From an uncultured Gemmatimonadales bacterium (GTDB taxonomy: Bacteria > Gemmatimonadota > Gemmatimonadetes > Gemmatimonadales > GWC2-71-9): a DNA stretch of 64,000 nucleotides. The DNA is taken from contig CAWCVB010000002.1 in assembly GCA_963798915.1 (NCBI GenBank), positions 576,001 through 640,000 of the forward strand, written 5' to 3'. Shown here in pieces: positions 1 through 64,000 of the stretch. The notes beneath the pieces are model-generated. The model ran no database searches and was not told the origin of the DNA. It saw only the letters and a program-made list of their open reading frames with translations. The translations under genes and the position numbers were made by a program. How positions within the stretch are numbered: position 1 is the first letter of the stretch; every line of letters starts with the position of its first letter.

Positions 1-234
1 GGGCGCCGCTGTCGTGTCCGGAGGGGTGACTGGCGCCGGTGCAGCACTCGCCGCCGGCTGAGCTGCTGGCGCGTTCGCCTGGGCTCCGTCCTCCGAGTGC
101 GGCTGCTCGCCGACTACGCCGCTCTCGAACAGCTGGCGCCAGGCCGGCGCCACCGACGCCGGATCGCGGAGAAAATCTTCATAAATGGATTGGGCAAAGC
201 CGGCGTTGGCGGTTTCGAAGACATTCGGATCCAC
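1..234 (-). CDS. sucA: 2-oxoglutarate dehydrogenase E1 N-terminus (partial, runs off window start; absent from ORF track)
   Basis: Manual translation from GTG at 234 (AGGAG RBS upstream): MDPNVFETANAGFAQSIYEDFLRDPASVAPAWRQLFE then an Ala/Pro linker; matches the SucA/Kgd N-terminal pattern NAxxxxxxYExxLxDPxSVxxxW. Confidence 0.85.
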   Translation of the reverse strand, partial: MDPNVFETANAGFAQSIYEDFLRDPASVAPAWRQLFESGVVGEQPHSEDGAQANAPAAQPAASAAPAPVTPPDTTAAP

Positions 235-354
235 AACTGCTCCTGCACCCCGAAAGGGGACGAGTCGAGACGGAAATCCAACGAAGCGAGGAAGATAACG
301 TCTCTTGCCGAGGCTTGCTCCGGGCGCCAAGATTGAGCACCCCTGACCGGCGCC

Positions 355-1464
355 ATGCCCATGAGATCGCTCCGATTGATGCACGCCACGCTACTGCTGG
401 CGCTCTGCTCGATGAGTTGTGGGCGGCACGAACCGCCTCCCTCCATCGGTCTCGCCTATCCTCCTCATTTCCGCAACATCGAGGCGGCCAGCCTGGCCGT
501 GGTTGACCTCGAGGCTCTGACCGGCGGCCCGCCGGTTCGCCTCGTGCTCGACTCAAGCCTGGTGACGGACAGTGCCCCGGTTGACGTGCGGCGCGCCGAG
601 TCCCTGGTGGCGCGGCCCAACGTCATGGCCGTGGTCGGCCCCGGGAACAGCCGTGGAGCGCTGGCTGCGGCACCGGTGTACAACGCTGCCGGCGTCACCC
701 AGCTGAACCCCCAGGCCACCAGTCGTCTGCTGAGCCGGCTCGGCGGCCGGACGCTGCTCATGCTGCCCAACGATTCGATCGAAGGGGCATTCATTGCCCG
801 GTTCCTGGCCGAATCACTCGCAGCACGGCGAGTCAGCATCTTTTTCACCAACGACGAATACGGCGTGGGACTTCGTGAAGGGGTGGAGGCGGCGCTCGCG
901 ACCCGACGGATCAGTGTGGTGGACAAGGTACCGTTCAGCCCGCAAGGCGAGTTCGCGGTGCTCGTGCGTTCCAGTCTCCAGCGGGCCCGGCCGGATGTCG
1001 TTGTCGTGGCTGGCCGCGTCGGCTCCGCGATGCAGATCGCGCAGCTGGTGCACGATCTTGCTCCGGGCACCGAGGTGGTCGCGGGGGACGGCGCCATGCT
1101 GCCGGTCCAGCTCGGAGCGCTGGCGGAGGCGGTGCTCGCGGACCTGCATGTCGTTTCGTATTGGTTGCCGGCCCCCGACGACGCGGCAGCGGCCCGGTTT
1201 TCCCGCCGATTCCGCGCGCTGGTCGGGCGGGAGCCGGAGCCCGCCGATGCCTACGCGTATGATGCCATCATGGTCGCGGCCGCTGCGATCCGGGCCGCCG
1301 GCGCGGATCGGGACGACGTGTGGGAGTGGCTCTCCTCGCTGGGCGGCTCCCGGCCGCCGTATCCGGGCGTGACCGGGCCCATTGCCTTCAAGGAGCCGCC
1401 GCTCTCCCACATGGTGATGGCGCGCATTCATGGCGGCCGTGCCGAGGCAGAATGGCCCCGATGA
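355..1464 (+). CDS. LivJ/K-like (type 1 periplasmic) solute-binding protein, probable lipoprotein
   Basis: Signal peptide with Cys; motifs VMAVVGPGNS, NDEYGVGL, AYAYDA, YPGVTGPIAF. Confidence 0.85.
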   Translation: MPMRSLRLMHATLLLALCSMSCGRHEPPPSIGLAYPPHFRNIEAASLAVVDLEALTGGPPVRLVLDSSLVTDSAPVDVRRAESLVARPNVMAVVGPGNSRGALAAAPVYNAAGVTQLNPQATSRLLSRLGGRTLLMLPNDSIEGAFIARFLAESLAARRVSIFFTNDEYGVGLREGVEAALATRRISVVDKVPFSPQGEFAVLVRSSLQRARPDVVVVAGRVGSAMQIAQLVHDLAPGTEVVAGDGAMLPVQLGALAEAVLADLHVVSYWLPAPDDAAAARFSRRFRALVGREPEPADAYAYDAIMVAAAAIRAAGADRDDVWEWLSSLGGSRPPYPGVTGPIAFKEPPLSHMVMARIHGGRAEAEWPR

Positions 1465-3335
1465 CGGAGCCGACCCGCGCCAGCGTCAGCCTCAGGACGC
1501 TGAGCCTGATGGCCGTCACATGCGTGGTGCTGTATGTCGTCGGGCTCACATTCTATATCGGAGCCACCGTGGCCCCGCGGGCGGACCGGCTTCGCGCGGA
1601 AACCGTGCCCATGCTCGAGCTTTTCGGCCAGATGGCCGAGCGTGCCGGTCGCACCGAGCAGCTCATGGTCGAGGCACGAGAGGGGATCCTCAGCCAGGAC
1701 AGCGCCGCACGCCTGCGGGTCCGGGCCGCGCTGGCCGCGCCCGCGGCCTCCTCGTCGCCGCTGCTGGAGCAGGCCCCGCTGGAGCTGCGCGAATTGCTGG
1801 CGCGCACCACGGTTCTTCAAGGCGAGATCGAAGCGCAGCTCAACGAGAGTCTGTCCGAGGCGGATCTGGGTAGCATCGCCGAGGCGGGCCATTCTCTGGC
1901 GGTGGCCGACTCACTGCATGCTGAAATGGGTCTGACAGTCGTGGAGTCGGAGCGGGTCGGGCTTGCCGCCCTGTCGCGGCGGGAGTCACAGCTCAGCGAA
2001 GCCCTGCGGCAGGCGGTGCGCATCATGATCGCGTGGATGGTAGCCGGTGTGCTCCTGTTGCTTGTGCTGGTCATCGCGGTCCATCGACGAGTCCAGCGGC
2101 CGCTTCGCGAACTGGAAGCCGGACTCGATGCGGTGGCCGCGGGCCAGCTCAACACCAGCGTCCGCGTTCGGCGCAACGACGAGCTGGGGCAGCTTGCCTC
2201 GCACTTCAATGACATGACAGGCGTGCTGCGTGCACGCGCGGCGGAGCAGGGGCGTTTCGCCGCGGCGGGCGAGCTGATCGCAGGCGTAGCGCATGAGGTC
2301 AATAATCCGCTCATGGCCATTGCCGCGCTGGCGGATACCCGCCTGGAGGACCCATCGCTGCCGCACGAGCTGCGCGCGGAGCTGGGGCAGATCCGCCGTC
2401 AGGCGCGCCGCGCCGGCAAGCTGCTCTCCGGCCTGCTCCGGTTCGTGCGCGCGCGGGAGCCGCTCACCGCCACGGTGTCAGTCAACGACGTCGTGGCGAG
2501 TGCAGTGGACCTCGTGTCCTATCGGTTTGGCGTTGAGGAGATCTCGTTCGAGCTGCAACTCGATGAGCAGCTCCCGCCGACGCGCGGTGCGGCTGTCCGG
2601 CTCGAGCAGGTGGTGGTCAACCTGCTCAGCAACGCGCTGGATTCGCTGGCCCAGGTGCCGCCACCGCGCTTCCTCTCGGTTGCCACCTGGCGGGCCGGTG
2701 ATCACGTCGTCATTGCCATGACGGACAAGGGAGTCGGGATTCCGGCCGAGATGCAGCGTCGCCTCTTTCACCCGTTTGCCACGACCAAGGGCGCGGGCGG
2801 CACGGGGCTCGGCCTCTACATCTCACGCGAAATACTCCGGGAACTGGGGGGTGATCTCCAGTACGAGCCGGTGGAGGCAGGGGCGCGGTTTGTCGCGACG
2901 CTGCCGCTCGCGCCGAGCGAGGCAGTCCCGGCGCCAGCGACGGCGCCCCAGCCGGCACGAGCGCCGAGGTCGCTCAACGGAGTGCGTGTGCTGCTCGTGG
3001 ACGATGAGGTGGTGGTGCGCTCGCCAATCGCGCGATTCCTTTCGCGCCGTGGCGCCACGGTGCTTGAAGCCTCAGACGGAGTGGAGGCCCTGGAGGTGCT
3101 GGACGAGGGCGAGGTAGATGCCATCATTGCCGACCTGCGGATGCCACGGATGGACGGCGCCGCGTTGTGCGCCGAACTCGCGCAGCATCGCCCCGATCAC
3201 CTTGCTCGCGTCGTACTCCTGTCAGGCGACCTCAGCCAGCTCCAGGGCGCGCTGCCGGTCCCCGCCGACCGGGTGCTGGCCAAGCCGGTCGAGCTGGTCG
3301 AGATCGAGGCGGCGGTGCGGCGGGTGATTGGCTAG
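1461..3335 (+). CDS. Hybrid sensor histidine kinase (2 TM, HAMP, HisKA, HATPase, receiver)
   Basis: ATGA overlap with upstream stop; HAMP (RRNDELGQLASHFNDM), H-box AHEVNNPL, NLLSNA, GTGLGL, receiver LLVDDE/ADLRMPRMDG/KP. Confidence 0.9.
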   Translation: MTEPTRASVSLRTLSLMAVTCVVLYVVGLTFYIGATVAPRADRLRAETVPMLELFGQMAERAGRTEQLMVEAREGILSQDSAARLRVRAALAAPAASSSPLLEQAPLELRELLARTTVLQGEIEAQLNESLSEADLGSIAEAGHSLAVADSLHAEMGLTVVESERVGLAALSRRESQLSEALRQAVRIMIAWMVAGVLLLLVLVIAVHRRVQRPLRELEAGLDAVAAGQLNTSVRVRRNDELGQLASHFNDMTGVLRARAAEQGRFAAAGELIAGVAHEVNNPLMAIAALADTRLEDPSLPHELRAELGQIRRQARRAGKLLSGLLRFVRAREPLTATVSVNDVVASAVDLVSYRFGVEEISFELQLDEQLPPTRGAAVRLEQVVVNLLSNALDSLAQVPPPRFLSVATWRAGDHVVIAMTDKGVGIPAEMQRRLFHPFATTKGAGGTGLGLYISREILRELGGDLQYEPVEAGARFVATLPLAPSEAVPAPATAPQPARAPRSLNGVRVLLVDDEVVVRSPIARFLSRRGATVLEASDGVEALEVLDEGEVDAIIADLRMPRMDGAALCAELAQHRPDHLARVVLLSGDLSQLQGALPVPADRVLAKPVELVEIEAAVRRVIG

Positions 3336-3364
3336 CTCCTTCCATCCCGCCTTCCCGCCTTCCC

Positions 3365-4966
3365 TCACCTCCACTTCTCCGCCCGCGCCACATACTGCCG
3401 GTAGCGGGCCACCTCGGCGCGCCGCCGCTCCACGCTCCATCCCAGCTCACCGGCCATCAGTTCGGCGACCCGCTCCGTTGCGCGAAGCCCGTGGTCGCGG
3501 GTTTCGAAGTAGAGGTGCAGCCGCCGCACCATGACGTCCTCCACGGTGAGCGCCATTTCCCGGCGCACCGCGTGCAGCACTTCAGCCTCGATCGCCGGGT
3601 GGGCCGGATGAAGCCGGTCGAACAGCGCCCGATGCTTGAGGCCCAGATTGTGGATGCCGGCGCATTCCGTGCCATAGCGATCCACCAGGCGGTCGCTGAC
3701 CACGGCCGGCAGACCGAGGGGGGCGCCGCGGGCACGGAACGGTTCAAGATCAGCGGCATTGCCGCCGGGGAGCGGGATGACGTCGGTCGGAGGACGGGGC
3801 GCCTTCCGGCCGAGGCGCCGGCCGACAAGGTCCACTGTCTCAGCCGCCATCGCGCGGTAGGTGGTGAGCTTGCCACCTGCGATGGTGATCATGCCCAGCC
3901 GTCCTTCCACCAAGGCATGCTCCCTGGACACCGCCGATGGTGAGCGGCCGCCGTCCTGCGCGAGCAAGGGCCGCAGTCCGGCCCAGGTGGCGCGCACGTC
4001 TTCCTCGGTCAGCCGCGCGGCAGGAAAGAGAGCGTTGGCCGAGCGGAGCAGATACACCACGTCATCCCGGGTGGTGGCCACCGCCGCGGGATCGCCGTCA
4101 TAGTCGGTGTCGGTGGTCCCGATGTAGGTCAGGTCGTTCCATGGCAGGATGAACATGACGCGCCCGTCGATCGGACTGAGGAAGGTGATGGCGTGGCGAT
4201 GTCCGATGCGCTCGCGGGGCACCAGGACATGGCTGCCCCGGGTGAGCCGGAGCAGCGGCTGCGCGGTCGAGTCTTCGAGCCGGCGTACCTGATCGCTCCA
4301 CGGACCGGTGGCGTTGACCACCACCGCTGCCCGCACATCGGTCTGGTCGCCGCTCAGCTCATCCTGCAGCGCGGCACCGACGATGCGCCCGCCCTCCTTC
4401 GTCAACTCGGTTATTCCAGTATGGGTCAGCACGGTCGCGCCATGGTCCACCGCTGAGCGCGCCGTCGCAATGACGAGGCGGGCATCATCGCACTGCGCGT
4501 CACCGTAGAGCGCGCCGCCCGTCAGCCCTCGCTCGCGCATCAGCGGCTCTCGTTCCAGGATACCGCGCTTGCCGAGGATCCGGGGCCGTCGCACATTGCG
4601 GAATCCGGCAAGCACCTCATAGGCAGCGAGACCAGCGCCGAGCTTCCAGCGGGGCACCCGATCGCCCTCGTGGAGGGGAAAGACGAAGGGAATGGACCGC
4701 ACCAGGTGCGGCGCGATGTGGAGCAGGATGGCGCGTTCCCGCAGTGCCTCGCGCACCAGCCCGATGTTGCCCTGCTCGAGGTAACGGAGTCCGCCATGGA
4801 TGAGCCGGCTCGAGCGCGAGCTGGTGCCTTCCGCCAGGTCCCGCTGTTCCACCAGCAGGGTGCGGAAGCCGCGCATTGCCGCGTCGCGCGCGATGCCGGC
4901 GCCGGTGATGCCACCGCCGATCACCAGTACGTCGAAGGCTGTGCCGTCGAGGTCGCTCAGGTTCAA
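3365..4966 (-). CDS. glpD: FAD-dependent glycerol-3-phosphate dehydrogenase
   Basis: IGGGITGAG, GTSSRSSRLIHGGLRYLE, GGKLTTYR. Confidence 0.93.
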   Translation of the reverse strand: MNLSDLDGTAFDVLVIGGGITGAGIARDAAMRGFRTLLVEQRDLAEGTSSRSSRLIHGGLRYLEQGNIGLVREALRERAILLHIAPHLVRSIPFVFPLHEGDRVPRWKLGAGLAAYEVLAGFRNVRRPRILGKRGILEREPLMRERGLTGGALYGDAQCDDARLVIATARSAVDHGATVLTHTGITELTKEGGRIVGAALQDELSGDQTDVRAAVVVNATGPWSDQVRRLEDSTAQPLLRLTRGSHVLVPRERIGHRHAITFLSPIDGRVMFILPWNDLTYIGTTDTDYDGDPAAVATTRDDVVYLLRSANALFPAARLTEEDVRATWAGLRPLLAQDGGRSPSAVSREHALVEGRLGMITIAGGKLTTYRAMAAETVDLVGRRLGRKAPRPPTDVIPLPGGNAADLEPFRARGAPLGLPAVVSDRLVDRYGTECAGIHNLGLKHRALFDRLHPAHPAIEAEVLHAVRREMALTVEDVMVRRLHLYFETRDHGLRATERVAELMAGELGWSVERRRAEVARYRQYVARAEKWR

Positions 4967-5012
4967 TTAACTTGCTCCGGCCCGCATGATCATGGAGTCA
5001 GGATAATCGCAG

Positions 5013-6299
5013 ATGCCAGGATTGCGCCGAGTTGCCATCATCGCCGGTCTCCGCACCCCGTTCGCCAAGGCGAACGGCGTGCTCAAGGAGGCACGGGGCG
5101 TCGACCTGGCCCGGCACGTGGCTCGCGAACTGCTCTATCGGACCGAACTCGAGGGGCATCTCGTTGATGAAGTGATCTGGGGACAAGTGATTCCGTCACC
5201 GCTTGTGCCCAATGTGGCCCGGGAGGTCAGCCTCCTGCCGCAGTTTCCGCCTTCCGTGCCGGCGTACACCCTCAATCGAGCCTGCGCCTCCGGCGCCCAG
5301 GCCGTGCAGAATGCCGCTGACCAGATCGCCCAGGGCCACGCCGATGTGATCCTGGCCGGCGGCGTCGAGTCGCTGAGCGACATCCCGATTCTTCACTCCC
5401 GCCGGATGAGCGGCTTGCTGGTGGAAGCCGGCAGGGCCCGCTCGCTGGGTGCCCGGCTCAAGGTGTTCAGCCGGATTCGCCCACGCGACCTCGTGCCAAG
5501 GTCCCCGGCCATTGCCGAGCCGTCCACCGGCGAGTCGATGGGGCAGAGCGCCGAGAAGATGGCCAAGGAGAATCATATCAGCAGAGAGGCGCAGGATCGC
5601 CTCGCGCTGATGAGCCACCAGCGGGCGGCGGCGGCCACGGCCGATGGGCGGATGACGTCCGAGATCGTGCCCTGGTTTGGCGGCAGGGAAATGGATCAGC
5701 CGGTGACCAGCGACACGGGTATCCGCAGCGACACATCGCTCGAGAAGCTCGCGACCCTCAAGCCGGTCTTCGACCGGCGCTACGGTACCGTTACCGCGGG
5801 CAACTCATCCCCGCTGACAGACGGCGCCGCGTGTGTGCTCCTCATGGCGGAAGAGCGCGCGCTTGCGCTCGGCTATCAACCGCTGGCGTTCATCCGAAGC
5901 TACGCGGTCGCGGCGGTGGACCCCGGCTGGCAACTCCTGATGGGCCCGGCGCTCGCCGTCCCGCGCGCCCTGGCGCGGGCGAGCCTCAGCTGGAACGATA
6001 TCGGAGTGCTGGAGATTCATGAGGCGTTCGCGGCCCAGGTGCTCTCGAATGAACAGGCATGGGGATCGGCGGAGTGGGCCAGCCGCCTTGGTCTTTCAGC
6101 GCCGGTGGGCCAGGTGGACTGGGACCGCACCAACCTGATGGGCGGGTCGATCGCGGTTGGCCACCCCTTTGCCGCCACCGGGTGCCGGCTCGTCACGTCC
6201 CTCGCCCACGAAATGCGCCGCCGCGAGGCCCAGTTCGGCCTGCTCTCCATTTGCGCGCAAGGCGGCATGGGATACGCCATGGTGCTCGAACATGCCTGA
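5013..6299 (+). CDS. fadI: 3-ketoacyl-CoA thiolase
   Basis: NRACASG, EIHEAFAAQ, GGSIAVGHPFAATG, CAQGGMG; coupled to fadJ. Confidence 0.9.
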   Translation: MPGLRRVAIIAGLRTPFAKANGVLKEARGVDLARHVARELLYRTELEGHLVDEVIWGQVIPSPLVPNVAREVSLLPQFPPSVPAYTLNRACASGAQAVQNAADQIAQGHADVILAGGVESLSDIPILHSRRMSGLLVEAGRARSLGARLKVFSRIRPRDLVPRSPAIAEPSTGESMGQSAEKMAKENHISREAQDRLALMSHQRAAAATADGRMTSEIVPWFGGREMDQPVTSDTGIRSDTSLEKLATLKPVFDRRYGTVTAGNSSPLTDGAACVLLMAEERALALGYQPLAFIRSYAVAAVDPGWQLLMGPALAVPRALARASLSWNDIGVLEIHEAFAAQVLSNEQAWGSAEWASRLGLSAPVGQVDWDRTNLMGGSIAVGHPFAATGCRLVTSLAHEMRRREAQFGLLSICAQGGMGYAMVLEHA

Positions 6300-8427
6300 C
6301 GGCGGCGCCTTTCGCGTCAGTACGGAGAGCGGCATTGCCGTGGTGACGTTCGATCTGCCCGGCGCGCCGGTCAACACGCTCAGCGCCGCCGTGGGAGACG
6401 AGCTCAGCTCGCTGCTCGAGCGGCTGCAGCGTGATGCCGATGTCCGCGCGATCGTGCTCCTGTCCGGCAAGCCCGACAATTTCATTGCAGGTGCCGACAT
6501 CGACGAGTTCGCGAAGCTGAGCACGGCGGAGGCCGCGACGGCGCTGAGCCGGGGTGCGCAGCTCCTGATGAACCGCATCGCGGATTCGGCCAAGCCGGTC
6601 GTCGCCGGCATTCACGGTGCCTGCCTCGGTGGCGGCTTCGAGCTGGCGCTGGCCTGTCACTGGCGGGTCGCGACCGACCATCCCAAGACTCTGATCGGAC
6701 TCCCGGAAATTCAGCTCGGCATCGTTCCGGGCGCCGGCGGCACTCAGCGGCTGCCCCGGCTCGTGGGTGCGCGCTCGGCGCTCGACATGATCCTGGCGGG
6801 AAAGAGCGAGCCGGCGGCGCGCGCCTATCGTCTGGGCATGGTGGATGAACTGGTGCCGCCCAGCATTCTGGCGGACGTGACGATGCGCGCGGCCGATCGA
6901 CTGGTGACTCTCGGCCCGCGCCGACGTGCGCGCCGCGGCGGAATGGCTGGACTGCTGCTCGACCGCAATCCGATCGGCCGTGCGGTGGTCTACGCCAGTG
7001 CCCGCAAGAAGGTGCTCCGGAAGACTGCCGGGCACTATCCCGCGCCGCTTGCCGCGCTCGACGTGGTCCGTACCGGCCTTGAGCGGGGTATGGGCGCGGG
7101 GCTGCGGGCCGAACACGAGTCGTTCGGCAAGCTGGCCGTCACCGACGTGTCACACCGGCTGGTGGACATCTTCTTCGCGACCACCGCGCTCAAGAAGGAC
7201 GATGGGGTCCCACGCGGCAGTGTCGGTGAGGTAGCCCCGGTTCGGCGTATTGCGGTGGTCGGCGCCGGCTTCATGGGTGCGGCCATCGCGGGCACGGCGG
7301 TGGTTCGAGCCCGGGTCGAGGCGCGGCTCAAGGATGCCGACCTGGTGCGCGTGGGGCGCGGGATGCGCGGAGCGCTTCGCGTGCTCGACGAGCGGCTTCG
7401 GCGGCACCGGATCAGCCGACCCGAGCACGACCGTCTGGCGAGCCTCGTCTCCGGCGCCGCCGACTTCAGCGGTTTCCATCGAGCGGATCTGGTCATTGAA
7501 GCGGTTTTCGAGGATCTTGACGTCAAGCGAGCCGTGCTGGCGGACGTCGAAACCGTCGTCACGCCCGACACCATCTTCGCGTCCAATACCTCCACCATTC
7601 CGATCGCCGACATCGCTCGCGGGTCTCAGCGGCCAGCGAACGTGCTCGGCATGCACTTCTTCTCGCCAGTGGAGAAGATGCCGCTGCTCGAGGTGATCCC
7701 GCACGCCGGGACGGCGCCCGAGTGCATCGTTCGGGCCGTGCGATTCGGGCGGAAGATGGGCAAGACGGTGATCGTGGTGGGGGATCATCCGGGGTTCTGG
7801 GTCAACCGGATCCTGCTGCCCTACCTCAATGAGGCGGGATTGCTGCTCGAAGAAGGCGTCCCGATCGACCTGGTGGATCGGACCATGACGCGCTTCGGCT
7901 TTCCGGTCGGGCCCGTGACCCTGCTGGACGAGGTGGGCCTCGACGTGGCGATCAAGGCCGGCGCCGTAATGCACCAGCAATTCGGATCGCGACTCGAGCC
8001 GGCCGGCCTGCTGCAACGCATGGTGCAGGAGGGACGCCTCGGGCGGAAGAATGGGAAGGGCTTCTACCGTTACGCGGACGGAAAGAAGCAGGGCGTTGAC
8101 GAAAACGTATACAAGACGCTCGGCATCGTACCGAGGGATGACACCGCGCCGACGATGGTCCAGCAGCGGCTGGTCTACGCCATGCTGAATGAGGCCGCCA
8201 TGGCCGCGGACGAGGGAGTGGTGCGCTCGCCACGTGATGGTGACATCGGGGCAGTCTTCGGAATTGGCTTCCCCGCATTCCGCGGCGGCCCCCTGCGCAT
8301 GGTCGATGACCTGGGAGCGCGACGTGTCGTGCAGATGCTGCGCGCGCTCGAGGCCAGTCATGGCCCCCGCTTCCAGCCGGCCGGCTCCCTGGTGGCCCGG
8401 GCAGAGGAAGGGCGGAAGTTTTATTGA
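6292..8427 (+). CDS. fadJ: Fatty acid oxidation complex alpha subunit (enoyl-CoA hydratase / 3-hydroxyacyl-CoA dehydrogenase)
   Basis: FIAGADI, CLGGGFELALAC, GAGFMG, ASNTST, GMHFFSPVEKMPLLE; start taken at ATG 6292. Confidence 0.92.
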   Translation: MPDGGAFRVSTESGIAVVTFDLPGAPVNTLSAAVGDELSSLLERLQRDADVRAIVLLSGKPDNFIAGADIDEFAKLSTAEAATALSRGAQLLMNRIADSAKPVVAGIHGACLGGGFELALACHWRVATDHPKTLIGLPEIQLGIVPGAGGTQRLPRLVGARSALDMILAGKSEPAARAYRLGMVDELVPPSILADVTMRAADRLVTLGPRRRARRGGMAGLLLDRNPIGRAVVYASARKKVLRKTAGHYPAPLAALDVVRTGLERGMGAGLRAEHESFGKLAVTDVSHRLVDIFFATTALKKDDGVPRGSVGEVAPVRRIAVVGAGFMGAAIAGTAVVRARVEARLKDADLVRVGRGMRGALRVLDERLRRHRISRPEHDRLASLVSGAADFSGFHRADLVIEAVFEDLDVKRAVLADVETVVTPDTIFASNTSTIPIADIARGSQRPANVLGMHFFSPVEKMPLLEVIPHAGTAPECIVRAVRFGRKMGKTVIVVGDHPGFWVNRILLPYLNEAGLLLEEGVPIDLVDRTMTRFGFPVGPVTLLDEVGLDVAIKAGAVMHQQFGSRLEPAGLLQRMVQEGRLGRKNGKGFYRYADGKKQGVDENVYKTLGIVPRDDTAPTMVQQRLVYAMLNEAAMAADEGVVRSPRDGDIGAVFGIGFPAFRGGPLRMVDDLGARRVVQMLRALEASHGPRFQPAGSLVARAEEGRKFY

Positions 8428-8524
8428 AGTGGGAAGTGGGAAGTGGGAAGTGGGAGGACGGGAAGACGGGAAGACCGTAATCCCATTCCTCCAGATCTTC
8501 CCACTTCCCACTTCCCACTTCCCC
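8426..8524. repeat. Inverted pair of GGGAAGT heptamer arrays between convergent fadJ and nagB (hairpin/terminator-like)
   Basis: (GGGAAGT)3GGG at 8431-8454 and its complement (CCCACTT)3CCC at 8500-8523, with GGGAAGAC x2 between. Confidence 0.9.
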
Positions 8525-8525
8525 T

Positions 8526-10374
8526 CTACCTCACCACATACGCCTCCACCGCGAAGTATTCCGCGAGTCCCAGCCGGTCCAGCAGCGCCGCCGTCTCCTT
8601 GTTGCGTGCTTCGACCCGTTGCCAGAACTCCCGTTCGTCGTAGGCGCCGGGAAATGGTGCCGAGTCTTTCTGTGACTGGTGCTTGAAGATCGCCTGGATC
8701 TTGAGTCGCAACTCCTCCTGCGACATCGTGACCAGCCAGGTGGCGTCGGTGACCGGCCATTCCTGCCAGGCGCCGCGATAGAGCCAAAGTCGGAGGCCGC
8801 GTCGTGGCACTGCCCGGATGCAGCTCGTCCAGCGCTCGCGTCACCGTCTCGAGGCACATCCGGTGCGTGCCATGCGGATCGCTCAGGTCGCCGGCTGCGA
8901 AGATCAGGTCGGGCTGTTCTTCCTCGAGCAGCTGGCGCACGATCGCCACGTCGGCCGGGCCGATCGGGTCCTTGCGTACCCGGCCGGTCTGATAGAATGG
9001 CAGGTTGAGGAAGCGTGCATCCTTGCGGTCGAGCCCAAGGGTCTCGATGCCGCTGACGGCTTCCGACTCCCGGATCATCCGCTTGAGGTCCCGGATTTCC
9101 TCGAGGTCGACGTCACCAGGCTGCTTCCGGGCCAGAAACGCCCGCACCCGCTCCGCCAGCGCCAGCGCCGCGCCTGATTCGATCTTGCCGTCGTGTGCCA
9201 GCCGTTCCAGGAAGTCGAGATGGCGGCGCACATCGTGGTCGAAGACGGCGATGTTGCCGCTGGTCTGATAGGCCACCACGATCCGGTTGCCGTTGAGGAC
9301 CAGCTTGCGAAGCATGCCACCCATCGAAATCACGTCGTCGTCCGGATGGGGCGAGAAGCATACCACCTTCCGGCCCCGCGGGAGTTTCGAGCGGCCCCTG
9401 ATCCGTGCCCCAAGTGCATTGAACGCGAGCCCGTTGACGGCGCCGGCACTGCCCTGCTGTGCCATCAGGGACGCGAGGTGATGCTCGGTGTAATCGCCCG
9501 GCGTGAGCTTGAGGATTGCCTTGCCAGCCCGCTGGGCCAGCCACACGACGGCACGCACCGCCATCTCCGTGGTCCAGTCCACCTCGTGCAGGAGCCAGGG
9601 CGTGGCGATGCGTGCAAGCTCGGCCGCTGCCGCCTGGTCAAGGTAGAATGTTGTCGCAGGATGACTCTGGAGGAATGTCGCGGCCACCTGGCGATCCTCA
9701 GGTCCCTCCACCGTGCGGCTGACAATGCCGGCCTTGTGCTCGCCGGTGGCGAGCAGGGCGATCTCGCGGGCTTCGAGGATCGTGGCCACGCCCATGGTGA
9801 TCGCCTGGTGCGGCACGTTGTCCTCGCCGAAGAAATCGGCGGCGGCGTCCTTTCGGGTGATGCTGTCGAGCGTGACGAGACGGGTCCGGCTCTCGAGCTC
9901 CGAGCCGGGTTCATTGAAGCCGATGTGGCCGGTCTTGCCAATGCCAAGCAACTGGAAATCGATCCCGCCCGCAGCGCGGATTGCCGCTTCATAGGCCTCG
10001 CACTCGGTGTTCACGCTCTCGCGCGAAAGATCGCCCCGGGGGATGTGAACCTGCGCCGGCGGAATGTCCACCTGCGAGAAGAAGTTCTCCCACATGAAGC
10101 GGTGGTAGGAGTGGATGCTGTCCGGTGCCATCGGGTAGTACTCGTCCAGATTGAACGTCACCACGTTCTGGAACGACAGGCCCTCATTGCGGTGAAGCCG
10201 GATCAGTTCCCGATAGACCCCGACCGGGGTGGAACCGGTCGCGAGCCCCAGCACCGTGGTGCGGCCCTGCCGGTCCCGGTTGACGATCAGCTCGGCGATG
10301 CGCTCGGCGACGGCTCGCGCCAGTGCCTCAGGCTCGTCGATGATCTCGATGGCGATGCGTTCCAAGGGAGTCAC
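8526..10374 (-). CDS. nagB: Glucosamine-6-phosphate deaminase fused to a PIG-L/LmbE-like domain; 1-nt frameshift near 8790-8796
   Basis: LGLATGSTP, FNLDEY, GHIGFNEP, then SPHPDDD and DPHGTH; C-terminus WLYRGAW..HQSQ lies in another frame (ORF 8526..8810); GTGA overlap start at 10374. Confidence 0.88.
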
Positions 10375-11360
10375 GGCGATCGCTGCTCCGGCAGGCGGCA
10401 TCCCGCGTCGTAGATGGCCGCGCGCCACCTGGGGCCATACTCGGTGGCGTCGGGGTCGCGTACCAGCGCAAGCACATAGCAGCCGGATCGGGTGGCGGCG
10501 AGCGCCGTGCCGCCGCCAATGATTCGCTGGTCAACGCGGATGGTGTCGTTGGCGCTGGTGACCGCGTGAGCTGGTCCGGAAAGGGTGACGGCGTCCGTGT
10601 CAGGCGTAATTGCGGCATCCAGCGACGGGCCGGCGATCCAGTGCACCGTGGTGGTGTCCATCGCTGCCTCGCCAGCATGCTGTGCGGAAGAATCGCCGGC
10701 GGGCGAGAGGGCGACCCAGGCCGCGGATGGGGCGTCGTCATTGGCGATGCGTGGCCCAAGCCCGCCAAAGATGCGGCTGCCCGCCGCGTTCCAGCGGACC
10801 CGCCATCCACTGAGGGAACCGAGCCAGCGGTCCCGGCCGGACGCGAGGTCGATCACGCCCAGCCTGGCAAACCCGGCGGCGGCGGCCATGCCGCTCGCGT
10901 TGAAGCTCGCACTCCGCGCCTCCCCGACCGACACACCGAGTTGGCGTGCTGCCAAGGTCATGGTCTTGGCCGACACCGTGCCGGACTCCCCGGCGTGCAC
11001 GATGAGAGCGGCGCCAAAGGCCGCCATCCGCCAATCGGGCGACGGGGCTGCGTCCCAGACGCTGTCCCTGCCGACAATGGTGCCGAACCTGTCCGACGCA
11101 ATCCGAAAGCCATCGAAGAATGGCTCGGCCTCGATCGAGGCCCAGTCCTCGACCGCCATGATGGCGCTACTGTCTGGCGAATAGGCCCAGCGGATGCGGC
11201 CCGTCATGCCCTGGGCGCCCGTGTTGACTCGCGTCATCGCCGGAGGCCGGGTAAGTGGCGGCGTTGGTCCGCTGCTGCGCGGCGACCGGTTGGCCCCGCG
11301 CCCGGAACGACAGGCGCCGACCAGCGCGGCGAGCACCAGCAGGATGAAATGCAGCTTCAA
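10371..11360 (-). CDS. Hypothetical lipoprotein, possible beta-propeller
   Basis: TTG start with AGGAG RBS; lipobox LVGAC; YSPDSS/PSPDW turn motifs. Confidence 0.65.
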   Translation of the reverse strand: MKLHFILLVLAALVGACRSGRGANRSPRSSGPTPPLTRPPAMTRVNTGAQGMTGRIRWAYSPDSSAIMAVEDWASIEAEPFFDGFRIASDRFGTIVGRDSVWDAAPSPDWRMAAFGAALIVHAGESGTVSAKTMTLAARQLGVSVGEARSASFNASGMAAAAGFARLGVIDLASGRDRWLGSLSGWRVRWNAAGSRIFGGLGPRIANDDAPSAAWVALSPAGDSSAQHAGEAAMDTTTVHWIAGPSLDAAITPDTDAVTLSGPAHAVTSANDTIRVDQRIIGGGTALAATRSGCYVLALVRDPDATEYGPRWRAAIYDAGCRLPEQRSP

Positions 11361-11437
11361 CGTCGGCTCCTGTTGGATGACCAGACAAATGTATCTTGCA
11401 GCGCCGTCTCTCCCCATGCCCAGTTTGCGGAGCTCAT

Positions 11438-12903
11438 GTGCTGGACGCCCTGTTGCAGGCCATTGACGCCGATGCCTCGCCCGAGGCGGCCCGCGCTGTC
11501 TTCAGCCTGGCATCCCGGTTCATCGCCGACTCCGCAGCCGGTGGCGAGCCGGTGACCACGCCGCATGATGCCGAAACCCTGTACCGGATGATAGACGGTC
11601 CATTGCCGGCAGGCGGCCGGCCACTGGAGCAGGTCCTGGCGGATGTCGAGCGGTCCATCATGGCCCACTCCATCCGTCTTTCCCACCCGATGTATCTCGG
11701 TCACCAGGTGAGCGCACCGTTGCCGGCCGCCATCTGGACCGATGCGCTCGTGTCGGCCCTCAACAACTCGCTGGCGGTTCGGGAGATGTCGCCGTCCGGC
11801 ACCGCGGTCGAGACACGGCTGGTGCGCTGGATGTGCCAACTCGCCGGCCTCCCCGCGACCGCTGGCGGCACGTTCACCTCGGGCGGCACCGAGGCCACCT
11901 TCACGGCGCTGCTCGCGGCGCGCGCCGCGGCGCTTCCCGATGCCTGGCAGCATGGAATTGCCCGGCCGGCGCCCGTCATCGTCTGTGGTGAGCACGCACA
12001 TTACGCCGTGACCCGCGCGGCGGGCGAGTTGGGCCTGGGGATGGACCAGGCCATTCCGGTCCCATCGCGCGGGCATCGGATGGATCCGGACGCGCTGAGC
12101 GCAACGCGCTTGACCGGCTGGCGGGCGACGGGCGCCGCGTCATGGCTGTCGTGGCCACGGCCGGCTCGACCGCAACCGGCAGCTTCGACGACCTGGAGCG
12201 AATCGGGCAGGAGGCCGCCGACCGCGGACTCTGGCTTCATGTCGATGGCGCTCATGGCGCCTCCGCCATCTTCTCAGAACGCCGCCGCCATCTCGTCAGC
12301 GGGCTGCGTCACGCCAGCAGCATTGCCTGGGACCCGCATAAGATGATGCTCGTGCCGCTTTCGGCGGGCATGGTGCTGGTGCGCGACGAGCGCCACCTCA
12401 CCCAGGCCTTCTCGCAGCGCGCGCCCTACCTTTTCCACGAAGGCGATCGCGAGCGTGGGTGGGATCAGGGACCGCGCAGCTTTGCCTGCTCCCGGCGGTT
12501 CGACGCACTCAAGCTGTGGGTCGCGCTTCATCGATACGGGTCCCGGGGCATCGGGACGCTCTTTGACCATCTTTCGGACTTGGCAGGCTATCTCGCGGCT
12601 CGGCTGCATGCCTCGGGCCTCTTCGAAGTGCTCCATGCGCCGGAATGCAATATCCTCTGCTTCCGCTGGCACCAGGGAAGCATGGCGCCGGACGCGACCA
12701 ACCAGTTCAATCGTCAGCTCAGGGAACGCTACAACGCGAGCGGGGAAGGCTGGATCACCACGACCATGCTGGATGACACGCAGGTGCTCCGCGTGACGAT
12801 CATGAACCCGCGCACCACCGAGGCCCATCTCGATCGGCTGGTGGAGGGCCTGATTCGCGCTGCCGGCACGCTTGCAGGCGCCGCAGGCGGAGCGCCCTCA
12901 TGA
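11438..12903 (+). CDS. Group II PLP-dependent decarboxylase; frameshift near 12095-12110
   Basis: HPMYLGHQ, TSGGTEAT, HAHYAV in ORF 11396..; ATAGSTATGSFD, HVDGAHG, DPHK in ORF 12142..12903; frames join at GCAACGCGCTTGAC. Confidence 0.85.
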
Positions 12904-14012
12904 AGAACTTTCGACCGCCAGTGCTTGATCCTGCTGATCTGGCCGGCGAATCGCTGGCTCGCGCCCGGACGGTGCCGAGCGCATGGTACGTGGACCCGGA
13001 ATTTCACGAGGCGGACCGGGAATGGATTTTTGCCCGCACCTGGCAAGGTATCGCGCATGCGGCCCAGCTTGCAGCGCCGGGCGCGTTCGTGACGGAGAGC
13101 ATCGCTGGGGAGCCGGTCATTGTGCTTCGGGGCAAGGATGGCGTCCTTCGCGCGTTTTATAACGTGTGCCGGCATCGCGGCGGACCGCTGGCGGTTGAGC
13201 AGGAGGGTTGCGTCAATGCGCTGCAGTGCAAGTATCATGGCTGGACCTACCTGCTGGATGGCACACTTCGCGGGGTGCCGGCCATGGATCGCACCGAACT
13301 CTTCGACAGGAAGGATTTCGGGCTCCACGCGATTCGCGTCGACGAGTGGCAGGGTCTGGTGTTCGTGAACCTGGATCGCGACGCCCTGCCACTGGCGGAC
13401 TTCATGGGGGGCATCGCCGAACAGATTGTCCCGACCCGGCTCGATCGGCTGCAGTTCGTGCGGCGGGTGGACTATCAGGTGGAGTGCAACTGGAAAGTGT
13501 ACGTGGACAATTATCTCGAGGGCTACCACGTTCCCTATGTCCATCCTGAACTGGCCAAGCTGTATGACTACCGGCAGTACGTGACCACGGCCTCCCGCTG
13601 GTATTCGCTGCAGCAGAGTCCGCTGACGGGCGACAACCTCTACAGCCGGGACGGTGGCGGGGAGGCCTTCTATTACTGCGTCTTTCCCAATTTCATGCTC
13701 AACATCCTGCCCGGCCGCCTGCAGACCAACCTCGTCCTGCCGGACGGACATGATCGCTGTCGGGTGATCTTCCAGTACTTCCACGAGGCGCCCGATGCGG
13801 CCCGGATCGATGCAGACTTGGCGTACAGCGACGGGGTGCAGGCGGAGGATGCCAGTATCTGTGCCCGGGTGCAGCAGGGTCTCGGGTCACGGGCCTACGA
13901 CACCGGGCGGTTTTCGGTAAAATACGAGGCGGGGGTACACCACTTTCAGGAGCTGGTGCGCGAGGCCTATCGCACCGGCCTGGAGGGCAAGTCCTCTATT
14001 GGCCGGCCCTGA
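12900..14012 (+). CDS. Rieske oxygenase alpha subunit (choline monooxygenase/CntA-like family)
   Basis: CRHRG..CKYHGW Rieske motif; NWK..DNYLEGYHVPYVH; QAED. Confidence 0.9.
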   Translation: MKNFRPPVLDPADLAGESLARARTVPSAWYVDPEFHEADREWIFARTWQGIAHAAQLAAPGAFVTESIAGEPVIVLRGKDGVLRAFYNVCRHRGGPLAVEQEGCVNALQCKYHGWTYLLDGTLRGVPAMDRTELFDRKDFGLHAIRVDEWQGLVFVNLDRDALPLADFMGGIAEQIVPTRLDRLQFVRRVDYQVECNWKVYVDNYLEGYHVPYVHPELAKLYDYRQYVTTASRWYSLQQSPLTGDNLYSRDGGGEAFYYCVFPNFMLNILPGRLQTNLVLPDGHDRCRVIFQYFHEAPDAARIDADLAYSDGVQAEDASICARVQQGLGSRAYDTGRFSVKYEAGVHHFQELVREAYRTGLEGKSSIGRP

Positions 14013-14898
14013 ACGAGACCCGCTGCTGGACCAGCGTGCGTACGGCCCGCCCATCCTGCCGACCCGGACGCAGCAGGCAGGAGCGCACTGACGCTGCGGC
14101 GGCAGGAGCGAAGCCCCGGTGGGACGCCTCCAGCACCCGCACGGAATTCGGCTCGACCCTTCCCATTGTATCCACGATATAGGCAAGCAGTACCACCCCG
14201 TTGCGGCCTGCCATCGTTCCGGGCGGCGGCACTTGCTCGCACTTGATCACCGTCGGCTTCTGGCTGAGTTCGGAGGCCGCGTGGGGCGCCGGCCGCCCGA
14301 TGGAATCGGCGCGCAACTGGTTCACCACGGCGTCGGCATCGGCGGAATAGGGCAGGGTATCGGCGCCCATGGCGCGAAGCTGCTGCTGCTGGCTGGCTAC
14401 GGCGACGACCCGTGCGGCCGTGGTATCCGACAGCCAGACCGTGAGGATGTTCTCTCCCGTGTCCGCACTGGCGGTCCAGCGGCCCCGGCGCCATTGCCGG
14501 GCGGTCGCGATGGTCGTATCGGGTGCGCCCCACATGCGGGTGAGCGCGCCGTAGGCGCTGCGCGGGTCGGTCATGGCCTCGCGGATCGCGAGGTAGGCCA
14601 CCACACTGTCATCCGACTGGATCATGGCGCTGACGTTCACCGTGCTGGCCGCCGAATCGGGCGTGTAGCATAACTCGTCGGCCGCGAGGCCGTCCACGTC
14701 GATCTTGTCACACAGCATCGCGCCGATCCCGAGATTGGTGGCAGCAGCCCGTAGCTCGGTTGCCTGCATGCCCGGCGCCATCCCATGGAAGCTGAACGAC
14801 GGGGCGTGGGCCTGATCTCCGCAGCCAGCGAGCATGAGCGCAAACGCGACACCAGCGCATGCCCGGAGGCCCAGCGGAAGGAAGGGTCGCAGCAGCAC
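13996..14898 (-). CDS. Lipoprotein with C-terminal TonB_C-like domain
   Basis: Lipobox LAGC; C-terminal GVVLLAYIVDTMGRVEPNSVRVL..PGRQDGRAV..VQQRVSF. Confidence 0.7.
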   Translation of the reverse strand: MLLRPFLPLGLRACAGVAFALMLAGCGDQAHAPSFSFHGMAPGMQATELRAAATNLGIGAMLCDKIDVDGLAADELCYTPDSAASTVNVSAMIQSDDSVVAYLAIREAMTDPRSAYGALTRMWGAPDTTIATARQWRRGRWTASADTGENILTVWLSDTTAARVVAVASQQQQLRAMGADTLPYSADADAVVNQLRADSIGRPAPHAASELSQKPTVIKCEQVPPPGTMAGRNGVVLLAYIVDTMGRVEPNSVRVLEASHRGFAPAAAASVRSCLLRPGRQDGRAVRTLVQQRVSFRAGQ

Positions 14899-15043
14899 GG
14901 CGCCTCGCGAGCTCAGGAAGAGATGGCCTCAAGTTATGCCCCGCGCCGGGTCCTGCAAAGCGCTTGTTGCCATGCCGGGCCCGCGGCTACCTTCGAGGCG
15001 CGGCGCCCCGTGCCGCATCACCGCTGCCGAGGAACGGTACTGC

Positions 15044-15979
15044 ATGCTCCGTCAGGGCCTGCTCTGGCTGTCGCAACAGAATGGCATCTTTCGCTTTGTC
15101 CGCTCCAACCCGCTGGCTCGACGCTTTGCCTCCCGATTTGTGGCGGGCGAGACCATCGAGGAAGGCGTGGCGGCGGCGCGCGAACTGATGACTCGCGGCA
15201 TCACGGCGTCGCTCGACCTGCTGGGCGAAAGCGTCACGAAGCCGGACGAAGCCACGGCGGCCAAGAACCAGTACCTGGAGATGCTGGACCGGATGGCGGC
15301 GGCCGGCAACATCGAGGTCAACGTCTCGGTGAAGCTGACGCAGATGGGTCTCGATATCGCCGAGGACCTCTGCCGGCGGAACATGGCCGAGATCCTGGGT
15401 CGCGCGGCGTCGCTGGGCGGATTCGTGCGACTGGACATGGAAGGTTCGGCCTATACCGAACGGACCCTCGACTTCTTCCGCCGGCAGCTGTTCCCCGAGT
15501 TCGGCGAGCACTGCGGGGTGGTGATCCAGTCGGCACTTCGGCGATCGCGGGACGACATCGAGGGTCTCATCACGCTCGGTGCCCGGGTCCGGCTCTGCAA
15601 GGGCGCCTACCTCGAGCCTCCCGACATCGCATTTCCCGAGAAGGCCGATGTCGACCGCAACTACGTGGCGCTGATGGAGCGGCTGCTCGTCGCAGGACGA
15701 TATCCCGCGCTCGCCACGCATGACGAAGCCATCATTACCCGGGCGCGTGCGTTCGTGGCCGAACAGCAGATTCCCGATGACCGGTTCGAGTTCCAGATGC
15801 TGTACGGTGTCCGGCGCGACCTGCAGCAGCAGCTGCGCGGCGCCGGCCACCGCGTGCGGGTCTACATTCCGTTCGGCACCCAGTGGTATCCCTACCTGAT
15901 GCGCCGGCTCGCTGAACGTCCCGCCAATATCGCCTTCATGCTCGGCAACCTTGTCAAGGAGTCAACCCGGCACCGGTGA
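15044..15979 (+). CDS. Monofunctional proline dehydrogenase
   Basis: RFVAGET, LDLLGE, SVKLTQMG, RLDME, RLCKGAY, ATHD, FQMLYG, YLMRRLAER. Confidence 0.93.
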   Translation: MLRQGLLWLSQQNGIFRFVRSNPLARRFASRFVAGETIEEGVAAARELMTRGITASLDLLGESVTKPDEATAAKNQYLEMLDRMAAAGNIEVNVSVKLTQMGLDIAEDLCRRNMAEILGRAASLGGFVRLDMEGSAYTERTLDFFRRQLFPEFGEHCGVVIQSALRRSRDDIEGLITLGARVRLCKGAYLEPPDIAFPEKADVDRNYVALMERLLVAGRYPALATHDEAIITRARAFVAEQQIPDDRFEFQMLYGVRRDLQQQLRGAGHRVRVYIPFGTQWYPYLMRRLAERPANIAFMLGNLVKESTRHR

Positions 15980-16290
15980 CCGACCTCACCCTCGGCGGTT
16001 ATATGGCCACGCACGAACGGGCGGCCGCCTTCGGCGGCAGCGACGGCGAGGCCTACTCCGTCGGCGTGGTGGTGGATGACGAGCCGGACGAACGTGGACG
16101 CTACCCGGCGAGCCTGCTGTTTGTCCGCTGGTCGCGCGCGGGCGACCGCCCGGTCGGCCACGTGGAAACGCCGGCCCTCGCATGGGGCCGAAGCGGTGCC
16201 GAGGCGGAGGAGCGCATCAAGGCGCTGTCGCTGTTTGACGTGAAGGCGGCCCTCGATGAGGCCATTGCGGCGGCGCCGGACGAATGGTGA
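15976..16290 (+). CDS. Hypothetical protein
   Basis: Overlaps both neighbours in operon-like fashion; plausible composition. Confidence 0.7.
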   Translation: MTDLTLGGYMATHERAAAFGGSDGEAYSVGVVVDDEPDERGRYPASLLFVRWSRAGDRPVGHVETPALAWGRSGAEAEERIKALSLFDVKAALDEAIAAAPDEW

Positions 16291-17183
16291 CCGGTACGGT
16301 ACTCGAGCGGGACGGCGCCCACTATCGCGTGCTCACCGCCGAGGGTGAACGGCGTGCCGTGCTCAGGAAGAAGGTGAAGCGCGAGGAGTTCCGGGTCGTG
16401 GTGGGTGACCTTGTCCGGCTGGAGCCTGAAGCCGGTGGGGAACTGTTCGGCATCACCGCGGTCGAGCCGCGGCGCAGCGTGCTCGAACGGCGGGTGCCCG
16501 AGGGCCGGGGTACCCGCATCGTCGTCGCCAACCTGGATGAGGTGTTCGTGGTGACGGCCACGATCGATCCCGCCCCCCTGCTACAGCTCCTCGATCGGCT
16601 GCTGGTGGTGGCGGAAGCCAACGAGATCGAGGCCGCGGTCATTGTGAACAAGAGCGACCAGTCTTCCGCCACCCCGCTGAAGGAGCGGTTCCGCAGCGCC
16701 GGCTATCCGGTGATCGTGACCAGCGTGGTCAGCGGGGAGGGCATGGACCAGTTTGCTGGGGCCCTCCGAGGCCACACGGCGGTGGTCACCGGACCATCCG
16801 GGGTCGGAAAGTCCAGTCTGCTCAACGCCGTCGAGCCGGGCCTGGGCCTGCGGACGGGCGAAATCAGCCGCAAGGTGCGCCGCGGCACCAACACGACTGT
16901 CGGTGCGGTCATGATCCCGCTGCGACATGGCGGATTTCTGGTGGATACACCGGGCTTCAGCGACGTCGGGCTCTGGGGCATCGACCCGGCTGAGCTGGCG
17001 TCATGCTTTCCCGAAATGCGGCCCCTGCTGGGCGAATGCCGGTTCCAGGATTGCCGGCATCGCACCGAGCCGGGCTGCGCCATCCGCGGCGCCGTGGCCA
17101 ACGGTGCCATCGCCGCCGACCGTCTGGAGAGTTATCACGTGCTCCTGAATGAACTGGAGTGCGCGCCCCGCGACTGGGAGTAG
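16284..17183 (+). CDS. rsgA: Ribosome small subunit-dependent GTPase A
   Basis: Circularly permuted GTPase NKSD, GPSGVGKSS, DTPG; zinc knuckle CRFQDCRHRTEPGC. Confidence 0.95.
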   Translation: MVTGTVLERDGAHYRVLTAEGERRAVLRKKVKREEFRVVVGDLVRLEPEAGGELFGITAVEPRRSVLERRVPEGRGTRIVVANLDEVFVVTATIDPAPLLQLLDRLLVVAEANEIEAAVIVNKSDQSSATPLKERFRSAGYPVIVTSVVSGEGMDQFAGALRGHTAVVTGPSGVGKSSLLNAVEPGLGLRTGEISRKVRRGTNTTVGAVMIPLRHGGFLVDTPGFSDVGLWGIDPAELASCFPEMRPLLGECRFQDCRHRTEPGCAIRGAVANGAIAADRLESYHVLLNELECAPRDWE

Positions 17184-17185
17184 GC

Positions 17186-17503
17186 CTAGGCTTTCGGGGT
17201 CCACCGCGCGGCGTCCCGCTGCTCCACTTTTCCCATCATCCGCTCGAACGCGTCGTCCAGGTCGATGCCCTCTCGATTGGCCATGCAGATGATGACAAAG
17301 AGGATATCCGCCATTTCCATGGCGAGGTCGCCTTGGGGTTCCTCCGGCTTTCGGGTCTTCTGGCCAAAACGATGGTTGACTTCCCGCGCCAGTTCGCCGG
17401 TCTCCTCGGCCAACCGGGCCATGTTGGTGAGCGGGTGGAAGTAGCCCTCTTCAAACTGACTGATCCAGCGGTCAACGCGCGCTTGCAGGTGAGCTAGGGG
17501 CAT
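17186..17503 (-). CDS. MazG-like nucleotide pyrophosphohydrolase (YpjD family)
   Basis: GYFHPLTNMARLAEETGELAREVNH, EMADILFV. Confidence 0.9.
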   Translation of the reverse strand: MPLAHLQARVDRWISQFEEGYFHPLTNMARLAEETGELAREVNHRFGQKTRKPEEPQGDLAMEMADILFVIICMANREGIDLDDAFERMMGKVEQRDAARWTPKA

Positions 17504-17514
17504 GGGGTCCGGGC

Positions 17515-17561
17515 TGGGGTGGGGGCTGAGGGCTGAAGGCTGAAAGCTGTACGCTGAAAGC
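17515..17561. repeat. GCTGAAR-type heptamer tandem array
   Basis: gctgagg gctgaag gctgaaa gctgtac gctgaaa gc. Confidence 0.8.
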
Positions 17562-17572
17562 AGGTGCTGCAC

Positions 17573-18256
17573 TCAGGACCATCGGGCGGCCCACTCGCGC
17601 TGTGCCCGGTCGTCGCCTTTCCCGGCGACGGCCGGGTTGAGGCGCTCGATGATCGCGGCGAAGCCAAGGCTTTCGGGATCGAGTTTGAGATAGCCGCTCA
17701 CCACGCCGATGACCCGGAATCCCCGCCGCAGCTGAAAGCTCAGGGTCGGGTCGAAGCGCTCTTTCCGGATCACCGCGCGAACGTACTGCCGAGCGTCCAT
17801 GACGTGCGCGACCTTGTGATAGCCCCGGAGCCGCGACCCGGCCCGGATCCGGAGCAATCCCAGGCGGGTTACCAGGTGCCAGCGGGCGTCGTAGAGTTGC
17901 GAGCCGACACCCTTTCCGCGCCAGTCGGGCGCCACCATGACTTCGGCGCCATAGAGCGTGCGACCGGATTCCGGGTCATGATTGCGGAATGTGCCGCCTT
18001 CGGTGAAGTCCCGCCAGGCGTCATGAATATCGTAGTCGTCCCACAGTACGATCAGGCTTGCTGCCATGCCGATCACAGCGCCGTCGCCAGCTGCGTCCGT
18101 CACGGCAACCATCTGCCCCTCGGGAAAGACCTCGAGATGCGACGCGAGCAGCTCTTCCCGCCATGCGGCAGCCGTCCCGTAGATGTCCCGCGAAAGCCGC
18201 ACGATGCCGGGAAAATCCTCCGGCCGTGTCGCACGCACCTCGACACCACGCCTCAC
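17573..18256 (-). CDS. GNAT N-acetyltransferase (similar to YhcX N-terminal domain)
   Basis: HLEVFPEGQMVA, LYGAEVMVAPDWRGKGVG, FDPTLSFQL. Confidence 0.85.
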   Translation of the reverse strand: MRRGVEVRATRPEDFPGIVRLSRDIYGTAAAWREELLASHLEVFPEGQMVAVTDAAGDGAVIGMAASLIVLWDDYDIHDAWRDFTEGGTFRNHDPESGRTLYGAEVMVAPDWRGKGVGSQLYDARWHLVTRLGLLRIRAGSRLRGYHKVAHVMDARQYVRAVIRKERFDPTLSFQLRRGFRVIGVVSGYLKLDPESLGFAAIIERLNPAVAGKGDDRAQREWAARWS

Positions 18257-19164
18257 AGCGCCTGCACTTCAATTGAAGCGAGTACATCCTTGGTCGAGGC
18301 GCTGTCCCGCAGCGGGAGGACCGTTCCGGTGCGGCGCGCCTCGCGCAGCACGCCCAGGTTGATGTCGCCGATCACCATCATCTCCTGGTTGACGGTACCC
18401 TCGGCCAGGATGCCATCGCGCGCAAAACCAAAGTCGCTCGGCGTCAGGATGGCGGCCTGCCCGTAGTTGAGGTGCACGGCCGGCACCATGGGGATCGAGC
18501 CGACGGTGGACGACGTCACCACGAAGAGCTGGTTCTCCACGGCGCGGGCGTGCGCGCAGTACCGCACCCGCAGGAACCCTTGCCGGTCATCGGTGCAGCT
18601 GGGCGCTACCAGCAGGTCGGCGCCGGACATCGCGGCGGCGCGCCCAATCTCAGGGAACTCGACATCGTAGCAGATGGCCACGGCAAAGCGGCCGAAATCG
18701 GCCTCGAAAATGTGCAACCCGCGCGATGGCGAGATGCCCCATTCTTCCGTCTCGAACCGGGTCAGGTGGAGCTTGCCCTGCTGACCCATCGAGCCCGATG
18801 GACCGAAGAGATGGCAGATATTGCGCACCGCGCCATCGCCCTCGTCGATCACGGGAACCGTGCCACCAACGATGTACACGCCATGCTCCCGGGCCAGGCT
18901 TCCCAGCAGCTGCACCACCCTGGGCGCCTGGCGCGCAAGATCCCGGACCTGCTCCATGACCGGCCGCTTGACATCTCCCAGCGTGAGGAGCTGGACGGTG
19001 AAATATTCGGGGAAGACCAGCAGGTGCGCCCGATAGTCGGCGGCGGTCTCCACCAGCGCCCGCACCTGGTCGGCGAAGGCCTCGAAGGTGAGCACCGGGC
19101 GAATGAAGTACTGGAATGTGGCGATGCGCAGCGGCCGGATTGGCTGGGGTTCCGGCGCGGTCAC
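18253..19164 (-). CDS. Carbon-nitrogen hydrolase (nitrilase superfamily)
   Basis: Catalytic E-K-C: FPEY, KLHLT, ICYDVEFPE; ARAVENQ. Confidence 0.92.
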   Translation of the reverse strand: MTAPEPQPIRPLRIATFQYFIRPVLTFEAFADQVRALVETAADYRAHLLVFPEYFTVQLLTLGDVKRPVMEQVRDLARQAPRVVQLLGSLAREHGVYIVGGTVPVIDEGDGAVRNICHLFGPSGSMGQQGKLHLTRFETEEWGISPSRGLHIFEADFGRFAVAICYDVEFPEIGRAAAMSGADLLVAPSCTDDRQGFLRVRYCAHARAVENQLFVVTSSTVGSIPMVPAVHLNYGQAAILTPSDFGFARDGILAEGTVNQEMMVIGDINLGVLREARRTGTVLPLRDSASTKDVLASIEVQAL

Positions 19165-19682
19165 TGCCGCTCCAGCAGCTGGAGCAGCGCACGCATGAAA
19201 TCCGGCAGGTCACCCGGATTCCGGGACGTGACCAGGTTGCCGTCCACCACCACGCTGCGGTCTTCCCACTGCATGCCGGCGTTGACCAGGTCGTCCTTGA
19301 TGGCGTTGACACTGGTTCCGCGCCTGCCCTTGACGATCCGCGCGGAAATCGGGACCCATCCAGCGTGGCAAATGAATGCCACCGGCTTGCCCGCGTGGAA
19401 AATGTCACGGGTGAGCGACAGCACCTGCTCGCTGCGGCGCAGCTTGTCCGGCGCAAATCCGCCCGGAATGACCAGGCCATCGAACTGGTCGGCACTGATG
19501 GCGTCCACCGTGACGTCGGGCGTGCAAGGATATCCGTGCTTGCCCCGCACCTCATCCATGGTCAGGCCGGCAATGACGGTACGGGCACCGGCCTCATCCA
19601 GCCGGATCTTGGGATACCAGAGCTCCAGGTCTTCGTAGAGCGGGGCGGTGAACAGCAGGATGGTCTTGGTGGTCAGGGGCAT
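19161..19682 (-). CDS. PfpI/DJ-1 family protein
   Basis: YEDLELWYP, PGGFAPD, ICHAG, TSRNPGDL. Confidence 0.92.
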   Translation of the reverse strand: MPLTTKTILLFTAPLYEDLELWYPKIRLDEAGARTVIAGLTMDEVRGKHGYPCTPDVTVDAISADQFDGLVIPGGFAPDKLRRSEQVLSLTRDIFHAGKPVAFICHAGWVPISARIVKGRRGTSVNAIKDDLVNAGMQWEDRSVVVDGNLVTSRNPGDLPDFMRALLQLLERQ

Positions 19683-19702
19683 GAATGCAGCTTCCTGCGT
19701 GG

Positions 19703-19866
19703 AGGCTGAAGGCTGAAAGGGTCGAGGGTCGAGGGTCGAGCGTCGAGGGTCGAGCGTCGACGGCGTCGAGAAGAGGTGTCACCCTGAGGCTCAGGGCGAC
19801 ACACCACGAGCTTCGCCCCGTCTTCCCGTCTTCCCGCCACTTCCCACTTCCCACTTCCCACTTCCA
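19703..19866. repeat. Mixed repeat block in divergent intergenic region: GCTGAAG x2, GTCGAGG/C heptamers, palindrome, GTCTTCCC x2, ACTTCCC x4
   Basis: Directly visible tandem units; palindrome GTGTCACCCTGAG-G-CTCAGGGCGACAC at 19776-19802. Confidence 0.85.
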
Positions 19867-19934
19867 ACAGTAACCTACGTCATCCCGGAACGGACAACAG
19901 GCCCGCCCGGCCCTCTTCCCATGCCAATCACGCA

Positions 19935-20177
19935 ATGCGACCACGCGACCGAATCCTCGCGAATCTCGAGTCCATCTATCGTGAGTCATACGATCAGGCC
20001 AAGGCCGCCGAGGCCGAAACCCGGATGACTGACCTTGATAACGCGTTCCAGCGGGATCAGCTGATGCTGGAAATCCTGCTGGATATTCGCGACCTCTTTG
20101 CCGTGGCGCCGGCCGCCTCTGGTGGCAGCGCGCTCGAACGGCTCGAAGCGCTTCGCAAGCTGACTCGACTTCGCTGA
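19935..20177 (+). CDS. Small helical hypothetical protein
   Basis: 80-aa ORF heading a co-oriented run; amphipathic helical pattern. Confidence 0.75.
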   Translation: MRPRDRILANLESIYRESYDQAKAAEAETRMTDLDNAFQRDQLMLEILLDIRDLFAVAPAASGGSALERLEALRKLTRLR

Positions 20178-20188
20178 AAGGCCGACAG

Positions 20189-21874
20189 ATGTTCCGACCT
20201 GCATCGCTACTGCTGGCGCTGGCGCTGGCGGGCTGCAACCCGTCGCCCGAATCCCGCGGCACACTTCTCCCGCCTGCGACGGCCGATGTGGTGGTGTACG
20301 GCCGCATCTGGACTGGCGACACCGCGGCACCCTGGGCCGGCGCCGTCGCAATCGTTGGTGACACCGTGGCGGCGGTGGGCGACAGCGCATCGCTCGGACC
20401 TTGGATCGACTCATCCACGACGGTGCTGAACAACGGTCGGGCCATGGTGACACCCGGCCTGATGGACGACCACACGCACTTTTCCTCTGGTGGATTCCAG
20501 TTGGCCAGCGTCGACCTGCGTGACGCCGCCTCGCCGGCCGAGTTCATCCAGCGGATCAAGGCGTACGCCGGGACACTCAAGCCGGGCGAATGGATTACGG
20601 GGGGCGACTGGGATCACGAGCGCTGGGCCAATGCGCCGCTCCCCCGGCGCGAGTGGATTGATTCGGTCACGCCCCGGAATCCAGTCTTCGTCAATCGGCT
20701 CGATGGGCATATGGGCCTGGCAAACAGTCTCGCGCTGGCCGCGGCACACATCACGGCGGCGACCCCGGATCGAGCGGGCGGCACCATTGTCCGGGACGCC
20801 AATCGGCGGCCCACCGGCATCCTCAAGGATGGTGCGCAGGACCCGGTCTATGAGGCGATGCCCGCGCCCACCCCCGACCAGGTCGATTCCGCCATGGTCC
20901 GGGCAACCAACTGGGCGGCCTCCAAGGGGGTGACCGGCGTCTCCGCAGTGTCCGCGCCCTGGTACGAGATTGCCTCGGCCCGGCGGCTTCGGAAGGCCGG
21001 CCTGCTCAAGACACGCATCAGCTTCTATCCCGCCCTCGCATCCTGGCGCCAGGTGGCGGAATCGGTGCAGGCCAACGGACCCGGCGATGACTGGATTCGC
21101 GTGGCAGGAGTGAAGGGGTTCGTGGACGGCTCCCTGGGTTCGGGCACTGCGCTGTTCTTCGAGCCCTACGCCGATGACCCCTCCACGTTTGGCCTGCTGG
21201 TCACGCCGGAAGACTCCCTGCGCCGATGGATTGGCGCCGCCGACAGCGCCGGGCTCCAGGTCGTGGTCCACGCAATCGGCGAGCGCGCCAACGCGCTGAT
21301 ACTGGATATCTACGACAGCGTGATGCAGGCCCACGGCCAGCGCGACCGGCGCTTCCGGGTGGAGCACGCCCAGCACTTGCGCCCGGCGGACGTCCCGCGC
21401 TTCGCGCGCCTGGGCGTGATCGCCTCGATGCAGCCCTACCATGCCGCCGATGACGGCCGCTGGGCCGTCAAGCGCCTGGGGCCCGATCGGGTGAGCCACA
21501 GCTATGTGTTCCGCTCGCTGCTCGATAGCGGCGCCCGGCTTGCCTTTGGATCGGACTGGAGTGTCGCGCCGCTGGATCCGCTGCTGGGGATCGCCGCTGC
21601 CGTCACGAGGCAGACGCTGGACGGCAAGAATCCTGGCGGGTGGTTGCCGGAGCAGAAGATCAGCATTGATGAAGCACTCCGCGCCTACTCGGTCGATGAT
21701 GCCTACGCCATGTTCGCCGAAGGCACCCGCGGCATGCTCAAGCCCGGCTACAAGGCGGACCTGGTCCTGCTTGACCGCGACCTGACAACAATCCGGCCCG
21801 ACGAACTCTGGACAGCCAAGGTCCATGCGACCATGGTGGGTGGGAGGATCGTCTATCAGCAGGATTCGCGCTGA
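20189..21874 (+). CDS. YtcJ-like amidohydrolase_3 family lipoprotein
   Basis: Lipobox LAGC; DDHTH, KGFVDGSLG, HAIGERA, EHAQH, FGSDW. Confidence 0.9.
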   Translation: MFRPASLLLALALAGCNPSPESRGTLLPPATADVVVYGRIWTGDTAAPWAGAVAIVGDTVAAVGDSASLGPWIDSSTTVLNNGRAMVTPGLMDDHTHFSSGGFQLASVDLRDAASPAEFIQRIKAYAGTLKPGEWITGGDWDHERWANAPLPRREWIDSVTPRNPVFVNRLDGHMGLANSLALAAAHITAATPDRAGGTIVRDANRRPTGILKDGAQDPVYEAMPAPTPDQVDSAMVRATNWAASKGVTGVSAVSAPWYEIASARRLRKAGLLKTRISFYPALASWRQVAESVQANGPGDDWIRVAGVKGFVDGSLGSGTALFFEPYADDPSTFGLLVTPEDSLRRWIGAADSAGLQVVVHAIGERANALILDIYDSVMQAHGQRDRRFRVEHAQHLRPADVPRFARLGVIASMQPYHAADDGRWAVKRLGPDRVSHSYVFRSLLDSGARLAFGSDWSVAPLDPLLGIAAAVTRQTLDGKNPGGWLPEQKISIDEALRAYSVDDAYAMFAEGTRGMLKPGYKADLVLLDRDLTTIRPDELWTAKVHATMVGGRIVYQQDSR

Positions 21875-22938
21875 TGCGATTCCGCCGGCTGCTTCCGGCG
21901 CTGTCCGTCTTGCTCACGGCGTCAACGCTCCAGGCCCAGCAGGCCGACTCGGCCGCCGCCGAAGCAGCACCCGACTCGCTGGATGCGGAGGTGCAGTACC
22001 GGCGGGCCCTCAAGGCCTGGGACGCCGGGAAGCTTGACGAGGCAGACAGTCTCCTGCGCCTGGCAGTCCTGATCGAACCCCACTATGCCGAGGCCAATCT
22101 CGCGTTGGGATATCTCCCGCTCGAGCGCTACCCCAAGCTGCGCGAATGGGAGGAAAAGGACCGGGTGCCCGACAACCTCGCCTCGGTGGTCGAGGAATCC
22201 GACCGGCGTATCCGCCTGGCGGTACTGGTTGATCCGTTCGTTGGTTCCGGACGATCGCCCTTCGTCTTCCTGCCGGCCTGGGCCATGAAGAATTTCACGC
22301 CCAAGGAGCGGGAGAAGCTGCCGACCTGGTTCTTCTACTGGCGCGGCCTCAGGTTTGCCCGCGGCAGCGATTACGCAACCGCGCTGGGCGACCTCCGTGA
22401 GGTGCTTGACCGGCTCGGCCATGCCAGTGAACGCACCCCCACCAATGCCCTGCTGCCACTGGTGGCCAATGAGATCCGCTATATCATGGCGGTCATCGAA
22501 CTGAAGGCCGGGCGCACCGTTGATGCCCGGAAGCAGTTCGAGCAGGTGCTGGCGCAGGATCTCGGGATGTACATGGCGCACGTCAAGCTGGCCGAGCTGC
22601 ACGAGCGGAATGGCGCATGGAATGCAGCGTTGCGGGAACGGCAGCGTGCCGTGGAGACCAATCCGGACGATCCGGCGCTCTTGTTTGATCTCGCCACCGG
22701 CCTGGCCCGTGCCAACCGCTTTGCCGAGGCCGACAGCGCCGTATCGCGAGCGATCGCGCTCAATCCGCACAACCCCGGCTATGTCTACCTGGCCGCGCGG
22801 GTCCGACTGGAGACAGCCGATTCGGCACGCGCCCTGCAGGGTTTCCAAAAATTCCTGACGATGGCTCCTGCGTCGCTCAAATCGGAACGTAACGAAGCCC
22901 AATCGACGCTGGATCGGCTCGCCCCGGTGGCCCGATAG
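21874..22938 (+). CDS. Secreted tetratricopeptide repeat protein
   Basis: Signal peptide; TPR patterns (ETNPDDPALLFDLA, ALNPHNP). Confidence 0.85.
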   Translation: MRFRRLLPALSVLLTASTLQAQQADSAAAEAAPDSLDAEVQYRRALKAWDAGKLDEADSLLRLAVLIEPHYAEANLALGYLPLERYPKLREWEEKDRVPDNLASVVEESDRRIRLAVLVDPFVGSGRSPFVFLPAWAMKNFTPKEREKLPTWFFYWRGLRFARGSDYATALGDLREVLDRLGHASERTPTNALLPLVANEIRYIMAVIELKAGRTVDARKQFEQVLAQDLGMYMAHVKLAELHERNGAWNAALRERQRAVETNPDDPALLFDLATGLARANRFAEADSAVSRAIALNPHNPGYVYLAARVRLETADSARALQGFQKFLTMAPASLKSERNEAQSTLDRLAPVAR

Positions 22939-22994
22939 CCGCTTCGTTTTCGGGCCAAGTCGCCGTGGATTCCCCTGTCGGCTGGAGGAACGAG

Positions 22995-24134
22995 ATGCGG
23001 ACGCTTCCCGTGGTTCTCGCATTTTGCGTCTTCGCTGCGGCGCCCGCCTCCGCCCAGAAGATCAGTCTGGCGGTGTCACTGGATGAGCTGCAAGCGGCTG
23101 CACAACGAGATTCCAACGATGCGGCAGCCCACTACAACCTTGGCATCGGCTACTTCGCCAAGCGTCGCTACGATGACGCCGAGCATGCCTTGCGCGAGGC
23201 TCTCGCCATCGAGCCACGCTTTGCCGATGCGTGGCTCGCGCTGTCGGTGATCCACGACAACGACGACGATTTCTGGAAGCAGATCCGGAAGTCCGATGGA
23301 GACAGCGCTGTCCGCCAGCGGGCGGAAGAGTATGGCCGCTACTACCGACGCGCGTTCCTCATTGATCCGCTGGTGGACATGCGAGTGCTGGCGCCCACCT
23401 GGCGGGTGAGTGGTTCCGGTGATTTCATCAAGGGATTCAAGGCCCTGATGGAGGGACGCTACGACGAGGCCCAGGTCCGGCTCGCCAAGGCGGTGGACTT
23501 CTATGACGGTGCCCTCACGTCCACCGGGGCCGACCGACTCCGCTGGCTCAGTGCCATGGCCTCGGCGCGGGCCGACAAGTCGGATGCGGCCATTGCCACA
23601 CTGCAGGCGCTCATCCAGCACGTCGACGCGCGCAAGGCCAATCCTGACACCACCGACTTCACCGAGCTCGACGGCGCGGAGATGCGGCAGGTGCTTGCGG
23701 CGCTTCGGCAGCGTTCGGGTCAGACCGCTGCGGCCGTCACGCTGTATCAGGAAGTCCTTACCCAGGACATCGGCAACTACATGGCGCACGTCCATCTTGC
23801 CGACATCTACGAGGGCCGCCGCGACTTCACGCGCGCCATCGTGGAGCGTGAGCGCGCGCGCGACACCAACCCCGACGACCCGTCCCTCCTGCTTGACCTG
23901 GGCGTCACGCTGGGCAAGGCCGGCCGGTTTGCCGATGCGGCGCGCGAACTCCGCACCGCGGTGGAGCGCAATCCGCGGGATACGCGCTCGCTCTTCTGGC
24001 TGGGCATGGCCGAGGAGAAGGCCGGTGATGCGACGGCGGCGCGCGACGCCTATACCACCTTCCTCGCCGCGGCGCCCAGCCGGTTTGACCGCCAGATCGC
24101 GCTAGCCAAGCAGCACCTCGGGACACTGCAGTGA
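22995..24134 (+). CDS. Secreted tetratricopeptide repeat protein (paralog of upstream gene)
   Basis: GGAGG RBS; signal peptide ASA-Q; AAAHYNLG, DTNPDDPSLLLDLG, ERNPRD. Confidence 0.85.
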   Translation: MRTLPVVLAFCVFAAAPASAQKISLAVSLDELQAAAQRDSNDAAAHYNLGIGYFAKRRYDDAEHALREALAIEPRFADAWLALSVIHDNDDDFWKQIRKSDGDSAVRQRAEEYGRYYRRAFLIDPLVDMRVLAPTWRVSGSGDFIKGFKALMEGRYDEAQVRLAKAVDFYDGALTSTGADRLRWLSAMASARADKSDAAIATLQALIQHVDARKANPDTTDFTELDGAEMRQVLAALRQRSGQTAAAVTLYQEVLTQDIGNYMAHVHLADIYEGRRDFTRAIVERERARDTNPDDPSLLLDLGVTLGKAGRFADAARELRTAVERNPRDTRSLFWLGMAEEKAGDATAARDAYTTFLAAAPSRFDRQIALAKQHLGTLQ

Positions 24135-25681
24135 GGGGCGTTGCTGCCGTGCTGCTGGGCCTGGCGCTGCCGGTCACCGTCCAGGCGCAGCAGCAATCCG
24201 AGCCGCCCGCCTATGAGCTGCTGCAGACCTTCTCGGGACTGCTGGGCCAGGTGCGCGCCAATTATGTCGATACCGTGACGACGTCGGAACTCGTCTATGG
24301 TGCGATCGACGGCATGCTGCACAGTCTCGACCCTCACAGCCGCTTCATGCGCCATGCCGACCTCGAAGCGGAGCTGCAGTGGTCCACCGGCGAGCTGAGC
24401 GGGGCCGGTCTGGCCCTGGAAGATGTCGAGGGCGAACCGACCGTGGTCGCCGTCTATCGGGGCAGTGCGGGCGAACGCGCGGGCGTCCAGCCGGGCGACC
24501 GGCTCCGGTGGATCAACGATACCTCGGTCGTGGGGCTCGCCTCGACCCGAATCAATCGCCGGCTGCTTGGCGCCGAGGGCACCAGGGCCAGACTGGGACT
24601 GGCGCGCGGCTCCCGGCTGGAGCCGGACACTTTCAATGTGGCGATCAAGTATCGTCCGCTGGAGCCGCATGCCGTGAGTGACGTGCGCCTCCTGGATGCG
24701 TTCACTGGCTACATCCGGTTCCAGGAATTCTCCGCCAACGCCGGCGACGACGTCGAGAAGGCGTTCGGACAGCTCAGGAAGGACGGCGCACGGCAGGTCA
24801 TCCTGGACCTGCGCGGCAACCCGGGCGGCTACGTGGCCGGGGCGGTGGAAATCGGGGGCAGCCTTCTGCCCAAGGGCACGCTGGTCTTCTCCGCGCGCGG
24901 ACGCCGTAGCACCGACAGCACCGACTTCCGGACCAGGCGGGACGGCAAGTTCCGGGAGGTGCCGCTGATTGTGCTGATCGACGGCGGAACGGCCAGCGCG
25001 GCCGAGGCGCTGGCCGCCTCGCTGCAGGACCATGACCGGGCCCTGCTCATGGGACGGCGCAGCTTCGGCAAGGCGCTGATCCAGCAGCTCCTGCCAGTGC
25101 CGCCTAATGGCGATGGGGTCTGGCTCACGGTCGGCTACGTGGTGACGCCGAGCGGCCGAGTGATCCAGCGCCGCTACAAGGGGCTCGATGTGGGGCAGTA
25201 TTACTCGCTGCGTGCCGGCGATCCCGGTGATACGACGAAGGTGTTTCACACCGACGCAGGGCGGGAAGTTCGAGGTGGCGGCGGGATTGCGCCTGACATC
25301 GTCCTGCCAGAGCAGGAAGACGCGCCGGTCTGGTGGAGCCTGGCCGCCGACAGCAGTTTCGCCGTCGCCGTGGCCGACAGCGTGGCGCCCCTGCTCGGCA
25401 CCGATGACGCCGCCCGTGCGGCATGGATGAGTGATACCCTCGCATGGCGCACGCGGCTGCTGGTGCCGTTCATGGCGCGGGTGCACAGTCACCTGCACGT
25501 CTCTGGCCAGGTCTCGCCGGGTGTGGAAAATCAGATCATGCGTCGCCTGGCCTCACGCGCGGCGGAGGTGCGGTGGGGCGTGGATGCGCGCGATGAGCTC
25601 CTGGCCCGAAGCGATGCAGATGTACGGGCAGCAATGGGGGCCTTTGACAAGGCAAGGGCGTTGGGCGGTCGCGGGTCATGA
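24131..25681 (+). CDS. S41 family C-terminal processing protease with PDZ domain
   Basis: LDPHS, PDZ (SAGERAGVQPGD), DLRGNPGG, TASAAE (Ser), FGKA (Lys), GGGIAPD. Confidence 0.92.
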   Translation: MRGVAAVLLGLALPVTVQAQQQSEPPAYELLQTFSGLLGQVRANYVDTVTTSELVYGAIDGMLHSLDPHSRFMRHADLEAELQWSTGELSGAGLALEDVEGEPTVVAVYRGSAGERAGVQPGDRLRWINDTSVVGLASTRINRRLLGAEGTRARLGLARGSRLEPDTFNVAIKYRPLEPHAVSDVRLLDAFTGYIRFQEFSANAGDDVEKAFGQLRKDGARQVILDLRGNPGGYVAGAVEIGGSLLPKGTLVFSARGRRSTDSTDFRTRRDGKFREVPLIVLIDGGTASAAEALAASLQDHDRALLMGRRSFGKALIQQLLPVPPNGDGVWLTVGYVVTPSGRVIQRRYKGLDVGQYYSLRAGDPGDTTKVFHTDAGREVRGGGGIAPDIVLPEQEDAPVWWSLAADSSFAVAVADSVAPLLGTDDAARAAWMSDTLAWRTRLLVPFMARVHSHLHVSGQVSPGVENQIMRRLASRAAEVRWGVDARDELLARSDADVRAAMGAFDKARALGGRGS

Positions 25682-25842
25682 GTCGCGGGTTATCGGTCGT
25701 CGAGAGGTCGAGCGAAGATAGCGTGCGCGCAGCGGGCTCGCGCCCCATCCCGCATTCATGAATGGGCTTCCTCCCCGCCTGTCTGCCTTAGTATCCGCCT
25801 TCCCCCAACCCCCACTTTGCTGCATCTTTCCCATTGGCGACA

Positions 25843-25878
25843 CTCTGCGTCCTCTGCGTCCTCTGCGTCTCCGCGGTG
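25843..25878. repeat. CTCTGCGTC nonamer x3 followed by TCCGCGGTG
   Basis: Directly visible upstream of the E1 gene. Confidence 0.75.
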
Positions 25879-25948
25879 GATTCCAGGTAGGGTGGGCGCC
25901 CGGACGCTTCATCCGCAATGTGCGGACTTCTCCATGGACAGGAACACG

Positions 25949-28081
25949 ATGGCAACCCGCACCAGTACCCGGAAGAGCAACGCCGCCTCCCAGCGGCTCG
26001 ACAAGACGGAACTGCTCGACCTGTTCCGGATCATGTTCCTGTCGCGCCGGCTGGATGACAAGGAAATCCAGCTCAAGCGCCAGAACAAGATCTTCTTCCA
26101 GATCTCGGGCGCCGGCCACGAGGCGGTGCTCGCTGCGGCCGCCAAGGCCTTCCGGCCTGCTTACGACTGGTTCTACACCTATTACCGTGACCGCGCCCTC
26201 TGCCTCGGGCTCGGCATGACCGCGACCGACCAGCTGCTCTCGGCGGTCGCCGCGGCCGATGACCCCAATTCGGGCGGGCGCCAGATGCCGTCACACTGGG
26301 GCCACAAGGCGCTCAATATCGTGAGCGCATCGAGCCCTACCGGCACCCAGTTCCTGCAGTCGGTCGGCTGCGCCGAGGCGTGGCTGCGGTTTGAGCAGAA
26401 TGAGGGGATCGCCGACCGCGCGACCCATTTCCATGAAGACGAAGTGGTGTTCTGCTCAACCGGCGACGGAACCACCAGCGAGGGCGAGTTCTGGGAGGCC
26501 ATGAACACCGCCTGCAACCTGAAGCTGCCAGTCGTATTCCTGGTGGAAGACAACGGTTATGCCATATCCGTTCCCGTAGAAGTGGGCACCGCTGGCGGAT
26601 CCATTTCCAAGCTGCTGAGCGGCATGCCCGGCCTGTTCATCCAGGAGTGCGACGGCTGCGACGTGCTGGAGAGCTACGATACGCTGGTGCGCGCAGTGGA
26701 GTACTGTCGCCAGCGGCGGGGGCCGGCGCTGGTCCACGCGCACGTGATCCGCCCCTACAGCCACTCGCTTTCGGATGATGAAGTGTTCTACCGGTCCACG
26801 GCCGAGCGGGAGAAGGAGGCCGCGCGGGATCCCATCATCACCTTTCCGAAATGGCTGGTGGAGCAGGGCGTTGCCAGCGAAGAGGAGATCGAGGCCATCC
26901 GGGCTCAGGTCGAGGATGAGGTCAACGTGGCCGCTGATGTGGCGCTGGCTGCGCCGCAGCCTTCGACCGACACGGTGTATCAGTACGTCTACTCGCCCGA
27001 CGTCGATCCCGCCAGCGAACAGTTCGACACCGAGGATGATCCCCAGTTCACCGGCGATCCGACTACGATGGTGGACCTTCTGAATACCTGCATGAAGGAG
27101 GAGATGGCCCGCGACCCGCGCATTCTCATGTTCGGTGAGGACGTGGCGGACTGCAGCAGGGAAGATTCGCTGGAACAGGTCAAGGGCAAGGGCGGCGTCT
27201 TCAAGGTGACCTGGGGCCTGCAGCGCACCTTTGGCAGCAACCGGGTCTACAATTCGCCGCTGGCCGAAGCCAACATCATTGGCCGCGCCATCGGCCTGGC
27301 CACCCGCGGATTCAAGCCGGTCGTCGAGATCCAGTTCTTCGACTATATCTGGCCCGCGTACATGCAGCTCCGGAACGAACTCGCGACCATCCGCTGGCGC
27401 TCCAACAACGCCTTCAGTGCGCCCGTGGTCGTGCGGACCACCTACGGGGGATACCTCAAGGGCGGCTCCATCTACCATTCCCAGACTGGCGCGTCGGTGT
27501 TCACGTCAGTGCCGGGCCTGCGAGTCATCTGTCCCAGCACCGCCCTCGATGCCAACGGGTTGCTGCGCACCGCCATCCGCTCGGATGATCCGGTGCTTTT
27601 CCTGGAGCACAAGCATCTCTATCGCCAGACCTACAACAAGGCGCCCAATCCCGGTCCCAACTTCATGATTCCGTTTGGCAAGGCGAGGGTGGTGCGCGAG
27701 GGATCGGACATGACGGTGGTGACCTATGGCGCCGTGGTGCAGCGGACGCTGGTGGCCGCCAAGGAAATGGAAGAGCAGCATGGCGTGAGCGTGGAGGTCA
27801 TTGACCTCCGGTCGCTCAACCCGGTGGACTGGGAGACCATCTACGACTCGGTGAAGAAGACCAGCCGGGTGATCGTGGCCTACGAAGATTCGCTGAGCTG
27901 GGGCTACGGGGCGGAACTGGCGGCCCGCCTCGCGGATGAGACCTTTGCCTGGCTGGATGCGCCGGTCAGGCGTGTGGCCTCCACCGATACCTTCGTGGCC
28001 TATGCGCCGGAGCTGGAAGATGTGATCCTGCCGCAGGTGAGCAGCTTGCGGAAGGCGATGGAGCAGATGGCAGCATTTTGA
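25949..28081 (+). CDS. 2-oxoacid (probably 2-oxoisovalerate) dehydrogenase E1, fused alpha/beta
   Basis: [12 protein letters not shown] motif [41 protein letters not shown]. Confidence 0.92.
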
Positions 28082-28158
28082 CAGGACGGGCAGGACGGAC
28101 AGGACGGGCGAGGCGGGCGGGGGGCCGGCAGGATGGGCAGGATGGGCAGGATGGGCAG
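28082..28158. repeat. CAGGAC/TGGG nonamer tandem arrays
   Basis: caggacggg caggacgga caggacggg ... caggatggg x3. Confidence 0.8.
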
Positions 28159-28170
28159 GTCTTCGTGGTC

Positions 28171-28210
28171 CGTCATTCCCGCGAAACCGGGAATCCATGA
28201 GGGCTCACCC
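28171..28210 (+). repeat. CGTC-tagged REP-like palindrome, copy 1
   Basis: CGTCATTCCCGCGAAACCGGGAATCCATGAGGGCTCACCC; second copy at 51010-51049 on the minus strand. Confidence 0.8.
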
Positions 28211-28226
28211 GGAATGCATCGCCATG

Positions 28227-28272
28227 ACCGACGACCGAGGACCGCGACCCGCGACCCGCGACCCACGACCCC
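28227..28272. repeat. CGACCCG-type heptamer array
   Basis: gaccgac gaccgag gaccgc gacccgc gacccgc gacccac gacccc. Confidence 0.75.
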
Positions 28273-28287
28273 TTTCCCGCAGGAGCG

Positions 28288-28785
28288 ATGAAACCCGACC
28301 CGGCTGTTCTGAACAGGATCAACGAGATTCTGGACGATCCCGATCGGCAGGACGAAGATTTCACCGCAGCTGATGGCCGTACCTACCGGATCCGGAAGCG
28401 GCCCGCTCCGGGCGTGAAGGCGATCGTGGAGTATCGGGAACCCGACGGCCCGTTCCATCGCATGACCGAGCTGTTCGATCCCGCGCCGCAGCGCCCGGCC
28501 AGCTATCCCGAGGACCTCCCGTATGTGCCTGGAGTGGAAGTCATGGTGGTCGGAACCATCCTGACCATTCCGCCGAGCCGGATGGTGAGCTGGGACGGTC
28601 TTGAAGATGCTCAGAACTTGGCGAGACAGGTGATCGAGCAGAGCGAAAACGAAGGGTGGGTGCCCACGGGCGAGCCACGGCCCAATCCCTTCGGCCCGAT
28701 GCTCGAGCTGCGCCGCGGATCCGCCAGTCGCCATCTGAGCGCGCGGGCGAGCAGTGTGTCCGTGTTGCAAACCGATCCCGAGTGA
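28288..28785 (+). CDS. Hypothetical protein
   Basis: AGGAG RBS, 165-aa ORF. Confidence 0.7.
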   Translation: MKPDPAVLNRINEILDDPDRQDEDFTAADGRTYRIRKRPAPGVKAIVEYREPDGPFHRMTELFDPAPQRPASYPEDLPYVPGVEVMVVGTILTIPPSRMVSWDGLEDAQNLARQVIEQSENEGWVPTGEPRPNPFGPMLELRRGSASRHLSARASSVSVLQTDPE

Positions 28786-29277
28786 GGTTCCTGGTTGCCG
28801 TGGCCGCCGTCTGCTGCGCCGCACCTGTGGTCCCGGTTCGCGCCCAGTCCCGGCCGCCCGCCGTCCAACTGGCCTGGTCGATTGCCGGAGATTCTGCCCT
28901 CCGGGCGAGGTACTCCCGGCGAATTACTTCCAGCAGTGATCCTCTTCAAATTGTGATTCTCAATAGCGGCCAGTGGCGGATGATGCCGCAGGCATGCCAA
29001 TGTCCGGCCGGGGCTTCCATCCAGCGAACGGATGCCGGGGGCGATCGTTGACACTGGCGCAGTAGTACCTGAGTGGGGCGAGGAGGTGCGATCTGCGCCG
29101 CGCGATGGCGCCGCTCTTCGGGACGACGGCCCTCTCAAGAGCGCGCGCGCGGACCGCCACGTGACCTGGTGTTCGGTCCTGACGGCGGAGAACGGACGGC
29201 GGACGGTGGGGAACCTGGAGACTTATTCAAAACTACCCGGTTGCTTCGTCGGCGCCGGCGGCGCCTCCTCGCAATGA
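28782..29277 (+). CDS. Hypothetical secreted Cys-containing protein; probable +1 frameshift in G5 run at 29037-29041
   Basis: GTGA overlap start; signal peptide-like VRFLVAVAAVCCAAPVVPVRAQ; removing one G joins ORFs ..29051 and 29032..29277. Confidence 0.5.
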
Positions 29278-29331
29278 CAACCAAGCGAGCTGTGGCTCCA
29301 GTCTCAGGGGCGCGGCATGCCGCGCCCCTAC
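29241..29331 (-). repeat. Adjacent TGTC-type and GTAG-type REP-like palindromes between convergent genes
   Basis: Minus strand TGTCATTGCGAGGAGGCGCC..GGCGCCGACGAAGCAA (29279-29241) and GTAGGGGCGCGGCATGCCGCGCCCCT (29331-29306). Confidence 0.75.
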
Positions 29332-31286
29332 TTCAACGCTTCCCTCACCTCCGCCGCCGCCGCAATGGCGTTGTCCACGTTCCGGCTTACGGCGCGGGCC
29401 TGTTGGGTGGCCTGCGTGAGATCGCCCATGACGGACGCGATGTCCGAGGTCTTCAGCTTCAGCATGTCGTAGCGCAGGTTCTGCATGGCCAGGCGGCACG
29501 ACTCCAGATTGGCCAGCATCTGCTGCCGGCGGGCCTGAAGATCACCCAGCGACTTCCGCTGCCGTTCCAGCAATTCAACCTGTCGGGTATGTTCATCCCC
29601 CGGCTCGGACGCTTCCAGCTCGGCCAGCCGGGCCTCGATGCGCCCGACGCTGCCGTCATCGGCCACGTCGCGCTGCATCAGCGTGAGCGAGCGCGCCAGA
29701 TCGGTGGCCCGGCTGTAGAGTCCGTCAACCGTTTCCGAGACATCGGCCAGGTCCTTGCGAGTCTCGGGCGGGAGCCCGTCCACCAGGCGGAGGATCCCGT
29801 TCCGGTCATCGCGCATCTGCTTGATGACCAGATAGTGGTCCCCGAACTCGCTGGGCGATGGATTCGGCAACTGCCGAGGCAGTCGGCCGGTGCCGCGGAC
29901 ATTCCCGGCTCCTATGGCATCGGGCGCCGGCGGACGCGCCAGTACGTCCCGCCAGCTGTAGCCCGCCTGCCAGAGACGGGCATAGTTGCGAAGCACGCCT
30001 ATGCCGATGCCGAACGTCGGGAACAGGAACCAGGGTGTGTCGAGCCCGGTCGCGATGTTGATGCCGAAACAGCCCAGCGAGATGGCGGCCCAGCGCGCGA
30101 ACTGACCCCGAACCACCTGGACGATTCTCGGCTCTCCGGTATCGGGCAGCGGCGTATTGTCGTTGCGCTTCCGGGGGCGGCGCCGGTAGTCCCAGTCGTC
30201 ATACTCGCGCGGCGGGCGCGCCTGGCGAGGGGAGCGCGGCACCGGCAAGCCCGAGGCACGATCCTCCCGGCTGCGGCCACGCGTGCGGTCGCGCTCCCGG
30301 TCTCGATCGCGGAAGCCGGGCTGGCGCTCCGGCGATCGGGCGCCCGTTCGGGAAGCAGCCGCCGGCCGGGCCCCGGTCCCGGGACGCGCCGCGCGCCAGC
30401 CCAGCCCGGTGGGCTCGTAGCCGGTAACGGTCCGCGCCTCCAGCGCTCGGCGAAGCGCGTCGGCCGTGGGCCAGCGATTCTCGGGATCCTTCTCCAGGCA
30501 GCGCGAGACCGCGAGTGCCAGATCCTCCGGCACATCCCGGCGGTGCAGGCGCAGGTCGGGCGCTGGCTCGGTAATCTGTTTCATCAAGATGCCGGCCACC
30601 GTCGGCGCCTGGAACGGCAACTCGCCCGTGAGCATCTGGTACGAGACGATGCCCAGGCTGTACAGGTCCGAACGGCCGTCGATTTCGCGTTCGCCGGCGG
30701 CCTGCTCCGGACTCATGAAGGACGGCGTACCGATCGCCACACCGGCTCCCGTCAAGGTCGCGCCGGATGACGACGACAGCGCCTTTGCGATGCCGAAGTC
30801 AGTGACCATCACCCGGCCCCGGGTGCCTTCGAGCAGGATGTTATCCGGCTTGATGTCGCGATGGATGATCGAAACCGCATGGGCGGCGGAGAGGGCATCG
30901 GCCGTCTCCTTCATGATGCGGCGCGCCTCCTCGGGTGGCAGCTTGCCCCGCCGCTTGAGCCGGGCGCCGACCGATTCCCCATCCACATAGCCCATGACGA
31001 AGTACACCAGGCCCTGGCCTTCGCCGACCGTGTGGATGGGGACGATGTGGGGATGCGAAAGCCGCGCCGCCGTCTGGGCTTCACGAGTGAAGCGCTGACG
31101 GATATCCTGCTGGAACGCCAGTTCGGGAGGCAGCACCTTGATGGCCACCCGCCGCTGGAGCCGGTTGTCGCTGGCCCGGTAGACGACGCCCATCCCGCCG
31201 CGGCCGACCTCACCCTCGATGGTATACGCATCACCCAGCGCATCCGCGAGTCGTGCGGCCAGCGGCTTGTCCATGGGTGAGCTCAT
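29328..31286 (-). CDS. Hanks-type Ser/Thr protein kinase with 2TM segment and C-terminal coiled coil
   Basis: GRGGMGVVY, VAIK, HRDIKPDN, DFG, GTPSFMSPEQ, SDLYSLG; start at 31286 or 31274. Confidence 0.92.
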   Translation of the reverse strand: MSSPMDKPLAARLADALGDAYTIEGEVGRGGMGVVYRASDNRLQRRVAIKVLPPELAFQQDIRQRFTREAQTAARLSHPHIVPIHTVGEGQGLVYFVMGYVDGESVGARLKRRGKLPPEEARRIMKETADALSAAHAVSIIHRDIKPDNILLEGTRGRVMVTDFGIAKALSSSSGATLTGAGVAIGTPSFMSPEQAAGEREIDGRSDLYSLGIVSYQMLTGELPFQAPTVAGILMKQITEPAPDLRLHRRDVPEDLALAVSRCLEKDPENRWPTADALRRALEARTVTGYEPTGLGWRAARPGTGARPAAASRTGARSPERQPGFRDRDRERDRTRGRSREDRASGLPVPRSPRQARPPREYDDWDYRRRPRKRNDNTPLPDTGEPRIVQVVRGQFARWAAISLGCFGINIATGLDTPWFLFPTFGIGIGVLRNYARLWQAGYSWRDVLARPPAPDAIGAGNVRGTGRLPRQLPNPSPSEFGDHYLVIKQMRDDRNGILRLVDGLPPETRKDLADVSETVDGLYSRATDLARSLTLMQRDVADDGSVGRIEARLAELEASEPGDEHTRQVELLERQRKSLGDLQARRQQMLANLESCRLAMQNLRYDMLKLKTSDIASVMGDLTQATQQARAVSRNVDNAIAAAAEVREALK

Positions 31287-31669
31287 CCGATGATCAGGCC
31301 TCGAGGGCGAGTGAAGGTCGGGCTTCTGGAAAGGCAACCACCCAATTTGCGTGCGAGCCCCCTCCGGAGCAACACGCAGGCGGTTTCTGTACGGACCGAA
31401 GGTGTCACGGGATTCGCATGCCGGAATATCGTGCCAAGATGGCATGGCCAGGCCACGCAGCGAAGGCGCGTCCCGGAACGGGCCCAAGCCCGGACGCGGA
31501 AGCTCTGCCCGACGTGTGACTTACGGAACCTGCTCCGGCGTGGCATACCCGGTGCACCTCTTCCATCAGCTTTATTGCAGAGACTGCCAGATCGCGCGTT
31601 TCGCGCACATGTTACAGGCGACGGCGGAGGTCACCAGGAATCCTCGCCGGCGCCGCCCAAGGAGAACCG

Positions 31670-34204
31670 ATGTCCGAACGCTTGACCCTGCCCGTGCTGC
31701 CGTTGCGCGAAGTCGTACTGTTTCCCGGAGTCACCGCGCCCATCGGCGCTGGCCGGCCCGGGACGCTGCGCGCCATCGAGGCCGCACTTCAGACCCCTGA
31801 TAAGCTGGTCTTTGCCGTCTCACAGCGTCAGAACACCGAGACGGTCGAGGCTGAATCACTCTATACCATCGGCACCATCGCCCGCATTGGCCAGCTGCAG
31901 CGCGGCCTGGCTGGCATGCAGTTGCTGCTGCATGGCGAGCGGCGTGGTATTGCCATTCACTACAGCGAAACCGAGGGCTACCTCCAGGCGGTGGTGCGCG
32001 AAGCAGAGGAAATGCTGCCGCTCAATCCGGAAGACCCCGCCTTCGTCGCACTGCATCGTGAGGCCCGCGCCCGGGCGGCCGAGCTGGGCCAGAAGTCCGG
32101 CCTGCCCGAGGAAGTGGTCAACCAGGTCCTCGCCGGCGTCAATGAGCCGGGCCAGTTCGCCGACCTGGTGGCCGGCTACATCGACATTTCGCCGTCCCAG
32201 CGACAGAGCCTGCTCGAGACCCTTTCGGCTGAAGAGCGGCTGCGTCGTGTGCTGGTGCATGTGCAGCGCCAGATCGGGGTGCTCGATGCCCAGGAGGACA
32301 TCAAGTCCGCCGTTCAGGAAGAGCTGGGCGAGCGCCAGCGTGAGATGTTCCTGCGCGAACAGCTCAAGCGCATCCGGCAGGAACTGGGTGAAGACGAGGA
32401 AGGCGACGAACTCGAGGAGTTGAAGGCCAAGATCGAGGCGCTGGACCTGCCCGAGGAAGCCCGGAAGGAAGTGGACCGGGAAATGTCCCGCCTCGCGCGA
32501 ACCGGGCGCGAGAGCATGGAGTCCCAGGTCATCCGGACCTATCTCGAGAATGTGGCCGAGTTGCCGTGGAACCTGCGCAGTGCCGAGCACCTGGATCTCA
32601 AGGAAGCCCAGCGGGTCCTTGATGAGGATCACTACGCCCTGCGTGACGTGAAGGACCGGGTGCTCGAATTCCTGGCCGTGCGACAGTTGCGCGAAGCCAA
32701 TCGCGCCCGTGAAGCCGAAGCCGAAAAGGATGACGATAACTCGCCAGCCGACGTCGTGACCGGTGGAGAAGAACCGCCGGTGGCGACCGCCACCGTACCG
32801 GAGCCCAATCGCCCCGCTCCCGGAAATGACGACGACAAGGGCGCCAAGGGACCGATTCTGCTCTTTGTCGGCCCGCCGGGTGTCGGCAAGACGTCCATCG
32901 CCAAGAGCATTGCCCGCGCCATGGGCCGCCGCTATGTACGGATTTCCCTTGGCGGCGCGCGTGACGAGGCGGACATCCGCGGCCACCGGCGCACCTATGT
33001 TGGCGCCATGCCTGGCCGGATCCTGCAGGGCATGAAGCAGGCCGGCACCAAGAACCCCGTCTTCCTGCTGGATGAGGTGGACAAGCTCGGCGTCTCCTTC
33101 CAGGGTGATCCGGCGAGCGCGCTGCTCGAAGTGCTGGACCCGGCCCAGAACGATTCATTCGTGGACCACTACCTGGGCGTGCCGTTCGACCTGAGCGAGG
33201 TGCTCTTCATCGCCACCGCCAACTTCATCCAGAATATTCCCGGTCCGTTGCTCGACCGGATGGAGGTGGTGGATTTCGCGGGGTACACCGAGCGGGAAAA
33301 GCACGCCATCGCACGGCAGTACCTGATCCCGCGCCAGCTGCAGGAGAACGGGGTCACGCCCGAGCAGCTGGAAATTACCGACGACGCCCTCTCCGAGGTC
33401 ATCACCGGCTACACTCGCGAGAGCGGGGTGCGGCAACTGGAACGGGAGATCGGGCGGCTGTCGCGCAAGGTGGCGCGCCAGATTGCGGCGGGCCAGGTGG
33501 AGCGGCTCTCGGTTGACAAGGAACTGGTGGACGACCTCCTCGGCCGTCCCAAGGTCCACCCGGAGAAGATGGCCGGTACCGATCAGGTGGGCGTCAGCAC
33601 CGGGATGTACTATACCCCCACCGGCGGCGACATCATGTTCGTCGAGGCCAGCACCATGCGTGGCAAGGGCGAGCTGGTGCTCACCGGCCAGCTGGGCGAC
33701 GTCATGAAGGAGTCGGCCCGTGCCGCCTGGACGTACGCCCGGTCACACGCGGCGGCGCTCCGGATTCCGGATGAGATGTTCGACCGTGACCTGCACGTGC
33801 ACGTCCCGGCCGGCGCCATCCCGAAGGACGGCCCGTCGGCCGGCGTCACCATGGCCACGGCGATCGTCTCGACGCTGTCCAATCGTCCGGTACGGCATGA
33901 CATCGCCATGACCGGCGAGATCACGCTGCGAGGCCGGGTGCTGCCGATCGGTGGCGTGAAGGAGAAGGTGCTGGGGGCGGTGCGCGCGGGGATTACCAGG
34001 GTGATCCTGCCCAAGGAGAACGAAGCCGACCTCGAAGACCTGCCGGACGAGGTTCGCCAGGAGCTGGAGATCTCGCTGGTCACCAGCCTCGGCGAAGTGC
34101 TGGCGCTGACCCTGCGTGGAGCGTCATTCCGCGAGGGCCGCCTGCTCTTCGGCAACGAGAATCCCCAGGACGTGGCTCCGCTTGCCATGGGGTATCCGCA
34201 CTAA
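31670..34204 (+). CDS. lon: ATP-dependent protease La
   Basis: LPVLPLR N-domain, [30 protein letters not shown]. Confidence 0.97.
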
Positions 34205-34205
34205 G

Positions 34206-34372
34206 GCTGAGAGCTGAAAGCTGAAGGCTGAGAGCTGAACCGTTATCTTCGCACGGCTTTCAGCCTTCAGCTTTCAGCTTCAGCCTTCCCCTTCAGCCTT
34301 CAGCCTTCAGCCTTCAGCCTTCAGCTTTCAGCTTTCAGCTTTCAGCTTTCAGCCTTCAGCTTTCAGCCCTTA
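34206..34372. repeat. Inverted GCTGARR / YTTCAGC heptamer arrays between convergent lon and GGDEF genes
   Basis: 5 units at 34206-34240 facing more than 12 complementary units at 34255-34372. Confidence 0.9.
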
Positions 34373-35891
34373 GCCTCTCTTCCAACTCCTCCACACTTCC
34401 CACATCCGACCCGAGCGAAGCACTGACCAGCGACACCCGAACCGGCATCGTGTCGCCATCACGTGCTTCGTAGGGATGGTCGGCGAGCATGCTGTGCAGC
34501 TTGGCGGAGATGACCTTGGCGCCCTCCGGCGCCGAGCCGCGAAGCACGATCTGGAAGGTGCGGCCGCCGCGCCGGCCCACCAGGTCGCTCTGGCGGACAG
34601 TGGCGCGGATGACGGCCGCGGCGTGGGCGAGCACCCGGTCGCCGGCGGAGTGACCGTGGCGGGTGTTGACGTCGTTCAGGCCCTCGACGGTGGCCAGCAG
34701 GACGGTGAGCGGTCGATTGTCGCGCCGCGCCAGCAGCACGGCATGATCCAGTTCGGCCCGGAACGCAGTGTCGTTCAGCGCACCGGTCAGGGGGTCCCGG
34801 CGGATGAGTTCGCGCACCCGCCGACCGCGCTCGGCGCGTGCGCGAAGCTCCTGCACGGTGGCGGAGGTGAGGCGGGAGCCGGTCATCACTTCATCCACCC
34901 CTTCGCGCAGCGCGGCCAGTCGGTCCTCGGCGGAGACCGCGCCCATCAGCACCACGGGTACCGACACGCAACGCGGATCCTGTCGCAGCAGCCGGGCCAG
35001 GGCCCGGCCGCCACCTTCGGGCAGCCCCGACGAGGCAACCACGATGTCGGGCACCGAGAGATCAAGGTGCTGTCGGGCTCCCTCGGTGGAGTCCGCCCTC
35101 CGCACTTCCATGCCCAGGCTCGCCAGTCCTTCGGCAATGACATCACCGCGAGACTGATCTTCATCGGCCAGCACTGCGACGAACCGCGCCGCGCTGGCCA
35201 GGACCTGACGCTGCGCCAGCCTCGCCAGGTCGCTTGGCGCGCGCTCGGCCGGCAGTACCAATTCGGCGCCGGCCACCGCGGCCCGCAGCCGATCCACCGG
35301 CACGGTGTCCTCGACCAGGACAACGGTGCGCGGGACCGGTGCGGCAGCGGCACTCCACGCGGCGGCCGCACCATACACGCCCGGTCCGCGAGCGATGAGC
35401 ACGACGATCTGCGCCGATTCCGGACGGGCGACATCGTCCGGGCGGGCATCCGCCGGCAGCGATCGCACCGAGAAGCCGGCGCTGATGAGGATCTCGCGCA
35501 GCTCCTCGGCGAGTTCACCATCAGTGCCGGCCACGACGGCCAGCCGGCTGCCCGACTCACCTGCGGCGGCCCGCAGCAGCTGCTCAGCCTCGGTGAACAG
35601 GATTGCGAGGCGATCCACCGCATCATCGAGCCAGTCGGCGTCGGCCGCCGCCGGAGGAGGTTGCTGGGCAAGCCACCGCTCTGCCTCGCGCGCCGCCGAA
35701 CTGATTTCAGGAAAGCCGTACGAGCCGCCGGAACCAACCAGGCGATGAAACCTGGTCTGCAGGGCCGCCAAGGCCTCGGGATCCCCGGATCGGTATCGAT
35801 CGCTGTCGGCTCGGATTTCGGCCAGGCGGTTGCCACCCTCAGCCAGGTACTCGCGCCGAAGCTGGTCAAAGGCCTTCGCAAACGGTTCCAT
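34356..35891 (-). CDS. Hpt - pseudo-receiver x2 - degenerate GGDEF protein
   Basis: Hpt FHRLVGSGGSYGF; DPLTGALN, VNTRHGHSAGD, RQSD, GGRTF in place of GGDEF. Confidence 0.85.
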   Translation of the reverse strand: MEPFAKAFDQLRREYLAEGGNRLAEIRADSDRYRSGDPEALAALQTRFHRLVGSGGSYGFPEISSAAREAERWLAQQPPPAAADADWLDDAVDRLAILFTEAEQLLRAAAGESGSRLAVVAGTDGELAEELREILISAGFSVRSLPADARPDDVARPESAQIVVLIARGPGVYGAAAAWSAAAAPVPRTVVLVEDTVPVDRLRAAVAGAELVLPAERAPSDLARLAQRQVLASAARFVAVLADEDQSRGDVIAEGLASLGMEVRRADSTEGARQHLDLSVPDIVVASSGLPEGGGRALARLLRQDPRCVSVPVVLMGAVSAEDRLAALREGVDEVMTGSRLTSATVQELRARAERGRRVRELIRRDPLTGALNDTAFRAELDHAVLLARRDNRPLTVLLATVEGLNDVNTRHGHSAGDRVLAHAAAVIRATVRQSDLVGRRGGRTFQIVLRGSAPEGAKVISAKLHSMLADHPYEARDGDTMPVRVSLVSASLGSDVGSVEELEERLRAES

Positions 35892-36580
35892 CAAGCCAGC
35901 CCGCTGAGTTGCCGGAACGCGAGCGTCGCGGCTGCCACGATTGTCGGCGCCGCGCTCCAGTGACCATTGACGTCGCCCGCATGGCGCGAGGCAAGCAGCG
36001 CGGTTCGCTGGTCCACGACGCCCACAAAGGGCTCGGCTGGCCAGCTGCCGTTGGTGGGTTCGACCTGGTGGATGTCGGCAAATTCCAGCGACGCGGTCCC
36101 GGCACTGGCGAGCGAGAGGTTCACGCCCTGCGCAGCGGCGCGACGAAGCGCCGGGCCAAGGATGGGATATGCGTCACCCGGCGCAAGCAGGAGCACGCTC
36201 GAGGCCGCCCGCGCGATGTCGTGTGAGATGAGCTGCAGTGCGGCGCGTGGGGAGCTGACTTCGACCAGGGTGGGCGTGTCGGGCAGCGCCGCACCGGCCA
36301 GGTCCCGCGAGAGGCGGTCCAGCGCGGAGCCATGACGGCTGGCAATCTGCGCCATCAAGGTGGCAGCAGGTTCGGCGCGGTATCGCTTCGGTCGACCCGC
36401 ATCCGACCGCGCCGCTCCCTTCTGCACCAGCGCTTCAAGCGCCGCATAGGCGTTGGCACGGGCGAGCCCTGCTCCGCGCGCTATGGCGTAACCGGTCCCG
36501 GGCCCGCCCGTGAGCAGGATCCGGTACACCAGGCTCTCAGTGGCCGTGAAGCCGAAGGGAGTGAGGTCGAGCGTCAACAC
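35891..36580 (-). CDS. TrmB family transcriptional regulator
   Basis: FGFTATESLVYRILL..GTGYAIARGAGLARANAYAALEALVQKG. Confidence 0.85.
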   Translation of the reverse strand: MLTLDLTPFGFTATESLVYRILLTGGPGTGYAIARGAGLARANAYAALEALVQKGAARSDAGRPKRYRAEPAATLMAQIASRHGSALDRLSRDLAGAALPDTPTLVEVSSPRAALQLISHDIARAASSVLLLAPGDAYPILGPALRRAAAQGVNLSLASAGTASLEFADIHQVEPTNGSWPAEPFVGVVDQRTALLASRHAGDVNGHWSAAPTIVAAATLAFRQLSGLA

Positions 36581-36610
36581 CGTACCGCGCTTGCTGGAGA
36601 GAACGAGGGA

Positions 36611-37736
36611 TCAGGAGTAGCTCAGGTCCCAGCCCAGCACCCGGGCGATCAGGGCGAGCCGGAAGGTCACATCCGCCTCACGTCCCTCGGTGTTCCGGGT
36701 GTCGGTCGCGAGCGGAAACATGTGATATGTAATCTTGTGCGTCGCCTTGGGGAGGGACCGCAGGTTCTTCGGGCGCCAGACGCCATGCTCATCGCAGTCG
36801 GTCAGGAGGCGCGCCAGGACACGTGAGGCCACCGGCGCCCACGCCAGCGCGCCCATCCGCGCCATCAGTTCGATGTAGTGCAGGGCCAGCGGGATGTCCT
36901 TTGCGTTGCCTCGCGCATCGGCCGCGATCGGATCTCCCAGCAGGAAGTGCACTGGGCGGACACTTTTCTTGCCCAGCCTGACAGAGAAGGCCTTCTTGGG
37001 CGCGGGCTGCGCCAGATAGTGGCCAAGGCGCTCCGTGAACCCCGCGCGTTCACGCTGGAGTGCCGGCATCGCCGCAATCATTGCCACCGAATACCAGCTG
37101 GGAGGGCAGGCGTCCGGATGCAGCACGGTGGCGCTGCCCGAGCGGATGAACGGCTTCTCGGCCAGTGGACTCCGAAGAAAGGCAGAGACCGCGCTGGCGA
37201 CGCGGTGGCCCGCGCCGCGTAGGCGCGGATCATCGGCATAGCCCGCTTCGGCCAAGGCACAGGTGGCCGCTTCGCGCTCGGCCTCCCGGGCCCAGGCGGC
37301 GACGGCCGGCTCGAGCTTGGCCGCCTTCTGGTATTCAAAGAGGAGCGCGGGATTCTCGTCCCGGGTGAGAAGCCGGAACAGCACACGATCAGCAAGCTTG
37401 AATGGCCGGGTGCCGCGGGGCCAGGCCAGCTCGACCAGGCGGCGATACTGCGGGACGGTGCCGACATCCTTGATGTTATCGCGCGCCGAGGCCGCCAGAC
37501 CCAGGATGTTCTGGCCCCAGATGCCGGTGGCCTTCTGCTTCTTGATGACCGCGAGGGCCGGTTTGCTCTGGGTGATGGCTTCATGAGCGGAGTCGACCGC
37601 GGCCGGTTCGAAGGTGCCGGGCGGGGCCAGTTCCGTCATGGTTCGATACCGGATCGACTCCCCGCCATGCTGTGTCAGCCAGGAGATCGGAATCCGATGC
37701 GCGGTCGGGAGTTCCAGCGCTATCCCTCGGCGTCAT
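36611..37736 (-). CDS. Hypothetical protein (prenyltransferase/terpene-cyclase-like helical fold possible); probable +1 frameshift at 37724-37726
   Basis: Frame extends upstream of ATG 37639 as IALELPTAHRIPISWLTQHGGESIRYRT; ATG 37736 is one base out of frame; QW-like motifs QKATGIW, CDEHGVW. Confidence 0.65.
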
Positions 37737-37908
37737 GGGTGGGTTGAATCGGGCGCAAGATACCATCCGCCACGGGGTTGCGCCACTCGGGGCAGGGACG
37801 GCGTTTCGGGTTGGTGCGTAAGTGATTACGACTGAAGACGTTAGAGCATGGTGTCCCAGGCTCTCGATTAGGTATGCTCCATCGACAACTGACTGACTGT
37901 CCACCCAG

Positions 37909-39555
37909 TCAGTTTCGCTTGATCCGCGCCTCGCCTGCCTCGTGGAATTCCGAGGACGGAGACCAGGTCGGCACCGCGGGCCTGTCTGCCACCATCAGTG
38001 CGGTGCGGGCAATGACCCGCATCTGCTGGGCCGCGCCAGCGTAGTCGAAGTCTGGCAGGACTTCATCGCTGGGCTGATGGTACCGGCTGGCGGTGTAGTC
38101 GTCGCTCACCTGCTTGGCATAGGTGGCCGGTCTCCCGACGTAGCGCGTGGGCCCCTCGAGCGAGAGGGCGGGCACCCCCGCCCGGGCAAACGGGAAATGG
38201 TCGGAGCGAAAGAATGCCCCTGTCCGAAGTGCCTCCGGGTTGACGGCCACGCTCAGACCCTCGGCGGCTGCAGCCCGCCGAAAGGTCGCGCCGAGCGTTG
38301 ACTGGTCCAGGCCAAGCGCGCCGACATCGCGGGAGGCGCCATGCAGGTTCATCACGTCCAGGTTCAGGACCGCCACCAGGTCCCGGATCGGCAGCGACGG
38401 GCGGTCGGCAAAAGCGGTCGAGCCCAGCAGACCCGCCTCTTCGGCCGCGAAACCGACAAAGATGATCGAGCGGTCCGGGCGCACACCCGCTCGAGTCATC
38501 GCCTCGGCCAGGGCGAGTACCGCGGCCGTGCCCGAGGCATTGTCTTCAGCGCCGTTATAGATCGAATCCCCGTTCACCGGCGTGCCGATGCCGAAGTGGT
38601 CATAGTGACCGCCGATCAGCACGGCCTCGGCCTTGTGCGGGCCATGGCCCTGAAGCCGGCCCACCACATTGAATGTCTCCGTCCGGCGCACTTCACTGCG
38701 GACGTGCGCGCTCGCCGAGAGCTCGAGCGGCACCGGCGTGAAGCCATGCCTGGCCGCGGCCGCCGTGAGGGAGTCCAGCCGTGGCCCGCCTCCCATGATG
38801 CCAGCCGCCGCCTCATGCGTCAGCCAGCCGGCGATGACCAGCGGACCACTCTCGCGCGCTACCCGGATCTGCGGGCCAGACCAGGATGAGGAGACGGTAC
38901 TCCACGGATAGGTCGCGCTGGGATCGGTATGGATCATCAGGATGCCGGCCGCACCCTGGCGCTCGGCCTCCTCGATCTTGTAGGTCCACCGGCCATAGTA
39001 CGTCAGGGTGCTGCCCCGGAAGATCGTGGAATCCTGCAGCCCGGGATCATTGACCAGGGCCACCACGATTTTCCCTTTGACATCCACACCGGCGTAATCG
39101 TTCCATTGAAATTCTGGCGCGACGATTCCATAGCCGACGTAGACCAGGTCGCCCTGCATGGACACGTCGGGTGCATCGTGCATGGACCAGAGCATGTAAT
39201 CCGACCGATAGCGGAGGGTATCGGTGCCTGTCGGACGCTCGATGGCGAGCGTGGGTGCAGGGGTGAGCGAGATGATGGGCACGCGGTGCATGTAGCTGCC
39301 GGAATCGCCAGCCGGCTCGAGTCCGAGTCGCTCGAACTCCGTCTGCAGGTACAGGGCCGCCAGCTGGCCACCGCGCGTGCCTGGCTTGCGCCCCTCCAGC
39401 AGGTCATTCGCCAGGAACTCGAGATGGGCCTGGAGGACATGACCGTCCACGGCTCGCGCCGCCTTGGCGGCATCGCTGGCTGGCTGCTGCGCCGGAAGCG
39501 CGGGCACCCGTGAGAGCAACGCCATCGAAAGGAACACCAGGGGCAGGCGAGGCAT
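37909..39555 (-). CDS. M28 family peptidase with PA domain
   Basis: LEGRKPGT, YYGRWTYK, GHYDH, NGAEDNASG, AEEAGLLGS, RSDH, YHQPSD. Confidence 0.92.
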   Translation of the reverse strand: MPRLPLVFLSMALLSRVPALPAQQPASDAAKAARAVDGHVLQAHLEFLANDLLEGRKPGTRGGQLAALYLQTEFERLGLEPAGDSGSYMHRVPIISLTPAPTLAIERPTGTDTLRYRSDYMLWSMHDAPDVSMQGDLVYVGYGIVAPEFQWNDYAGVDVKGKIVVALVNDPGLQDSTIFRGSTLTYYGRWTYKIEEAERQGAAGILMIHTDPSATYPWSTVSSSWSGPQIRVARESGPLVIAGWLTHEAAAGIMGGGPRLDSLTAAAARHGFTPVPLELSASAHVRSEVRRTETFNVVGRLQGHGPHKAEAVLIGGHYDHFGIGTPVNGDSIYNGAEDNASGTAAVLALAEAMTRAGVRPDRSIIFVGFAAEEAGLLGSTAFADRPSLPIRDLVAVLNLDVMNLHGASRDVGALGLDQSTLGATFRRAAAAEGLSVAVNPEALRTGAFFRSDHFPFARAGVPALSLEGPTRYVGRPATYAKQVSDDYTASRYHQPSDEVLPDFDYAGAAQQMRVIARTALMVADRPAVPTWSPSSEFHEAGEARIKRN

Positions 39556-39558
39556 CGC

Positions 39559-40470
39559 TCAGTCTCCGGATCGGATGGAAGAGGAACTGCTGGCCGGCGG
39601 ACAGCCGCCACCAGCCAGGAATTGTCGCATGAGCGCAAGGACGGTGTCGGGTTCGGCCTCATGAGGCCGGTGCAGGCCGCGGCCCAGGACCTCCAGGCAG
39701 CTGGTGCGGATCAGCCGATGGATTACGCGGCCCCGCTCCAGGGGAATGGTCGGATCCAGTCGTCCCCAGATGAGCAAGGTTGGCTGTCGGATGGCTTCGA
39801 AGCGTTCACCGATGCCCGCAAAGTCAAAGTCGCGCGCGATGCGCGCAATGGCTGCACGAGACGCCGGATCAGTGATGGGATCGTAACGCAGTTGGGCCGG
39901 AGGCTCGGCCAGCCATGCCGGGTCATGGATATTGAGCAGGAGTGGCGTCGCCGCACCGAGCAAGGCGCGGGTCGGTCCCGAAACAGCCGAGGCCGTGGCG
40001 GAGAGACCGTGGCCGGCCGGTGAGATCAGGATGAGGCCGCTGACAAGGTCCGGATGCTGGATGGCGAGAGATGCGGCGAGTTCGCCACCCATGGAGTGTC
40101 CCACCAGCACCACCGGGCCGGATGCCTGATGGGCGACGAAATCGGCCAGGCGATCGGTCATGGACTGGAGATCGTAGCCGGAGTACGGCTTGCCGCTCAC
40201 ACCGAAACCAGGCAGGTCCAGCGCCACTACCCGGTAGTCCCTCGAAAGCGGATCGGCGACGGCACGCCACGCAAGCAGTGATTCACCATATCCATGCAAC
40301 AGCACCAGCGTGGTGTCGCCGTGGCCCAGGCAGACGCTGCGCACCAGTACGTCCCCGGCGCTGACCCACAGCGCCCGATGCGGCGGTGGTGCATGGCGCC
40401 AGGTGTCGGAGAGGCCGGTCACCAGCGCAAGCGCCAGGAGCAGTGCGGCAAGCAGCGCCGACCAGCTCAC
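39559..40470 (-). CDS. Alpha/beta hydrolase with N-terminal membrane/signal segment
   Basis: LLHGYG, DLPGFG, GHSMGG, WGRLD, His in LHRPH; GTGA overlap start. Confidence 0.88.
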   Translation of the reverse strand: MSWSALLAALLLALALVTGLSDTWRHAPPPHRALWVSAGDVLVRSVCLGHGDTTLVLLHGYGESLLAWRAVADPLSRDYRVVALDLPGFGVSGKPYSGYDLQSMTDRLADFVAHQASGPVVLVGHSMGGELAASLAIQHPDLVSGLILISPAGHGLSATASAVSGPTRALLGAATPLLLNIHDPAWLAEPPAQLRYDPITDPASRAAIARIARDFDFAGIGERFEAIRQPTLLIWGRLDPTIPLERGRVIHRLIRTSCLEVLGRGLHRPHEAEPDTVLALMRQFLAGGGCPPASSSSSIRSGD

Positions 40471-41360
40471 TGGCCGGGGCACCGCACCAACCCGAGTCCG
40501 CCACGCATGCCGAAATTGTCTTCTGACGCCGTGACCAGAACATGGGCATCGAGCCAGGCGATCCCCTCGCCCTGTGGCTCGATCCCGAAAATGCCACAAC
40601 CCATACCCGCCTTGTCCGGAAGCAGGCGTCCACCCTCGCCCAGGCGGAAGAAGTAGACGGCGGTGTAGGTGCGCACTGCCACATGCTGCTGATCGGGAGA
40701 CAGCGCCGCATCGGTCACAAGGCGGGCGATGCTGCCTGAGGGAACGGCCAGAATGCCGAGATCCTCGGCGACAACGGCACGCTGGCGGTTCCACCGGCCA
40801 GCTTCGACATGGAACAGCCGGGATCCCGACTCAGTCTTGGAAATGATGAGGAAGGTGGAGTCGGGCAGGGCGATGAGCGACTCGGCATCACGCGAGCCAC
40901 CCGGGTAGGTCACGCGAATCTGCTCTGCTGAGGCGGTGCGGTGTGCCGGACGGCGAGGGTCGGGCTCGGGCACCCGGTAGATGGTCACCGAAGGCCGGCG
41001 CGCCGTGTTATCCCCGATATCGCCGATGAAGAGGCAGTCGCCAGTTGGGCAAGGGCCGGTGGCCAGCGCCTCCCAGTCTCGATTCTCGGCTCCGGTCACG
41101 ACCCAGCGCCCCCGGTCGGCGCCGGTAGTATCAGTGGCGTGAAGCACGGGCTCGGCGCCGGAGTCCTCGATGGTCCAGAGGAGCCCGGGATGATGGCGGC
41201 TGGCAGCCACTCCGGACGCCTCGGTGATGCTGGTGTCCGCGAAGTGTGCGAGTGACCGTGCTTCGATGGCCCGCGGGAGCTGGCCTTCGGCTTCCCGGAC
41301 GTGAATCAGGGCGCCGGCACTGGCAAGGATGAACAGTGCCCGCCGCCACCCCGGCATCAC
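40467..41360 (-). CDS. Secreted hypothetical protein (SdiA-regulated/phytase-like beta-propeller style)
   Basis: Signal peptide; EASG, WTIEDSG, DWEALA, GDIGDN, DAESL, QGEGIAW. Confidence 0.75.
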   Translation of the reverse strand: MMPGWRRALFILASAGALIHVREAEGQLPRAIEARSLAHFADTSITEASGVAASRHHPGLLWTIEDSGAEPVLHATDTTGADRGRWVVTGAENRDWEALATGPCPTGDCLFIGDIGDNTARRPSVTIYRVPEPDPRRPAHRTASAEQIRVTYPGGSRDAESLIALPDSTFLIISKTESGSRLFHVEAGRWNRQRAVVAEDLGILAVPSGSIARLVTDAALSPDQQHVAVRTYTAVYFFRLGEGGRLLPDKAGMGCGIFGIEPQGEGIAWLDAHVLVTASEDNFGMRGGLGLVRCPGQ

Positions 41361-42457
41361 TGATACTGGATGTAAAGTGGCGAGGGGTAGAGCGCCACGA
41401 CCTGTGACGGGGTGAGCATCGGCTTGTCGTTCTTGTAGAACAGCTTGAAACCGGTGTACTGCACCGGTTCGCGCTGGATCACATGGCGCCAGGTGCTGCG
41501 CTTGAGCGCGGGCGGACCGAAGCCATCCATGTCAATCACGACCTGCACATGGCGATCCCGCGCGATCCGGTCGGCGTTGGTGAGCATCCCCTCGGTGAAG
41601 CGGTGCACCACCAGCACCTTGGGCGGGATTCCGGTGCGCTTCACGATGTCCGCCAGCGTACGAACCGCGAAGTTGACCTCGCTGGCATCCATGGTCCCGA
41701 TCTTCCGGCCCGGCCGCGCGCCACCCTTCATGGCAAATTCGGGATCGAGCGCCAGGTGGACATACGGTCGCTCGAGGAAGGGAATCCAGCGCGGCAACTC
41801 CGCCTCCACCGTGCTTCGTCCCACCTGAATATCGAGAAACAGCAGCCAGCCTCGGGCTTCGGCCCAGCGCGCCACCCGCTCGACAAGGCTGTCGGTCATC
41901 CGGAGCCGGTGCAAGCCATCCCGGCCTTCGTTGCCCTGCGCCACGGTGACGATGAGGTGCAGCGCCGGGATCACCGTGGTCGCGCTATCGGCGCTCCCCC
42001 AGGTCTCCGCCGTCGAGGCCAGTTTGGCCAGCATCTCGTCTGGCGGCAGCTCGCCCAGGATGCCCATGCGCCGCGACAGCGGGTTGCCGTAGAAGGCCAC
42101 GATCCGATGGGAGGGAAGCAGCGCTCCCGGTAACGGGTCGGGCGGTGCGGGCCACGGCACCGTGTCGGTAGAGGTCAGCGACGGCACTGCTGAGGCGTGG
42201 CGCCGCCGGCTCCGGCTCAGCGAATCCGCGCGGCGCAGCGAGTCGGTGCGGATGCTGTCGGCCCGGATGCTGTCAGCCCGCTGCTGCGCCTTGGCGATGC
42301 TGTCCTGCCGCAGGCTGTCCACCCGGATGGAGTCGGCCACCCGCAGCGAATCGGCGCGCAGCCGAGCCTGTCGCGCCTCGCTGTTGCATGCTGTCATCAG
42401 GAGCAAGGCGCCAAGCGCCAGGCGCTGAGCGTTCAGCGCACAGCGCTCAGCGCGCAT
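41357..42457 (-). CDS. Hypothetical lipoprotein with DS[LI]-repeat linker and conserved C-terminal domain
   Basis: Lipobox MTAC; IVAFYGNP, LDIQVG, LALDPEF, DMDGFG, GFKLFY. Confidence 0.8.
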   Translation of the reverse strand: MRAERCALNAQRLALGALLLMTACNSEARQARLRADSLRVADSIRVDSLRQDSIAKAQQRADSIRADSIRTDSLRRADSLSRSRRRHASAVPSLTSTDTVPWPAPPDPLPGALLPSHRIVAFYGNPLSRRMGILGELPPDEMLAKLASTAETWGSADSATTVIPALHLIVTVAQGNEGRDGLHRLRMTDSLVERVARWAEARGWLLFLDIQVGRSTVEAELPRWIPFLERPYVHLALDPEFAMKGGARPGRKIGTMDASEVNFAVRTLADIVKRTGIPPKVLVVHRFTEGMLTNADRIARDRHVQVVIDMDGFGPPALKRSTWRHVIQREPVQYTGFKLFYKNDKPMLTPSQVVALYPSPLYIQYQ

Positions 42458-43847
42458 CAAGCACGTGCACTTCGATCCGGCGATTCCGGTTTCGGGCATC
42501 TTCGCCGCTCTGGGTGGTGATCGGGTCGGCGTTGCCATAGCCCTTGGCGACCAGTTGTTGGAGCGGAACGCCCTTGGTAATGAGATACCGCCGCACCGCC
42601 TCGGCGCGCAGCTGCGTGAGCGTCCTGGTCTCCTGCGCCGTGCCGTCGCCGTAGGCGGCGATCTCCACGATCACGTCCGGGTGCGCACCGAGGAGACTGG
42701 CGAGTGAGTCCAGGGCCGCCCGCCCCTCCGCGGGCAGGCGAGCGCTGCGCGACCCGAACCGGACGCTTTCGATGACGCGCTTGGTTCCGGGCGTCAGGTT
42801 GCCCAGCCCCTCGGTGCCCGGCGGTACGCCCGGGGGACAGCCGAAGGCATTGACGGTGGTTCCTGCTGGGGTCCGCGGGCAGCGGTCCAGGCCGTCGAGC
42901 ACACGATCACCGTCTTCGTCTCCAGGACACCCGAGCTGATCCACACTTGCCCCTGCCGGAGTAGCGGGGCAGCGGTCCAATCCGTTGGCAACGCCATCGC
43001 CATCGGAATCCTCGGGGCACCCCTTCTCGTTGACCGCCGCACCCGCCGGCGTGTCGGGACAGGCATCAAGGCCATCCGGCACATTGTCGCTGTCCGTGTC
43101 GACCGGACAGCCCGCTTCGTTGACCTTGGCACCAGCCGGCGTGGTCGGGCATCGATCCAGTCCGTCGAAGACATCGTCGCCGTCGCTATCGGTGGGGCAG
43201 CCATTGGAATCCACCAGGGCTCCGAGCGGCGTGTCCGGACAGTGGTCGTCAATATCGAAAACGCGGTCCCGGTCACTATCGGTGAGGGGCTTGCTGCCCA
43301 GCATGACGCTGATCCCGAGACTCGCGCCCATGTTGGTGACACTGCCCGATGAGGCGTGGGAAAGCATCCCGTCGAGGCGGAGCATGACGGTAGGGGTGAG
43401 GGCCTGGCGCACGCCGAGGCCGCCGAGGATCGCCCCGGACGAGCCGCATGGCCCGAAGATGCTGCGTGGGGGCGTACCAATGCACTGGTCGGAGTCATAT
43501 TTTGTCACGCCATACCCTGCCCGCAGCAGGACCGAACTCCCGGTGCCGATCGGGAGGTTGCCGACCACAGAGCCGCCCAGGACGCGGGCAGACCAGGAGA
43601 CATCGGAGAGCTGTGACTTGGGCGCGAAGGCGCCGAACTCACCTTCGATGGAGAGGTTCCGGTGCAGCCACAGCCCCAGGCGTCCTATTCCGCCCGCGCC
43701 GCCCGTGAGGTTGGTCTTGCTGTCGAAACTCACGTAGCTGCCCGCCGCGCCGACCTCGACCAGGTACCGCCGTTGCTGGGCCAGGAGCGGAGTCGCGGCC
43801 GTCGCCGCAAGGAGCAGCGCCAGGCGCGCACATCGAAAGATTGGCAT
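42447..43847 (-). CDS. OmpA family protein: N-terminal beta-barrel, five thrombospondin type-3 repeats, OmpA C-domain
   Basis: Five DxDxDxVxD/NxxDxCPxTP repeats; RAEAVRRYL, GYG, RNRRIE. Confidence 0.9.
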   Translation of the reverse strand: MPIFRCARLALLLAATAATPLLAQQRRYLVEVGAAGSYVSFDSKTNLTGGAGGIGRLGLWLHRNLSIEGEFGAFAPKSQLSDVSWSARVLGGSVVGNLPIGTGSSVLLRAGYGVTKYDSDQCIGTPPRSIFGPCGSSGAILGGLGVRQALTPTVMLRLDGMLSHASSGSVTNMGASLGISVMLGSKPLTDSDRDRVFDIDDHCPDTPLGALVDSNGCPTDSDGDDVFDGLDRCPTTPAGAKVNEAGCPVDTDSDNVPDGLDACPDTPAGAAVNEKGCPEDSDGDGVANGLDRCPATPAGASVDQLGCPGDEDGDRVLDGLDRCPRTPAGTTVNAFGCPPGVPPGTEGLGNLTPGTKRVIESVRFGSRSARLPAEGRAALDSLASLLGAHPDVIVEIAAYGDGTAQETRTLTQLRAEAVRRYLITKGVPLQQLVAKGYGNADPITTQSGEDARNRNRRIEVHVLDAR

Positions 43848-43961
43848 GCGCCAATAGATACGATGCCCGGCCCGGGTGGACAAGGCGAGGCGGCCCTTGC
43901 CTCAGTCCCGGTGCTTACTACGATTCCCGGAGGATTTTCCACCTTCGCACAGGAGCCATAC

Positions 43962-44195
43962 ATGCACGTCCGCATCGAATACTGCACCGTTTGAAACTAC
44001 CTGCCACGAGCTGCCGGTCTGGCAGCTGAGCTGCAGGAAGCCTTTCCCGGCGTAGAGATCGAGCTGGTCAAGTCCTCAGGCGGCGTGTTCGACGTGACCG
44101 TGGACGGCCAGCGCATCTTTTCCAAGCAGGCGGCCGGTCGCCACGCCGAGCCGGGCGAAATCGTGCAACTGATCGGGGACGCAGGAACGCCGTGA
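43962..44195 (+). CDS. Rdx/SelW/SelT/SelH family selenoprotein (CxxU, UGA at codon 11)
   Basis: AGGAG RBS; MHVRIEYCTVUNYLPRAAGLAAELQEAFPGVEIELVKSSGGVFDVTVDGQRIFSK..; TGA 43992-43994 read through; SECIS hairpin follows. Confidence 0.92.
44009..44027 (+). promoter_or_regulatory. Bacterial SECIS element
   Basis: AGCTGCC-GGTCT-GGCAGCT stem-loop starting 14 nt after the in-frame UGA; apical GGUCU as in the E. coli fdhF SECIS. Confidence 0.82.
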
Positions 44196-44208
44196 CACAA
44201 GCATCCAG

Positions 44209-45288
44209 ATGCGCATAGCGATATCCACCGGCGGCGGCGACGCGCCCGGCCTCAATGCCGTCATTCGAGCGGTGGTGCTGAGCGCCCACAACCGCGGCTG
44301 GCCGTGCTACGGCATCCAGCGGGGCTTCGAGGGGTTGTTGAGTTTTGACGGCGTCGTCGCACTCGGCCCCGCCGAGGTGCGGGGCATTACCCACCTTGGC
44401 GGCACCATCCTGGGGACCACCAATCGCGGCAATCCGTTTCGGTGGGTGGGACGGGATGATGCTGGGATGGAATTCGAGCGGGATCGCTCCGACGACCTCT
44501 GCGCCGCGTTCAACGCCTCGGGCTTCGATGCGCTGGTCAGCATCGGGGGCGACGGCAGCATGCAGATTGCGCATCGCCTGGCGCTCAAGGGACTGCCAGT
44601 GGTCTGCGTGCCCAAGACCATCGACAACGACGTCGCGGGCACCCAGCGCACCTTTGGCTTCGACACCGCCGTCAGCACGGCCACCGAGGCACTCGATCGG
44701 CTGCACAGCACGGCAGAGAGCCATGAACGCGTGATGGTGGTGGAGCTGATGGGACGGGATGCGGGTTGGATCGCGCTCAACAGCGGGATTTCCGGCAGTG
44801 CCGATGTGATCCTGCTGCCGGAGATCCCCTTCGACATTGATAGAGTGTGCGACAAGATCCGCCAGCGCGAAGCGGCTGGCCGCCACTTCAGCATCGTCGT
44901 CGTCGCCGAGGGAGCTTGTCCCCGCGGCGGATCGCCGGTGCTGGTCGAGCGCCGCGGCGTCGGAACGGTCGACCGGCTCGGCGGCATCGCCGGGCAGGTG
45001 GCTCACGCCGTCGCCCACCGGACCGGCAAGGAAGTCCGGACCCTGGTCCTCGGTCACCTGCAGCGAGGGGGCTCGCCGACGACCTATGACCGGCTCCTGG
45101 GGCTTCGCTTCGGCGCGGCCGCCGTGCGCGCCATCGCGGAGGGCAAGTTCGACGTCACCGTGGGACTCAATAATTCCACCATCACCACCGTGCCGCTCGC
45201 GGACGTGGTGGGTCGCCAGAAACTGGTGCCACTGGACTGTGACACGCTGCAGACCGCGCGCGAATTGGGCATCAGTCTGGGCGACTAA
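44209..45288 (+). CDS. pfkA: 6-phosphofructokinase (group III, probably ATP-dependent)
   Basis: TGGGDAPGLN, GGDGS, PKTIDND, MGRDAG, LGHLQRGG. Confidence 0.93.
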   Translation: MRIAISTGGGDAPGLNAVIRAVVLSAHNRGWPCYGIQRGFEGLLSFDGVVALGPAEVRGITHLGGTILGTTNRGNPFRWVGRDDAGMEFERDRSDDLCAAFNASGFDALVSIGGDGSMQIAHRLALKGLPVVCVPKTIDNDVAGTQRTFGFDTAVSTATEALDRLHSTAESHERVMVVELMGRDAGWIALNSGISGSADVILLPEIPFDIDRVCDKIRQREAAGRHFSIVVVAEGACPRGGSPVLVERRGVGTVDRLGGIAGQVAHAVAHRTGKEVRTLVLGHLQRGGSPTTYDRLLGLRFGAAAVRAIAEGKFDVTVGLNNSTITTVPLADVVGRQKLVPLDCDTLQTARELGISLGD

Positions 45289-45866
45289 TCCGCTGGTACC
45301 GGGTCTGTCCCGAGAAAATTCTCGAGGATCGCGTGGCCACCCACCGTCAGCACCGACTCGGGATGAAACTGCACCCCGTGTACCGGGTAGCTCCGATGGC
45401 GCAGGGCCATGATGTCCCCGTCCGGTCCGCTGCCAGTGATCTCCAGCACATCCGGCAGCGTTGCGCGGTCTACCACCAGCGAGTGGTACCGCCCCGCCTC
45501 AAGCGGTGACGGCAGTCCAGCCAGCACACCGCGTCCTTCGTGCCACACCGGGCTGGCCGCGCCATGGGTGGGACGCGTGGCCGGGACAATCTTCCCGCCA
45601 TAGGCCACACCAATGCATTGATGACCAAGGCAGACGCCAAGAATGGGAACGGTTGCCCCGAAGCGGCGGATCACGTCCACGGAAATGCCACTCTCGGCCG
45701 GGGTACAGGGCCCCGGCGAGATCACGATGTGGCTGGGCGCCATCGCGGCCACCTGGTCCAGGGCGATCTCGCTGCTGCGCCGAACGACGGCCTCCCAGCC
45801 CAGTTCGCTGAGGTAGCGCGCCAGGTTGTGCACGAAGCTGTCGGTATTGTCGAGCACCAGAATCAT
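45285..45866 (-). CDS. pabA: Aminodeoxychorismate/anthranilate synthase component II (glutamine amidotransferase)
   Basis: SPGPC, GVCLGHQ, RYHSL, QFHPES; directly follows pabB. Confidence 0.85.
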   Translation of the reverse strand: MILVLDNTDSFVHNLARYLSELGWEAVVRRSSEIALDQVAAMAPSHIVISPGPCTPAESGISVDVIRRFGATVPILGVCLGHQCIGVAYGGKIVPATRPTHGAASPVWHEGRGVLAGLPSPLEAGRYHSLVVDRATLPDVLEITGSGPDGDIMALRHRSYPVHGVQFHPESVLTVGGHAILENFLGTDPVPAD

Positions 45867-47221
45867 TCGTCGGCTGCGTCCAGCAACGCCCGCGCCTTGG
45901 CGACCGACTCGTCATATTCCGCCGCCGGATCGGAGCCGAGCACGACGCCTCCTCCAGCCGCGATCTCCGCCATCCCCTGCCGGCGGGTCAGTGTTCGGAT
46001 GGCGACGCTCAATTTCAGCTGCCCCTGCCAGCCGATGTAGCCGATGGCGCCGCAGTAGACCCCGCGCGACGCCGGCTCGAGTTCCCGAATGATCTGCATT
46101 GCCCGGACCTTGGGTGCGCCCGTAATGGAGCCACCCGGCAGCGTGGCCCGAACCAAGTCAATGGCGTCGTGTGCCGGGCGCAGCGACGCTTCGACGCTCG
46201 AGACGAGGTGATGCACGGTTGGATGCGTCTCCAACGCGCACAGTTGTGGCACCACCACGCTGCCCGGCTGGGCAACCCGCGACAAGTCGTTTCGCAACAA
46301 GTCCACGATCATCACGTTTTCGGCGCGGTCCTTGGCGCTGGCGACCAGCTCCCTGGCGAGCGACGCGTCCTCGCCCGGCGTCTTCCCGCGCGGGCGGGTG
46401 CCCTTGATGGGACGGGTTTCGACCCGGCCCGCGTCGAGCGACAGGAACAGCTCGGGCGAAATGCTCAATACTTGGTGGTCGGCGGCATCGAAGCAGGCCG
46501 AAAAGGGAGCTGGACTGCGCTCCTGCAGTCGCTGATAGAGCGCGGTGAGGTCGCGAGTTGAGGGCAGCAGGAATCGCTGGGTCAGGTTCACCTGGTAGAC
46601 GTCGCCGTCGAGGATGTAGTCGCGAATGCGCTGGACGGCCGCCTCGTAGTCGGACCGAGTGAACGTGGAGGGCGGCAGCTCGTGTCGCGGAGCAGCCGGT
46701 TTTCCGACGGGCGCCGGAAGTGCAGGTGGCGGCGCAGCAGCGATGACCCGGGCCAGCTCGCTCGCCTGGCGGTCGTTGCCACGGTGATCAATGAGCCAGC
46801 AGTCGTCCGATACCCGGTCCCAGGCCACCACCCAGTCGTACACGCCCATGAGCACGCCGAGGCGTGCCGCAGCGTCGTCTGCTGCCGGACGCACCTGCTC
46901 CAGTGACGCTCCGAGTTCGTAGCTCAGGTACCCGGCGAGGCCACCCTGGAACGGGGGCAGCCCGGGTATCGCACTCGCGGATGGATTCGACATCGCGGAC
47001 CGCAGCCCGTCGAATGCGTCCGGTGCTGGGGGGAGAGCCACCACCTGGCGGGGGCCAGCCATGAGATAGCTGTAGCGCGAATGATCACCGAGCGGACCGG
47101 AGCTCTCCAGCAGCAGCGGGTAGGGCAGATGACGCACCACTCCGAACGCCGAGCGCGGGTGTGGAGCGGGATCGAGCCGGGTAACTGACGGTTCCGCTAT
47201 GGCGACTCCGTCGTGACCCAC
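45863..47221 (-). CDS. pabB: Aminodeoxychorismate synthase component I (start uncertain)
   Basis: LLESS, SPELF, PIKGT (PabB-type), AENVMIVDLLRNDL, GSITGAPK. Confidence 0.88.
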   Translation of the reverse strand: MGHDGVAIAEPSVTRLDPAPHPRSAFGVVRHLPYPLLLESSGPLGDHSRYSYLMAGPRQVVALPPAPDAFDGLRSAMSNPSASAIPGLPPFQGGLAGYLSYELGASLEQVRPAADDAAARLGVLMGVYDWVVAWDRVSDDCWLIDHRGNDRQASELARVIAAAPPPALPAPVGKPAAPRHELPPSTFTRSDYEAAVQRIRDYILDGDVYQVNLTQRFLLPSTRDLTALYQRLQERSPAPFSACFDAADHQVLSISPELFLSLDAGRVETRPIKGTRPRGKTPGEDASLARELVASAKDRAENVMIVDLLRNDLSRVAQPGSVVVPQLCALETHPTVHHLVSSVEASLRPAHDAIDLVRATLPGGSITGAPKVRAMQIIRELEPASRGVYCGAIGYIGWQGQLKLSVAIRTLTRRQGMAEIAAGGGVVLGSDPAAEYDESVAKARALLDAADE

Positions 47222-47550
47222 TGCTTCGACGTGCCGGTGAGCGCGCCACCGGACGGTCGCCAGAGCGCGTTGGACTCGATGAGGCGTGCGAGCTCGATGT
47301 CCTTATCGGTAATGCCCCCAGCCGAGTGGCTGCTCAGGCGCACCTCGACCTTGCCCCAGCTTACCAGCAGGTCAGGATGGTGGTCGGCGGCTTCGGCGAA
47401 GAAGCCGATCATGTTGACCAGCATGAGCGTCGTTGGCCAGCCGTCGGTCGCATAGCTCCGCCGGATGCTTCCCTCACTTTCCTGCCAGCCGTCGAGTCCC
47501 GTCATGCGCTCGGCCAGTGCCGAACCGGAGTAGGTTGCTTCCTTTGGCAT
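47197..47550 (-). CDS. Pterin-4-alpha-carbinolamine dehydratase family protein
   Basis: AEAADHHPDL, SHSAGGITDKD. Confidence 0.9.
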   Translation of the reverse strand: MPKEATYSGSALAERMTGLDGWQESEGSIRRSYATDGWPTTLMLVNMIGFFAEAADHHPDLLVSWGKVEVRLSSHSAGGITDKDIELARLIESNALWRPSGGALTGTSKQWVTTESP

Positions 47551-47571
47551 GATGCTCCTTTCGAGTGGAGG

Positions 47572-48063
47572 TCAGCGCGACTCCCAATAAGCGGACTGCC
47601 CCGGACTCTCCTCGATTTCGAGCAGCAGTCTCGACACGCCCGTCACCTGGCGCGCCGCCAGTTCGGCTTCGACCTGCCGGCCGAAATGGTGGGCCAGCAT
47701 CTCGGCAGTGCTGTTTTCCAGAGGCAGCACCACGCAATCTCGCTTGGGGAAGACATAGCGCGGTTCCCCGAACACGGCGACGTGCAGCCGCCCATCCCGC
47801 TGCTCGATCCCGAGTTTCGGGTTGGCAGCAGGGAGCAGCACTCGGTGGTCCACCGCCTTGACGAGCGGCCGGAGGATTTCCTTGAGGACACTGAAGTCGA
47901 GCACCCAGCAGCACTCGGGATCGAGGAGACCTTCCACCGTGACGCCAACCCGGTAATTATGGCCGTGCAGGGATTCGCATTGATGACCGCGCATGGTGAT
48001 GAAATGCGCGGCGGAGAAATTGAGATAGTCCTTGGCGACTGTTACGCTGAATGCAGATGGCAC
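47572..48063 (-). CDS. 6-pyruvoyl-tetrahydropterin synthase family protein (CExxHGH, PTPS-I/III type)
   Basis: FSAAH, CESLHGHNY, DHRVL, STAEMLA, EESPG. Confidence 0.88.
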   Translation of the reverse strand: MPSAFSVTVAKDYLNFSAAHFITMRGHQCESLHGHNYRVGVTVEGLLDPECCWVLDFSVLKEILRPLVKAVDHRVLLPAANPKLGIEQRDGRLHVAVFGEPRYVFPKRDCVVLPLENSTAEMLAHHFGRQVEAELAARQVTGVSRLLLEIEESPGQSAYWESR

Positions 48064-48107
48064 ACGGGGTTCCGTTTGCAGGTTAGATCAGAGTGGTTCG
48101 GGACTCA

Positions 48108-48132
48108 AGGGGCGGCCGCAGGCCGCCCCTAC
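48108..48132 (-). repeat. GTAG-tagged REP-like palindrome
   Basis: Minus strand GTAGGGGCGGCC-TGC-GGCCGCCCCT. Confidence 0.75.
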
Positions 48133-48141
48133 ACGACCTCT

Positions 48142-48218
48142 CGACCCGCGACCCGCGACCCGCGACCCGCGACCCGCGACCCGCGACCCGCGACCCGCGA
48201 CCCGCGACCCGCGACCCG
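48142..48218. repeat. Perfect (CGACCCG)11 heptamer array
   Basis: 11 identical units counted; ends 14 nt before ATG 48233. Confidence 0.97.
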
Positions 48219-48232
48219 AAAGGTACGCCCTG

Positions 48233-48817
48233 ATGGATGAGAAAGCACGGCTCCGCGCCCAGCTGCTCGAGGAACGCGACCGGGCCAAGGACCGCATGGC
48301 GCACAGCGCGGCGATCGGCCGGCAGGTCACCGGCCTCGAGGAGTATGCCAGGGCAGGCACGATCGCATGGTTTGTGGGGGTCAAGAGTGAAGTCATGACG
48401 CTGCCGATGATCGGCGATGCGCTGGCCGCGCGCCGCCGGGTTGCACTCCCCTGGGTGACGGTCGAAGGCCTCCGGCTGGCGCTGATCGGCTCGCTCGAGG
48501 AAGTGGCGCCGGCGGGCTTTGGCCTGCTGGAGCCGGTCGAGAGCGTCCGGCTCGACCTCGCCCGTGACGTTCCTGCCGACCAGGTCGACTTCTTTGCCGT
48601 GCCGGGCGTGGCGTTTGATCGCGAGGGCGGCCGGCTGGGGCATGGGAAGGGATATTATGATCGCCTGCTCACCGGGGCGCGCCCCGACGCATGCCTGACC
48701 GGTCTCTGTTTCGAGGTACAGGTGGTGGACAAGGTGCCCATGGAGGTTCACGATATCCGGCTCGACATCGTGGTCACCGAACGGGCCATCTATCGTCGCG
48801 CATCAGGGGTGCGCTGA
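48233..48817 (+). CDS. 5-formyltetrahydrofolate cyclo-ligase
   Basis: KARLR, VPGVAFDREGGRLGHGKGYYDR, EVHD..LDIVVTE. Confidence 0.92.
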   Translation: MDEKARLRAQLLEERDRAKDRMAHSAAIGRQVTGLEEYARAGTIAWFVGVKSEVMTLPMIGDALAARRRVALPWVTVEGLRLALIGSLEEVAPAGFGLLEPVESVRLDLARDVPADQVDFFAVPGVAFDREGGRLGHGKGYYDRLLTGARPDACLTGLCFEVQVVDKVPMEVHDIRLDIVVTERAIYRRASGVR

Positions 48818-48845
48818 ACTTGCTTTCGGGTTATATTCGGGTAGT

Positions 48846-49082
48846 ATGTCGTCCGTCAAGATTCGCACTCAAAGGATTCGCAAGACTCCGCGTCCTCACC
48901 CGCACGTTCGCTTCCTCCGGCGGCTTCGAGCCTCCGGGCGGAGCAACATGTATGGTGCGGTGCCTTATCTGATGGAAGCATTTTCCATCGATCGGGCTCA
49001 GGCGTTCCAGGCGGTCTGCGATTTCCTGGACCAGGAAGCGGGGCAGCCCGCGTCCCCAGTCACGGACAGCGGTTCTTCGTAG
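48846..49082 (+). CDS. Small hypothetical protein (LRASGRSNMYGAVPYL motif)
   Basis: 78-aa ORF co-oriented with neighbours; TATATT box just upstream. Confidence 0.65.
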   Translation: MSSVKIRTQRIRKTPRPHPHVRFLRRLRASGRSNMYGAVPYLMEAFSIDRAQAFQAVCDFLDQEAGQPASPVTDSGSS

Positions 49083-49189
49083 CGGCTTCCTAACTGCAGC
49101 ATGGGAAATGGGTTGTGGCGTGGCATGCGCTTCGCATCAGGGAGGAAGGCAGTCAGGGTCTTCGTCTTCACATCACCATCGAGGTTACC

Positions 49190-49630
49190 ATGCCTCTCTC
49201 TTTCTCGCGCTGGCCGGCGGTTGTCGGCGCACTCGCGTTCCTGCCCATGCCACTACTCGCCCAGGTCCGGGCCGACGTCAACGTCCATATCGGTCCTCGG
49301 CCCCGACCGGAAGTTGTCGTCGTTCGGCGACCGCCGGTGCGGCGGGTCGTGGTCGCGCCGCGCATCGTCGTGGTGGACCGCATTCATGACCGTGGCCGGG
49401 GCCGTCGCTCCTCCAACTGGTGGCGGAAGCATGGCTATCGTCCCGTCTCCGTGTACTACGTGAACGGCCGCTATTACGATCGTCGCTTTGATACCCGGGA
49501 CCGGGTGCGCGCGGTGGTGGTGTACGAACGCGGCGGACGATACTATCGGGACTGGAGCGATCGCACTGATCGAGAGGATCGCCAGCGCCGCGATGACCGG
49601 AATGCACAGTACGACCGCGACCGGCGCTGA
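49190..49630 (+). CDS. Secreted Arg/Asp-rich hypothetical protein
   Basis: GAGG RBS, signal peptide ..PLLA-Q; two YxxxGRYY repeats. Confidence 0.7.
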   Translation: MPLSFSRWPAVVGALAFLPMPLLAQVRADVNVHIGPRPRPEVVVVRRPPVRRVVVAPRIVVVDRIHDRGRGRRSSNWWRKHGYRPVSVYYVNGRYYDRRFDTRDRVRAVVVYERGGRYYRDWSDRTDREDRQRRDDRNAQYDRDRR

Positions 49631-49663
49631 GGATAGCTCGGTACCGGCGTCGCTCGCCGGGCG

Positions 49664-49697
49664 AAACCACAGGGGCGCCGTGCCCCTGTGGTTTTTT
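49664..49697 (+). terminator. Rho-independent terminator
   Basis: AAACCACAGGGGC-GCCGT-GCCCCTGTGGTTTTTT. Confidence 0.85.
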
Positions 49698-49732
49698 CGT
49701 GCCACGGCTGCGAGGCGCAGATAAAATCCGGA

Positions 49733-49761
49733 TTGCGGGTGATTCGTCCGGGCAGCATACT
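49733..49761 (+). promoter_or_regulatory. Sigma70-like promoter, probably leaderless
   Basis: TTGCGG-N17-CATACT-N5-ATG(49767); no SD. Confidence 0.5.
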
Positions 49762-49766
49762 CAACC

Positions 49767-50969
49767 ATGCAATCACCATGGCTGGTTGCCGTCGCAGTGG
49801 TGGGATTGTTCGCTGGCTGTCATCGCGAACGCCCCGCTGTTCAGGCACTCCCCGCGATCACCACCTACCGCCAGCTCTGGCAGCAACCCTTCGAGCTCTC
49901 CTCGGCCCGCCGGCGTTCGGTGGCGGTCGCCTCGCCCTGCACCATCTGGCTCGTGGCAGGCGAAGCTTCGACCTGGAGCTGCACCGGCGATTCACTGCGA
50001 ACGTTGCGTCACGGTGAAGGCCCCGGAGAAGTTCAGTATCCCTGGCTCGTGGCCAACTGGAGTCACGATTCCGTGGTCGTCTGGGATGCCTACCTGGCCC
50101 GGCTCTCGATTTTCGATGGCACGGGGGCCTTCGTGCGGAGCGCGCAGCTTCCGATCGTGCTCAACAACGGCATGCGCGTCGCCGGGATTTATCGCCATCA
50201 CGACCAGCTGCATCTCTGGATCAATCCCTTTCCGGTGGCGTTTACCGACTCGGCCCCAGCTTTGCGGGGCCATGTCTGGGCGGTGAAGGAAGGCGCTCCG
50301 CAGCTTGACGATTCGCTCATTTCGTTCGACGGCCCGCGTTCCACGATCATGCAGGAAGGCCAGACCTACTCGCGGGTAGATGCGCCGGTGCGGCGCAAGC
50401 CGTTGGTCGCGGTGCTGGGTGACGGGACTACGCTCGTGGCATCGAGTGGTTCGGACACGGTATGGGTCCATGATTGGACCGGGAAGCTGCGGGACACCCT
50501 GGTGCTGGACCTTCCCGCCGAGGCCGTGACGGAAGAGGACCACACGAAGTACGCCGACTCCATTCGTGAATCATTCCGCGAGGAGCTGGCGGGCCAGCCC
50601 TATCCGGCGGATCTCAAGAAATTCTTCATGCAGCGCGCCGAGGATATCGCGAGGGCCGGCGAGTGGCCCACGACGCGCCAGCGCATCGATCTGCTGGTGG
50701 CAGGTGAAGGCGACAACGTCTGGATCCTGCGTCCCGGCTTTGGAACGTCGCACGAACGGGAGTGGCGCGTCCATGGCCTCGATGGCAGGGTCCGGCGCGT
50801 GCTGCATGTGCCGCACTGGGGCAGTGTCGCGGCGGCGGCAGTCCACGGCGACACGCTCACGACCGTGGAATTTCGCTTCGGCGCCGATTCGACGGTGGTG
50901 GCGCGGTATGATGGTCTCGAGTCGCGGGATGCAGATTATCAGTCGAGCGGCTCGAACCGCATCAGATAG
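49767..50969 (+). CDS. Lipoprotein, probable 6-bladed beta-propeller
   Basis: Lipobox FAGC; GEGPGE, DSVVVWD, SIFDGTGAFVRS. Confidence 0.75.
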   Translation: MQSPWLVAVAVVGLFAGCHRERPAVQALPAITTYRQLWQQPFELSSARRRSVAVASPCTIWLVAGEASTWSCTGDSLRTLRHGEGPGEVQYPWLVANWSHDSVVVWDAYLARLSIFDGTGAFVRSAQLPIVLNNGMRVAGIYRHHDQLHLWINPFPVAFTDSAPALRGHVWAVKEGAPQLDDSLISFDGPRSTIMQEGQTYSRVDAPVRRKPLVAVLGDGTTLVASSGSDTVWVHDWTGKLRDTLVLDLPAEAVTEEDHTKYADSIRESFREELAGQPYPADLKKFFMQRAEDIARAGEWPTTRQRIDLLVAGEGDNVWILRPGFGTSHEREWRVHGLDGRVRRVLHVPHWGSVAAAAVHGDTLTTVEFRFGADSTVVARYDGLESRDADYQSSGSNRIR

Positions 50970-51009
50970 GGACCAAGGCCCATAAGGCTTCAGGTACGCT
51001 GAGTCACCG

Positions 51010-51049
51010 GGGTGAGCCCTCATGGATTCCGACTTTCGTCGGAATGACG
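51010..51049 (-). repeat. CGTC-tagged REP-like palindrome, copy 2
   Basis: CGTCATTCCGACGAAAGTCGGAATCCATGAGGGCTCACCC; 35/40 identical to copy 1. Confidence 0.8.
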
Positions 51050-51070
51050 AAAATTGAGTATCGTCGCGCA

Positions 51071-51126
51071 CGACCCACGACCCACGACCCACGACCCACG
51101 ACCCACGACCCACGACCCACGACCCG
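51071..51126. repeat. (CGACCCA)7 + CGACCCG heptamer array
   Basis: 8 units counted immediately upstream of the helicase -10 box. Confidence 0.95.
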
Positions 51127-51141
51127 TCTTATCTTCCAGCC

Positions 51142-53706
51142 ATGGCCCCCGTCCGCGACCACTCGCTCCCGCCTGATCCTGACGCCTTTCGCCAGGCCCG
51201 CCCCACCAGGGGCCGCATCATTGTCATTGCCCCGACCCGCGCCGCCTGCGAGACCATCGAGCTGGCGCTGGGCCTCCGCATCGAAACCCTGCTGGAGCGC
51301 GAGCACGGCGAGGAACTGCGGCACTGGGCTGCTGAGGGCAAGGGGTTCGGCATCGTGGCCGGCACCGGGACGGGGAAGACACTCGGGATCCGCCCGATTG
51401 CCGAGACGATTGTCGAGGTACCGCTTCGTGTCGGTGTGGTCAATCGCGAACGCGAAGCCACGCCGGAGACGCCGGGCTGGAACGTGGTGATCGTCACGAC
51501 CGGCATTGCCCGTCGCTGGTTCGAAGACGACCTGATCAGCGCTGCCGATACCATCATTGTCGACGAAATCCACCAGACCTCGGCCGAACTCGAGCTCTGC
51601 CTGGCCTTGGGGAAGCGTGCCGGGTGCCGGTTCATCTGGCTCAGTGCCACGGTGGACCCCACGTTTTACGCGCGCTACCTCGGCAGCAGCGAGGTGCTGG
51701 AGACGTCCGCCTTCGATCCGAATCTGCGGGCGCGCGTCGAGGTTGTGCCCCAGAAGCCGCTCGAGTTCCTGGACGCCCGCTTTGTGCGCAAGCTGATCAA
51801 GGAACGGCGGGGAGTCGCGGTCTTTGTTCCCACGCGCGCGGAAGTCGAGCATCTGGCTGTGGAGCTGGGCGAGCAGTGGAAGCGCCTGACCACTGCGTTC
51901 TATCATGGCGGCGAACCCGTTCGCGTCATCCGGCCGTTTCTCGAGGGTGAGGTGGAGCACCCATGGCTCCTGGCCATGACGGCGGCTGGGCAGAGTGCGC
52001 TGAACCTGCGGGGACTCGACACCGTCGTGATCTACGATGCGCGCTACGGGAACGTGGTCGAGCGCGGCCGCAACGTGCTGCACCGGCTCTACCTCGGTCC
52101 CAATGAGATCCTGCAGATGGCCGGGCGGGTTCACGGGCGTGTGCCGAATGGGGAAGTCTGGATCCTGAGCGATCGGGATCTTTCCTTCGACGACCTCCGG
52201 CCGGGTCCGCCCGAATTCCAGCTGGCTGGTGACGCGGAGCGGGTGGCAGTCACCTGTGCCGCCATTGGTGTCGATGCCTCGGATCTGGACCTGCCAGTCG
52301 CGCTCGACCGCGTGGCGTATCGCAAGGCGATTGAGCTTCTCACATCGCGGGGCCTGATCGAGCGCGGCCGCCTTACCAGGTACGGACGGGATGTTGAAGC
52401 CATGCCGGTCGAGCGCGACTGGGGCGAACTGCTGGTGCAGATGGACGACGCCCTGGCGCCGGTCATTGCCGTGTGCGCCAGCATCGACTCACTGCACCGC
52501 ATGACGCGAGATGAGCGCGATCTTCACGGCATGGTGGCCAACGGCAGCGATCACCTGACGGCCTACAACCTCTACGCCGAAGCTGTCAATCAGCACGGCT
52601 ACCTGGGCGAGGTATATGGGCTTCCGCGTCACCTCTTCGAGGATGGGCTGGCGGACTGGGCCGATCGGCGGGGAGTGCTGGTCAAGGCCGTCGAGGACGC
52701 GGCGCTGGGCATGGCCTCGGTGTATCGCGCATTGGAGATGCCGCTGCCTTCAACCCTTCCCCATGCGTCCAAGGAGGTGCGGCAAGCCTTCTCCGAGCTG
52801 GTCGCACGCGTGATGCCGTTTGACCTGGTCATCGATGGCCATACCGCGGATGGCCAGGAGGCGCGGGTCTCCAAGACCTCAGTGGCCGGAAGTTGGGGCG
52901 CCGTCGCGGGCCGCCTCCGATTCTTTGCCGATCGCTTTGGTGTCCCGCGTGCTGCCATCGAGGGCACCACGCTTTCCTACAGCCTGATCCAGGAGCACGC
53001 CACCTGGGGACCGGCGAGATTCAGTGTAGGGGGACCGAGGAAGCACCAGCGAGTGACGCTTTCACGCACGCGGGAATATTTCGGGTTTGACCTCGACGTG
53101 GATACCCAGCAGTTGGAGGGCAGGTTTCCGCCGGAATGGCACGAGGCTGCGCTGGATTCGCTGGCGCACGCCCTCGCTGAGGGCGAAACCGTACACCCGG
53201 GACAGAGCCGCCTGCGCCGCATGCTCGAGCGCGTCGATGAATATTGGCGTCGCTCGGGCGGCACGCTGCCCCAGGTGGCGCCGGCGCAGCTCCGGCAATT
53301 GCTCCGGCAGCAGCTCAATAGTGCCGGCGTCAACAGCTGGGAGAGCTTTCTCCGGGCCGATATCGCGCTGGACATCGACGCGCTCGTGCCGCCGCGCACT
53401 CGGGAGCAGCTCGACGCGCTGCCCTCCAGTGTGCGGCTCATGGGTGACGTGGTTCCGCTGACCTACGAGATGCTGGATGGGGAGCCTGCCGTCCGGCTGA
53501 CCATGCGCGACGGCCAGGCGCGCCGGATCCGCCCCGCCGACCTGCCGACTACTGACCGAAGACTGGTCTTTGCACTGCGCAGAGGAAATCACGCGCCGCT
53601 GGTCGCAGACTCGCTGGAGAAGCTGCGGGAACTCATGAAGCACGAATCGGGGCAGCGTGGGCGCCAGCGACGGGGGCCGCCGTCCAGGGATCGGCGACGA
53701 CGCTGA
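51142..53706 (+). CDS. HrpA/HrpB-like DExH-box helicase with permuted N-terminal motifs
   Basis: APTRAA (Ia) precedes GTGTGKT (I); DEIH, SAT, VFVPTRAE, QMAGRVHGR, HA2-like GRLTRYGRDVEAMPV. Confidence 0.88.
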   Translation: MAPVRDHSLPPDPDAFRQARPTRGRIIVIAPTRAACETIELALGLRIETLLEREHGEELRHWAAEGKGFGIVAGTGTGKTLGIRPIAETIVEVPLRVGVVNREREATPETPGWNVVIVTTGIARRWFEDDLISAADTIIVDEIHQTSAELELCLALGKRAGCRFIWLSATVDPTFYARYLGSSEVLETSAFDPNLRARVEVVPQKPLEFLDARFVRKLIKERRGVAVFVPTRAEVEHLAVELGEQWKRLTTAFYHGGEPVRVIRPFLEGEVEHPWLLAMTAAGQSALNLRGLDTVVIYDARYGNVVERGRNVLHRLYLGPNEILQMAGRVHGRVPNGEVWILSDRDLSFDDLRPGPPEFQLAGDAERVAVTCAAIGVDASDLDLPVALDRVAYRKAIELLTSRGLIERGRLTRYGRDVEAMPVERDWGELLVQMDDALAPVIAVCASIDSLHRMTRDERDLHGMVANGSDHLTAYNLYAEAVNQHGYLGEVYGLPRHLFEDGLADWADRRGVLVKAVEDAALGMASVYRALEMPLPSTLPHASKEVRQAFSELVARVMPFDLVIDGHTADGQEARVSKTSVAGSWGAVAGRLRFFADRFGVPRAAIEGTTLSYSLIQEHATWGPARFSVGGPRKHQRVTLSRTREYFGFDLDVDTQQLEGRFPPEWHEAALDSLAHALAEGETVHPGQSRLRRMLERVDEYWRRSGGTLPQVAPAQLRQLLRQQLNSAGVNSWESFLRADIALDIDALVPPRTREQLDALPSSVRLMGDVVPLTYEMLDGEPAVRLTMRDGQARRIRPADLPTTDRRLVFALRRGNHAPLVADSLEKLRELMKHESGQRGRQRRGPPSRDRRRR

Positions 53707-54249
53707 TCAGCCCAGCATCGCCAGCCAGATTCGGTCGTACGCCTCTCGTGCCGCTTCCTTCTTTGCGCCTCGCGCCAGCGCCGCTTCGAGCGCATCCAGC
53801 ACCAGCAGCAGGGTCGTTGCCCGGTCCTCGCGCACCGGCGGAAACTCCAGCGCCTCGCCGCACGCAACACCGAATGCACTGAGTTCGCCCGCCGCAAAGC
53901 CCATCGCCTCACGGATCTCGGCGGCGCTCTCGAGACCAAGTTCGAGCCACGCCCTGCTCGCGCCGCGCGCGGCATCCTCCTGCATCAGCAGCCAGAGATC
54001 GTCCAGTGCCCGCGTTCCGCGACGCCGCAGCGCGGCAGTGCGGCGAGTGATCTGGTCCCTTGCCAGTTCACCTGCAATGGCGGCGAGCAGCGCCGCGCGG
54101 GTGCCGAAATGATAGTGCACCAGGCCCTTGGCACAGCCTGCCTCACGAGCCACCTGGTCCATGCTCCAGCCATGGAGGCCCTTCGCGATGAGCAGACCCT
54201 CCGCTGCCGCGACGATGCGCGCACGCCGCGAAGCCGCGGGTGTGGGCAT
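53707..54249 (-). CDS. TetR/AcrR family transcriptional regulator
   Basis: RARIVAAAE..SMDQVAREAGCAKGLVHYHFGTR. Confidence 0.9.
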   Translation of the reverse strand: MPTPAASRRARIVAAAEGLLIAKGLHGWSMDQVAREAGCAKGLVHYHFGTRAALLAAIAGELARDQITRRTAALRRRGTRALDDLWLLMQEDAARGASRAWLELGLESAAEIREAMGFAAGELSAFGVACGEALEFPPVREDRATTLLLVLDALEAALARGAKKEAAREAYDRIWLAMLG

Positions 54250-54587
54250 CAGCCCGCCGCGCCGGGGTCCGTGCTCGCGTGCGCCATCGCGGATTCGCGA
54301 TCCACCCGGGCGCACATGGCGTCGCAGAGGTTGGTCGTCTCCTCATCCGCAAGGGCATACCACACGTAGAGGCCCTCCCGGCGGCGGGAGACGAATGCAG
54401 CGGAATGCAGCAGCTGAAGATGCTTGGACAAGTTGGCCTGCCCCAGGCCGGTCAGTTCCACCAGCTGGCTCACCGTGAGTTCGGGACAGCGGCGGAGCAC
54501 ATCGAGGATGCGGAGGCGTGCCGGCTCGCCCAGTATGCGGAAGCGCTCTGCCACCTGGCGCAGGGCGGCGTCGGACAGGCCGCTCAT
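54249..54587 (-). CDS. ArsR/SmtB family transcriptional regulator
   Basis: FRILGEPARLRILD, QANLSKHLQLL, RREG..VWY; Cys in RRCPE and LCDAMC. Confidence 0.9.
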   Translation of the reverse strand: MSGLSDAALRQVAERFRILGEPARLRILDVLRRCPELTVSQLVELTGLGQANLSKHLQLLHSAAFVSRRREGLYVWYALADEETTNLCDAMCARVDRESAMAHASTDPGAAG

Positions 54588-56017
54588 GTGTCGGCCGTCT
54601 CCATGTCCCGTTCGATCGGCAGTCCCGCGGCACGCCACCCCTGAATGCCCCCCTTGAGATTGGTCACGTTTCCGAAGCCATGCGCCTGCAGCAGGGCCGA
54701 AGCAATGCTTGATCGACTGCCAGTCTGGCATTGGAGCGCCAGTGGTCGGTCCCGTGGCAGCTCACCAAGCCGGGTTGGCAGTTCGCCGAGCGGAATGTGC
54801 ACCGCACCGGGAATGTGGCCACCCTCCCATTCCGTTCGTCCCCGCACATCGACAATGGTCAGGTCGCGCTGTTCCGCAGCCACTTCAGCTGCGCTGGCCT
54901 GCGGGACGGTCTCGAGCAGCCCTGGATTGGCGCGCTGGTCGAACACCTCGTTCCCGTAGACGCCCGCCACGCGGTCCAGTCCAATCATGGCGAGCGCACG
55001 CACGGCGTCGGCGGACCCGGAAGCGCCGGCTGGGCTGATGAGGTAAAGGTCGCGGTCGTATGGCAGCAGCGACCCGGCCCAGGTGCTGAAGGCGCGGTTC
55101 AATGGAATGCTGAGCGTGCCGGGAATGTGCCCGCTTGCAAACGCGGCGGCCGGCCGGAGGTCAACCACGATACCGCCCTTTTCGAGGACACCGGGCAGTG
55201 AGGCCGGTGGACGGTCGGGTGGCGTTGGCCAGCTGGCCAGGACCCGGGGTCCGTCCCGGTTGATGCGTTTCATCTCCGCAAAGTAGGCCGGCGGTTCCGG
55301 CTGGCCGGCAAGCACCGCCTGCACGAACTCATCTTCGTCGCTGATGCCGAAAGCCCAGTTCACCACGCGTTCATACCCGAGGGTCGTCTGGGGCACGGCG
55401 CCCAGTGCCTTGCCGCAGGCTGAACCGGCGCCGTGTCCCGGCCAGAGCTGGAGATAATCCGGCAGCTCGGCAAATCGCTGCAACGAACGGAACAAGGTTC
55501 GCGCGCTCGATTCCATTGTGCCCGCCATGTGGGCCGCACGCTCGAGCAGATCGGGTCGGCCCACGTCCCCGACAAAAATGAAATCCCCGGTGAAGGCCCC
55601 CATCGGCCTGCCAGTGGCCGGGGTGTCGGTGACCAGGAACGTCAGGTGCTCTGGCGTGTGTCCTGGTGTGTGCCTGACATCGAAGCGCAGGTTGCCAACC
55701 ATGAAGTGGTCGCCATCGTGCAGCAGGCGTGCCCCGTCCGATGCAGCGAACGCGTACTGCCATCCGGGCCCCCCTTCGGCCGAGAGCAGCACTTGAGCTC
55801 CGGTGCGGGCGGCGAGTTCACGAGTCCCGCTCACGAAATCGGCGTGGATATGGGTCTCGGTCACCTGGGTGATGCGGAGTCCTTCGGCGGCGGCCGCCGT
55901 CACGTACTGGTCCGCGTCCCGCAAGGGATCGAGCACCAGTGCCTCACCCGTGGCCTGGCATCCGACGAGGTAGCTGGCCTGCGCCAGGGCTTCGTCGTAG
56001 AACCGCTTCAGCAGCAT
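54584..56017 (-). CDS. MBL-fold persulfide dioxygenase - rhodanese fusion (CstB-like)
   Basis: ETHIHADF, GDVGRPDL, WPGHGAGSACGK, central pseudo-rhodanese, C-terminal CQTGSRS. Confidence 0.9.
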   Translation of the reverse strand: MLLKRFYDEALAQASYLVGCQATGEALVLDPLRDADQYVTAAAAEGLRITQVTETHIHADFVSGTRELAARTGAQVLLSAEGGPGWQYAFAASDGARLLHDGDHFMVGNLRFDVRHTPGHTPEHLTFLVTDTPATGRPMGAFTGDFIFVGDVGRPDLLERAAHMAGTMESSARTLFRSLQRFAELPDYLQLWPGHGAGSACGKALGAVPQTTLGYERVVNWAFGISDEDEFVQAVLAGQPEPPAYFAEMKRINRDGPRVLASWPTPPDRPPASLPGVLEKGGIVVDLRPAAAFASGHIPGTLSIPLNRAFSTWAGSLLPYDRDLYLISPAGASGSADAVRALAMIGLDRVAGVYGNEVFDQRANPGLLETVPQASAAEVAAEQRDLTIVDVRGRTEWEGGHIPGAVHIPLGELPTRLGELPRDRPLALQCQTGSRSSIASALLQAHGFGNVTNLKGGIQGWRAAGLPIERDMETADT

Positions 56018-56033
56018 GAGGACTCCGATGTGA

Positions 56034-56833
56034 TCAGTGGGACTGCTCCACAGCGGCACGCTCGGCCTGGCGATGGAACACTCCCCGGTTCTGGTAGAAG
56101 ACAAATGCGCCTACAACGAGGAGGAACAGCGCGAAGGCGCGCTTCAGCTGGGCGGGAGATGCCGCGCGCACCAGTCTGGTGCCCGCCAATATCCCGAGGA
56201 TGGCGACAGCCGTGAAGCCCGCGACCGTTCCCCACGGCACCGCCACCCGGCCGGCATATCCGATGTACGCGGAGACAGTGTTCATGCTGATGATGACCAG
56301 CGAACTGCCCACCGCCTGCTTCATCGGAACCCGGGCCAGCAGCGCCAGGGCTGGCACGATCAGGAATCCACCGCCGATGCCCAGCAGGCCCGTGAGCACA
56401 CCGACACCCAGGGCGGTCAGCGCCAGGAGTGGCAGGGAGAACGGCTGGCCCTCTCCCTCCGCCACCACCTTGCGACCGCCGGCGTTGCGAAACATCGAGA
56501 CGGCGGCAATGAACATGACGGCCCCGAGCAGCAGCAGTTGCAGCTGCCCGCTCATGAGCGGCGCAATCAGGGCCGCCGAGCCGTACGACCCGGCCATGGC
56601 GACGGCGCCGAAGAGCAGGGCGGTGCGCCACTGGACATTGCCGTGCCGCCAGTGTGCCAGCGCGCCGACCAGGCTGGTGCCTCCCACCACCGGAAAGCTC
56701 ATGGCGATGGCGCGCTTGGCCTCGAAGCCCATGACATAGACGAAAATCGGCACCGTGAGGGTGGACCCCCCCCGCCCAGCGTGCCGAGCGACAGTCCAAT
56801 CAGGGCGCCGAGGAGCAGACCGAGGACCAGCAT
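56034..56833 (-). CDS. TauE/SafE sulfite exporter; one G short in G8 tract (C8 at 56766-56773 on plus strand)
   Basis: MLVLGLLLGALIGLSLGTLGGGG joins STLTVPIFVY if the tract is G9; second GIGGGFLIVP repeat intact. Confidence 0.88.
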
Positions 56834-56864
56834 CGGCACTCCGGGCGAGAGAACTATATTGCTT

Positions 56865-56909
56865 ACATTACCAGCCGGTTATATTGTGGGTGATATGGGT
56901 CACTGTCAA
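56865..56909 (-). promoter_or_regulatory. Sigma70 promoter with overlapping imperfect palindrome (candidate ArsR operator)
   Basis: Minus strand TTGACA-N17-CAATAT; ATATAACC-N4-GGTAATGT at 56884-56865. Confidence 0.6.
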
Positions 56910-57014
56910 GCACTGTGTCACGATGCACCATTAAGACGACTCCCATGCAAGCGGGTTGGGAGCGGTCATTGTATCGAACTGAAACTTCCGACCACGTGAG
57001 GCGTATACTGACAC

Positions 57015-57470
57015 ATGGCTGAAACACTTACACAGAACGGTATGCCTTCCGTCTTTTCGCCACTCGCCAAGGCCCTCCTCGATGGATTCAGCGAGGGGGT
57101 TGTCGTCTTCGATGCCGAAGGCAAGGTCCTGTACGTCAATCAGCAGGCGCGCTCGACGTTGAGCGAGGAGGACCTGCAGGACAGCGCCAAGGATCTCATG
57201 CCCCGGCTGGCCAATATCGGCGGCCGGCTGCGGCCGCTGCGGGTTGGGTCGCTGGACATTGGGGAAGCGATGTTCCTTCCCGGCCAGGAGGGGGCAACGA
57301 CGCTGGCGGCGCGGGAGAAGGACGCTATCGTACGGACGCTCGACGCGCATAATTGGAGGCTGGCAGAGACGGCGCGCGAGCTGGGTATCAGTCGGACCAC
57401 ACTCTGGCGTCGGCTCAAGGCATACGGGCTTCACCGCGACGGCCGGAGCAAATGGGCGCACACTTCCTAG
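57015..57470 (+). CDS. PAS + Fis-type HTH protein
   Basis: LDGFSEGVVVFDAEGKVLYVNQQA; LAAREKDAIVRTL..TARELGISRTTLWRRLK. Confidence 0.88.
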   Translation: MAETLTQNGMPSVFSPLAKALLDGFSEGVVVFDAEGKVLYVNQQARSTLSEEDLQDSAKDLMPRLANIGGRLRPLRVGSLDIGEAMFLPGQEGATTLAAREKDAIVRTLDAHNWRLAETARELGISRTTLWRRLKAYGLHRDGRSKWAHTS

Positions 57471-59545
57471 CTCTCTTGTTCGCTGCAGTCTCACTTCCGC
57501 AGGACACCGTCATTACATATGCATCCCCGGCCACCAGAGACGTGGTGGTCCGGGCTGCGGCGCGGCATCAGGCCCAGGACACGACGATCGCGGATTACCG
57601 TGCCCGGATGCGCTACCGCCTGAGCGTTGGCCTGCCGGGCCGCCGCTGGGCCCAGCCGCCGACGGCCGCTGTCGAGGAGCAGGTAGGGGAAGTCGCCTGG
57701 CGCCATCCCAATGATCTCCGGGTCGAGATGATCGGGCGCCGCCAGCAGTCACTGCCTGGCGGCTTCAATCTGTCCAGCACGTTTGACCGGCCATGGTTCG
57801 TGCCGCGCGGCGCCGACGACTCGCTGCGGATATTCAGCGACGAGTTTCCGGCCCATGGTGCACTCCACCCGCTGGCCGAGGGAGCCTGGCGGTCATATCA
57901 CTTCGACCTGCTCGACAGCCTGGGCGCGATCCTGCCCGACGGCCGACGTCTTCGGGTGTACAAGGTGCAGGTGATTCCGAAGCGGGCGGGCCCCGCACTC
58001 GTGGCGGGCGATCTCTGGATCGATGCGGCGACGTGGGATGTGGTGCGCTTCGCCTTCCGCTACGTGGGCACCGGGCTCTTCGTCTCGCCCGTTGATGAGG
58101 GCGAGGACTCCGCCAGCGCGCGCCGCGCCAATCGCATCGGCAACCGCCTCGTCACGATCGACGTGGACCTCGAGTACGGCCAGCAGGACGGTCGCTTCTG
58201 GATGCCTTTCCGGCAGATCATCGTGGGCACCGTCACCATTCCGCTGGCGCGCAACAAAGTGATTCCGTTCCAGGCCGTCACAGAATTCTCCGACTACACC
58301 ATCAACGAAGGAGCCTGGCTCGACTCGCCGGCAGCGCCGCCCGGTGTGCAGGTCACAAGTGGCACCTGGACGGGCGGCACCTTCGAAATCCGCCGGCCTC
58401 CGGACAGCGTGCTCGCACAGTACCAGGGATGGACCGACACGCTGAGACTGGTCAGCGAACCTGAGCGCACGGCCCGGGTGCGGGCCATGGTCGCCGACCT
58501 TGCCGAGCTCGTGGAACAGCTGCCGGGCGACCTGACCGACCGGCGGGCGGTGTCGTTCGGCTACGAGCGGGTCTCCGACGCGCTGCAGTACAATCGCGTG
58601 CAGGGGCTGTCGCTCGGCGTTGGCGCCAGGATCGGGGTGCCGGGCCTGCCCTTCACCAACGTGTATCCCACCGTGCGGTACGGCATCAGTGATGAACGGG
58701 CGACCGGGCGACTGGCGCTGGTACATGACGGCCCTCGAGGGACCTTCACGCTCAGCGGGTATCACGATATCGCTGACGTGGATCCGTTCTCGCCTGGCCG
58801 TACGCTGGCCAATTCTGCAAGCGCGCTCTTCACGGCCCACGATTACGGCGACTATTACCTTGCCACAGGGGCGGACGCTTCGTTCCTGACTTCACTGGCG
58901 TTGGCGACGGACCTGTCGGTATCGTTGCGCGGGGAGCGGCAGCGTTCAGTGGCGCGCCAGGCGCGCTCCGGGGTCAACGATGTGCTGGGCGGTGACGGAG
59001 TCTTCCCTCTCAATCCGGCGGTGCTGGAAGGCGACTACGGACTGCTCGGGGTCCGCATTACCCACGCCGGCTCTCTCCACTGGATCCTTGCCGCGGACGG
59101 CATGGCCGGAAAGGCATTGACGACCGGCCGCGCCTATTTCGACATCCGGCGGAGTGCCGGAGGGGCGCGTGGCTTCACACTCCGTCTGAAGGCCGGCATC
59201 GCCGAGGGGTCGGCGCCGCCGCAGCTCCAGTTTCGGTTGGGAGGGCGGGAGACCGTGCGCGGATTTGACTACGGCTCGATTATCGGCCGGTCGTTCTGGG
59301 CGGCGCAGCTCGATGTGTCGCCGCTCAAGGGAACCATCCGGCCGGTGCTCTTCATCGACGCCGGCCAGGCCGGGGCACCGGGCGACCTCTTTCAGTCCAA
59401 GGCGCTTGCCGGTGGCGGTGTGGGTGTCTCGATGTACAGCCCGCTGCTGCACACAACGCTTATCCGGCTCGACCTGAGCCACCCGATCACTCCCGACACT
59501 GGTGGAGCATGGCGCTTCGACGTGGTCTTCTCACCCATTCGCTGA
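57452..59545 (+). CDS. Outer-membrane protein with C-terminal BamA/TamA-like beta-barrel
   Basis: Signal peptide; YNRVQG; LGGRETVRGF; FIDAG; terminal amphipathic strand. Confidence 0.75.
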   Translation: MGAHFLALLFAAVSLPQDTVITYASPATRDVVVRAAARHQAQDTTIADYRARMRYRLSVGLPGRRWAQPPTAAVEEQVGEVAWRHPNDLRVEMIGRRQQSLPGGFNLSSTFDRPWFVPRGADDSLRIFSDEFPAHGALHPLAEGAWRSYHFDLLDSLGAILPDGRRLRVYKVQVIPKRAGPALVAGDLWIDAATWDVVRFAFRYVGTGLFVSPVDEGEDSASARRANRIGNRLVTIDVDLEYGQQDGRFWMPFRQIIVGTVTIPLARNKVIPFQAVTEFSDYTINEGAWLDSPAAPPGVQVTSGTWTGGTFEIRRPPDSVLAQYQGWTDTLRLVSEPERTARVRAMVADLAELVEQLPGDLTDRRAVSFGYERVSDALQYNRVQGLSLGVGARIGVPGLPFTNVYPTVRYGISDERATGRLALVHDGPRGTFTLSGYHDIADVDPFSPGRTLANSASALFTAHDYGDYYLATGADASFLTSLALATDLSVSLRGERQRSVARQARSGVNDVLGGDGVFPLNPAVLEGDYGLLGVRITHAGSLHWILAADGMAGKALTTGRAYFDIRRSAGGARGFTLRLKAGIAEGSAPPQLQFRLGGRETVRGFDYGSIIGRSFWAAQLDVSPLKGTIRPVLFIDAGQAGAPGDLFQSKALAGGGVGVSMYSPLLHTTLIRLDLSHPITPDTGGAWRFDVVFSPIR

Positions 59546-60015
59546 CCCTGCCGCTATTGCTCGGGGGGTGCGGACGTGCTGACCGGATGACGGTCAGCTG
59601 GACCGGCGCCGACACCGGTCAGGCCACCTTGCGGGCTCAGGCGGTGCGCTGCGGGTCCGACCTGCAGCTGTTTGCGACCGCCGGGGACACGGGCGTAGCG
59701 ATGATACTGTATCCGAAGACCAAAGTGCTTCAATCCGGCGCCTCCAGCGCGACGAGCGCCGACTTGCCAATCCTGGCGCCGACGGAGGCACGGGAAACCC
59801 GCCCGGCCGCGGCCATTGCAGCGCGTTGGCTCGACTCGGCCCGCGTCTCAGGATATCGCGGTGTCGAGGGCACGGTGCGCGTCGGACGCCGGGGCGACAG
59901 ACTGACCGGCCAGTTCCGGGCGCTGCTGCGGCGCGATGGCGATCTGGCTGAAGTGACCCTGGGCGGGCGCTTTGCACGTGTGCGGGTCGGCGCGTGCCCC
60001 GATTCGGCCGGTTAG
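59509..60015 (+). CDS. Hypothetical lipoprotein
   Basis: Lipobox LGGC; co-oriented overlap. Confidence 0.6.
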   Translation: MALRRGLLTHSLTLPLLLGGCGRADRMTVSWTGADTGQATLRAQAVRCGSDLQLFATAGDTGVAMILYPKTKVLQSGASSATSADLPILAPTEARETRPAAAIAARWLDSARVSGYRGVEGTVRVGRRGDRLTGQFRALLRRDGDLAEVTLGGRFARVRVGACPDSAG

Positions 60016-60025
60016 ATTGCCTGGC

Positions 60026-61282
60026 ATGGAATCCACGTACTTTCGCCGCGGCTTCGGCCTCAAGTCGGCGATCGAAGGACAGCTCACTGCGGATTATGCC
60101 AGCTCGGTGGTCGAGGCGCTGCGCGCCAGCGGCCACACGCTCCACGCCGGGCCGTTCACCTTTCGGCTCGCCAAGGAGTTCGGGTTCTGCTACGGCGTGG
60201 ACCGTGCGGTGGATTACGCCTACGAGGCCCGAAGCAAGTTCCCCGACCGGCGGATCTTCCTGGTGGGCGAGATCATCCACAATCCGCACGTCAACGAAAA
60301 GCTTCGCGCCATGGGCGTCATCATCCTGGGGCACGATCCCGAGCGCGCCTTCGACTTCAGTGGCATTACCGCGGCAGACGTCGTGATCCTGCCGGCCTTC
60401 GGGGTCACCATCGGTGACTTCCAGCGGCTTCGGGAGCTTGGCTGCGTTCTGGTCGACACGACCTGCGGGTCGGTGCTCAATGTCTGGAAGCGGGTGGAGA
60501 ATTACGCCAGGGACGGATTCACTGCGGTCATCCACGGCAAGCATTGGCACGAAGAAACCAAGGCCACGGCCAGCCAGGTCAACCGGCACCCCGACGGGAA
60601 GTATCTCGTGGTGCTCGACATGGACGAGGCTCGGCCGGTCTTGGAGTTCATCCGGAACGGCGGCTCTGATGCGGAGGCGGCTCAACTGGCGGAGCGCTTC
60701 CTCAAGGCAACGTCACCCGGCTTCGACTTCCGGAGCGACCTGGTCCGGGTGGGAATCGCCAACCAGACCACCATGCTGTCAAGCGAGTCCCTCGGCATTG
60801 CCGTCGCCTTTGGCCAGGTATTGACCGACCGGTACGGGGCCGACCATGCGGCGGAGCATTTTCGCAGCTTCGATACCATCTGCAGCGCGACCCAGGAGCG
60901 GCAGGACGCCGTCGAAGCGCTCCTGGCGGAGCCGCTCGATGTCATGCTGGTGGTTGGCGGCTACAACTCCAGCAATACCTGCCACCTTGCCGAGTTGGCC
61001 GAGTCACGCGGGGCGCGGGCCTATCACATCGAGGACGCCGACTGCATCGAGACCGACTCCGGCACCATTCGCTTTCAGCCGGTGGGGCAGAAGCGTGAAA
61101 CGCGGCTGGAAGGATGGCTCACTGGAGTCACGGTGGTCGGCATCACGGCCGGCGCCTCGACACCCAACAACAAGATCGGCGAGACCATCGCGCGGATCTG
61201 CCAGACCGTCGGGGCGGGTGCGGAACTGGCGGCGGCGGTCAGCGGGCCAGCAGACAGCGGCCAACAGTCAACCGTCGACTGA
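60026..61282 (+). CDS. ispH: 4-hydroxy-3-methylbut-2-enyl diphosphate reductase (long, cyanobacterial/plant-like form)
   Basis: FGFCYGV, IIHNP, DTTC, ANQTTM, TICSATQERQ, SSNT, TAGASTP. Confidence 0.95.
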   Translation: MESTYFRRGFGLKSAIEGQLTADYASSVVEALRASGHTLHAGPFTFRLAKEFGFCYGVDRAVDYAYEARSKFPDRRIFLVGEIIHNPHVNEKLRAMGVIILGHDPERAFDFSGITAADVVILPAFGVTIGDFQRLRELGCVLVDTTCGSVLNVWKRVENYARDGFTAVIHGKHWHEETKATASQVNRHPDGKYLVVLDMDEARPVLEFIRNGGSDAEAAQLAERFLKATSPGFDFRSDLVRVGIANQTTMLSSESLGIAVAFGQVLTDRYGADHAAEHFRSFDTICSATQERQDAVEALLAEPLDVMLVVGGYNSSNTCHLAELAESRGARAYHIEDADCIETDSGTIRFQPVGQKRETRLEGWLTGVTVVGITAGASTPNNKIGETIARICQTVGAGAELAAAVSGPADSGQQSTVD

Positions 61283-62200
61283 CGACCGTCGGTCGACGAC
61301 CTCTCTCGCCACCGCGGCGATCGTGAGCGGTGCACATCCTTCCGCCCGGTTGTTCACGATCACGAAGCCGGGCACGCCAAGCTCCTCGATAATCGTCACC
61401 AGCCTCAGCAGGTCCGCCCGGAGCCCCGGGTTGGCCTCACGGATTCGATCGAACGGCGCAAAGGTCTCGACCGATTCGGTGTAGCGCATGCCCGGCGGCT
61501 GCAGCGCCCGGCATACGACAAATGGGGCCAGCGCTGCTGCCCCGGTGTCGAGTTGCTCGCCGATCGTCGGCATCCGAGCCCATGAGTTGAAGACGTGTGC
61601 GGCCCCATGGACCCGCAACACCTCGAAATAGGGCGGCGAGAGAAACGCGGGGTCCCGGAGTTCCACGGCGTAGCTGGCATCGCTGGGCAGCTGCTCCAGG
61701 AACCGATCGAGCCGATCGGCAAACACCTCGGGGCTGAGCTCCGCGCGCCGATTGAAGGGCGAAAATTCGAACACGAAGGGCCCCATGTGCTGGCCGAAAT
61801 GCTCGCGGTATGGTGCATAGACGGCATCGACAAACAGGCCCGGGTTCAGAAAATTCTGGTTCAGCTCCCCGGCGCGGCGCTTGTCCTGGCCGCGGGTCCA
61901 GGTGTGCACCGTGATCTCCTGCCAGACTTTGCTCACGCAGGGGAAATCGTCAGGCAACTGCCGACTATAGCGTTGCAGTGTCTCGGCTGACGGTGGAGCA
62001 TAGAACGCGGAATCGATGCCGACGGTCCGGAACAAGGGCCAGCGCGCGACCTCGCCCAGCAGGCTGGTTGAGGCATCGCGTTTGGGGTACGGGCCCCGGT
62101 AGATCAGTCCGGTCCATCCGGGATAGGTCCAGGATGACGGGCCGAAACGCAGCAGGGGCGGGAGGCCGGCGGCGAGGCGCTTCAGCTCGTCAGGAGTCAT
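61268..62200 (-). CDS. DUF72 (YecE) family protein
   Basis: GPSSWTYPGW, IDSAFY, YAVELR, VNNRAEG. Confidence 0.88.
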   Translation of the reverse strand: MTPDELKRLAAGLPPLLRFGPSSWTYPGWTGLIYRGPYPKRDASTSLLGEVARWPLFRTVGIDSAFYAPPSAETLQRYSRQLPDDFPCVSKVWQEITVHTWTRGQDKRRAGELNQNFLNPGLFVDAVYAPYREHFGQHMGPFVFEFSPFNRRAELSPEVFADRLDRFLEQLPSDASYAVELRDPAFLSPPYFEVLRVHGAAHVFNSWARMPTIGEQLDTGAAALAPFVVCRALQPPGMRYTESVETFAPFDRIREANPGLRADLLRLVTIIEELGVPGFVIVNNRAEGCAPLTIAAVAREVVDRRSSVDG

Positions 62201-62510
62201 GAGTCGTGAGTGGCAGGTCGAGAGTCATGAGACAAGAGTCGGGGTAGCACCGGGATTGTCATTCCGAGCACAGCGAGGAATCTTGCCCGCAGTGCTTCGG
62301 AGCCGGCTGAGTAGATCCTTCGCTTTGCTCAGCAGTGGCGGGAGGCTAAGGGCGAGGCGCTTCAGCTCGTCATGGGTCATGGGTTGTGAGTGGCAGGTCG
62401 AGAGTCATGAGACAAGAGTCGGGGTAGCACCGGGATTGTCATTCCGAGCACAGCGAGGAATCTTGCCCGCAGTGCTTCGGAGCCGGCTGAGTAGATCCTT
62501 CGCTTCGCTC
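62151..62510. repeat. 180-bp tandem duplication (62151-62330 / 62331-62510) containing the DUF72 start and a TGTC-type REP doublet
   Basis: 170/180 identical by manual alignment; full REP doublet TGTCATTCCGAGC..GCTCAGGATGACA at 62437-62519, first copy truncated. Confidence 0.92.
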
Positions 62511-62588
62511 AGGATGACAGATCGCGCGGACCGACGACTGACGACCGACGAGCGACGACCACCAGCCCATTCCGCCCATCCCGCCCTC

Positions 62589-63763
62589 TCACGACGCACC
62601 TTTCACGATCCGGTAGACGCTTCCGTTCGCGCTCATGACGTACAGCTCGCCGGCTGCATCCTCGCCAAAACTCGGGATGCTGCCGCCGGGAGCCAGCGAA
62701 GGCCAGGAGCGCTCGTCGGTGGCCTTGCCGTTCTCCATCCGGAAACTCTTCACCCATCCACTGCAATAGTCGGCGTAGAAGTAGTGGCCGTCCAATGCGG
62801 GAATGCGCTTGCCACGGTAAACGTAGCCTCCGCTCACGGAACACCCGTCGCTGTGGTGATACTGGACCACCGGGAGAACGAGGCCGGTCGTGTCGCACGA
62901 CCGGCCGCCATAGCACGACCTGCCTTCCATCCGGTTCCAGCCATAGTTGGCGCCCCGCCCTCCGCCATCGGCGCGAGGCGAGACGTCCACCTCTTCGATC
63001 TCGTTCTGTCCCACGTCGGCGATGTAAAGGTCTCCCGAGACCCGGTCAAAGCTGAAACGCCAGGGGTTCCGCAACCCGATGTTCCAGACCTCGCCCCGGG
63101 CGCCGACGCTGTCGGCCCATGGATTGTCGGCTGGGACGGCGTACCCGGAATCGGCCGCGACGTCCAGGCGCAGGATGGAGCCCAGGAGGTCAGCGGCGCT
63201 CTGGCCGTGTCCCTGAGGATCGCCTCCTGACCCCCCGTCACCCATGCCAATGTAGAGGTAGCCGTCAGGACCGAACGCGAGCTGGCCGCCATTGTGGTTG
63301 CTGTATGGTTGCGCCACGGTCAGCAGCACGTGCGCGCTTGAGGCATCGGCCTGGTCCGGGTCCGCGCTGACGTGAAACTGCACGATCCGGGTGTCGCCAT
63401 CCGTGCCGGTATAGTCCACGAAGAACCGGCCATTGCTCGTGTAATCCGGATGGAAGGCGAGGCCCAGCAGGCCCTGTTCGCCGCCACCCGACACCTCGGC
63501 CGACAGGTCAAGGAATGGCTTGGCCAGCACCGAGTCTCCCTCGATGATGCGGATACGTCCGCCCTTTTCGACCACGAAGAGGCGCGTGTCGCCTGGAGGG
63601 CTGGTGAGGTAGAGGGGGAAAGCCAGGTCTGAAGCCACGCGCTGGAGCACAACACGTCGCTGGTGTCGGGAGCGGTATCGGATGGCGCGCCGTTGCCGTT
63701 GCTGCAGGCCGCTGCGACAAGACTGACGACGGCGCCAACGAGTTGCAGCAGAAACTGGTGCAT
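62589..63763 (-). CDS. PQQ-dependent sugar (glucose/sorbosone) dehydrogenase lipoprotein; frameshift near 63650-63657
   Basis: GLLGLAFHP, NHNGG, FGPDGYLYIGMGDGG, GLRNPWR, DVG; lipoprotein signal MHQFLLQLVGAVVSLVAAAC lies in a different frame. Confidence 0.88.
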
Positions 63764-63889
63764 GTCCGTCCCTCGGCAGAGTCCTTGGAATAGTATCGCC
63801 GGGATGGTTTTGGCGCCGGACCTTCCCACCGGGCTCCGATAGCATCCAGATTGCCTGCGTGAGTGCTTCATCAATGGGAGAGGGAAAGC

Positions 63890-64000
63890 ATGCATGAGAT
63901 CTACTATGCCGGTGCTGGTGGTCCGGATGTCATCCAGAAGCGCGAGGCCCCGGCGCCGGATCCAGGCGAGCACGAGGTGCTGGTCCGGGTCGCCGCGACC
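63890..64000 (+). CDS. NAD(P)H-quinone oxidoreductase / MDR family N-terminus (partial; absent from ORF track)
   Basis: MHEIYYAGAGGPDVIQKREAPAPDPGEHEVLVRVAAT, with purine-rich RBS. Confidence 0.82.
   Translation, partial: MHEIYYAGAGGPDVIQKREAPAPDPGEHEVLVRVAAT

Follow-up and report, generated by a model that had tools for sequence, protein, structure and literature searches.

In SF1 and SF2 helicases the order of the conserved motifs, Q/I-Ia-Ib-II-III, is treated as constant and Pfam DEAD-type profiles rely on it; in canonical members the unit carrying motif Ia comes after the Walker A helix. The gene studied here, which lies in a 64,000-nucleotide stretch of DNA from an uncultured Gemmatimonadales bacterium (the window), encodes a DExH helicase in which a strand-PTR-helix segment resembling motif Ia precedes Walker A, raising the question of whether the Ia unit of a RecA1 domain can be found in another place in the chain. 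This had been proposed in a first-pass annotation, which read the order as Ia-like, I, Ib, II, III, and every string that it quoted was recovered from the translation: IIVIAPTRAACETI within residues 26-39, ahead of Walker A (the GTGKT of which comprises residues 76-80), followed by LRVGVVNRERE (95-105), NVVIVTTGIA (114-123), DEIH (141-144) and SAT (168-170) and, in RecA2, by AMTAAGQSALNLRGL at 278-292 (motif V) and QMAGRVHGR at 325-333 (motif VI). The stretch that it labelled Ib does contain the hook-turn region Ib, and the same stretch also spans Ic of DEAH/RHA usage; the RecA1 order is therefore Ia-like, I, Ib, Ic, II, III, which departs from the canonical DEAH/RHA order. The features of the gene are collected in Table 1.

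Table 1. Features of the helicase gene, with positions in the window and the basis of each assignment.
Feature	Position	Strand	Residues	Description and basis
Whole gene	51142..53706	+	1-854	Uninterrupted ORF; 854-aa DEAH/RHA-type helicase with DEIH as its DExH motif and a probably permuted RecA1; ORF, Pfam, NCBIfam, fold matches
N-terminal lead-in	51142..51204	+	1-21	RDHxLPPDPDA[FY]R; confined to the Gemmatimonadota clade; alignments
Putatively relocated Ia-like unit	51205..51285	+	22-48	Strand 26-30 (RIIVIA), P31-T32-R33, helix 33-43
Pre-Walker A helix	51286..51339	+	49-66	Conservation, AF2, HrpA/HrpB alignments
Motif I / Walker A	51343..51381	+	68-80	GFGIVAGTGTGKT; alignments
Ib strand (hook-turn region)	51424..51456	+	95-105	Directly after the Walker A helix; aligned with VGYRMR of HrpB
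Ic strand and T119-T120-G121	51481..51510	+	114-123	hhalign, conservation, two-chain model
Motif II / Walker B	51550..51582	+	137-147	TIIVDEIHQTS; alignments, hhalign, two-chain model
Motif III	51634..51651	+	165-170	IWLSAT; alignments, hhalign
Motif IV unit of RecA2	51799..51873	+	220-244	GVAVFVPTRAEVEHLA; PTR-bearing; hhalign
Motif V	51973..52017	+	278-292	Divergent (MTAAGQSALN); aligned to TNIAETSLTI of HrpB
Motif VI	52114..52140	+	325-333	QMAGRVHGR, both arginines kept; alignments, hhalign
Winged helix and helical bundle (HA2/ratchet-like)	52210..52746	+	357-535	hhalign, HMMER against HrpA
C-terminal domain	52972..53646	+	611-835	Kinship unproven, possibly HrpA/HrpB C-terminal-like; AF2, weak hhalign
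Arg-rich basic tail	53641..53703	+	834-854	Length varies among relatives

The canonical position of the unit is vacant. Walker A is followed by the next strand with no strand-PxR-helix unit intervening, and the spacing from GK[ST] to DExH is 63 residues, compared with 92 in Escherichia coli HrpA and 91 in E. coli HrpB, which thus have 28-29 residues more. Alignment of the family with HrpB (hhalign, Prob 97.9, E 6.7e-13) placed a 24-column gap in the family right after GKT, and the Ib and Ic strands aligned one-to-one. When the family profile was searched against the PDB with HMMER, the match to HrpA was split in two (profile 37-74 with HrpA 81-116 and profile 99-527 with HrpA 169-613), and the Pfam DEAD model was matched over only its second half (about 81-164 of 167 positions) in this protein and in all eight relatives tested. 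The gap from Walker A to Ib measures 15-20 residues in 103/103 aligned sequences, so that no segment following Walker A can fill the Ia position, and the claim that no Ia-like PxR segment lies between I and Ib holds throughout the alignment. Since profile models match just the second half of the domain, the family is labelled generically and its arrangement goes unseen; public sources name its members plainly "DEAD/DEAH box helicase" or "HrpA", as had been anticipated.

The remainder of the protein is HrpA/HrpB-like. An AlphaFold2 model of residues 1-420 built from the 103-sequence alignment (mean pLDDT 90, pTM 0.88) contains two RecA-like domains with a DEAH/RHA fold, and all 50 matches listed by Foldseek for this model were helicases (TMq 0.54-0.72), headed by the DEAH/RHA proteins HrpA, DHX8 (Prp22), Prp43, DHX15 and Prp2 (E down to 4e-18). 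Three consecutive predicted strands (292-298, 301-307 and 310-316) lie between motifs V and VI, the interval from which a beta-hairpin projects out of RecA2 in DEAH/RHA helicases. In 28 diverse family sequences DExH, Walker A, SAT and QxxGRxxR show little or no variation. The first reading of the sequence had rightly noted the divergence of motifs V and VI, but Q325, G328, R329, G332 and R333 of the motif VI region are invariant in the same set.

Residues 357-535 correspond to HrpA 421-612 (hhalign, Prob 92.1, E 6.2e-7), and the HMMER match, which reaches HrpA 613, covers this same winged-helix/helical-bundle region, supporting the HA2-like assignment; the HrpA-like C-terminus proposed with it is matched just weakly, the hhalign alignments to HrpA/HrpB C-terminal parts beyond residue 535 having E values of 0.13-0.16. 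In Pfam, the helicase gave weak partial matches to DEAD and Helicase_C and no match to HA2, DUF3418 or OB_NTP_bind, the OB-fold domain by which DEAH/RHA helicases close the RNA tunnel; HrpB_C (PF08482) was not matched at E <= 1, and hhalign to HrpB 670-741 gave just E 0.16. DUF3418 was found in one of eight relatives tested (P0272, E 1.3e-6, 27.8 bits, cut-off 25). The HrpB equivalog of NCBIfam (TIGR01970) matched at E 1.5e-10 with 40.1 bits, far below its cut-off of 546.15, and a second HrpB model (PRK11664, 29 against 1053) and the HrpA equivalogs (TIGR01967 and PRK11131, 12.9-14 bits against 723-1400) also scored below theirs; by language-model features, HrpB clusters scored 0.96-0.97. A first AlphaFold2 run with 19 close homologs (mean pLDDT 60.5) left RecA2 poorly defined and was not used for the core, and Foldseek of that model did no more than confirm kinship with HrpB/HrpA. 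In this run residues 446-543 and 559-611 fell below pLDDT 50, and residues 611-835 reached block values of 66-93, mostly 80-93, even with so shallow an alignment.

Conservation of the N-terminal unit was examined in an alignment of 103 sequences (A3) that are 38-92% identical to the query, each column count including only the sequences with a residue there. R25 is kept in 86/88, P31 in 92/92, T32 in 86/92, R33 in 92/93 and C36 in 89/93, so that the N-terminal PTR is conserved among homologs, and this refutation test of the first-pass annotation did not count against its claim. T49, in the pre-Walker A helix, is present in 98/99 sequences and R102 of the Ib region in 91/103. With G76, G78 and K79 of Walker A found in 103/103, the unit is as conserved as Walker A itself, and among 19 close homologs GRxIxIAPTRAACETI is nearly invariant.

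In canonical helicases the Ia strand is taken to occupy the slot flanked by the strands of motif II and of Ic, a placement that derives from the rule for ASCE cores, from elimination (the family's Ib and Ic strands each having a counterpart in HrpB) and from background on these folds. The strand order of the ASCE core is 51432 and Walker B follows strand 3 (PMC9960219); no explicit statement of the strand order of an SF2 RecA1 domain was found in the literature searched, including passages of PMC5758891, PMC1616948 and PMC7671478. The AlphaFold2 model predicts strand 26-30 and helices 33-43 and 50-64 at the N-terminus (block pLDDT 93/87/86/94 over residues 21-60). When residues 1-64 and 65-345 were folded as two chains, a case prone to pass because a single polypeptide is cut in two, the ipSAE was 0.82 and the best of three controls gave 0.00. 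This mark was reached by 116/157 solved complexes and by 2/215 mismatched pairs, counts that serve as a rough calibration, since the two-chain test was run on a self-made alignment. The runs agreed in at least 92% of contacts, with a partner pLDDT of at least 78. The pairs of lowest predicted error (28-139, 28-117, 27-138, 26-137, 26-115 and 29-118) indicate a parallel N-terminal strand flanked on both sides: in this model residues 25-29 run parallel to two neighbours, the Walker B strand (136-139) on one side and the Ic strand (114-119) on the other, and residues 6-21 also contact the core. The PTR strand is thus predicted to lie within the RecA1 sheet, as the first-pass annotation had supposed. 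Residues 25-29 pair in parallel with 136-139 as the strand beyond Walker B, the place of core strand 2 in the order 51432, and as this strand would come from the N-terminus, the sequence numbering of the ASCE core appears permuted. Mean-field DCA of 199 sequences of the family, with an Neff of 61 at 80% identity, gave no informative contacts for the N-terminal strand: terminal-gap artefacts prevailed, and the best unit-to-core pairs ranked no better than 154. Altogether, this evidence suggests that the protein is quite probably a DEAH/RHA-type (HrpA/HrpB-like) NTPase with a non-cyclically permuted RecA1 domain, in which an N-terminal Ia-like unit is slotted between Walker B and Ic.

The resemblance of the unit to motif Ia was assessed by aligning a 27-column profile (hhalign) with five DEAD/DEAH helicases from E. 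coli; its best site was the Ia unit in four of them, namely RhlB (E 2.2e-4), DeaD (6.1e-4), RhlE (2.8e-3) and HrpB (0.22). In HrpA the best site is not Ia. The profile was also run against 127 stop-to-stop ORFs (200 aa or longer) taken from 118 kb of E. coli DNA; the DEAD-box Ia units of RhlB, DeaD and RhlE ranked 1-3 with scores of 25.1, 24.0 and 20.2, the next-best ORF scoring 16.2 and the median being 9.5; the HrpB match (12.2) falls below the 95th percentile of the decoys (14.5) and so within noise. A 30-position HMM of the unit returned nothing significant in an hmmsearch of eight E. coli helicases and 499 stop-to-stop ORFs, in which RhlB and DeaD showed up by their Ia units but only at E 5-15; seven N-terminal pieces hit no family in Pfam, and phmmer of the N-terminal piece against the PDB gave no match at E <= 10. 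Homology of the unit to Ia is thus weakly suggested at the sequence level.

The same profile found its best match anywhere in residues 49-620 of the helicase in the family's own motif IV unit (residues 220-244, RGVAVFVPTRAEVEHLA; score 25.9, E 2.3e-4, 36% identity), a likeness as strong as that to DEAD-box Ia units. It is therefore conceivable, although we consider it unlikely, that the topology is the one described and that the unit is a copy of this first RecA2 strand and helix, PTR included, that replaced a lost Ia. Motif IV units of canonical helicases are also picked by the profile, as second match in RhlB and best match in UvrB. On the other hand, many SF2 helicases have Ia and IV units that resemble each other (PTRELA of DEAD-box proteins and xxTK/R), and the likeness may reflect a common role in binding the RNA backbone; the profile's scores for DEAD-box Ia units, obtained with single sequences, are about as high (20-25), and 27 columns are too few for a tree to tell one origin from the other. 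That the unit "moved" we infer as an evolutionary event, which may have proceeded by duplication followed by loss or by recruitment of the motif IV copy.

A more distant reading takes the N-terminal segment as an accessory element like the three-helix N-terminal domain of HrpA, placed at the edge of the RecA1 sheet, with a chance likeness to Ia and with Ia itself lost. The low scores against DEAH proteins and the silence of the unit HMM would agree with it; yet the strand is predicted in the interior of the sheet and not at its edge, the unit is conserved to the degree of Walker A, the strand-PxR-helix profile ranks three DEAD-box Ia units above every other ORF of the decoy set, and loss of an interior strand without replacement would be expected to break the sheet, all of which make this reading very improbable.

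A permuted RecA1 domain thus stays the preferred reading, and its occurrence was followed across the family. Members come, by source name, from Gemmatimonadota and Patescibacteria, and the Ia-like unit precedes motif I in 92/103 aligned sequences from independent assemblies of the two phyla, as expected for the HrpA/HrpB-like family envisaged in the first pass. The other 11/103 are N-terminally shorter and carry no unit; judging from their sequences they are probably truncated gene calls; at least 3/11 begin inside or just past the unit and resemble mis-called starts or fragments. The Patescibacteria-type relatives do not have the N-terminal lead-in, and their chains begin some 10 residues ahead of the conserved Pro. 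A pattern search of GTDB genomes with DE[IV]HQT retrieved 580 related stretches, and at 78/80 GTDB loci a tblastn match covered at least half of the whole protein. Relatives with longer N-termini (P0194, P0256, P0240 and P0311) contain no upstream P-loop and no I-Ia-I intermediate; the first three extensions are frameshifted gene calls and that of P0311 is low-complexity Asp-rich sequence. Such frameshifts among high-GC metagenomic relatives, together with a tandem repeat just upstream of the start codon of the helicase, might suggest that the order is an assembly artefact (from frameshifting, mis-joining or a wrongly chosen start codon), a notion refuted by the intact ORF, by the breadth of the order and of the tblastn matches just given and by conservation from M1 onward in 19/19 close homologs. 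It is likely that the family is the first natural SF2 family with a non-cyclically permuted RecA1 domain, its N-terminal Ia module lying between Walker B and Ic and kept across Gemmatimonadota and Patescibacteria; no description of an Ia-before-I arrangement was found among the papers retrieved on permuted helicases.

In the mechanism proposed, the first element of the chain would be the strand-loop-helix unit with the nucleic-acid-binding motif Ia (RIIVIA-PTR-AACETIELAL). Its strand would lie parallel to the Walker B and Ic strands and be inserted between them, in the slot of the canonical first strand after the P-loop, and from that slot P31 and R33 would adjoin T119-G121 on the RNA-binding face. 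The P-loop helix leads directly into the hook-turn strand, and RecA2, the winged helix and the ratchet-like helical bundle come after RecA1 as in HrpA. Conservation of the catalytic residues (K79, D141, E142, H144, S168-T170, Q325, R329 and R333) suggests that the enzyme should be active. As to RNA substrate and polarity, we infer that it is probably an RNA-dependent, 3'-to-5' translocating NTPase.

Gene context was compared at 80 related loci, where no operon partner was found. An Omp85/DUF5686 gene was the sole recurring neighbour (35/80), an upstream 400-aa ORF, TetR, ArsR and MBL-rhodanese recurring in 2-4/80. A role as anti-phage defence helicase was considered and rejected, as PADLOC assigned no family to the helicase and the neighbouring genes are not conserved; the only matches of relatives were to generic Cas3-helicase models, all of them weak (E 2.7e-5 at best).

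If the arrangement is as predicted, motif Ia would be a separable folding and RNA-binding module, and the covalent path from the P-loop through its helix to Ia, usually assumed to contribute to coupling the ATP state to the grip on RNA, would be dispensable or replaced. The natural permutation would thereby offer a test of P-loop-to-Ia connectivity in coupling ATP hydrolysis to translocation, as well as a ready-made split point for the engineering of RecA-like domains or for folding studies. The combination of an N-terminal RxxVIAPTR[SA]xC with DE[IV]HQTS may serve as a diagnostic signature of the clade. Patescibacteria have small genomes and keep few RNA-remodelling enzymes, and this helicase clade is retained in them. 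The permutation by itself reveals no new cellular function.

Among known systems, E. coli HrpB (PDB 6EUD and 6HEG) is the closest named family by NCBIfam and language-model features. The two proteins have similar length, a DExH motif II, SAT and QxxGRxxR, and align over RecA1 and RecA2; they differ in that Ia follows Walker A in HrpB and the Ia-like unit precedes it here, in motif II (DEFHERS in HrpB, DEIHQTS here) and in motif IV, which unlike that of HrpB is of the PTR type. The pre-Walker A helix aligns with the equivalent helix of both HrpB and HrpA. The eukaryotic DEAH-box helicases Prp43/DHX15, Prp22/DHX8 and Prp2 share the core fold (TMq 0.6-0.72) and the three strands between V and VI in RecA2, but have the canonical motif order, about 15-19% identity (Foldseek) and other accessory ends. 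E. coli HrpA (6ZWW, 8PO6), a DEAH/RHA 3'-to-5' RNA helicase, leads the PDB matches both by profile (E 1.9e-19) and by fold (E 4e-18, TMq 0.66-0.71); it is set apart by a three-helix domain at its N-terminus, by a long C-terminal region and by motifs that follow the canonical order I-Ia-Ib-Ic-II. In the structure of its RNA complex, P130 and R132 of Ia together with T174 of Ic bind the neighbouring nucleotides U12-U13 (PMC8325345), and the P-x-R spacing of P130-x-R132 equals that of P31-T32-R33. As to distribution, HrpB-like proteins were reported mainly from Proteobacteria and Actinobacteria (PMC7237152), whereas the source names of the present family point to Gemmatimonadota and Patescibacteria.

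A last comparison is offered by the circularly permuted GTPases of the YjeQ/RsgA and YlqF types, P-loop NTPases that keep fold and activity with permuted motifs. Their GTPase domain has undergone a cyclic permutation, G4-G5-G1-G2-G3, whereas in the helicase the predicted rearrangement is non-cyclic, one strand-helix unit being transposed within an SF2 helicase domain.

The helicase gene is an uninterrupted ORF encoding 854 aa, and all motif strings cited in the first-pass annotation were found in its translation in the order given there. Based on this order, it had been proposed that the Ia unit of RecA1 was moved ahead of Walker A, whereas the canonical SF2/DEAH arrangement is I, Ia, Ib, II. 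The computation shows a DEAH/RHA-like core in which the NTPase residues are all conserved, a conserved strand-PTR-helix unit at the N-terminus (residues 22-48) and a stretch behind Walker A too short to accommodate Ia. The closest homologs carry public names indicating Gemmatimonadales, and G+C is 64-70% across the entire window.

Features of the helicase (residues numbered in its translation) and of its surroundings in the window
Feature	Position	Strand	Remark
Helicase ORF	51142-53706	+	
N-terminal unit	51205-51285 (res 22-48)	+	strand 26-30, P31-T32-R33, helix 33-43
Ia-like string	within res 25-43	+	RIIVIAPTRAACETIELAL
Walker A (motif I)	res 68-80	+	GFGIVAGTGTGKT
LRVGVVNRERE	res 95-105	+	
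NVVIVTTGIA	res 114-123	+	
TIIVDEIHQTS	res 137-147	+	
IWLSAT	res 165-170	+	
Motif IV unit	51799-51873 (res 220-244)	+	RGVAVFVPTRAEVEHLA
Motif V	res 278-292	+	AMTAAGQSALNLRGL
Motif VI	res 325-333	+	QMAGRVHGR
Heptamer tandem repeat	51069-51125		CACGACC x 8.1, perfect; ends 17 bases ahead of helicase start codon
Overlapping ORF, 376 aa	51004-52134	-	opposite strand to helicase gene
Overlapping ORF, 148 aa	51044-51490	+	other frame; reads heptamer repeat as PTTHDPR repeats
TetR	53707-54315	-	between helicase and Omp85/DUF5686 gene
ArsR	54249-54731	-	between helicase and Omp85/DUF5686 gene
MBL-fold/double-rhodanese protein	54584-56104	-	between helicase and Omp85/DUF5686 gene
Omp85/DUF5686 gene	57353-59545	+	beyond the TetR-ArsR-MBL/rhodanese block

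GK[ST] and DExH lie 63 residues apart in the helicase, compared with 92 for HrpA and 91 for HrpB of E. coli (sequences taken from the K-12 loci L081 and L082). When a 28-sequence family profile was aligned to HrpB with hhalign (Prob 97.9, E 6.7e-13; family 57-337 with HrpB 11-330), a 24-column gap opened in the family right behind GKT, facing HrpB WLPLQLLAHPGINGKIILLEPRRL. In an HMMER profile search of the PDB the top match, HrpA (E 1.9e-19), was split in two: profile positions 37-74 covered HrpA 81-116, and positions 99-527 covered HrpA 169-613. Altogether, the short spacing, the gap and the split match indicate that one strand-helix unit of ~28 residues is gone from its canonical place, confirming the proposed lack of an Ia unit between motifs I and Ib; the N-terminal unit is 27 residues long. 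All 103 sequences of the family alignment (A3) keep T80 and V97 within 15-20 residues of each other.

Pfam recognized just DEAD and Helicase_C in the helicase, the former over residues 112-172 (profile 94-161 of 167) at 25.5 bits for a cut-off of 26, and the second half of DEAD alone (profile ~81-164 of 167) was matched in the helicase and in 8/8 relatives scanned. Several relatives showed weak nSTAND_NTPase5, AAA or AAA_30 matches over the stretch from Walker A to Walker B. Both the half-length DEAD match and these stray matches arise because the I-to-II spacing is shortened, and they could mislead automated annotation. The NCBIfam HrpB equivalog scored 40 bits (cut-off 546), and among PDB sequences DHX29, HrpA and DHX36 were matched only from about residues 106-115 onwards; one more match, to RNA helicase 9l5s, starts at residue 60.

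In 19 close homologs (71-85% identity) the N-terminus is kept from M1, with GRxIxIAPTRAACETI nearly invariant. A scan of 1.84 billion cluster representatives retrieved 880 proteins with E <= 1e-3, of which 235 reached E <= 1e-30; in full-length relatives (29-45% identity) the match starts at their own residues ~3-8, the unit being the very start of the protein. Counting in A3 only sequences bearing a residue at the column, homologs keep the N-terminal PTR on which the proposal was built (P31 92/92, T32 86/92, R33 92/93), along with R25 (86/88), C36 (89/93) and T49 (98/99). Eleven of the 103 sequences are shorter at the N-terminus; among such proteins P0145 and P0152 begin within the unit and P0141 just past it, at positions that resemble mis-called starts. 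Longer N-termini in other relatives are due to frameshifted gene calls or to a low-complexity Asp-rich lead, and no upstream P-loop was found in them.

Pattern matching in GTDB genomes gave 599 stretches, 580 of which encode a relative, and the best 80 of these 580 are all of Gemmatimonadota type except one. The exception, L008 (JBLMWC010000111.1), is a contig of 4.8 kb that bears the label of a Bacillota MAG and encodes a copy 78% identical to the helicase; a binning error is more likely than a true occurrence in Bacillota. Source names of distant relatives include Patescibacteria, Ryanbacteria, Falkowbacteria and Uhrbacteria.

AlphaFold2 gave a poor model in a first run restricted to close homologs (mean pLDDT 60.5); a second run, of residues 1-420 with 103 diverse sequences, reached a mean pLDDT of 90 and a pTM of 0.88, with block values of 91/93/87/86/94 over residues 11-60. 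It predicted E26-30, H33-43 and H50-64, followed by E69-73, H83-91, E97-100, E115-119, E137-140, E163-168 and E184-188. All 50 Foldseek matches listed for this model in the PDB are helicases (E down to 4e-18, TMq 0.54-0.72), the top ones being the DEAH/RHA proteins HrpA, DHX8/Prp22, Prp43, DHX15 and Prp2, with HrpB at rank 36.

The contacts of the N-terminal strand were addressed by folding residues 1-64 as one chain and residues 65-345 as another, on the basis of alignment A3. This gave an ipSAE of 0.82 (best of 3 controls, 0.00); that mark is attained by 116/157 solved complexes and 2/215 mismatched pairs, and is applied here to two halves of one protein and to a purpose-made alignment. Contact agreement between runs was at least 92% and partner pLDDT at least 78. 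The lowest-error pairs (139-28, 117-28, 139-27, 138-27, 137-26, 115-26 and 118-29) place the N-terminal strand parallel to and between the Walker B (136-139) and Ic (114-119) strands, a position that the model supports without showing it; residue 29 also contacts A123, and residue 39 contacts 117. The ASCE core is described as five parallel strands ordered 51432, in which Walker B follows strand 3 (PMC9960219), so that the far-side neighbour of Walker B is the first core strand after the P-loop. HrpB has the strands Ia, VGY (Ib) and Ic between motifs I and II, of which Ib and Ic align one-to-one with family residues 97-100 and 115-119 (hhalign) and lie further out in the model than the N-terminal strand. 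By elimination, we infer that the slot next to Walker B is that of Ia; no explicit statement of the SF2 strand order was found in the literature searched.

A 27-column profile of the unit, compared by hhalign with five E. coli DEAD/DEAH helicases, had its top-scoring site at Ia in four of them, namely RhlB 86-102 (E 2.2e-4), DeaD 77-96 (E 6.1e-4), RhlE 77-93 (E 2.8e-3) and HrpB 49-64, GKIILLEPRRLAARNV (E 0.22). In a ranking of 127 stop-to-stop ORFs, each 200 aa or longer and taken from the same 118 kb of E. coli DNA (median score 9.5, 95th percentile 14.5), the three DEAD-box Ia units ranked 1-3 with 25.1, 24.0 and 20.2, the next scoring 16.2; the HrpB score of 12.2 is within noise. Also against an Ia-like nature, the best hhalign site in HrpA was not Ia, a plain HMM search with the unit gave no significant match, and single-sequence Pfam and PDB searches gave none at all. 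The unit resembles motif IV too: its best internal match is with the motif IV unit of the family (score 25.9, E 2.3e-4), which is of PTR type (VFVPTRAxAExLA), whereas that of HrpB is of LxFLPG type. The unit is thus a strand-PTR-helix module such as SF2 helicases have at Ia and at IV, and sequence alone does not tell from which it descends; an internal duplication, or a grip on the RNA backbone common to both, could explain its likeness to motif IV.

RecA2 retains motifs IV (PTR-type), V (MTAAGQSALN) and VI (QxxGRxxGR), with Q325, G328, R329, G332 and R333 invariant in 28 sequences. The HA2-like region annotated downstream was recovered, residues 357-535 matching the winged-helix and helical-bundle of HrpA (hhalign Prob 92.1, and also by HMMER). 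The HrpA-like C-terminal region stood only in part: the last 220 residues, a confident fold even with the shallow alignment of the first AlphaFold2 run, match the C-terminal parts of HrpA/HrpB only weakly (E 0.13-0.16), and DUF3418 was matched in one of eight relatives tested (P0272). Language-model look-alikes beyond the family's own clusters were HrpB clusters (0.96-0.97). Patescibacteria-type relatives (P0129, P0134, P0146, P0272 and others) have 1000-1490 aa, with long, varied C-terminal extensions containing predicted coiled-coil-like stretches and CPVCG motifs; P0146 910-1402 gave a single weak match to LmuB (SMC-like, E 1.8e-4). The Gemmatimonadota proteins do not carry such extensions and terminate in an Arg-rich tail.

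No defence-system match was obtained for the helicase, and the only conserved neighbour in 80 related loci is the Omp85/DUF5686 gene (35/80). The TetR, ArsR and MBL/rhodanese trio was found again in just 4/80, so that this block has the look of a local insertion, which perhaps serves to handle sulfur or persulfide; between its ORFs as called there are overlaps of 67 and 148 bases, and the true starts are therefore probably further downstream. The CACGACC repeat occurs nowhere else in the window. In 70 related loci, scanned over the 300 bases ahead of position 6001, where the match begins in most of them, tandem repeats were found in just two and with different units (CAGCTAA x11 in L021, CGTCCAGC x4 in L016); the heptamer repeat may be a variable simple-sequence tract within the leader or promoter. 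The two ORFs overlapping the helicase gene resemble the shadow ORFs that DNA of 65-70% G+C usually contains.

The literature searched, mostly outside subscription journals, yielded no account of an SF2 helicase in which Ia precedes Walker A. Connectivity is altered in that the P-loop helix runs straight into the hook-turn strand and helix 50-64 is the sole tie of Ia to the P-loop strand. The N-terminal strand is predicted to lie inside the sheet, in the slot flanked by motifs II and Ic, and this would set the PTR beside T119-G121 on the RNA face. By analogy with HrpA, HrpB and Prp43, the enzyme would be an RNA-stimulated NTPase translocating 3'-to-5', gripping RNA with IV/V of RecA2 and with N-terminal-Ia/Ic/Ib of RecA1, with a ratchet-like bundle above the RNA. 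The ribosome rescue role reported for HrpA (PMC11419001) may serve as a lead to its cellular role rather than as evidence. In the HrpA-RNA structure the adjacent nucleotides U12-U13 are contacted by P130 and R132 of Ia together with T174 of Ic, and U14 by R159 of Ib (PMC8325345); the P-x-R spacing of HrpA Ia, P130-R131-R132, is identical to that of P31-T32-R33 in the helicase.
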